Of a DNA stretch of 60,000 nt, positions 1 through 60,000 are shown in pieces (the stretch's first letter is position 1; the number at the start of each line of letters is the position of its first letter). Under the pieces are notes generated by a model. It had not been told where the DNA came from and ran no database searches. It was given only the letters and a program-made list of their open reading frames with translations. This DNA comes from Laetmonice hystrix (Eukaryota): assembly GCA_965235115.1 (NCBI GenBank), contig OZ249436.1:11348001-11408000 (forward strand), given 5' to 3'. A program made the translations under genes and the position numbers.

Positions 1-12145: not shown

Positions 12146-15100
12146 CACTTTCAGACAGTATTGCCTCCTGTGAGCGTTTAAGCAAATTGTCTTCAATGAA
12201 AATTGTCAGGGATATGTTTAAACATATGAGGAACACGTACCTTTATTGAATGTATCTGTAGAGCTTATAGAAAATCAGATTTGGGGTAATTTGGGAATTA
12301 AAACAAACCCTGTTTTGCCGTTAGAATTTGGATTGGATTGACGGCGGGTCAGCTTATCAGTGGTGTATCTCATGTGGTGGTGTTATCTTGGTGACCTAGT
12401 TGCTAGGATACCAGTCAGACCCTAGCATGTCACTGGCTCCTGCTTCACTAGCCCCTCCCTGTAGCCCATATATGGCTTTATTGCTGTCCGTACGGACTTC
12501 GAGGGGGCTATGATACCCCCCTTTAAGTCAGATTTTGAGATTTTAGTAACCGGGCCCAGGTAAACTAAAATAAAATGCAATTAAAGTAAACTCTGGACAG
12601 CTATAAAAACTGCTGACTATAAGATACTGTTTTCTTTTAAGGAAAAGTACAATATTGACTGACACTTTTCATAAAGTACAATATTGACTGACACACTCGT
12701 TTAGTGTAAGAAACAATATAACCGTAAAGATTTAAGTACGGATGTATAAATGGCACTCCTCACATAAGTAAAGCGTGGCAGCCTTCGAGCAGAAACAGGG
12801 TTTGACATGGATTGACAATATGTGTGGCCAATACGCCCATACATAGGCTTACAGCGCATATTGCAGTGGGCTCTACCTCGACAGATGGCAGATCATGTCT
12901 CGGCCGTAATCGTCAGGTCGCCATTTTTGAAAGTAGTCACACAACAAAACAAACCCATGTGCTTTCCACAGCTGCCATCTTGGCCTTTGTCGCTATAAAA
13001 AAATTCTAGTGTGTGTTTACGGAAGGAATCTGCCGACGGTGATTAGAGTTCAGTTATGTGAAATAACGTCCTCCTTCGTATCTCGCCTAGACTGCCTCAC
13101 CAGTTTCCGAGCGCTTAGCGCTAGCAGTACTGTGCGTGCCCGTGTCGCCGCTGTCGGCTGGGACTGAGTCAGCGAGTGTTGTCAATGTGTTGAGTGTGGG
13201 CGATGTGGCCAACGATGAATGGAGGCATAAGCCATTTCCGAGTTGAGCATGTTTCTTTCTGTTTTGGTTTAACTGCCGCGACTTTTCTTTGGTTATCGGA
13301 CAGTTTTCAAGTGCATAATGCAAACACTCACCAACCGCTGCCATTACGCTGTAGGGATTACTTGGTCAGCGCGCATTGTGCCCCCTGCCTGCTTACTCAG
13401 TATTCATTCGCGCCGCATCACAAAGTCATACAAATCTGTCCATTACACCCGAGGTGAAAATCCGAACCCATCGGAAGCTGGCGGACTTTCCCGAGGGTTC
13501 CCGAATGCGCATATTGCGGTGGCCACCATCTTATAATTGATTTGTCCCTTGACTAGGCCTATCTGTTTACTGGGACCCGTGGGAGTGACCGTCTGCCAGT
13601 AGTGTTTCCATCCGACGTCATGTTCACGACGTGACACAGTGAACGGTTCAGTCAAGCGTGTTTTATCATGTGCCCAATCTAGCTTCCCTATATGCACTAC
13701 TTACTGACGAAAATAGAATGAAAAACGTGATGTCCTACTCTCTCCAACCCAACAGTGGGACAGCTCTAGTACTTTGTACGCTTGCATGCGCGAGTTCCAT
13801 CTTCCACGTATGGATAACAGCACTGGATTACTGTCTGCGATAATATAGAACACGACAAACCCATGTGATGAGGATGAAGATAAGGATGACGGTAGTCTAT
13901 GTTTTTCCTCATGGATAGGTTATTATTATTGCTATGGTCGCTATGCCGGATTGTGGTAATCCTTACTAAGCGTGTTATAATAATATAACGGTCCTACGGC
14001 AAGGGCGACTCATTAGATTTGGCCGCAAGTAGTATACGAGAAGGGCGTACTACTCAGGCTAATGGCATCGAGAAGAACGTAATTGGGTCTAAAGGTCATG
14101 AAGTAAACAGGAACCTTTAATTGTATACATAAAAACTGGAAGCAAATGCGACAGGACCTGAAATAACAACAGGGTGTTTGTAAATCAACCATTTTTTAGT
14201 TTTGCGGTAAAGAATGTATAACAATGAGAGCTAACCCGGATGTTTACGCCGACCTTTGTGAACTTTGATCCGATTTGTAGCCAACAGGAAGCTCTTCAAT
14301 CATTGCAAGAAGCTACTTTATCCGGCTACATCCTTCTATAGCCGGTAGTCATTACCTTGGAGTATGTTGGAGAGTGCCTCTTGGCGACATTGGTGGACCG
14401 GTGGTTGGGGTAGAGTTGGACATAGCGGGGCCGGGGGAGGGGGCGGGCCTGCTGCTGGCCGATAGGCAGCGAGGGCGGCACACCGAGATATCGGAGGACA
14501 TCCAGCCGGGCGTCTGCCGCCCTCCGCCGGGAGGTGGCGGTACCTCGGCCTGCTTTCACGGTCAACCTCCTGGCCGTCATTATTTGAGCCATTCAGCCTC
14601 GAGTCGCTCCTATATAGCTTGCAGCTACACCATGACAGTGCACGACTTATAGGCCAGCACCGACTTATGCAAAGACAGTAGCAGTAGGCGAAAGGCAAAC
14701 TGATGTGGGCGGTCATGACCCCAGGACGAACTCCCTAATCCTTATGTCAGGAATACTAATTTTAGCGCATGTCGAGACATCTACACCCTTCCAACTGTCA
14801 CCTGAGAAACAGAAATCCATTTGGAATGTGTCTGACTACTCGCGCTACATTATGGAAATTTCTAGAAACAACGGGAGTTAAATACTACCATGGTCTGGTG
14901 GTGACACACACATAAATGTGTGGGTGTGTGGGTGTAGGTCAATAAGCAGCTCATTGCACACATACAGAGAACGTTTTGTGTGTGTATTAAATACAGAAAC
15001 TTTTTGTATTTAATACAAAAAGTTTTTGTATTAAATACAAAAAGTTTTTGTATTAAATATAAACAGTTTTTGTATTAAATTTAAAAGTTTTTGTATTAAA

Positions 15101-16689
15101 TACAAGAGCTTTTTTTATTAAATATACCCACTGTGGGGCGGTGGCCTCACAGTAGGTGGTCTGTATTTTTCTTTTGAAATGCACGGGCATCAGGGGTAAC
15201 CCAATTACTTTGACAATGTCCCTAAAGAGAAAAGTTGTATAGTCCTCTACATGAATCGAACCCAGGGTATTCAGACTCCCATTGTCTGGGTGGCGTACAG
15301 ATTCCTCTAAGGTAATTGATACATGATAAACAAATGGACAGTTAATGAGATGTTAGATTCTATGAAGAGCAATACACTAAGCAATGAACTTTAGATATGC
15401 ACCATTTACTTTCTGTAGTATATATACGGAAAGTTGTTGTATTTAATACAAAAGGTGGTCTTAAATACAAAAAGTTTTAGTATTAAACAAAAGAAAATTA
15501 TGTAATAAAGGCACGTTGTAACCGAAGGTTCAACGAATTTTATGCAGGAAAACACGAGAGGCCTACTGTCTGAATCAGTGCCGTCATGGCAACAACTTTC
15601 TGGGTCATGTGTTGAATAATTATGTCACGCCGAATCCCATCATGCATCATGCCGCAACCGGTTGACGACCGTGACGTTGTCCTTGAATCTTCCCACTTTC
15701 TTCAAGACACGCAGGGTAACGGTTTTCAGTGTCAACGGTCGCATTTTATCACTCTCAATCGTCTTAATTTTAGTTCATCCGAGGTTGGGTTTCTAGTCAC
15801 GTCTTTATAAAATGGTCACCCGTCTATTGTACTTGCTTTCATTTTCTAGGCATAGTCTGTTGGCCTAGGTTTAGCATAGAACGTGTATCTTTATATCTCT
15901 TAGGATTTAGGCTAAGCAAAATGGCGTCTGGGTACGTCTTGATTCTTAGTGACAGCATTCATCTTCGTCGTCCTGTCACAGATACCCAAGGAGTTTAGTT
16001 CTAGAGTGAATCCGAATTTAACGTCACCGTTAGTTCTTTACTATCGGGGTAGATCTAGATCTAGTGAATGTGGCTGTAGTTTTGTTATAGTCAATATAGA
16101 TCTAGTTGATTGATAATGATAGACACTACTCACTAGTCCTGGGTCACTAGGCTAGCCGGTCTAACTGGATCGACTTGTCTTATGATAGTTAGCCTGAGCC
16201 TACATTAGCGTTTAATCTAACGACGTTAGTTATGACTACATTGTATATCTACTAGTACTAGTTTAGAATCTAGTAACCTCGTTAGTCACTTATTGACTTA
16301 GTGTTTGACGTTGGCTCTGAGGACGGGTGGCTACGTGTCGTGTCTATTAAAATGCCATGTTGTTACTGAACAATTTAGATATTAATTTTGTCGTGCGGGA
16401 GTAGATCTACAAGAGTGACCGTTTTGTTTTCATCCATCATTCATTGGTTATTTCCTATTCAGCTATTGCCAATGTTTCCCTACACATGTAAGTTATTGTA
16501 TAAATGCTACCTTAACCTGATATTAATATTACATTAAATTCATTCTATTGGCCACGGTTTCTTTATACATTATTGATACATTACAGCATATTTGTGAATG
16601 ATGATTGATATTATTGGGATATGTATCCCGTATATTGTACGTTACGGGGCCTGTTTAATTAATCTGGCTACGTGTGTTGTATATATATA

Positions 16690-19250
16690 TTTCTATTGCT
16701 ACATTATACACCTTATTATTATTGCTATATTTAGACCTTATTGGGAGACCGTTTGGTTCTCTTCATTATTGGTCACATTTTATTATTATTGATATTAATG
16801 GGATTTATATCCCGTAATATATTTTTGCGTTGGGCTCTGTCATCGAGAGACTATACTGTTTTCTCTTTGATCAGTAGTTCCAATTTTCTTTTCAGTCTTT
16901 ATATGTTTATTATTGCTACATTATCCACCTTATTATTGCTATAGACCTTATCGGGAGACCGTTTGGTTCTCTTCATTATTGGTCACATTTTATTATGATT
17001 GATAAAAATGGGATTTATATCCCGTATTTTTGTGTTGGGCTCTGTCATCGAGAGACTATCATGTTTTCTCTTTGATCAGTAGTTCCAATTTTCTTTTCAG
17101 TCTTTATATGTTTATTATTGCTACATTATACACCTTATTATTGCTATAGACCTTATTGGGAGACCGTTTGGTTCTCTTCATTATTGGTCACATTTTATTA
17201 TGATTGATTGATATTAATGGGATTTATATCTCGTATATTTGTGTTGGGCTCTGTCATCGAGAGACTATACTGTTTTCTCTTTGATCAGTAGTTCCAATTT
17301 TCTTTTCAGTCTTTATATATGTTTATTATTGCTACATTATACACCTTATTATTGCTATAGACCTTATTGGGAGACCGTTTGGTTCTCTTCATTATTGGTC
17401 ACATTTTATTATGATTGATATTAATGGGATTTATATCCCGTATTTTTGTGTTGGGCTCTGTCATCGAGAGACTATCATGTTTTCTCTTTGATCAGTAGTT
17501 CCAATTTTCTTTTACGTCATTATTTTTATTATTATTGCTACATTATACTCCTTTTTATTGCTATATTTAGACCTTATTGGGAGACCGTTTGGTTTTCTTC
17601 ATTATTGGTCACATTTTATTATGATTGATATTAATGGGATTTATATCCTTTATTTTTGTGTTGGGCTCTGTCATCGAGAGACTATACTGTTTTCTCTTTG
17701 ATCAGTAGTTCCAATTTTCTTTTCAGTCTTTATATATGTTTATTATTGCTACATTATACACCTTATTATTGCTATAGACCTTATTGGGAGACCGTTTGGT
17801 TCTCTTCATTATTGGTCACATTTTATTATGATTGATATTAATGGGATTTATATCCCGTATTTTTGTGTTGGGCTCTGTCATCGAGAGACTATCATGTTTT
17901 CTCTTTGATCAGTAGTTCCAATTTTCTTTTACGTCATTATTTTTATTATTATTGCTACATTATACTCCTTTTTATTGCTATATTTAGACCTTATTGGGAG
18001 ACCGTTTGGTTTTCTTCATTATTGGTCACATTTTATTATGATTGATATTAATGGGATTTATATCCTTTATTTTTGTGTTGGGCTCTGTCATCGAGAGACT
18101 ATCATGTTTTCTCTTTGATCAGCAGTTCCAATTTTCTTTCCAGTCTTTATATGTTTATTATTGCTACATTATACACCTTATTATTGCTATAGACCTTATT
18201 GGGAGACCGTTTGGTTCTCTTCATTATTGGTCACATTTTATTATGATTGATTGATATTAATGGGATTTATATCCCGTATATATATTTTTGTGTTGGGCTC
18301 TGTCATCGAGAGACTATCATATTTTCTCTTTGATCAGTAGTTCCAATTTTCTTTTCAGTCTTTACATTTTTATTATTGCTATATTATACACCTTATTATT
18401 GCTATATTTAGACCTTATTGGGAGACCGTTTGGTTCTCTTCATTATTGGTCACATTTTATTATGATTGATTGATATTAATGGGATTTATATCCCGTATAT
18501 ATATTTTTGTGTTGGGCTCTGTCATCGAGAGACTATCATATTTTCTCTTTGATCAGTAGTTCCAATTTTCTTTTCAGTCTTTATATTTTTATTATTGCTA
18601 TATTATACACCTTATTATTGCTATATTTAGACCTTATTGGGAGACCGTTTGGTTCTCTTCATTATTGGTCACATTTTATTATGATTGATTGATATTATTG
18701 GGATTTATATCCCGCATATATATTTTTGTGTTGGGCTCTGTCATCGAGAGACTATCATATTTTCTCTTTGATCAGTAGTTCCAATTTTCTTTTCAGTCTT
18801 TATATTTTTATAATCACCACATTATACACCTTATTATTGCTATATTTAGACCTTATTGGGAGACCGTTTGGTTCTCTTCATTATTGGTCACATTTTATTT
18901 TTATGATTGGAATTAATGGGATTTATATCCCGTATATATTTTTGTGTTGGGCTCTGTCATCGAGAGACTATCATATTTTCTCTTTGATCAGCTGTTCCAA
19001 TTTTCTTTTTAGTCTTATATTTTTATTATTGCTACATTATACACCTTATTAATGCTGTATTTAGACCTTATTGGGAGACCGTTTGGTTCTCTTCATTATT
19101 GGTCACATTTGATTATGATTGATATTAATGGGATTTATATCTCGTATATATATTTTTGTGTTGGGCTCTGTCATCGGGAAACTATTGGGTTTTCTCTTTG
19201 ATCAGCAGTTCTAATTTTCTTTCAGTCTCTATTAATTTATTATTGCTACA
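16690..19250. repeat. About 205-219-bp tandem array (about 12 copies) inside the element
   Basis: Recurring gaccttattgggagaccgtttgg...ctctgtcatcgagagactat. Confidence 0.9.
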
Positions 19251-20340
19251 TTTTACTTCGCTTCGGCGATACAATATATTATTCTATCGGCCTGATATGA
19301 CATTGAGAGATCGTTGGGCTTATGCTGGATTATCAACCCCTTCTCATGTCTGGCTCACATTTAGTTTACCCGATTGATTTTGTTTCAATACTTTGTTTTG
19401 CTTTGATGATACAATATATTATTCTATTGGCCTGATATGACATTGAGAGATCGTTGGGCTTATGCTAGATTAGCAGCCCTTCCCATGTCTGGCTCACATT
19501 TACCCAATTGATTTTTGTTTCAATACTTTGTGTTTGCTTCGGCGATACAAGATATTATTGCTATTGGCCTGATATGACATTAAGAGATCGTTGGGCTTAT
19601 CCTGGATTAGCAGCCCTTCTCATGTCTGGCTCACATTTACCCAATTGATTTTGTTTCAATACTTTGTGTTTGCTTCGGCGATACAATATATTATTGCTAT
19701 TCAGTATTGCCCTGATATGACATTAAGAGATCGTTGGGCTTATGCTGGATTAGCGGCCCCTTCTCATCATGTCTGGCTCACATTTACCCAATTGATTTGT
19801 TTCAATTCATATTATATTACCTCAGTTGATGTGATATATTCACGATACATAGACTCTTTTATTGAGATTGATATTATACTTTGTCTCTGCTTCAGTGATG
19901 CAATATATTTACTTGATATTGGCCTGATATGACATTGAGGGATCGTTGGGCTTATGCTGAATTAGCAGCCCTTCTTATGTCTGGCTCACATTTACCCGAC
20001 TGATTTATTTCAATTCATACTGTATTACTTTACTTCATTACTGTTGATGTGACATGTACACAATACATAGTCTTTTTATTGAGATTATATAATATACTTT
20101 GTCTTTGCTTCAGTGATGCAATATTATATTTACTTGATATTGGCCTCATATGACATACCAGTCCCAAATTTTCAGTCTCTTAATATTTATATTATTATAC
20201 TTTTTGCTTCAGTGATTCAACATTATAGTTAATTGATATTGGCCACTGCATATATGCCAATGCCAATGAGAGATCGCTGGGATTCGACTGTCCTGAGTTT
20301 GCAGCCCATCTAAGATCTGGCTCACATTTAACCATTTTAC
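19250..20340. repeat. About 140-bp diverged tandem array inside the element
   Basis: Recurring ggcctgatatgacattgagagatcgttgggcttatgc...tctggctcacattt. Confidence 0.85.
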
Positions 20341-23300
20341 TTACGTTGCAATTACATCAAGTGATGTGATACGTTCACGACATAAATATTGTGTTCACTG
20401 TTAGGCTCAGCCATTGAGAGACCATCGAGTGTTCTGTTGGATCAGCGCGACAGCAGTTCAAATGTTCAGTCTCTTTATATTTACATGTATATTTATTTTA
20501 CTTTTTGCTGCTTCAGAGATACATTATTATAATATTAACAATATTTTGTTGGCCGTATATGCCATTGGGAGATCGTGGGTTTCCCCTGGATTAGCAGGCT
20601 ATCAGTATCACATGTGTGCCTAACATTTGATTTACGTTCAATTTATATTATATTACATTTATGTTATTATACATGTATATGTATTATTATTACATGTAAA
20701 CCATGGTTTTTCGCCACTGATTGACATATCATCTAGGCTTATCTCTATCATCAAATTCGTAGATATCAGTTCAATTTCATAATCGTATATTACGTAACGA
20801 TTTACATTATGCTAAATGAATTATTCAGTATAATATTATACTTGCCCTATACGGCCAATGTTATACACAACATGAATTATTTAATCTGGGGGTTTTGTCA
20901 TTGACTTTGGCTCTACAATGAGCCCTTCAATTCAATCAACTTCAATGAGCGGGTTGTTACCCTGGCCTGTTCCCTTGTACGGCTTCTGTTCATGATGGCG
21001 ACTACACGATTGAGGTCCAAGCCCAAGCTCCCACGGAATTCTCCGATCTCCATGCCCCCATGCAAGAGGGAGCGTCTCATTATGGGTCAAGCGGAACCGG
21101 GTCGGCCTCGACTATTTCGCAAGGATTCGCGGCTGGTGTCCAGACAGTTCCCATTTACGACTGTTCAGGGAGGTTGGACATGGGAGTTCGGCCCGGCCTG
21201 AGCCTTGACTGGGTACTCCCAGTCTCTTCCAGACCATTCTTGCTGTGGCCAGATGCAGTGGTGCAAGGGCAGATCTACGTGTGTGATCTGTATGATCATA
21301 TAATATTAGCAAAAGAATGTTTTTCACCAACAATCGCGGTGTCTCCTTGAAACTTCGTATGGACGCTTCAGTTAAAGTGGGATTTGGAGCGGTTTTTCGG
21401 ATCTGACTAGATAATAGGCCTAGCCGGTGTCCATCTTCGTTGGATCGACAAGATGTTTTTATTGGAGCTATACCTCCGTTCTTTTTGCAGTTGCCCTGTG
21501 TGGGGAATATGTTTGAAACTCCATGGTTGAGTTTCATACCATAACATTTGTGACACAATCATTAACTCAACTTGACCTTCAAAGAATCAAGGAAACAAGG
21601 GAAAGCAGATGATTTGCATCGGTTGCAGAATGGGCGTTTCATTTCCCTGCATCCCTGCACTGTGTGTTGTGGGTGGCTCCACCTGCTTGTTCCAAGCAGG
21701 TTAGTGGCCTGCGTCGCCACTCACATTGAACTGTTCAACACATTTTTAACCCTTTAACACATATTTTTGAACGATAATGTTCCTATTTTTAGATTTGGGA
21801 ACATAGACATTAATGGTTTCGAGACGGTGCAGTGTGGACTCACTGTCAAGAGTAATACCAATTCATGGACATTTACTTATTGTTACCGTTAGTTGTAATT
21901 TTCTACCATATCTATTCCCATGACAATGCAGTGTGGGCTCATTGTCAAAAATGGGACATTAATGGTTTCGAGACGGTGCAGTGGGGGCTCACTGTCAAGA
22001 GTAATACCAATTCATGGACACTTACTTATTGTTACCGTTAGTTGTAATTTTCTACCATATCTATTCCCATGACAATGCAGTGTGGGCTCATTGTCATAAA
22101 TGGGATGGTGACACCCTTTCTGTTCAGAAATAACCTAATTGTCCTAAACCTTTAATTAATGTTGGACACGTGCAGTGTGGGCTCACTGTCCAACTTATAT
22201 TTTTAATATTATAATAAACGGGTGTTGCCCAAATAACAACATTATCTGTTTCCGAGTGTTGCCTGCATAAAGGCACGTTGTAACCGAAGGTTCAACGAAT
22301 TTTATGCAGGAAAACACGAGAGGCCTACTGTCTGAATCAGTGCCGTCATGGCAACAACTTTCTGGGTCATGTGTTGAATAATTATGTCACGCCGAATCCC
22401 ATCATGCATCATGCCGCAACCGGTTGACGACCGTGACGTTGTCCTTGAATCTTCCCACTTTCTTCAAGACACGCAGGGTAACGGTTTTCAGTGCCTCCAC
22501 CGCCCCACCTGCCGCCTTAGGCCATTTGTTTTATGCGCTCTGCGTCGCCACTCACATTGAACTGTTCAACACATTTTTAACCCTTTAACACATATTTTTG
22601 AACGATAATGTTCCTATTTTTAGATTTGGGAACATAGACATTAATGGTTTCGAGACGGTGCAGTGTGGACTCACTGTCAAGAGTAATACCAATTCATGGA
22701 CATTTACTTATTGTTACCGTTAGTTGTAATTTTCTACCATATCTATTCCCATGACAATGCAGTGTGGGCTCATTGTCAAAAATGGGACATTAATGGTTTC
22801 GAGACGGTGCAGTGGGGGCTCACTGTCAAGAGTAATACCAATTCATGGACACTTACTTATTGTTACCGTTAGTTGTAATTTTCTACCATATCTATTCCCA
22901 TGACAATGCAGTGTGGGCTCATTGTCATAAATGGGATGGTGACACCCTTTCTGTTCAGAAATAACCTAATTGTCCTAAACCTTTAATTAATGTTGGACAC
23001 GTGCAGTGTGGGCTCACTGTCCAACTTATATTTTTAATATTATAATAAACGGGTGTTGCCCAAATAACAACATTATCTGTTTCCGAGTGTTGCCTGCATA
23101 AAAAGGTTTCTGTATTTAATACATAAAGTTTTAGTATTTAATACAAAACTTTTTGCATTTATTACATGCACACAAAACTTTCTGTGTATGTGTGCAATAA
23201 GCTGGTTATTGACCTACACCTACACACACGTGTGTGTATATCACCTCCAGACCATGGTACAATACAGAATGACAACTGCACGGATATGCTCGAGGCCTTG

Positions 23301-23389
23301 TGATCGAGGCGGTTAGCCATTCTGTTCAATCTCGAGTCTCTACAGCCTTCAAAACAATACTAAAGGCAAGGTATATATTAAAAACAGAC

Positions 23390-23395
23390 TTTATT
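23390..23395 (-). promoter_or_regulatory. Possible polyadenylation signal of the cadherin gene
   Basis: AATAAA on the minus strand about 2.5 kb after the stop codon; no transcript evidence. Confidence 0.3.
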
Positions 23396-25880
23396 CTTAA
23401 TCCTTCATAAAACAGATATACATGTCCAAATGTTTAAATTAGAAAATAAGAATGTTCTGCTTTGAGCCATTTCGGTTAATAACACATATAAAAATTGCAC
23501 CTTAGTGATATACAACTGACGCTCCAGGCGATACCATTTGGATTGGTTGTCGCGTCGGGTCGGACGCTCCGTTACCGTTATCTGTATCATCTAATGTGTT
23601 AATCCTAGTAAGAGCTCCATCTCTAGACATTTTTAGATGAAAACAATCTGGTCCCTATAACCCACCCCATCCCAGATCTTCGACCCTATATATATCCCAC
23701 CCACTCCCAAATATTACCTGCTATAGTCTGCCCTGTCAGTAACAGATGTACTACTTCCCATATTGTACCTTTAGTCGGCACCGTTTACCTCGGTTCAGGC
23801 TGCTTACGTCACACAACCTTATTAGAGGGTGATATGTCATGCACTTGGAATGTAAGAATGATCAAATTATTTATACATGATTTATAACAGTCTATCACAC
23901 AAATACGTCTTCTTCTGAAATGTTCTATGTCATCACATTTACTTCTATATCCCTCAAAGGTTGCGTATTCTAAATATATAAAATGCCGTCAATCTTGGCC
24001 AATGTTCTCACAAATATGCTGCTCGAAAATACTTCCCCCCAACCGTTTCGAGTGGATTTTAGATCCTACAATCGAGCACCTGCACGGGGGAGGAAATGGC
24101 ACCAAGGTCAGTCCTACTGACGCGCCTCTACAGAATACAATTTAAGAGAGAATGACCCAAAATGCCAATTCACTGAGGAGAGAATTCTTATACTTCTAGG
24201 TACAACAAGGAATACCCGACATTTGAACACTCAGATTGTGACTACAATGTAATCCATTAGTCTGTTTGTGGATGACCTGTTCACAAGACGGAAACTCCAC
24301 CGCTAATACATGTCCCTAATTACATTATTAGGGTATCCGTAAAGATTCGGGTCAAACTATATACATTTTTTTAATCTCAGTAAGTACCACAGATTATCAT
24401 GCAAATAAAAAAATTCATGAGTCATGTTGTACTCTATTTATAGCTGTACTATATTTATACATGTGCTTCAGTCCAAGTGATTTTTGTTACTAACTGGAAC
24501 CTAGTCGGCCGAGCTAGACAATCCCGGATGGCTCCTATAGTTTATGGGGGAGGGGGGGGGGGGCATAAAGATTGACCCTTGCTCTATTTCTGACCCGGGG
24601 AAAGAACCCCACGATAGATGTTGGTGCCTGATATTTTGTTACATCGTTGTCAATTGCTCACATTTCTGTACAAAAACACTCGGCTTTAGGTTGTTGCAAA
24701 CCCAAATATCGCCCATGTGTAAGTTCCCCCAACCCCCCTACAATCTACTTTGTATATCCCGTGTCAGAATCAATGTTATCTTTAGTAAATGGAAACAAAG
24801 CCATTTTATCTCAACACATATATAAGTGGATGCTTAGATCCTTTTATAAAGTCAGCCCATGAAAAGAAAGCGATAGCCGCAGCTACAAGGCAGAATATTT
24901 GTTACATGTTATGTGCAGGGGGCAAACTGGTGTTCGCCCCGAACGAGCCCTTCTGTGCAACTGAACCCTTGTATCTAACGTAGATCGGTGGGAAGGTTCA
25001 CACTCTGCCGACAGGTGGCGGTCGTCTACCATCGCCTGACACTGTACACCTACAGTATACCACCAGGAACACAACAACACATCACACTATACACATTGAT
25101 CATGGACATTGATACCCAAAACATGTCGATATCCACAGCTGGTTTTAAAAACTGGCGCAATTATATCATACAAATTACCTACATATGTCACATTCCTAGT
25201 CCCTACTGTCGCCTTCTCTCAATCTGATTCATACATCTTCAAGTATAAAAGCTAAAAAAAAAACGCACACAGAAAGCGCGGCGCCGTATACAAAGTCTGT
25301 ATCAAATAGATGAAATATTCTTCAAAAAGACCGGACCTTCTCCCAAGGTCCGGTCACACGGTCAAATGGTCTAGCCTGTCATTGTATTCCGTGTGTATGG
25401 AAGAGCGTGATTGTATAATCATCATTTTATAGAAAAAAAAACTATAACAAGACGTCATGAACACCTGGCTGACGTTAAAACTTTCGTTCACACCCTCACA
25501 ACGACAGAACTGCGGCGATTATAACGACAGAAAAACAATGATATCGAATGAAGTGCACGGGATGCAGTTCTGGATAGCTTGGTGTCAGCTTATACAAAAT
25601 GTCTGACACCGACAGAGAGAGAGAGAGAGAAAAACAGAATCATTTCTATCCACTTGTACATTCCAATTCACCGTTCGTCGCCTTCTAGCTAGAGCTTTGG
25701 TTGTCATCAACGAACTCGCTCGTCCCGTTCGTGGATATAATTACACAACTAAAGTGTTTACCATCTTTCATTATCGACTTATATTGTTCAGTCTATATGG
25801 CAGTTTGTTCCCCCCGACAGTTTCTGCGTGTGTTATGTATGTATGTGTGTCCATTGACCCGAGAACGGCCGACTTGGCTC

Positions 25881-38000: not shown

Positions 38001-41000
38001 ATCACACATTTATCACAGCAATTACTTGCAATTAATTAAATCACCACTTAATGGCCAATTGGTATTTTTTTTAATGCTGTTGTCGGTATTTTTTCTCGTA
38101 AGTATATTTAGAAAGTGTTCCTGTATTGAGGTTAATGATAGTGTTACCTACCACGGTACACGGACAGTACTTCCCTGATTCTATCTAACATTCCTGTGTT
38201 ATCTAATTACCATGGCTCCAGCCAGTACGTGTGTCTACAATGTAAATCACCTGCAGGCGAGTTTTACGGAATTATTGCCACCCGTTTGTAATTGCCGTCA
38301 AATATGCCTGTCTTTCTTTTTCCGTTGTACCATTTTCAACTGTGTCGTTTGGTTTCAAGAAAGATGGGGGTCTTTATTACTGTGAAAGAAGTAAGTAAAG
38401 GTAAGAGATTGAAAGGTAAATACTGGGCAGCCGATCATTGAAATAAAATGACTAGATGTGGGTTTACTCACGTTTTCACCTCTTCCCGTTTGGCCAGTTC
38501 CATGGTGGTAGAGTTCACTGCTACAAACCATACATTCGCCCTGAAACCGCATTCTCATATTAACAACTCCATACAAAGTTCAACAAGAATTATACTTTCT
38601 TCTGCCTTCGACTTTTCTTTTAAATACGATTAAGTCAAAGAGGAGTCTCATTAAATAAGGATATGTGTGTGACGTATAATTTCTTGTCTCATACATTGTG
38701 TACAGATAGACCGTAATATGGACCACTCGCAGAGAAAGACCCTGAACTGATTCTCTCAGATCTCTCGTAGAACACTCACCCCGACTGTGCTACCTTGATG
38801 TCTTCTTCACTAAAGAACTCCCTTGGTTCGATTTTCTCAATAATAATGATCTCTCCTGTTAGACCTTGTAACAACCTGGAAATATCAGCATATAAAATTG
38901 AGTTCCCAAACACTTTTACAAAAATGTCCCTCGGGTTGACAGCAAGTAGACTTTTTCCTTGCCAAATTGTGCATGGATTCTCTCATGAGGTGACATACTG
39001 GAAACGCCATTTACAAAGTGATTGAGTACTCATGGAACCCAGGCTCCAAGCCACCCACATGCTCAGATATTTATATTTTTCATTTTATATACAGTTATAA
39101 TTTTTTTTCAAGTAATCAAGCTAGTCATTTTGATTCCCACTTTGGATATTTTCGTTAAGTGTCTGACGTAAATGCGTCGCCCTGCGGGACTGTTCGTTTC
39201 GTCGTAAGTCGTAACGTTATTTATGTCAATAACCAATGAAACGTCATTATGAGTAACATCAATTTGGTTACAGCCTTTATTTACTGGCCAACCACACACA
39301 TGTATTTTCAGACACAATTTTGGCATTGTCATGGAGAGGTTGAGGTACTCTGCCTGCACTGGGAATCACTCAGAGATGACTTTGTGAGATCTCACCTGAC
39401 AATCTCAGCCTTTTTGTCTCTGAGAGCCTCTGACGTCTCCTCCGTGAATTCCATCACCATTCGGTGTTCATCCTTGATAAAGTTTACCTGTTGATATAAT
39501 AAAGCAGCAGCCTGTCAGTCTCTCGGAAAATACACCTGTCCTCTTCAAAACACCAGTTCAAAAGGTTAACAGCAATTACGCTTCTATATAACGCACTATT
39601 TTCCATTTATCATAGTTTTTATTAGCTTTCGATTACCAATGATACTTACAACAACTTTGCTTCTGGTCGACTGCCTGACAGCGGCGTTGCTGTTTTCAGC
39701 TATGACCTGGAACTCAAACTTGGACGACTTGAGGGAGGTGTTGAACCGTTTAGTTGTGAAGATCGAACCGTCAGTACGACTGATGACGAAGGGCGGGTTT
39801 CGAGGTTCGGCTGTACTCGGTTCAGCCATCATGTATGTTACAACGGCGTTGTCCCCAGCATCGGGATCCGTGGCCTACAAACACACACCAATCTTGTCTT
39901 TGAAATATCAATATTGTTTAAAATCCATAATCAAACCATGGCATCACAGAAATCACTTTTGCTCTGCCTTGAAGTCGTATTGCTTAAATCCGGGGAGCAT
40001 CAGCAACACTTACCAGAACTTGGATGACAGGAGAAAATGGCTTGGCATCCGCTGAGATGGCCCCAAAGTAAGTCTGGGCACGTCGCCTTGCAGTCTCTGG
40101 GACTGGCGGGTAGACAAACTTGGGAGCATTGTCATTGACGTCAAGGAGCAGCACAACCACCGACACCGTACTGAAACCATTGCTCACTGCAAATGGAAAC
40201 TCTCATTACTCGACCAATTCAAACTCGACATGTTACAATTCTAGCAATATGACGGTTGTTTAAATACATGTAATAGTGCCAGTAAATGAGACTTACGCTG
40301 GCGCTTACTGCGTCCAGTGCGGACCTTGACGCCTATCGTGAGATTGTAGCGTCGGGTAGTCTCACGGTCGAGGATCGCGGAGGTGACCAGAACACAGTCC
40401 TTGCCATTGTTTGCACGGATAGCCTCAAACTTATCTACAATAGGTACACCATAGAAAGATTACGTCAGACTTATCTACAATAGGTACACCACAGAAGGGT
40501 CACCTCAAACTTATCTACAATAGGTACACCATAGAAAGGTCACCTCAAACTTATCTACAATAGGTACACCATAGAAGGGTCACCTCAAACTTATCTACAA
40601 TAGGTACACCATAGAAAGGTCACCTCAAACTTATCTACAATAGGTACAGCATAGAAAGGTTACGTCAGACTTATCTACAATAGGTACACCATAGAAAGGT
40701 CACCTCAAACTTATCTACAATAGGTACACCATGGAAAGGTCACCTCAAACTTATCTACAATAGGTACACCATAGAAAGGTTACCTCAAACTTATCTACAA
40801 TAGGTACACCATAGAAAGATTACGTCAGACTTATCTACAATAGGTACACCACAGAAGGGTCACCTCAAACTTATCTACAATAGGTACACCATAGAAAGGT
40901 CACCTCAAACTTATCTACAATAGGTACAGCATAGAAAGGTTACGTCAGACTTATCTACAATAGGTACACCATAGAAAGGTCACTTCAAACTTATCTACAA

Positions 41001-44000
41001 TAGGTACACCATAGAAAGGTTACGTCAGACTTATCTACAATAGGTACACCATAGAAAGGTCACCTCAAACTTATCTACAATAGGTACACCATAGAAGGGT
41101 CACTTCAAATTCCCACAATTTTGAACATTCTGGGTTTTTTTCAGATAATTTTTTTTTATTAAGATTCCATTGCCTTACATTGAAAAAGATCGTTATTTGA
41201 GTAGCCCATTAAGTGAAGATGAATCAGTAAACGGTTCTGCTATACGTACATCCTGGGTTAGTGCCGTTAACTATAAAACACTCGACGGTCTTCGAGATAG
41301 GTTGGTTGACAACATCTAATTCCTGAACGGTCGTGGCAACTCCAACATTCTCTGGGATCTCAACACTGCAGCACAAACAATGACAACTGGTTAACACAGG
41401 CGCCGTCCTAAGAACCGACAATTTGTGTCTACCTATAAATAAACACAGAGAAATGGTACTCTCGTAGATCGTATACTCACAGGTAGAGCGGACGTTTAAA
41501 ACCAAGCATGCCGGGACCACTCGACAGACGCCGGGAGACGTTCACGATGACGGTCATTTCGGCCACTCCCGCCGGCACTCCTTGGTCTATGGCCCGTACT
41601 TGGAACTGAAAGGGAAAGTAATTCTATCTGCAGGTCATGGAAAACATTCGCTGATATATTAAGAGTTGTATCTATTGTGGCATGCCGTTTTGGCATTCAT
41701 TAAATCAGTCATTGCTGGGATGTGGGCAAGGCAGGTGGTTTTATACATACCCGATAGGAAGGTGCCTTGGAGAAGTCGCTGGTTAGAGGCTTGCTGATGG
41801 AAAGATTTCCTAATGTCGGGTGGATGTGGAAGTACTTCCTGGCCTCTTCGTATTGGGAACCAATCTCATAGGTGATTTCAGCATTAGGAGACTGCAACAT
41901 CAAATTCCTCTGGTTAGTGCAACAAAAGGCAAAGGAATAGGTAAAGACACATGATGAAAACAAACCGGGATTATTTTTAATAAAATATCGAAATTGAACT
42001 AGTCCAAAACTAATAGCTTTATGAAAAGTTTAATTTAAATTTCGTCTTCCTACTAGAAGAAGTAAGTAGAAGTGGTTCTTAAGTTACAATATTACCAATG
42101 CCAAAGTTAATCTAGATAATCAGACAGAAGGATTCGTTTCAAACATACGGGAGTGACCCTCCCCCCCCCCCCCGGTGATAAGTTACAATATTGCCAATGC
42201 CAAAGTTAATCTAGATAATCAGACAGAAGGATTCGTTTCAAACATGTACGCTAGTGAACCTTCCCTTGGTGTTTACCCCTAGTGTGACCCACCAGTGTGA
42301 CCCGTGTTTACCCCTAGTGTAACCCACCAGTGTGTCCCGTGTTTACTCCTAGTGTGACCCACCAGTGTGACCCGTGTTAACCCCTAGTGTGACCCACCAG
42401 TGTGTCCCGTGTGTACCCACGTGTGAGCCCTGCGTACCCCCCTGTGACCCGTGTACACCCCCCGTGCGAGCCCTTACCCCGGGTTGATTCCTAGAGTCAG
42501 GGTCAGTAGCCGTTACGTTGAGGATGACGGTGCCGGCTGGCAGGTTCTCCTCCACCTCGATGGTAGAGATTGTTCGCGGGAAGACGGGTTTATTAATGTT
42601 CCTCAGTACGTTCACCTGGACCCGGGCCGTCGACCATCTCTTCGGAATACCCTGATCAGTAGCGTTAACCAGGAGGTAGTAGACTGGTCGTTTTCCCAGG
42701 TTATCGAAGCCAGCTGTCCGGGTGTCGGTGGACAATAGCTTGGCCACCGAGATGATGCCGTCAGTGGGACCGATCACGAAGAAGTTGGCGGCGTCAGGAG
42801 TCGGATCGCTGCCGCGGATACTGTACCGAAGCTGGCCACTGTTACTCTACAAACGGTTACAAGTTACAGTTTAATTAAGAGAAAGTTAATATGACACGAC
42901 GCGGTAAAACGTCACATTAAGATATAATCATTTGTATTCTAATTCTACAATTTTTGTCGATCACCCAAGACACTGCCGGCAATATTACCTATCGATATGA
43001 AGTAATATTTCTGATGCTCTAAACACAATATTAAAGTTTCAACAAAAGAAGAAAGAAAACTTTAAGTTTATATTAATATTGCGAGTTAATAAAACACGGG
43101 TGTGCTCACATTACTCGGGTCAGCGTCGGTGGCTATCACTTGGATAACTGACATCTGAACAGGCTTGTGTTCAGGGATGGTAACGTTGTATAAGTTCTGG
43201 GTGAACACCGGACCATACGCGTTACGAACTACATTGATAAGGATGACAGTTCGGTCCGTCTTCTTGGGTTTCGCTATATCCTCCGCCTCAACCTCGAGCT
43301 AGACAAGAGAAATTATGGAAACTCGTTAAAGCTTTCACTTTAGTAGGAGATAAAGATTTGAATATACGTGTACTTCAAAATACAACAATGTATACATATT
43401 ATATCAATTTATATAACTATGGAAACCGAACACTTCAATTTATATGTTATTGATACGATCATAAAAAAAGGGACACAAGTATTGATATCTCACATTCTAC
43501 ATTACTATATATTTCTACGTGCCAAGAAAGGAAATCAAAAGAACGCTATAGAACAAACTGTAAAATGGTGATTTGATACCTGGAATGAAGTTTCTGCGCC
43601 TTTAGTCAAGGTATTCTTGATGGTGATAATGCCACTGTTCTCTCCAATATTGAAATAGAAGGGTGCGGGAACTCTGCCAAGGATTCGGTAAACCACACCA
43701 TCCTGTTGATACAAAATACATGCATCCAATCACACATCGAGTTATGACCTCAGATTCTAGCACGACTTATGATGAAATATTTCTTCACAGAGTAACATAA
43801 ACAGACAAAGGTTGTGAATACGACAATGGCTATGGTAATGGCTGTCGGTTTTTTGTATGGAGAAGACATCACCGTTAGTGACCCAAACTTACATTGTCAG
43901 CGTCCGTGGCCCGTACTGCGAGGACAGACGACCCGACAATGGCAGCCTCTGGGATGGTGATGTTGTAGATGGCCTTCTCGAACGCCGGTGGGTTCAGGTT

Positions 44001-47000
44001 ACGGGCAACGTTCACGTTCACCACGGCCTGATCAGTCATCGGCGGGTAACCTCTATCTGTGGCCACCACAGCAATCTGTAACACACAAGTGTGGCTTCAA
44101 TACTACCATCTCCAACCAATCTGTAACACACACAGTGTGGCTTCCATACTACCATCCCCAGCCAATCTGTAACACCCACAGTGTGGCTTCAATACTACCA
44201 CCCCCAGCCAATCTGTAACACACAACTGTAGCTTCAATACTACCATCCCCAGCCAATCTGTAACACACACGTGTGGCTTCAATACTACCATCCCCAGCCA
44301 ATCTGTAACACACAACTGTAGCTTCAACACTACCACCCCCAGCCAATCTGTAACACACAACTGTAGCTTCAATACTACCACCCCCAGCCAATCTGTAACA
44401 CACACGTGTGGCTTCAATACTACCATCCCCAGCCAATGTGTAACACACACGTGTGGCTTCAATACTACCATCCCCAGCCAATCTGTAACACACACGTGTG
44501 GCTTCAATACCAGCATCCCCAGCCAATCTGTAACACACACGTGTGGCTTCAATACTACCATCCCCAGCCAATCTGTAACACACAACTGTAGCTTCAATAC
44601 TACCACCCCCAGCCAATCTGTAACACACAACTGTAGCTTCAATACTACCACCCCCAGCCAATCTGTAACACACACGTGTGGCTTCAATACTACCATCCCC
44701 AGCCAATCTGTAACACACACGTGTGGCTTCAATACTACCATCCCCAGCCAATCTGTAACACACACGTGTGGCTTCAATACCAGCATCCCCAGCCAATCTG
44801 TAACACACACAGTGTGGCTTCAATACTACCATCCCCAGCCAATCTGTAACACCCACAGTGTGGCTTCAATACTACCACCCCCAGCCAATCTGTAACACAC
44901 ACAGTGTGGCTTCAATACTACCATCCCCAGCCAATCTGTAACACACACAGTGTGGCTTCAATACTACCACCCCCAGCCAATCTGTAACACACAACTGTAG
45001 CTTCAATACTACCATCCCCAGCCAATCTGTAACACACACAGTGTGGCTTCAATACTACCATCCCCAGCCAATCTGTAACACCCACAGTGTGGCTTCAATA
45101 CTACCACCCCCAGCCAATCTGTAACACACACAGTGTGGCTTCAATACTACCATCCCCAGCCAATCTGTAACACACACAGTGTGGCTTCAATACTACCACC
45201 CCCAGCCAATCTGTAACACACAACTGTAGCTTCAATACTACCACCCCCAGCCAATCTGTAACACACAACTGTAGCTTCAATACTACCATCCCCAGCCAAT
45301 CTGTAACACACACGTGTGGCTTCAATTCTACCACCCCCAGCCAATCTGTAACACACAACTGTAGCTTCAATACTACCATCCCCAGCCAATCTGTAACACA
45401 CAAGTGTGGCTTCAATACTATCATCCCCAGCCAATCTGTAACACACAAGTGTGGCTTCAATACTATCATCCCCAGCCAATCTGTAACACACAAGATTTCT
45501 TCAATGACCCCCATGCAATCTGTAAAACACAACACTGGCTTCATTATTACATCCTACATCGGTGCTATGTATAGGCACCATTATCGATAATATTTTCATA
45601 ATTATTATTGATGAATGGCCCATTGTTGCTCACCTTGTAATTGGTCCTCTTCAGCTGATCGTTGCGAAGGTTTGTAATGACCGATAGGACTCCACTGCTG
45701 GGGTTGATGAAGAACCAGTTGTCCACACCATCCGGTTCCGAGGCGAGTGGATTGATGGAGTAAGTGATTTGACCACTAAGTCCCTGTAACCACCAACATA
45801 AGACCGCCCATATATACCGACTGTAAACTGTCACAAAACATGGCGCAGATACTAGCAATAAACAACGCACAACGTGAAATGTCTCAATTCACACACCCCA
45901 CCCATATATACCCACTGTAAACTGTCACAAAACATGGCGCAGATACTAGCAATAAACAACGCACAACGTCAAATGTCTCAATTCACATACACCGCCCATA
46001 TATACCCACTGTAAACTGTCACAAAACATGGCGCAGATACTAGCAATAAACAACGCACAACGTGAAATGTCTCAATTCACATACACCGCCCATATATACC
46101 CACTGTAAACTGTCACAAAACATGGCGCAGATACTAGCAATAAACAACGCACAACGTGAAATGTCTCAATTCACATACACCGCCCATATATACCCACTGT
46201 AAACTGTCACAAAACATGGCGCAGATACTAGCAATAAACAACGCACAACGTGAACTGTCTCAATTCACATACACCGCCCATATATACCCACTGTAAACTG
46301 TCACAAAACATGGCGCAGATACTAGCAATAAACAACACACAAAGTGAAAGGTCTCAATTCACATACACCGCCCATATATACCCACTGTAAACTGTCACAA
46401 AACATGGCGCAGATACTAGCAATAAACAACACACAACGTGAAAGGTCTCAATTCACTATATATATTCGTATAAAGAATCTATAGACTCTCTATTTATCAA
46501 GATTCCAATCGCCTCCAAACCCGCCGATGATTTCATTCAGAGACATGACTGTCATTCATACCCCATTCCCATACACCCACGATGACATGACTTTAGCCCC
46601 TGGTAAAGCTGACCTTATCATCATCCTTGGCCTCCAGTCGTAACACCTCGGCCCCCAGTGGCTGAGTCTCCTCGATATTGATGCTGTACTGACTTCGGGA
46701 GAATCGTGGAGTGTTCTCGTTCCTTACCACTGTCACTCGTACAAAGGCCACAGCTTTCTGAGCCGGGTTACACGAGTCGTAGGCTACGATACGAATCTAG
46801 GGAATACCACCACACAGGCAACAATCAGCGATCAATGGGGCAACGTGACAATGAAAATATATCAACGCCGTCTAGGTGACTTAATCATACATAAGAAAAC
46901 GAAATACATTTCCATTTACTGTGACTTGGGACCCTGACTAACGGCGACCCATCCATTCTTGTTCTGATAAAATATGTGTTAATCCACCTATAAAATTTGA

Positions 47001-47354
47001 ATGGAATTCCCTATTCGCGCATCAACCACCAACCTGATATATGTGACATACGTACGAGAAAACCACCATTAAATATTAATACTCACCACATATTTGGTAC
47101 CCGTGTCTGTGGCAAAGGATTCCTTGAGTGTGATCACGCCTGTGTTACTGTCGATCACAAAGAGACTGGAGGACAGGCCATCGCCAGTCAATTCATACTT
47201 CACAGGGCACTACAGAAACATACAGAAACAAAATATAGAAATTCTCTACATCATTTTACCTTGTACTACCCATAGTTTGCCCCTAATTCCTTCCTGATCC
47301 AAACTATCATCACGTCTCTGAAATACGTTTGGAAGCCTGATCATTCCGCCCGCC

Positions 47355-47385
<31 letters not shown>

Positions 47386-50300
47386 GAACCATGAATATGG
47401 AAAGGGCGCAGGTAAACACACATTCATGTTATCTCCAAACAGAAATCCATTACACGGACAGTGATAATTGTTGGTTTCTTCATGTTTGCCCTACACCTAC
47501 TGCATTATTAACTAGTCAAGCGCCACGTTACATTCAAATCCACACGTATTATTTCTGGGTCTGTAATAATGTGAGGAACAAGGCAGCCATGTTACTGACT
47601 CCATTAATCATTCTTTCTCTCTCTCTCCGTGAGAACCTACGTCTTTGTCTGTCGCTCGGACCGTGGTCACTGTGCGTCCAATCTCCGAGTTCTCTGCCAT
47701 GCTGACTTCGTACTCTGTCCTGTCGAACACGGTAAGGTTCTGGTTCCGTCGGATTGACACCTGGGCCTGTACATCGGCGGTACGGGGTGGTACTCCGCGG
47801 TCAGCTGCCCGCACTGTGATCTGTACGGACCAACCAACATCATGACGTCATCTTAACTTACAATCACAGCATTGAAACCCGCTACCGTAATCTGTACGGA
47901 CTAACCAACATCATGACGTCATCTTAACTTACAATCACAGCATTAAAACCCGCTACCATAATCTGTACAAACCATCGTCGTGACGTCATCTTACCACTTA
48001 CAATCACAGCATTAAAACCCGCTACCATAATCTGTACAAACCATCGTCGTGACGTCATCTTACCACTTACAATCACAGCATTAAAACCCGCTACCGTAGT
48101 CTGTACCAACCATCATCGTGACGTCATCTTACCACTTACAATCACAGCATTAAAACCCGCTACCGTAATCTGTACAAACCATCGTCGTGACGTCATCTTA
48201 CCGCTTACAATCACAGCATTAAAACTCGCTACCGTAATCTCTACCGACCAACCATCTTAGTGACCGTTTACTATCACAGCTTTTAAAAAACCCCTATCGA
48301 GATCTACCAACTACCTTCATGAAGTCATCTTACCGCTTACAATCACAGATTTAAAAAGCTTGCACAGATGATTCATTATCACCAGAAATATGATTATAAA
48401 AAACGAAATTAAACCATTTCATTCGGGAGGAACGCATTTCAAAGACAAGGATCTCTGAGGATGAATGTTCCATCTTTTTCTCTTATTTCTTTTTCTACTT
48501 CATGAATTCTTATATCTCATCCTTTTGTTACTATAGAATTTGATGTATGGGTGAAAACGCACCACGTAGCGTGGGTTGGTTTCTCCCACGAGTGATTTCC
48601 TCAGTGAGATGATGCCTGTGTTTTGGTCGATATTGAAGAACTCCTTTGCCTTGTCGTCACCGACAATAGAATAGCTGACATTGCTGTTTGGCCCCTGTAA
48701 ACAAACGTAAAAGAGAGATTTGACTTGTTGAGAAGTATGAGCACATATATGTATCAGTTAGAGGGGATTGTTTATTCATCATTATCAACACGTATTTGAA
48801 TTCCACATTAAATTCAAACTACTTTTTGTAGTGTGACCATGAGCGTTCCTCTCAGGATCACCACCACTGCTTATAGAGACTGATAGTGTGGCCATGAGCG
48901 TTCCTCTCAGGATCACCACCACTGCTTAGAGAGACTGATAAAACAACACTCACTGCTTCGTCAGCATCAGTAGCCGACACACTAAAGATAGGCAGGCTAG
49001 GTGTGAACTGTTCCGAGATTGTAGCAAGGTAAGTTTGTGGATCCTGGAACACTGGAGCGTAACGGTTCCGCTCGACGAATACCATGACAGTGGCTGTACC
49101 TGTCTGTTGTGGAGAACCCTGGTCACGGGCTAGCACTCGCAACTACAAACCAAAACCAGAGTTATTCAATTGTCCGAATAATGAATATATTTGGATTCTA
49201 TGATTAGGATTCCTCAGAGTATCCTACTATTTGTACCTGGTTATATTAAGTGAGAAACATGAGCTGATATCGAACAAAATGATATAATACTGCTATTTAA
49301 TATTAACGACTTCATCGTTTGCTGAGCTCCGTGCTCCAGGAATCAATAGCACTCACCCGATACGAGGTGCCTCTCGCGGGGTCGGAGGTGAGAGAGCGAG
49401 CGATAATGATGTCACCCGTGCTCGGGTGCACAAAGAAAAACTCGGGAGCTGAGCCGTCTCCTCCAAGATCGTATGTTATCTGACTCTTGGGACCCTGAAA
49501 CCCACACATAAAACATCCATTAGACTCCGCCACTCAACGAATACGATTCGTTCACTTACTACTGATGAAACCAATCAAATATCACTTCATCTCTCTCAAA
49601 TCAAGGTTGCTGGTGAGATTTTGTGTGTGTAAAGGTGTAAAGGGGAGGGGTGTCGTTGGTGGCTTTCTATTTTTATTTGATGAAAATAATAGACCTTTAT
49701 CTGATGTTGAATAAGAAAGCCTTTAAGGCCTTCAATCTTAAGTCCCTAGTACCCAGAAAAAACGTACATGTGTACGATCAAGTGTTAGAATTGAAGCCCA
49801 AGAATAATGAGAATGGAGTCAGTTGCATTGCCTACCTCGAGGTCATCGTCCGCAGCCTTGACGCTGGTGATGTTCGTTCCCACACTGCTGTGCTCAGACA
49901 CCTCCGTCGTGTATTGCTCTGGGAAGAATCTCGGGGCAAACTCATTGCGGCGGACAGTGATGTTAGCCGTGGTGGCCACTTCAATCTGCGGATTGCCCGA
50001 GTCGTACACGGCAATCAGCAACTGAAACACACACAGACAAAAAAAAACACCGAGTCAATCAAACTGGATGTGTGTTACTGAGACAGACAGATTAGAAAAC
50101 AACAATCGGACATTTCTTATCACAGCCCCGTTTTAACAAGATCTGTGAGGCAGCAATTCAAACGTCTCGTCGTGTGGTCATAAACAAGACAAATAGGTGC
50201 TCCGTATTTGGGCTTTCTTCATCAACACCAATCTTCACCATCATGTCAGAAGTGACCAATATTTCACGGAAATGTCTTCAATATATCTTCTGACTCGGGA

Positions 50301-53300
50301 AACGGTTTCTCTCGGACAGTTTCACCACAGGAGGAATGCCTTGTAAGAGGTTACTAGTATATGAAGCGATAAGAATTTATTTTCAAACATTGAATCAACC
50401 CATTTTTGCGGCCTTTATTACCCACCAAATAGGACGTAGCAGTTTCTATGTTGAGAGGTTTCTTCACGAAGACGGCCCCGGTGCTGGAGTCGATGCCGAA
50501 GTAGTTGGAGCCAGGAGCGACGCCCTGAATCTCGTAGACGAGCGACCCCTGGAGGTCAGGGTCGGAAGCTGAGATCCGTAACGCTGTATCGTTGACGGCC
50601 ATGTTCTCTGACACCGTCACCGAATAGGGGGCGCCACTGAACCGTGGCGGCTGCTGGTCACGCCTGATGATCACGCGAACCGACGCCTCAGTCGTCTTGC
50701 TGTTGTCGGGGCGCTGGTCTGTGGCTTTCACCTTCAACTGTAGACCAAAGACACGTCGGAGGATTATAACAACTCGGGCTACAGTTAGTATACGAGAAAC
50801 GACAGAGAATCCACTAATCATCGGTGCCACATCCACTTAGATTATGAGAAAACAGACAAAGTTTCTTACGTTGAATTCCGACATGGGCGTGCCAACTAGC
50901 GGTCGGCGGAGAATGATAACTCCATCATCAGGGTTTAGGTAGAAGTAACGGAGTTCATCCTCTGTACCATCGAGCGAGTAACGAACCTGGTCCTGTACAG
51001 TAAGAGCAAAAGTGTTCTTCTGAAATATATGGGTTCACTACACGATATCCCTGTAAAATTCCAAACATGTTATATGTTGATTGAACCACACAATACAAGT
51101 CAATGATAGTAAAACTATGACCCCCACCTCGTCAGCGTCGGTAGCAGTATATATTATATGTTATATGTTATATGTTGATTGAACCACACAATACAAGTCA
51201 ATGATAGTAAAACTATGACCCCCACCTCGTCAGCGTCGGTAGCAGTATGTTATATGTTATATGTTGATTGAACCACACAATACAAGTCAATGATAGTAAA
51301 ACTATGACCCCACCTCGTCAGCGTCGGTAGCAGTATATATATGTTATATGTTGATTGAACCACACAATACAAGGCAATGATAGTAACACTATGACCCCCC
51401 ACCTCGTCAGCGTCGGTAGCAGTATGTTATATGTTGATTGAACCACACAATACAAGTCAATGATAGTAAAACTATGACCCCACCTCGTCAGCGTCGGTAG
51501 CCGTATATATATGTTATATGTTATATGTTGATTGAACCACACAATACAAGTCAATGATAGTAAAACTATGACTCCCACCTCGTCAGCGTCGGTAGCAGTA
51601 TATATATATATGTTATATGTTATATGTTGATTGAACCACACAATACAAGTCAATGATAGTAAAACTATGACCCCCCACCTCGTCAGCGTCGGTAGCAGTA
51701 TATATATGTTATATGTTGATTGAACCACACAATACAAGTCAATGATAGTAAAACTATGACTCCCACCTCGTCAGCGTCGGTAGCAGTATATATATGTTAT
51801 ATGTTATATGTTGATTGAACCACACAATACAAGTCAATGATAGTAAAACTATGACCCCCACCTCGTCAGCGTCGGTAGCAGTATGTTATATGTTATATGT
51901 TGATTGAACCACACAATACAAGTCAATGATAGTAGAACTATGACCCCCTCCTCGTCAGCGTCGGTAGCAGTATGTTATATGTTATATGTTGATTGAACCA
52001 CACAATACAAGTCAATGATAGTAAAACTATGACCCCACCTCGTCAGCGTCGGTAGCAGTATATATATGTTATATGTTGATTGAACCACACAATACAAGTC
52101 AATGATAGTAAAACTATGACCCCACCTCGTCAGCGTCGGTAGCAGTAACCTGGAGCACCTGGTCGCCCACCGGGAAGTTCTCCGTGATCCGGGTACTATA
52201 AGAGCTCCTCTGGAAGGCGGGACTGTTGGGGTTCCGTATAACACTCACTAACACGTCCTCAATGGCCGTCATGTCGGGGAAGGCCGAGTCAAAGGCGATC
52301 ACACGAACCTGGACCAAACATCATACAAGTCACTGAGTGACGAACGATACGGTGGAGTCGACCTACTTCATCACTTTAAACGTTAATCTCCACATTATAG
52401 TTCATCATTGTACATACAACTAATGTACTTGTAACTGCTAATAGTGACAATCAAACTAAAAGGGATATCATCATGATGGTCACGATTCAATAAAGTGGTA
52501 CTTGAAATGAGGTCCAATCTAAAGAGTATAAAATCTGGAGCCGATCCTATACGTACAATATAGTCTGTGGATTTAATGCTGTCACCCTTGAGAGTGTTGG
52601 CCACTCTGATGGCTCCGGTACTGTCCACGTTGAAGAAGCTCTGTGCAGGGTACAACCCGATGATCTGGTACACGATGTCACCCTGTACAATACAAGTGAC
52701 ACCAACTGCCTTTAGATCTATTGGTAACTTCAATTTCTTGGAACTGCAGCACATACGACTGTGTATTTTTAGCCCATTTTTAATCTATCTATTTTAATCC
52801 ATCTATTTTTAATGTATGATGAATGCCAGAAGGAACTTTTTCCTAAGGCTAAAATATGCGAGACGGTATTCAAGTCTAAATGGGTATACTGTCAGGGTGC
52901 GTTTCTCATCTGTCGTTATCCTGTCGTGCGTTAAAATCCCCATTGAAAATACATTGGAGTTAACGATACGACAAGCTAACGACATGATGAGAAACGCCCC
53001 CCTAGCTGGATAGGTCTGCGGGAGTGGGGGGGGGGGGGGTCGTGGTTCCAAAAGTTGCAAATCTATCTCAAGTGATGCAAGTATCTGATTGCGGATGAAA
53101 CGTTTATTTTTTGTCAGGGCGGGGGGGGGGGGGGTCTGCGCACCCCCCTAAATACACCACTGGTACTGACCACTCTGTCTCTGTCGGTGGCAGTGACCGT
53201 CAGTATTGTAGTGTTGACGGCAGTGTTCTCCGAGATTCTCCTTGTGTAGGGGCCGTTAAAACGTGGTGGTGTCTGGTCACGTGGTACGTTAACGGTAACC

Positions 53301-56300
53301 TTAGTGGTAGCCACCTGAGCTCCCTCACCAGCTCCTGGTCGGTCTGAAGCTCGTACCTCCACCTGTAACACAATCAATTAGTATAATTGACGGTAACCTT
53401 AGTGGTAGCCACCTGAGCTCCCTCACCAGCTCCTGGTCGGTCTGAAGCTCGTACCTCCACCTGTAACACAATCAATTAGTATAATTGACGGTAACCTTAG
53501 TGGTAGCCACCTGAGCTCCCTCACCAGCTCCTGGTCGGTCTGAAGCTCGTACCTCCACCTGTAACACAATCAATCAGTATAATTGACGGTAACCCGAGTG
53601 GTAGCCACCTGAGCTCCCTCACCAGCTCCTGGTCGGTCTGAAGCTCGTACCTCCACCTGTAACACAATCAATCGGTATAATTGACGGTAACCTTAGTGGT
53701 AGCCACCTGAGCTCCCTCACTCCAGCTCCTGGTCGGTCTGAAGCTCGTACCTCCACCTGTAACACAATCAATCAGTCTAATCGCCGGCCCCCAGACTACA
53801 GGAAAATGTGTCTACCGACCAGATATTATGGATTGCCATCAGTGCGATTTCATCTACCAGGATCAAGCCCAGCTGACCACTTACAGAAATAAGAAAACAA
53901 GAGAGACTCTCACCTCGTATTTAATATTCTCCTCGTTGGCGATGGTCCTCTTCAGTGACATTACCCCAGTCATGGTGTCGATGAAGAAGAACCTCTGAGC
54001 CGCCTCGTCTCCAGTTATGTCATAATAGATTCGATCCTGGGTGCAAGGAAGATACAATGAGGACCTTTCAACCGTCAACGATACCGTATAGACTTCAATG
54101 TTTGAGTTATTACTTAATTAATTTTTTGTAATTAGACCTGGCACACTTCAAAGCTGATACTGGATACTTTAATAGAAACACGTTCATAATGTCGGAACCA
54201 CAAAGGAAGGAACTGTCTGATATGTTTTTGAAACAAGAGGTTGCTATCTCACCCCGTCCGTATCCCTGGCCGAGATGGTGATGATGCGCAGCCCCTGTGG
54301 ATAGGTGGCGTTGATGTTGGCCACATAACGGGACTCCGAGAAGGTCGGTTTGTTCTCATTACGTTTGACAACCACATAAACCTCGGCCTTGGTCTGTACT
54401 TGAGGCGTCGCCGCCTCATGAGCAAACACGTTGAGCTGCAACGAGCGCAACAACCACCATCAGCAAAACACGCATTAATGAAAAGAACACAGATTAATGC
54501 ATGCAACATCATAACTGGCTTTCTTCTGCATGCCAGCCCCAATCAGTTTTCTTGAAACAATGCCATTAAGACGCTAAGAGTCTGAACCGACACACACTTG
54601 GCTTTATTGTGCTTTTATTTTTGCAGAACTGAAATCCAGTGTTGCACTTACAGTGTAAGAATTGAGCTGGAGGCTGTCAAGTCGTAGGTCCCGTTTGATG
54701 GAAACGCTGCCTGTGCGTGGGTTGATAGTGAAGAAGTCGGGCGCTGGGTACACTCCACTGATTCCGTACCGAATCTGGCCCTGTCCGTAAAAAAACACAG
54801 ACCGTACTGTAAGAATATTACCAATAACGTCAATCTGAGCTCATTGTGTGTCCGTGAAAAACACATCGTACAGTTATCATACTACCATAACGTAAATCTT
54901 AGCTCAGCTTCTGTCCGTAAAAAAACACATCGTACTGTAAGAAATACTACCAATAACGTCAATCTAAGATAAGCTTCTGTCCGTAAAAAAACACTTCGTA
55001 CTGTTAGAAATACTGCCAATAACGTCAACCTTGGCTGAGCTTCTGTCAGTAAAAAAACACTTCGTACTGTTAGAAATACTACCAATAACGTCAACCTGGG
55101 CTGAGCTTCTGTCCGTAAAAAGCACATCGTACTGTTCGTACAGAAACTTTCATCTCAAATAACAAAAAGGTTGATTATAATTCTACAGATGTGTGCATCA
55201 GACCAAATAGGCTGAGGAGAGAACAATGACATGTATTTGATAAGCGCACTTAAGCAGTAATTGATTATAATCGTCTATGGAAACGCGGATACTCTGAGCA
55301 TTTCTAAAGGCTTTACCATAGAAAATGTTGCATCATACCATCGCTTGGATGTTTATTTGGCAATTCTAATCAATTCAGTCCGCCTCGGTTATGTAAAAAT
55401 ACACTATCACATTAAAAGATACAGGTCTTACGTCAACTAAACACAAAATACACCTTTACGTGATGTCTTTTGAATAGAAAACTATTCTACAGATTAGTAT
55501 CAATTACTTGAAAGACAGAGAACCTTAAGGACTAACGAATTCTTCGTTTAACATCAAACCTGACTTAACACTAAATGTTTCCAATTGTCCTAATAAGGTG
55601 CATCATTCGAGGTTTTGCGATCATTCACAGGCCAGATAAGATATAGATCTATTAGTAATCTAATAAAAGAACTAGACTTAACACGAAATCGTTCTTCACA
55701 GGTTAGAAATCACACGTCCATGCACTGATCAGGCTGTGTACTGTGCGTTTCCTACACATTTCCATCTTATACTAAATACTATACCTTCGATGAAAAGCCT
55801 CCGTTGTCCTGATTCTAATAACACAGGAGTGACATTTACTTGACTATCTGAAGACCTCATATAGAATATACACGTGTCTTAGCCACTTTACCATCTGAAG
55901 ACCTCATATAGAATATACACGTGTCTTTGCCACTTTACCATCTGAAGGCCTCAATAGAATATACAGGGTCCACTTAATCATCGCGCAGACCGGGAGTGGG
56001 GGTTAGGGAGTTTTAAACTACCTTCGACAACCATTTTTTCCTTTTCTTCCATAGAACTTCGTGAATCCTCCTTAACCCACATCCATTTCAAGAATCCAGG
56101 GGATATTCATCAGAATAGTCGCAGGGGCTAAGAAACTAGCTCATACAAATCCGCTTTTCATCCAAAAAATACATTGATCGTTTTTGGTTAATCCCGGAGG
56201 CAACAATTAAGAAGACACTTCTTCAGCTTTTATTATTGCCATCATTATTTTAGACCTACCTTCAACTCTAAAACAAATTAATTGATTAAAGCTATCCATA

Positions 56301-57944
56301 CTGTAACATTCATGTAACAGCAAACTTCAAACATTATGATTCACTGGTCTACTCTGATCTTTTGTTTATACCTAGTGATATTTGCCCTTGTGAATCCCTA
56401 TGTTTTTATGATTGCTCTTACCAAACTTCACTTCCATCCTGATATCAATTAGGCAATAATTTGGCTTGTTTATTTATTTCATTAACACACATTAACGGGC
56501 CTGGACTCATAACCGGAGGTGATCCGGTCACCACTATATAAAGGCTGACCCTCGGCTAACCCGCATGTTATTCCATAAATCAGCGCATGTTGTAATACTG
56601 AACTTCTTCTAAACGGCCTCACTTTGACTAACGACAAAACTTAACCCGCCCAACTACGCCCTTTTCTTGATATTTACTTCATATTTACTATTTTATAATT
56701 TATCACAATCTGTACATAGTAATAATCTTACCTATTTTATGTAACTTATGTGTCCCGAATTCAGGCGGGACAATGTTTTTCCTCGCCAAACTTATTAAAG
56801 TCATCAGGCCTCCGTTTTGTTAATGGTTGTTGTCAATGTCAATAAATTCATTACTACTACGACTTCTACTAATACGTCGAACTGTCCGACAGACCATTCT
56901 GGCACATAGGCCTACAGATTATTACTGCTTTTCTATGGTTTCAGATGTCACCGACAGGTGGCGTCAGGTAAACTGGAAGCGATCACTCACTGCACTTGGT
57001 AGTGTTGCCCGGACACTGCCCACACTGGTGTTGACCGCGGCCGTCTCCGAGACCTCGAAGCGAGACACAGATTGGGAGAAGGTTGGTTTGCTGACTGTTC
57101 TCTGGATACGTACATTCAGGCTTGTCTCGTCTGTCTTTTCTTGGGGGTAGCCTTGGTCGTGAGCAATGATCTTACACTGTAAGCACCAAATGATAACACA
57201 TTAAAGGGTTCCGAATAACGTTAAACTGGTGGTGATTAACTTAGTAACAATACTGCGGCCACATTGAGGCCACTTCACATTGGACTGAGTGCTATAGGAA
57301 GATACCAGGCTTTTTTTACTGAAAAAAAACTATGACAAAAAGAGAGAATAGTTATTAAAGTTGGCAATACATGTATTCTCTTTCTGTCTAAGTTTGGGGT
57401 GGGGGTGGCCAGTCTCACCCTGAATGTATCCTCCTGGATGTCACCTAGAAGCCGTTTCATGGACACGGCCCCACTGTCAGGGTTCACGTACAAGTAGTCG
57501 GAGCACGACTGATTGACCAGGATCTCGTATTTGATTTTGTCGGCCTGGTCGTCGTCAGTGGCCGTTACCTGGGCTACTGACCAGCCCAGTGGAGCGTTAC
57601 CCGACACTGTCGCCTCGTACGTGGATCTCTCAAACTTGGGAGCGTTCTCATTGCGGTTGACGCTGATCGTTAGTTCAGTGTAGACCTTCTCGCCAGGGTT
57701 ACCACTATCGTACGCACCGATTTGTAGCTGTCACAACACAACGGTTAATAATTAGTTAAAGTATCACATAATAATCAGGACCGGATTCACGAGCTTTTCA
57801 ATGGGGGGGGGGGGGGGGGTTGCAGTCGTCTAGTCGTCCGAAATTATAATTATTTAATTACTGCTTCAGATTCTAGATTCACACTGTGGTTCCTGGAGGA
57901 CGGGCATTTGACTTTATTTTTCTTTTCTTTTCTTTAAATAATCT

Positions 57945-57975
<31 letters not shown>

Positions 57976-60000
57976 TTCTAAGGGAGGGGGGTTGCAAGCT
58001 CCACAACCCTCCTGGCTCCGGCCCTGATAATGTATCAATTGATGATGACGTTATTGTCATGTTTTGTTCTCATTATTCTCAGTCAAACAAAGCGCCTGAG
58101 AGCATAGAACACCAACAACAAGTGAAACCGTTAAAATGATGGCTGGCCTCGACTGCCGACCGATGGCACTAACTTACCGTATAGCGGAGCGCCCGGTCCT
58201 CCTTCAGGTCGTTCTTCACCCACACAGTGCCACCTCGCGGATCAACGTGGAAGTAGATTGGTGCTGGCGAGATACCAACAACCTCATACCGAATCTCACC
58301 CTGGTGGGCAAATACAACATTATTACTCCTTCACAAGTAGATATACATCTTTATTATTATCGGGACCAACCTACAACGACCATTTATTTATATTATGAAG
58401 CTATCAAATTGTAAATCTCAACAAAACAGATGATCTTCATCAGGTCAATCTGTGCTAACACACAGCACAAAGTCCTGTGTCTGTCACTGACCTGCAGATC
58501 CTGGTCAGTGGCCCTGACGGTGAATATTCCCGTTCCGTTGCGGACATTTTCTGACACTGTTTGTTGATACGGTCCACTGGTGAATGCTGGCGGATACTGG
58601 TTCCGCTGGACTTTGATTGTCACGGTCGCCTGACCTGACTTTACAGGTCGACCATTGTCAAACGCTCGAACAGTCATCTTCAAACAAAACAAATCGGCAA
58701 ACTTTACTTTATAGTTATCTTCGGGAAATCCAAATGAAGAAGATTTCACAGATTTTGACAGAACCCAAACCTTATGCCTGATACACGATTCATCTTTCTA
58801 TAGCCAAACGTTCCATCAATCAGATAATCTACATGTTTTTCTTTATTAATCCAATATTTATAACTGCCCAACCCCTACCAATTGCTCGCTGAGATTGCGT
58901 TGCCAGACTCTGGTTGTAAACTGAGTTACTCACCCTGTACTCGGTTCCACTTCCCTCTGTCAGACTCTTCCTTAGCATCAGTTGACCAGACTCCTTGTCG
59001 ATGAAGAAGAACTGCAATGCTCCTGTTCCCGCATCCGATAGTGTGTATGTCATGTTGTCCTAGGGTTGGTCAAGTACAAATAATATTAGGGGCTACTCCT
59101 AACAAAATACTTCCATTTCTTGTTATACTACTAGACATACTTTCTCGATGCAACAGAAATGTCTCAGACTCAGCCACGATTTTAACGATCTAAATAAATT
59201 GACAAAATGTTACGATAATACAGCTGTGAGGAGTTTTGTACATGGGAACCGTTAGGTAATGTTCTGTTACGATAATAGAGCTGTGAGGAGTTCTGTACAT
59301 GGGAACCGTTAGGTAATGTTCTGTTAGTGCCTTACCCCATCCTCGTCAGTGGCGACCATCCTAACGACCTCCGTAACTAGCGGGAAGTCGTCGGAGACAG
59401 TTTTCTGGACCGTGTTAGGGTCAAACACTGGAGAGTTGGCGTTACGGTTGACAGTGATGGTTACAAACGTCTTCTGTTTGTTCATTGGGTATGTCGTATC
59501 GAATGCCTCGATCTCCAACTAAAACCACAACAGCTGACATACTGAGCAATATGTGGTATTAAAAACCTTCTTACATGTTGTACAGTGTACCTGAAGGATT
59601 GGGTTGACTTATATGGGAATGGGTTGACTTATATGGGAATGGGTTGACTTATATGGGAATGGGTTGACTTATATGGGAATGGGTTGGCTTATATGGGAAT
59701 GGGTTGACTTATATGGGAATGGGTTGACTTATATGGGAATGGGTTGAATTATATGGGAATGGGTTGGCTTATATGGGAATGGGTTGGCTTATATGGGATT
59801 GGGTTGAATTATATGGGAATGGGTTGGCTTATATGGGAATGGGTTGGCTTATATGGGAATGGGTTGACTTATATGGAATTGGGTTGACTTATATGGGAAT
59901 GGGTTGGCTTATATGGGAATGGGTTGACTTATATGGGATTGTGTTGATTGAGCTAGCTGTACTGACCGTGTAGGAGGTGAGTTGGAGATTGTCATTACGC
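25881..60000 (-). CDS. Large multi-exon cadherin gene, 3' part only (5' end outside the window); Cad99C/PCDH15-like tail with an expanded ectodomain
   Basis: 40 exons assembled by hand with GT/AG boundaries and matching phases, 6514 coding nt, about 2170 aa. Repeated cadherin motifs (PxF..Y..V.E, VxATDxD, F.I...TG.I, A.D.G.P, LDVNDNAPKF), a membrane-adjacent domain, TM APWLALVALAGVLILFCIIGMVIICFTW, and tail YDPVFVEPPSFLKEYETQ...NPIY...NTTIL*. Family assignment is from recalled motif similarity, not a search. Confidence 0.93.
26057..27035. repeat. 15-bp minisatellite (about 65 copies) abutting the last-exon acceptor
   Basis: caacactcggtatgt. Confidence 0.97.
27545..28600. repeat. About 55-65-bp intronic minisatellite (about 18 copies)
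   Basis: ctctaactcccacacttactctacatcaggacactggcagggttcaccc. Confidence 0.95.
28717..28886 (-). CDS. Cadherin cytoplasmic exon SLAMYVPPDE..NPIYQ
   Basis: ttttcag/gtaatt, 170 nt, phase 0/2; NPxY motif. Confidence 0.88.
28858..30113. repeat. 60-bp array (21 copies), each with a 3' splice site plus 29 nt of exon
   Basis: Minus-strand unit ..gcatgttttcag|AGTCTGGCCATGTACGTGCCTCCCGATGA. Confidence 0.97.
30205..30300. repeat. GA/GATA/GGGA microsatellite
   Basis: Seen directly. Confidence 0.85.
33378..33641 (-). mobile_element. tRNA-derived SINE with a V-SINE-like core
   Basis: A box TGGCCGAGTGG, B box GGTTCGATTCC, core ggtttcctccgggtactccggtttcctcc, (CCCA)n tail. Confidence 0.85.
33763..33871 (-). 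CDS. Cadherin cytoplasmic exon ..YDPVFVEPPSFLKEYETQ
   Basis: ttttcag/gtaagt, 109 nt, phase 2/0. Confidence 0.9.
34070..34856. repeat. G-rich array built on copies of the TM-exon donor (CAG|GTACGTA)
   Basis: Recurring ggttggatacgtacctgggg. Confidence 0.92.
34853..35083 (-). CDS. Cadherin transmembrane exon
   Basis: cag/gtacgt, 231 nt, phase 2/2; hydrophobic helix WLALVALAGVLILFCIIGMVIICFTW. Confidence 0.92.
38472..38540 (-). CDS. Cadherin exon ANVWFVAVNSTTMELAKREEVK
   Basis: cag/gtgagt, 69 nt, phase 2/2. Confidence 0.85.
38780..38875 (-). CDS. Cadherin exon LLQGLTGEIIIIEKI.. (membrane-adjacent domain)
   Basis: cag/gtgagt, 96 nt, phase 2/2. Confidence 0.85.
39396..39487 (-). CDS. Cadherin exon VNFIKDEHRMVMEF.. 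(membrane-adjacent domain)
   Basis: cag/gtgaga, 92 nt, phase 0/2. Confidence 0.85.
39650..39874 (-). CDS. Cadherin exon ATDPDAG..SKVV (last EC repeat)
   Basis: tag/gtaagt, 225 nt. Confidence 0.9.
40014..40186 (-). CDS. Cadherin exon SNGF..LDVNDNAPKF..IQVL
   Basis: cag/gtaagt, 173 nt, phase 1/0; canonical DxNDN. Confidence 0.92.
40297..40434 (-). CDS. Cadherin exon KFEAIR..LDRE..GRSKRQ
   Basis: tag/gtaagt, 138 nt, phase 1/1. Confidence 0.88.
40423..41109. repeat. 40-bp array (17 copies) containing a 3' splice site
   Basis: cctcaaacttatctacaataggtacaccatagaaaggtca. Confidence 0.96.
41250..41365 (-). CDS. Cadherin exon VEIPEN..GTNPG
   Basis: cag/gtacgt, 116 nt, phase 2/1. Confidence 0.88.
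41481..41605 (-). CDS. Cadherin exon FQVRAIDQG..RPLY
   Basis: ccctttcag/gtgagt, 125 nt, phase 0/2. Confidence 0.88.
41751..41891 (-). CDS. Cadherin exon SPNAEITY..PSYR
   Basis: cag/gtatgt, 141 nt. Confidence 0.9.
42268..42465. repeat. Degenerate intronic minisatellite next to a donor
   Basis: gtgtttacccctagtgtgacccaccagtgtgaccc. Confidence 0.8.
42478..42846 (-). CDS. Cadherin exon SNSGQLRY..ATDPDSRNQPG
   Basis: tag/gtaagg, 369 nt. Confidence 0.9.
43110..43298 (-). CDS. Cadherin exon LEVEAED..ATDADPSN
   Basis: tag/gtgagc, 189 nt. Confidence 0.9.
43580..43702 (-). CDS. Cadherin exon DGVVYRI..TSFQ
   Basis: cag/gtatca, 123 nt. Confidence 0.9.
43893..44075 (-). CDS. Cadherin exon IAVVATDRG..ATDADN
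   Basis: cag/gtaagt, 183 nt. Confidence 0.9.
44072..45540. repeat. 45/46-bp array (about 31 copies) containing a 3' splice site
   Basis: caatctgtaacacacacgtgtggcttcaatactaccatccccagc. Confidence 0.97.
45634..45783 (-). CDS. Cadherin exon GLSGQITY..TNYK
   Basis: cag/gtgagc, 150 nt. Confidence 0.9.
45803..46456. repeat. 94-bp intronic tandem array (7 copies)
   Basis: cccatatatacccactgtaaactgtcacaaaacatggcgcagatactagc.. Confidence 0.95.
46614..46796 (-). CDS. Cadherin exon IRIVAYD..AKDDDK
   Basis: tag/gtcagc, 183 nt. Confidence 0.9.
47087..47209 (-). CDS. Cadherin exon CPVKYEL..TKYV
   Basis: tag/gtgagt, 123 nt. Confidence 0.9.
47641..47820 (-). CDS. Cadherin exon ITVRAADRG..ATDKD
   Basis: cag/gtaggt, 180 nt. 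Confidence 0.9.
47819..48350. repeat. About 65-72-bp array containing 3' splice site copies
   Basis: atctgtac..tgacgtcatcttaccacttacaatcacagcattaaaacccgctacc. Confidence 0.9.
48563..48694 (-). CDS. Cadherin exon GPNSNVSY..PRYV
   Basis: cag/gtgcgt, 132 nt. Confidence 0.9.
48954..49142 (-). CDS. Cadherin exon LRVLARDQG..ATDADEA
   Basis: tag/gtgagt, 189 nt. Confidence 0.9.
49357..49494 (-). CDS. Cadherin exon GPKSQITY..TSYR
   Basis: cag/gtgagt, 138 nt. Confidence 0.9.
49836..50021 (-). CDS. Cadherin exon LLIAVYDSG..AADDDLE
   Basis: cag/gtaggc, 186 nt. Confidence 0.9.
50426..50737 (-). CDS. Cadherin exon LKVKATD..TSYL
   Basis: cag/gtgggt, 312 nt. Confidence 0.9.
50870..50992 (-). CDS. Cadherin exon DQVRYSL..SEFN
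   Basis: cag/gtaaga, 123 nt. Confidence 0.9.
51067..52148. repeat. About 81-100-bp array (12 copies) containing the exon end plus 5' splice site
   Basis: Minus strand TACTGCTACCGACGCTGACGAG|gtgggg.. Confidence 0.96.
52126..52308 (-). CDS. Cadherin exon VRVIAFD..ATDADE
   Basis: cag and weak donor gtgggg, 183 nt. Confidence 0.88.
52557..52682 (-). CDS. Cadherin exon GDIVYQ..TDYI
   Basis: cag/gtacgt, 126 nt. Confidence 0.9.
53171..53362 (-). CDS. Cadherin exon VEVRASD..ATDRDRV
   Basis: cag/gtcagt, 192 nt. Confidence 0.9.
53292..53778. repeat. 98-bp array (5 copies) of 3' splice site plus 71 nt of exon
   Basis: Minus strand tgattgtgttacag|GTGGAGGTACGAGCT.. Confidence 0.96.
53914..54036 (-). 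CDS. Cadherin exon DRIYYD..IKYE
   Basis: cag/gtgaga, 123 nt. Confidence 0.9.
54253..54435 (-). CDS. Cadherin exon LNVFAHE..ARDTDG
   Basis: cag/gtgaga, 183 nt. Confidence 0.9.
54652..54780 (-). CDS. Cadherin exon GQIRYG..NSYT
   Basis: cag/gtaagt, 129 nt. Confidence 0.9.
54781..55135. repeat. About 70-bp array (5-6 copies) containing 3' splice site copies
   Basis: ctgtccgtaaaaaaacac..cgtactgt..taccaataacgtcaa. Confidence 0.88.
56991..57176 (-). CDS. Cadherin exon CKIIAHDQG..ATLPSA
   Basis: cag/gtgagt, 186 nt. Confidence 0.9.
57419..57727 (-). CDS. Cadherin exon LQIGAYDSG..DTFR
   Basis: cag/gtgaga, 309 nt. Confidence 0.9.
57776..58026. mobile_element. Small non-autonomous DNA transposon in an intron
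   Basis: Imperfect TIRs CAGGACCGGATTCA...CTGGCTCCGGCCCTG, flanked by ATAAT on both sides; internal poly-G. Confidence 0.55.
58178..58300 (-). CDS. Cadherin exon GEIRYEV..LRYT
   Basis: cag/gtaagt, 123 nt. Confidence 0.9.
58492..58677 (-). CDS. Cadherin exon MTVRAFDNG..ATDQDLQ
   Basis: ag/gtcagt, 186 nt. Confidence 0.9.
58934..59059 (-). CDS. Cadherin exon DNMTYTL..TEYR
   Basis: ag/gtgagt, 126 nt. Confidence 0.9.
59336..59518 (-). CDS. Cadherin exon LEIEAFD..ATDEDG
   Basis: ag/gtaag boundaries, 183 nt, phase 0/0. Confidence 0.9.
59595..59950. repeat. 20-bp minisatellite (about 18 copies)
   Basis: gggaatgggttgacttatat. Confidence 0.96.
59967..60000 (-). CDS. Cadherin exon (partial) RNDNLQLTSYT
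   Basis: Donor gtcagt at 59966; paralogous to exon 54652-54780. Confidence 0.8.

Follow-up and report, generated by a model that had tools for sequence, protein, structure and literature searches.

The B/A junction of a split-direct-repeat element in Laetmonice hystrix is predicted to fold into an imperfect 24-bp hairpin that carries the crossover core in its 5' arm. This hairpin arises solely from the joining of the B end to the A start; neither outer end of the element has it. The element lies in the window, a 60,000-nucleotide stretch of contig OZ249436.1. It is very probably a young, non-autonomous tyrosine-recombinase (YR) retroelement in the DIRS order, with the Ngaro/PAT/VIPER layout, its subfamily not being assignable without a reverse transcriptase (RT) or YR. 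Both its retrotransposition and the enzyme involved are deduced from that layout, and our confidence concerns the identity of the element, excluding the hairpin step. The junction hairpin is the novel part of the finding, the element itself being of known layout.

Sequence comparison within the window gave the order A1-internal-B1-A2-46 bp-B2 (Table 1). The A copies (227 bp) and the B copies (563 bp) are each 100% identical, and 0 differences in 790 bp exclude chance as the source of this identity. The order, the identity of the repeats and the young age that an earlier note on this DNA had proposed are borne out, and its left, internal B/A and right junctions read exactly as given there. The end of B1 overlaps the start of A2 by ATAAA (22267-22271). 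In PMC6681497, PMC9210276 and PMC8547959, split-repeat elements are defined by an A1-body-B1-A2-B2 order with identical repeats; with its layout and undiverged repeats, the window element matches this definition.

Table 1. Features of the element and of the MITE that hosts it (positions in the window)
Feature	Positions	Strand	Remarks
Host MITE, left part	14886-15504	.	terminal inverted repeat, 22-bp palindromic subrepeats, ~300-bp interior
A1 repeat	15505-15731	+	core AAA 15507-15509; AT 15505-15506 common to target here
Left unique interior, non-coding	15732-16693	+	A-to-interior join recurs in a copy ~89% alike
Satellite array, ~210-bp unit x12	16694-19256	+	units 93-100% alike
137-bp unit x4 and decayed units	19260-20660	+	intact units 19260-19806
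Right unique interior	20661-21708	+	ORFs of 98-148 aa at the longest; six-frame Pfam search without a family
B1 repeat	21709-22271	+	two 149-bp tandem units inside; AAA core at end
B/A junction hairpin, 24-bp imperfect	22256-22317	.	
A2 repeat	22267-22493	+	identical to A1
Spacer, 46 bp, GC-rich	22494-22539	+	family-wide
B2 repeat	22540-23102	+	identical to B1
Host MITE, right part	23103-23259	.	

The hairpin consists of a 5-bp helix, a 1x2 loop, a 10-bp helix ending in AAA/TTT, a 4x3 internal loop and then a distal 9-bp helix with one bulged base and a 3-nt terminal loop; the AAA crossover adjoins the internal loop. As DNA, the junction folds at -18.9 kcal/mol (z -7.1; 0 of 200 shuffles as good) and its minus strand at -17.7 kcal/mol, while the outer ends fold poorly (left -7.4, right -8.4 kcal/mol). 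The junction was the best of 438 windows in a scan of the non-array element. When one side of the junction was replaced by random partners, folds as good arose in 0 of 4000 cases on the left and 2 of 4000 on the right. Of the 8561 natural 73-mers of the window, 17 fold as well as the junction. Among contigs of public runs (X1 to X4, four runs under one sample label), a single X2 contig, taken without alignment, alters only the terminal loop of the hairpin, and the unmatched ends of single X4 contigs at 22260 and 22315 bracket it. No description of a junction hairpin in split-repeat elements was found in the literature searched, and the main text of PMC6681497 contains neither "hairpin" nor "palindrom". 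The earlier note made no mention of the hairpin.

Inspection by eye, with neither energies nor a null model computed, also showed imperfect palindromes at the B1/A2 junctions of two published families: 21 pairs in three helices for Trypanosoma cruzi VIPER (6 of 6 records, one family) and 12 pairs in 14 positions for Leishmania braziliensis TATE (1 record). In both, the element boundary set by the authors of PMC6681497 falls, again by eye, in the 5' arm of the palindrome; in VIPER the inner helix beyond the crossover is absent. A C. fasciculata record gave no clear reading.

According to the published model, an RNA that begins within A1 and ends within B2 would be reverse-transcribed by a partner's RT, and the internal B1/A2 junction would be the template for rebuilding both ends, so that each new copy would have A1 equal to A2, B1 equal to B2 and a fresh B/A junction. 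The partner's tyrosine recombinase would then exchange strands between the AAA core and an AAA in the target. We tentatively propose that the substrate of the recombinase is the B/A junction folded as single-stranded DNA, in the manner of attC for integron integrase and of CTX attP for XerC. One recombinase binding arm would be the outer helix and the other the inner helix, and the AAA together with the 4x3 loop would form a 7-nt overlap region permitting one strand exchange, later resolved by replication or repair. The cDNA of DIRS-1 is single-stranded and mostly linear (PMC7192593). With greater reserve, the proposal may be extended to split-repeat YR retrotransposons generally (the window family, VIPER and TATE): their recombination site may form only at the B-end/A-start junction and fold as a single-stranded hairpin, and single-stranded cDNA may integrate like integron cassettes or CTX phage, with no double-stranded circle.

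It is quite possible, short of probable, that the same element instead follows the classical model and integrates as a double-stranded circle, while the hairpin acts in RNA or reverse transcription (priming, pausing, template jump or packaging) or its arms are duplex protein-binding sites. The junction folds well as RNA (-30.5 kcal/mol, z -6.5), a 3' hairpin has been proposed as the DIRS-1 primer (PMC7192593), the B1/A2 junction is the end-repair template in any model, and the VIPER geometry is unlike that of the window element. The placement of the crossover speaks against this reading: each of the three families read has it within the 5' arm, and here it sits exactly at the helix end adjoining the internal loop. 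Ordinary YR sites have an overlap of 6-8 bp, whereas in a duplex view of the present junction 15-17 bp separate the crossover from the symmetry centre, with 29 nt between the arms.

Data from the contigs showed that the element belongs to a family of tens of copies, with copy depth 40-85 times that of the flank, contig depth being a rough measure. Exact-match contigs reached depths of 4504 for A and 4651 for B in X3 (flank 55) and of 1609 for A in X2 (flank 41), and the spacer reached 1582 in X1 (flank 53) and 771 in X2 (flank 41); the depth ratio in X2 is about half that in X1 and X3. The spacer-to-A depth ratio was 0.33-0.48, against an expected 0.5. At their left ends, other copies match from 22269 (AAA) in at least 4, at least 4 and at least 5 contigs of three runs, and the unmatched letters before that base agree with one another at only 0.53-0.56. 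Right ends were seen in at least 2 contigs in X1 and at least 1 each in X2 and X3. The family is therefore dispersed, with fixed left ends and differing flanks, as the earlier note had expected. X4 is very uneven in depth and has a transcriptome-like look, which, none of the runs being recorded as RNA, we do not count as evidence of expression. Metagenome scans gave 0 matches and, separately, 1 match covering only the 21 pattern letters; viral contigs scanned with a recombinase motif for autonomous elements gave 1 chance match in a phage, then 0.

The element sits in an A-run of a terminal-inverted-repeat (TIR) element, just past the 3' end of a cadherin gene. The arms of this host MITE (14886-15049 and 23101-23259) are 81% alike, and it is probably flanked by a TA target duplication. 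Contigs of X1, X2 and X3 (3 of the 4 runs) carry the empty target, in which the left flank, one ATAAA and the right flank follow one another; their left-flank letters equal window 15496-15504 and 15454-15463. These contigs support insertion, by way of a short core, into a MITE that was intact; the core is present at each end of the element and at the internal junction, and the empty target has it once. The 5 bp of the earlier note's core are shared at this locus, but the family core is probably AAA, because other copies match from 22269 only, and the extra AT probably belongs to the target itself. Its reading of a young, non-coding, multi-copy element with fixed ends, inserted in a MITE through a core, otherwise stands. 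A 3-bp core common to junction and target is the published rule for DIRS elements (PMC7192593, PMC3266345).

That two separate insertions, a long A-interior-B and a short A-spacer-B like SIRE or solo AB, possibly Crypton-type DNA transposons, were joined through a shared core is improbable. A-spacer-B is known on its own from the reports on SIRE (PMC6681497) and solo AB (PMC8547959), internally deleted short copies occur in the window family, and Cryptons too leave 4-6 bp of microhomology (PMC13465315). Against this, the observed order is the standard split-repeat order, and the B/A junction recurs in other, diverged copies, in X4 at a depth matching that of A-spacer-B (330, 284, 248). Moreover, A1 equals A2, and B1 and B2 carry the same three alleles (22600, 22815 and 22929), absent from the deepest family contigs among the matches listed, as expected if one template gave rise to both. 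Depending on place and run, these alleles make up 0 to 64% of summed depth; they are no rarity in the family, so this test has moderate weight. The spacer of the window copy differs at three places from the deepest contig among the matches listed.

A local duplication or assembly artefact is very improbable. It would fit the perfect identity of the repeats, the empty site in three runs, with an X1 contig that differs from the window just once in 1453 bp, and the filled junction (B2 to right flank), which was not among the contig matches listed. However, contig builders tend to lose thin links from deep repeats to unique flanks; A, B and the spacer exceed the flank in depth by tens of times, the B/A and A/spacer/B joins are present in independent contigs, and one would not expect an artefact to hit the family core and duplicate it a single time. 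Least probable is a Penelope-like element in partial tandem with pseudo-LTRs: such elements do form partial tandem repeats without regular target duplications and carry hammerhead ribozymes in their repeats, but here other copies all begin on the left at one base, not at variable positions, the short unit contains a spacer of its own and so differs from a truncated long unit, insertion was precise and at the core, and Rfam gave only 12 matches in 14000-24500, none near the gathering score and no hammerhead.

The ORF-less character claimed in the earlier note was upheld. Pfam found 0 families in 12 of 12 read-through frames of the two unique regions and no credible match on 8 ORFs, and no remnant of gag, RT, RNase H or YR was found in the element, which, without coding sequence, can be at most a non-autonomous member of the split-direct-repeat YR retrotransposons. 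That satellites replaced a coding region is unproven, as there is no coding remnant to show what was replaced. Both arrays match the decayed stretch 20340-20660 (z 8.2 and 12.6) and on this account probably derive from a single old amplification; direct likeness between the 210-bp and 137-bp units was not significant (z 1.9), nor was the relation of either array to the 149-bp unit in B. The deep protein searches covered ORF 20949-21347 and left out ORFs 20905-21198 and 21115-21558. Among 1.84 billion proteins, phmmer returned 2 matches (E 1e-7 and 4e-4), both long repetitive proteins resembling phage tail fibres, one with Peptidase_S74, with scores summed over four repeats; in a further search 0 of 420 candidates obtained a score, and Atlas matches were below 0.9. 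We judged the matches to be chance and rejected this ORF as a retroelement remnant.

Taken alone, the element is an ordinary, tidy case of a known layout, with the uncommon bonus of an observed empty site. The hairpin matters more, since priming, end repair and integration of DIRS-order elements are so far understood only as a model. A hairpin with the crossover in one arm, computed here and seen by eye in two distant published families, offers a short, defined substrate and predicts compensatory changes, strand choice and permuted insertions; a circle with two equal junctions would also be expected to give the permuted order A-spacer-B-A-interior-B. The hairpin may serve as a marker for setting the exact ends of split-repeat elements. 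If true, the general single-strand reading would amount to structure-specific recombination in eukaryotes and would explain why the repeats are split.

Among known systems, TOC1 of Chlamydomonas reinhardtii, of the PAT group, is non-autonomous; a unique spacer separates its A2 from its B2, and it has an internal tandem array. The window element is likewise non-coding, with split repeats, an A2/B2 spacer and internal tandem repeats, but in an animal host. TOC elements have split repeats (PMC3266345). Ngaro elements, as described in PMC9210276 (Xenopus DIRS-53_XT) and PMC8547959 (Cafeteria), share the A1-[body]-B1-A2-B2 order, 100% identical repeats, and deleted and solo AB forms; the repeats of DIRS-53_XT (236 and 152 bp, PMC9210276) are of the same size order. 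Unlike Ngaro, the window element lacks gag, RT/RH, YR and hydrolase, its body is mostly satellite, and its B is longer and holds a tandem. Ngaro is told apart from PAT by RT/YR phylogeny and by having no methyltransferase domain. VIPER/SIRE and TATE have the same repeat order, and SIRE is a short A2-B2 derivative of VIPER, reminiscent of the short copies here (PMC6681497); VIPER and TATE differ in being autonomous and kinetoplastid-restricted and in helix and loop sizes, and we claim no sequence likeness. Integron attC and CTX phage attP are bacterial and have biochemical proof; the likeness of the window hairpin to them is structural alone, no enzyme having been identified, and the element is not an integron cassette. 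As described in PMC5027507 (attC) and PMC5357621 (attP), these sites, like the window hairpin, are imperfect hairpins of two helices, with an unpaired loop at the centre, one bulged base, a terminal loop and a crossover of 3-base microhomology in the 5' arm adjoining the central loop, and the enzymes that act on them are tyrosine recombinases.

The earlier note's outline of the insertion stands: the two A copies and the two B copies match without a single difference over 227 and 563 bp, the order is A1-interior-B1-A2-spacer-B2, and ATAAA lies at the left, B/A and right junctions. At the internal B/A junction these five bases are the overlap of B1 with A2, and the spacer between A2 and B2 measures 46 bp. 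The interior carries a 210-bp array of 12 copies and a 137-bp array of four; a decayed stretch (20340-20660) resembles both (z 8.2 and 12.6, respectively), and direct comparison of the two arrays gave a likeness of only z 1.9.

Repeats of the element and the features that surround them
Feature	Position	Strand	Remarks
A1 repeat	15505-15731		227 bp, identical to A2
B1 repeat	21709-22271		563 bp, identical to B2
A2 repeat	22267-22493		227 bp, identical to A1
B2 repeat	22540-23102		563 bp, identical to B1
Host TIR element (MITE)	14886-23259		781 bp once the insert is excluded; each end has 22-bp palindromic subrepeats
Large cadherin gene (exons)	25771-58797	minus	PF00028 in 3 of 7 ORFs scanned

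Five public sequencing runs contain the stretch; the four with at least half of its words (X1-X4), which share one sample label, were compared over 22150-25500 as contigs. X1, X2 and X3 each yielded one contig of flank depth whose match begins at 23098 and which extends 158-267 letters further leftward. The letters at those joints are those of window positions 15496-15504 and 15454-15463, which occur once each in the window. These contigs represent the empty site, where a single ATAAA stands between the left and right flanks. It follows that the insertion brought in the element plus one core and removed nothing, which bears out the proposal of a short core shared with the target in place of a target-site duplication. 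No filled junction (B2 to right flank) was seen among the matches listed. Over 1453 bases the X1 empty-site contig shows a single difference from the window; this suggests that the insertion is very recent and polymorphic, a hint only, since contigs may be allele mosaics.

Further copies with the same ends had been predicted, and copies that share the left end were found. Contig depth gives no more than an approximate measure; exact-match depth in X3 was 4504 for A and 4651 for B against 55 for unique flank, in X2 it was 1609 for A against 41, and the spacer reached 1582 against 53 (X1) and 771 against 41 (X2). Such depths indicate a family of tens of copies in which A-spacer-B is a family-wide feature. 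Among the matches listed, 4, 4 and 5 contigs in X1, X2 and X3 enter A at 22269, and their flanks agree with one another at only 0.53-0.56. The left end is therefore fixed while insertion sites differ, and the core common to all is AAA; the ATAAA core of the earlier note holds at this locus and probably narrows to AAA across the family. Internally deleted copies at single-copy depth skip 22473-23082, 22642-22975, 22516-22749 or 22516-22578 of A2-spacer-B2, one keeping no more than about 200 bp of A plus the final 21 bp of B; together with copies about 89% alike, they point to an older family history. Over 22150-23100 the element-to-flank ratio was about 85-90 in X1 and X3 and about 40 in X2, although the label is the same; library bias or different individuals may be the reason.

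What gives this element its interest, besides the empty site, is a hairpin at the B/A junction. Positions +30 to +46 of A come close to being reverse-complementary to the final 16 bases of B. From the outside in, the resulting fold (22256-22317) has a helix of 5 bp, a 1x2 loop, a helix of 10 bp in which the AAA core makes up the final three pairs, a 4x3 internal loop, a helix of 9 bp that carries a single bulged base, and a terminal loop of 3 nt. Folded as DNA it reaches -18.9 kcal/mol (z -7.1; 0 of 200 shuffles as stable), on the minus strand -17.7 kcal/mol (z -6.3) and as RNA -30.5 kcal/mol (z -6.5); the outer ends of the element give only -7.4 and -8.4 kcal/mol. The junction ranks first among 438 windows across the non-array parts of the element, and equal stability was reached by none of 4000 random left partners, by 2 of 4000 random right partners and by 17 of 8561 natural 73-mers drawn from the window. 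In one X2 contig the terminal loop is altered and both inner-helix arms are retained, and X4 has loose ends on either side of the hairpin (22260 and 22315), possibly from two different contigs; these single contigs hint at conservation. Secondary hairpins occur at 21650-21740, just 5' of B1 (about -16 kcal/mol, z about -3.4), and at 22730-22940, within the 149-bp units of B (about -12 kcal/mol, z about -4). Outside the group's founding papers, our literature search found no description of a B/A junction hairpin.

In duplex form, the crossover would lie 15-17 bp from the centre of symmetry. Folding of the junction places AAA and the four unpaired bases, 7 nt in all, as an overlap between two helices. 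That is the usual overlap size for tyrosine recombinases. The attC sites of integrons form imperfect hairpins from a single strand; the enzyme cuts them within a conserved triplet that adjoins an unpaired spacer, one strand is exchanged and replication resolves the product (PMC5027507). CTX phage likewise integrates a folded single strand (PMC5357621), and DIRS-1 cDNA is single-stranded and mostly linear (PMC7192593). Because of this geometry and these parallels, we propose, at somewhat less than even confidence, that the B/A junction may act as a folded single-strand attachment site for a tyrosine recombinase; that the hairpin serves instead in RNA or in reverse transcription is equally open. 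Were linear cDNA to recombine at its internal junction, the order would be permuted, so the order observed requires a rebuilt B2/A1 junction.

Two independent insertions explain the A/B arrangement less well. At 22600, 22815 and 22929 B1 and B2 agree with each other where the deepest contigs differ from them; the differing letters make up 36-100% of summed depth, depending on place and run. This agreement fits better if both B copies were regenerated from a single template, as predicted by the published retrotransposition model. The test is only moderate, since the alleles seen in the window are not rare ones.

The claim that the element lacks ORFs was upheld. Its unique parts have longest open frames of 98-148 aa, and Pfam gave no credible match for 8 ORFs and none in all 12 frames translated across stops; judged by its sequence, the element is non-coding. 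The 133-aa ORF at 20949-21347, in a GC-richer patch, drew two weak matches in a deep protein search, to repeats in proteins that resemble phage tail fibres (32% over 96 aa), and none in a second search, and this kinship was judged to be chance.

The host MITE, with a probable TA target duplication, is itself multi-copy (up to 25 contigs at 23133 among the matches listed). The neighbouring cadherin gene, whose exons identify the window as animal DNA, has a transmembrane-like exon near 34900-35100 and probably a last exon at 25771-26040. Depth in X4 is high over 23499-25145, possibly the gene's 3' untranslated region, about 400 bp away from the element; the end of the gene probably lies within a few hundred bases of the element, on its right. 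Elsewhere, an inverted repeat at 11803-11856 has 25-bp arms that match perfectly around a 4-nt loop (about -32 kcal/mol) and adjoins an imperfect one (about 11950-12145), both probably small mobile elements. Tandem Repeats Finder returned 64 rows for 1-60000, and most introns have their own minisatellite (units 15-109 bp).

Published junctions were read by eye from the supplements of PMC6681497 for VIPER, TATE and C. fasciculata. The B1/A2 junction of T. cruzi VIPER pairs as 8 bp, a 1x2 loop, 4 bp, a 3x1 loop and 9 bp closed by a 14-nt loop (in all 21 pairs, two of them G-T), in 6 of 6 records that represent one family, two being from one contig; the authors' element boundary falls in the 5' arm. 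In the single L. braziliensis TATE record 12 of 14 positions pair and the common terminal dinucleotide is likewise in the 5' arm, and in the C. fasciculata record A2 does not follow B1. Neither hairpins nor palindromes are mentioned in that paper's main text.

In the published DIRS model a tyrosine recombinase joins a 3-bp junction core to the same bases of the target and leaves the core at both ends (PMC7192593, PMC3266345), and our locus fits this model. The present element would work like Ngaro, PAT/TOC and VIPER elements and shares their structural features. Since it is non-coding and has no place in a subfamily, we file it as a non-autonomous element of split-direct-repeat layout and not as Ngaro.
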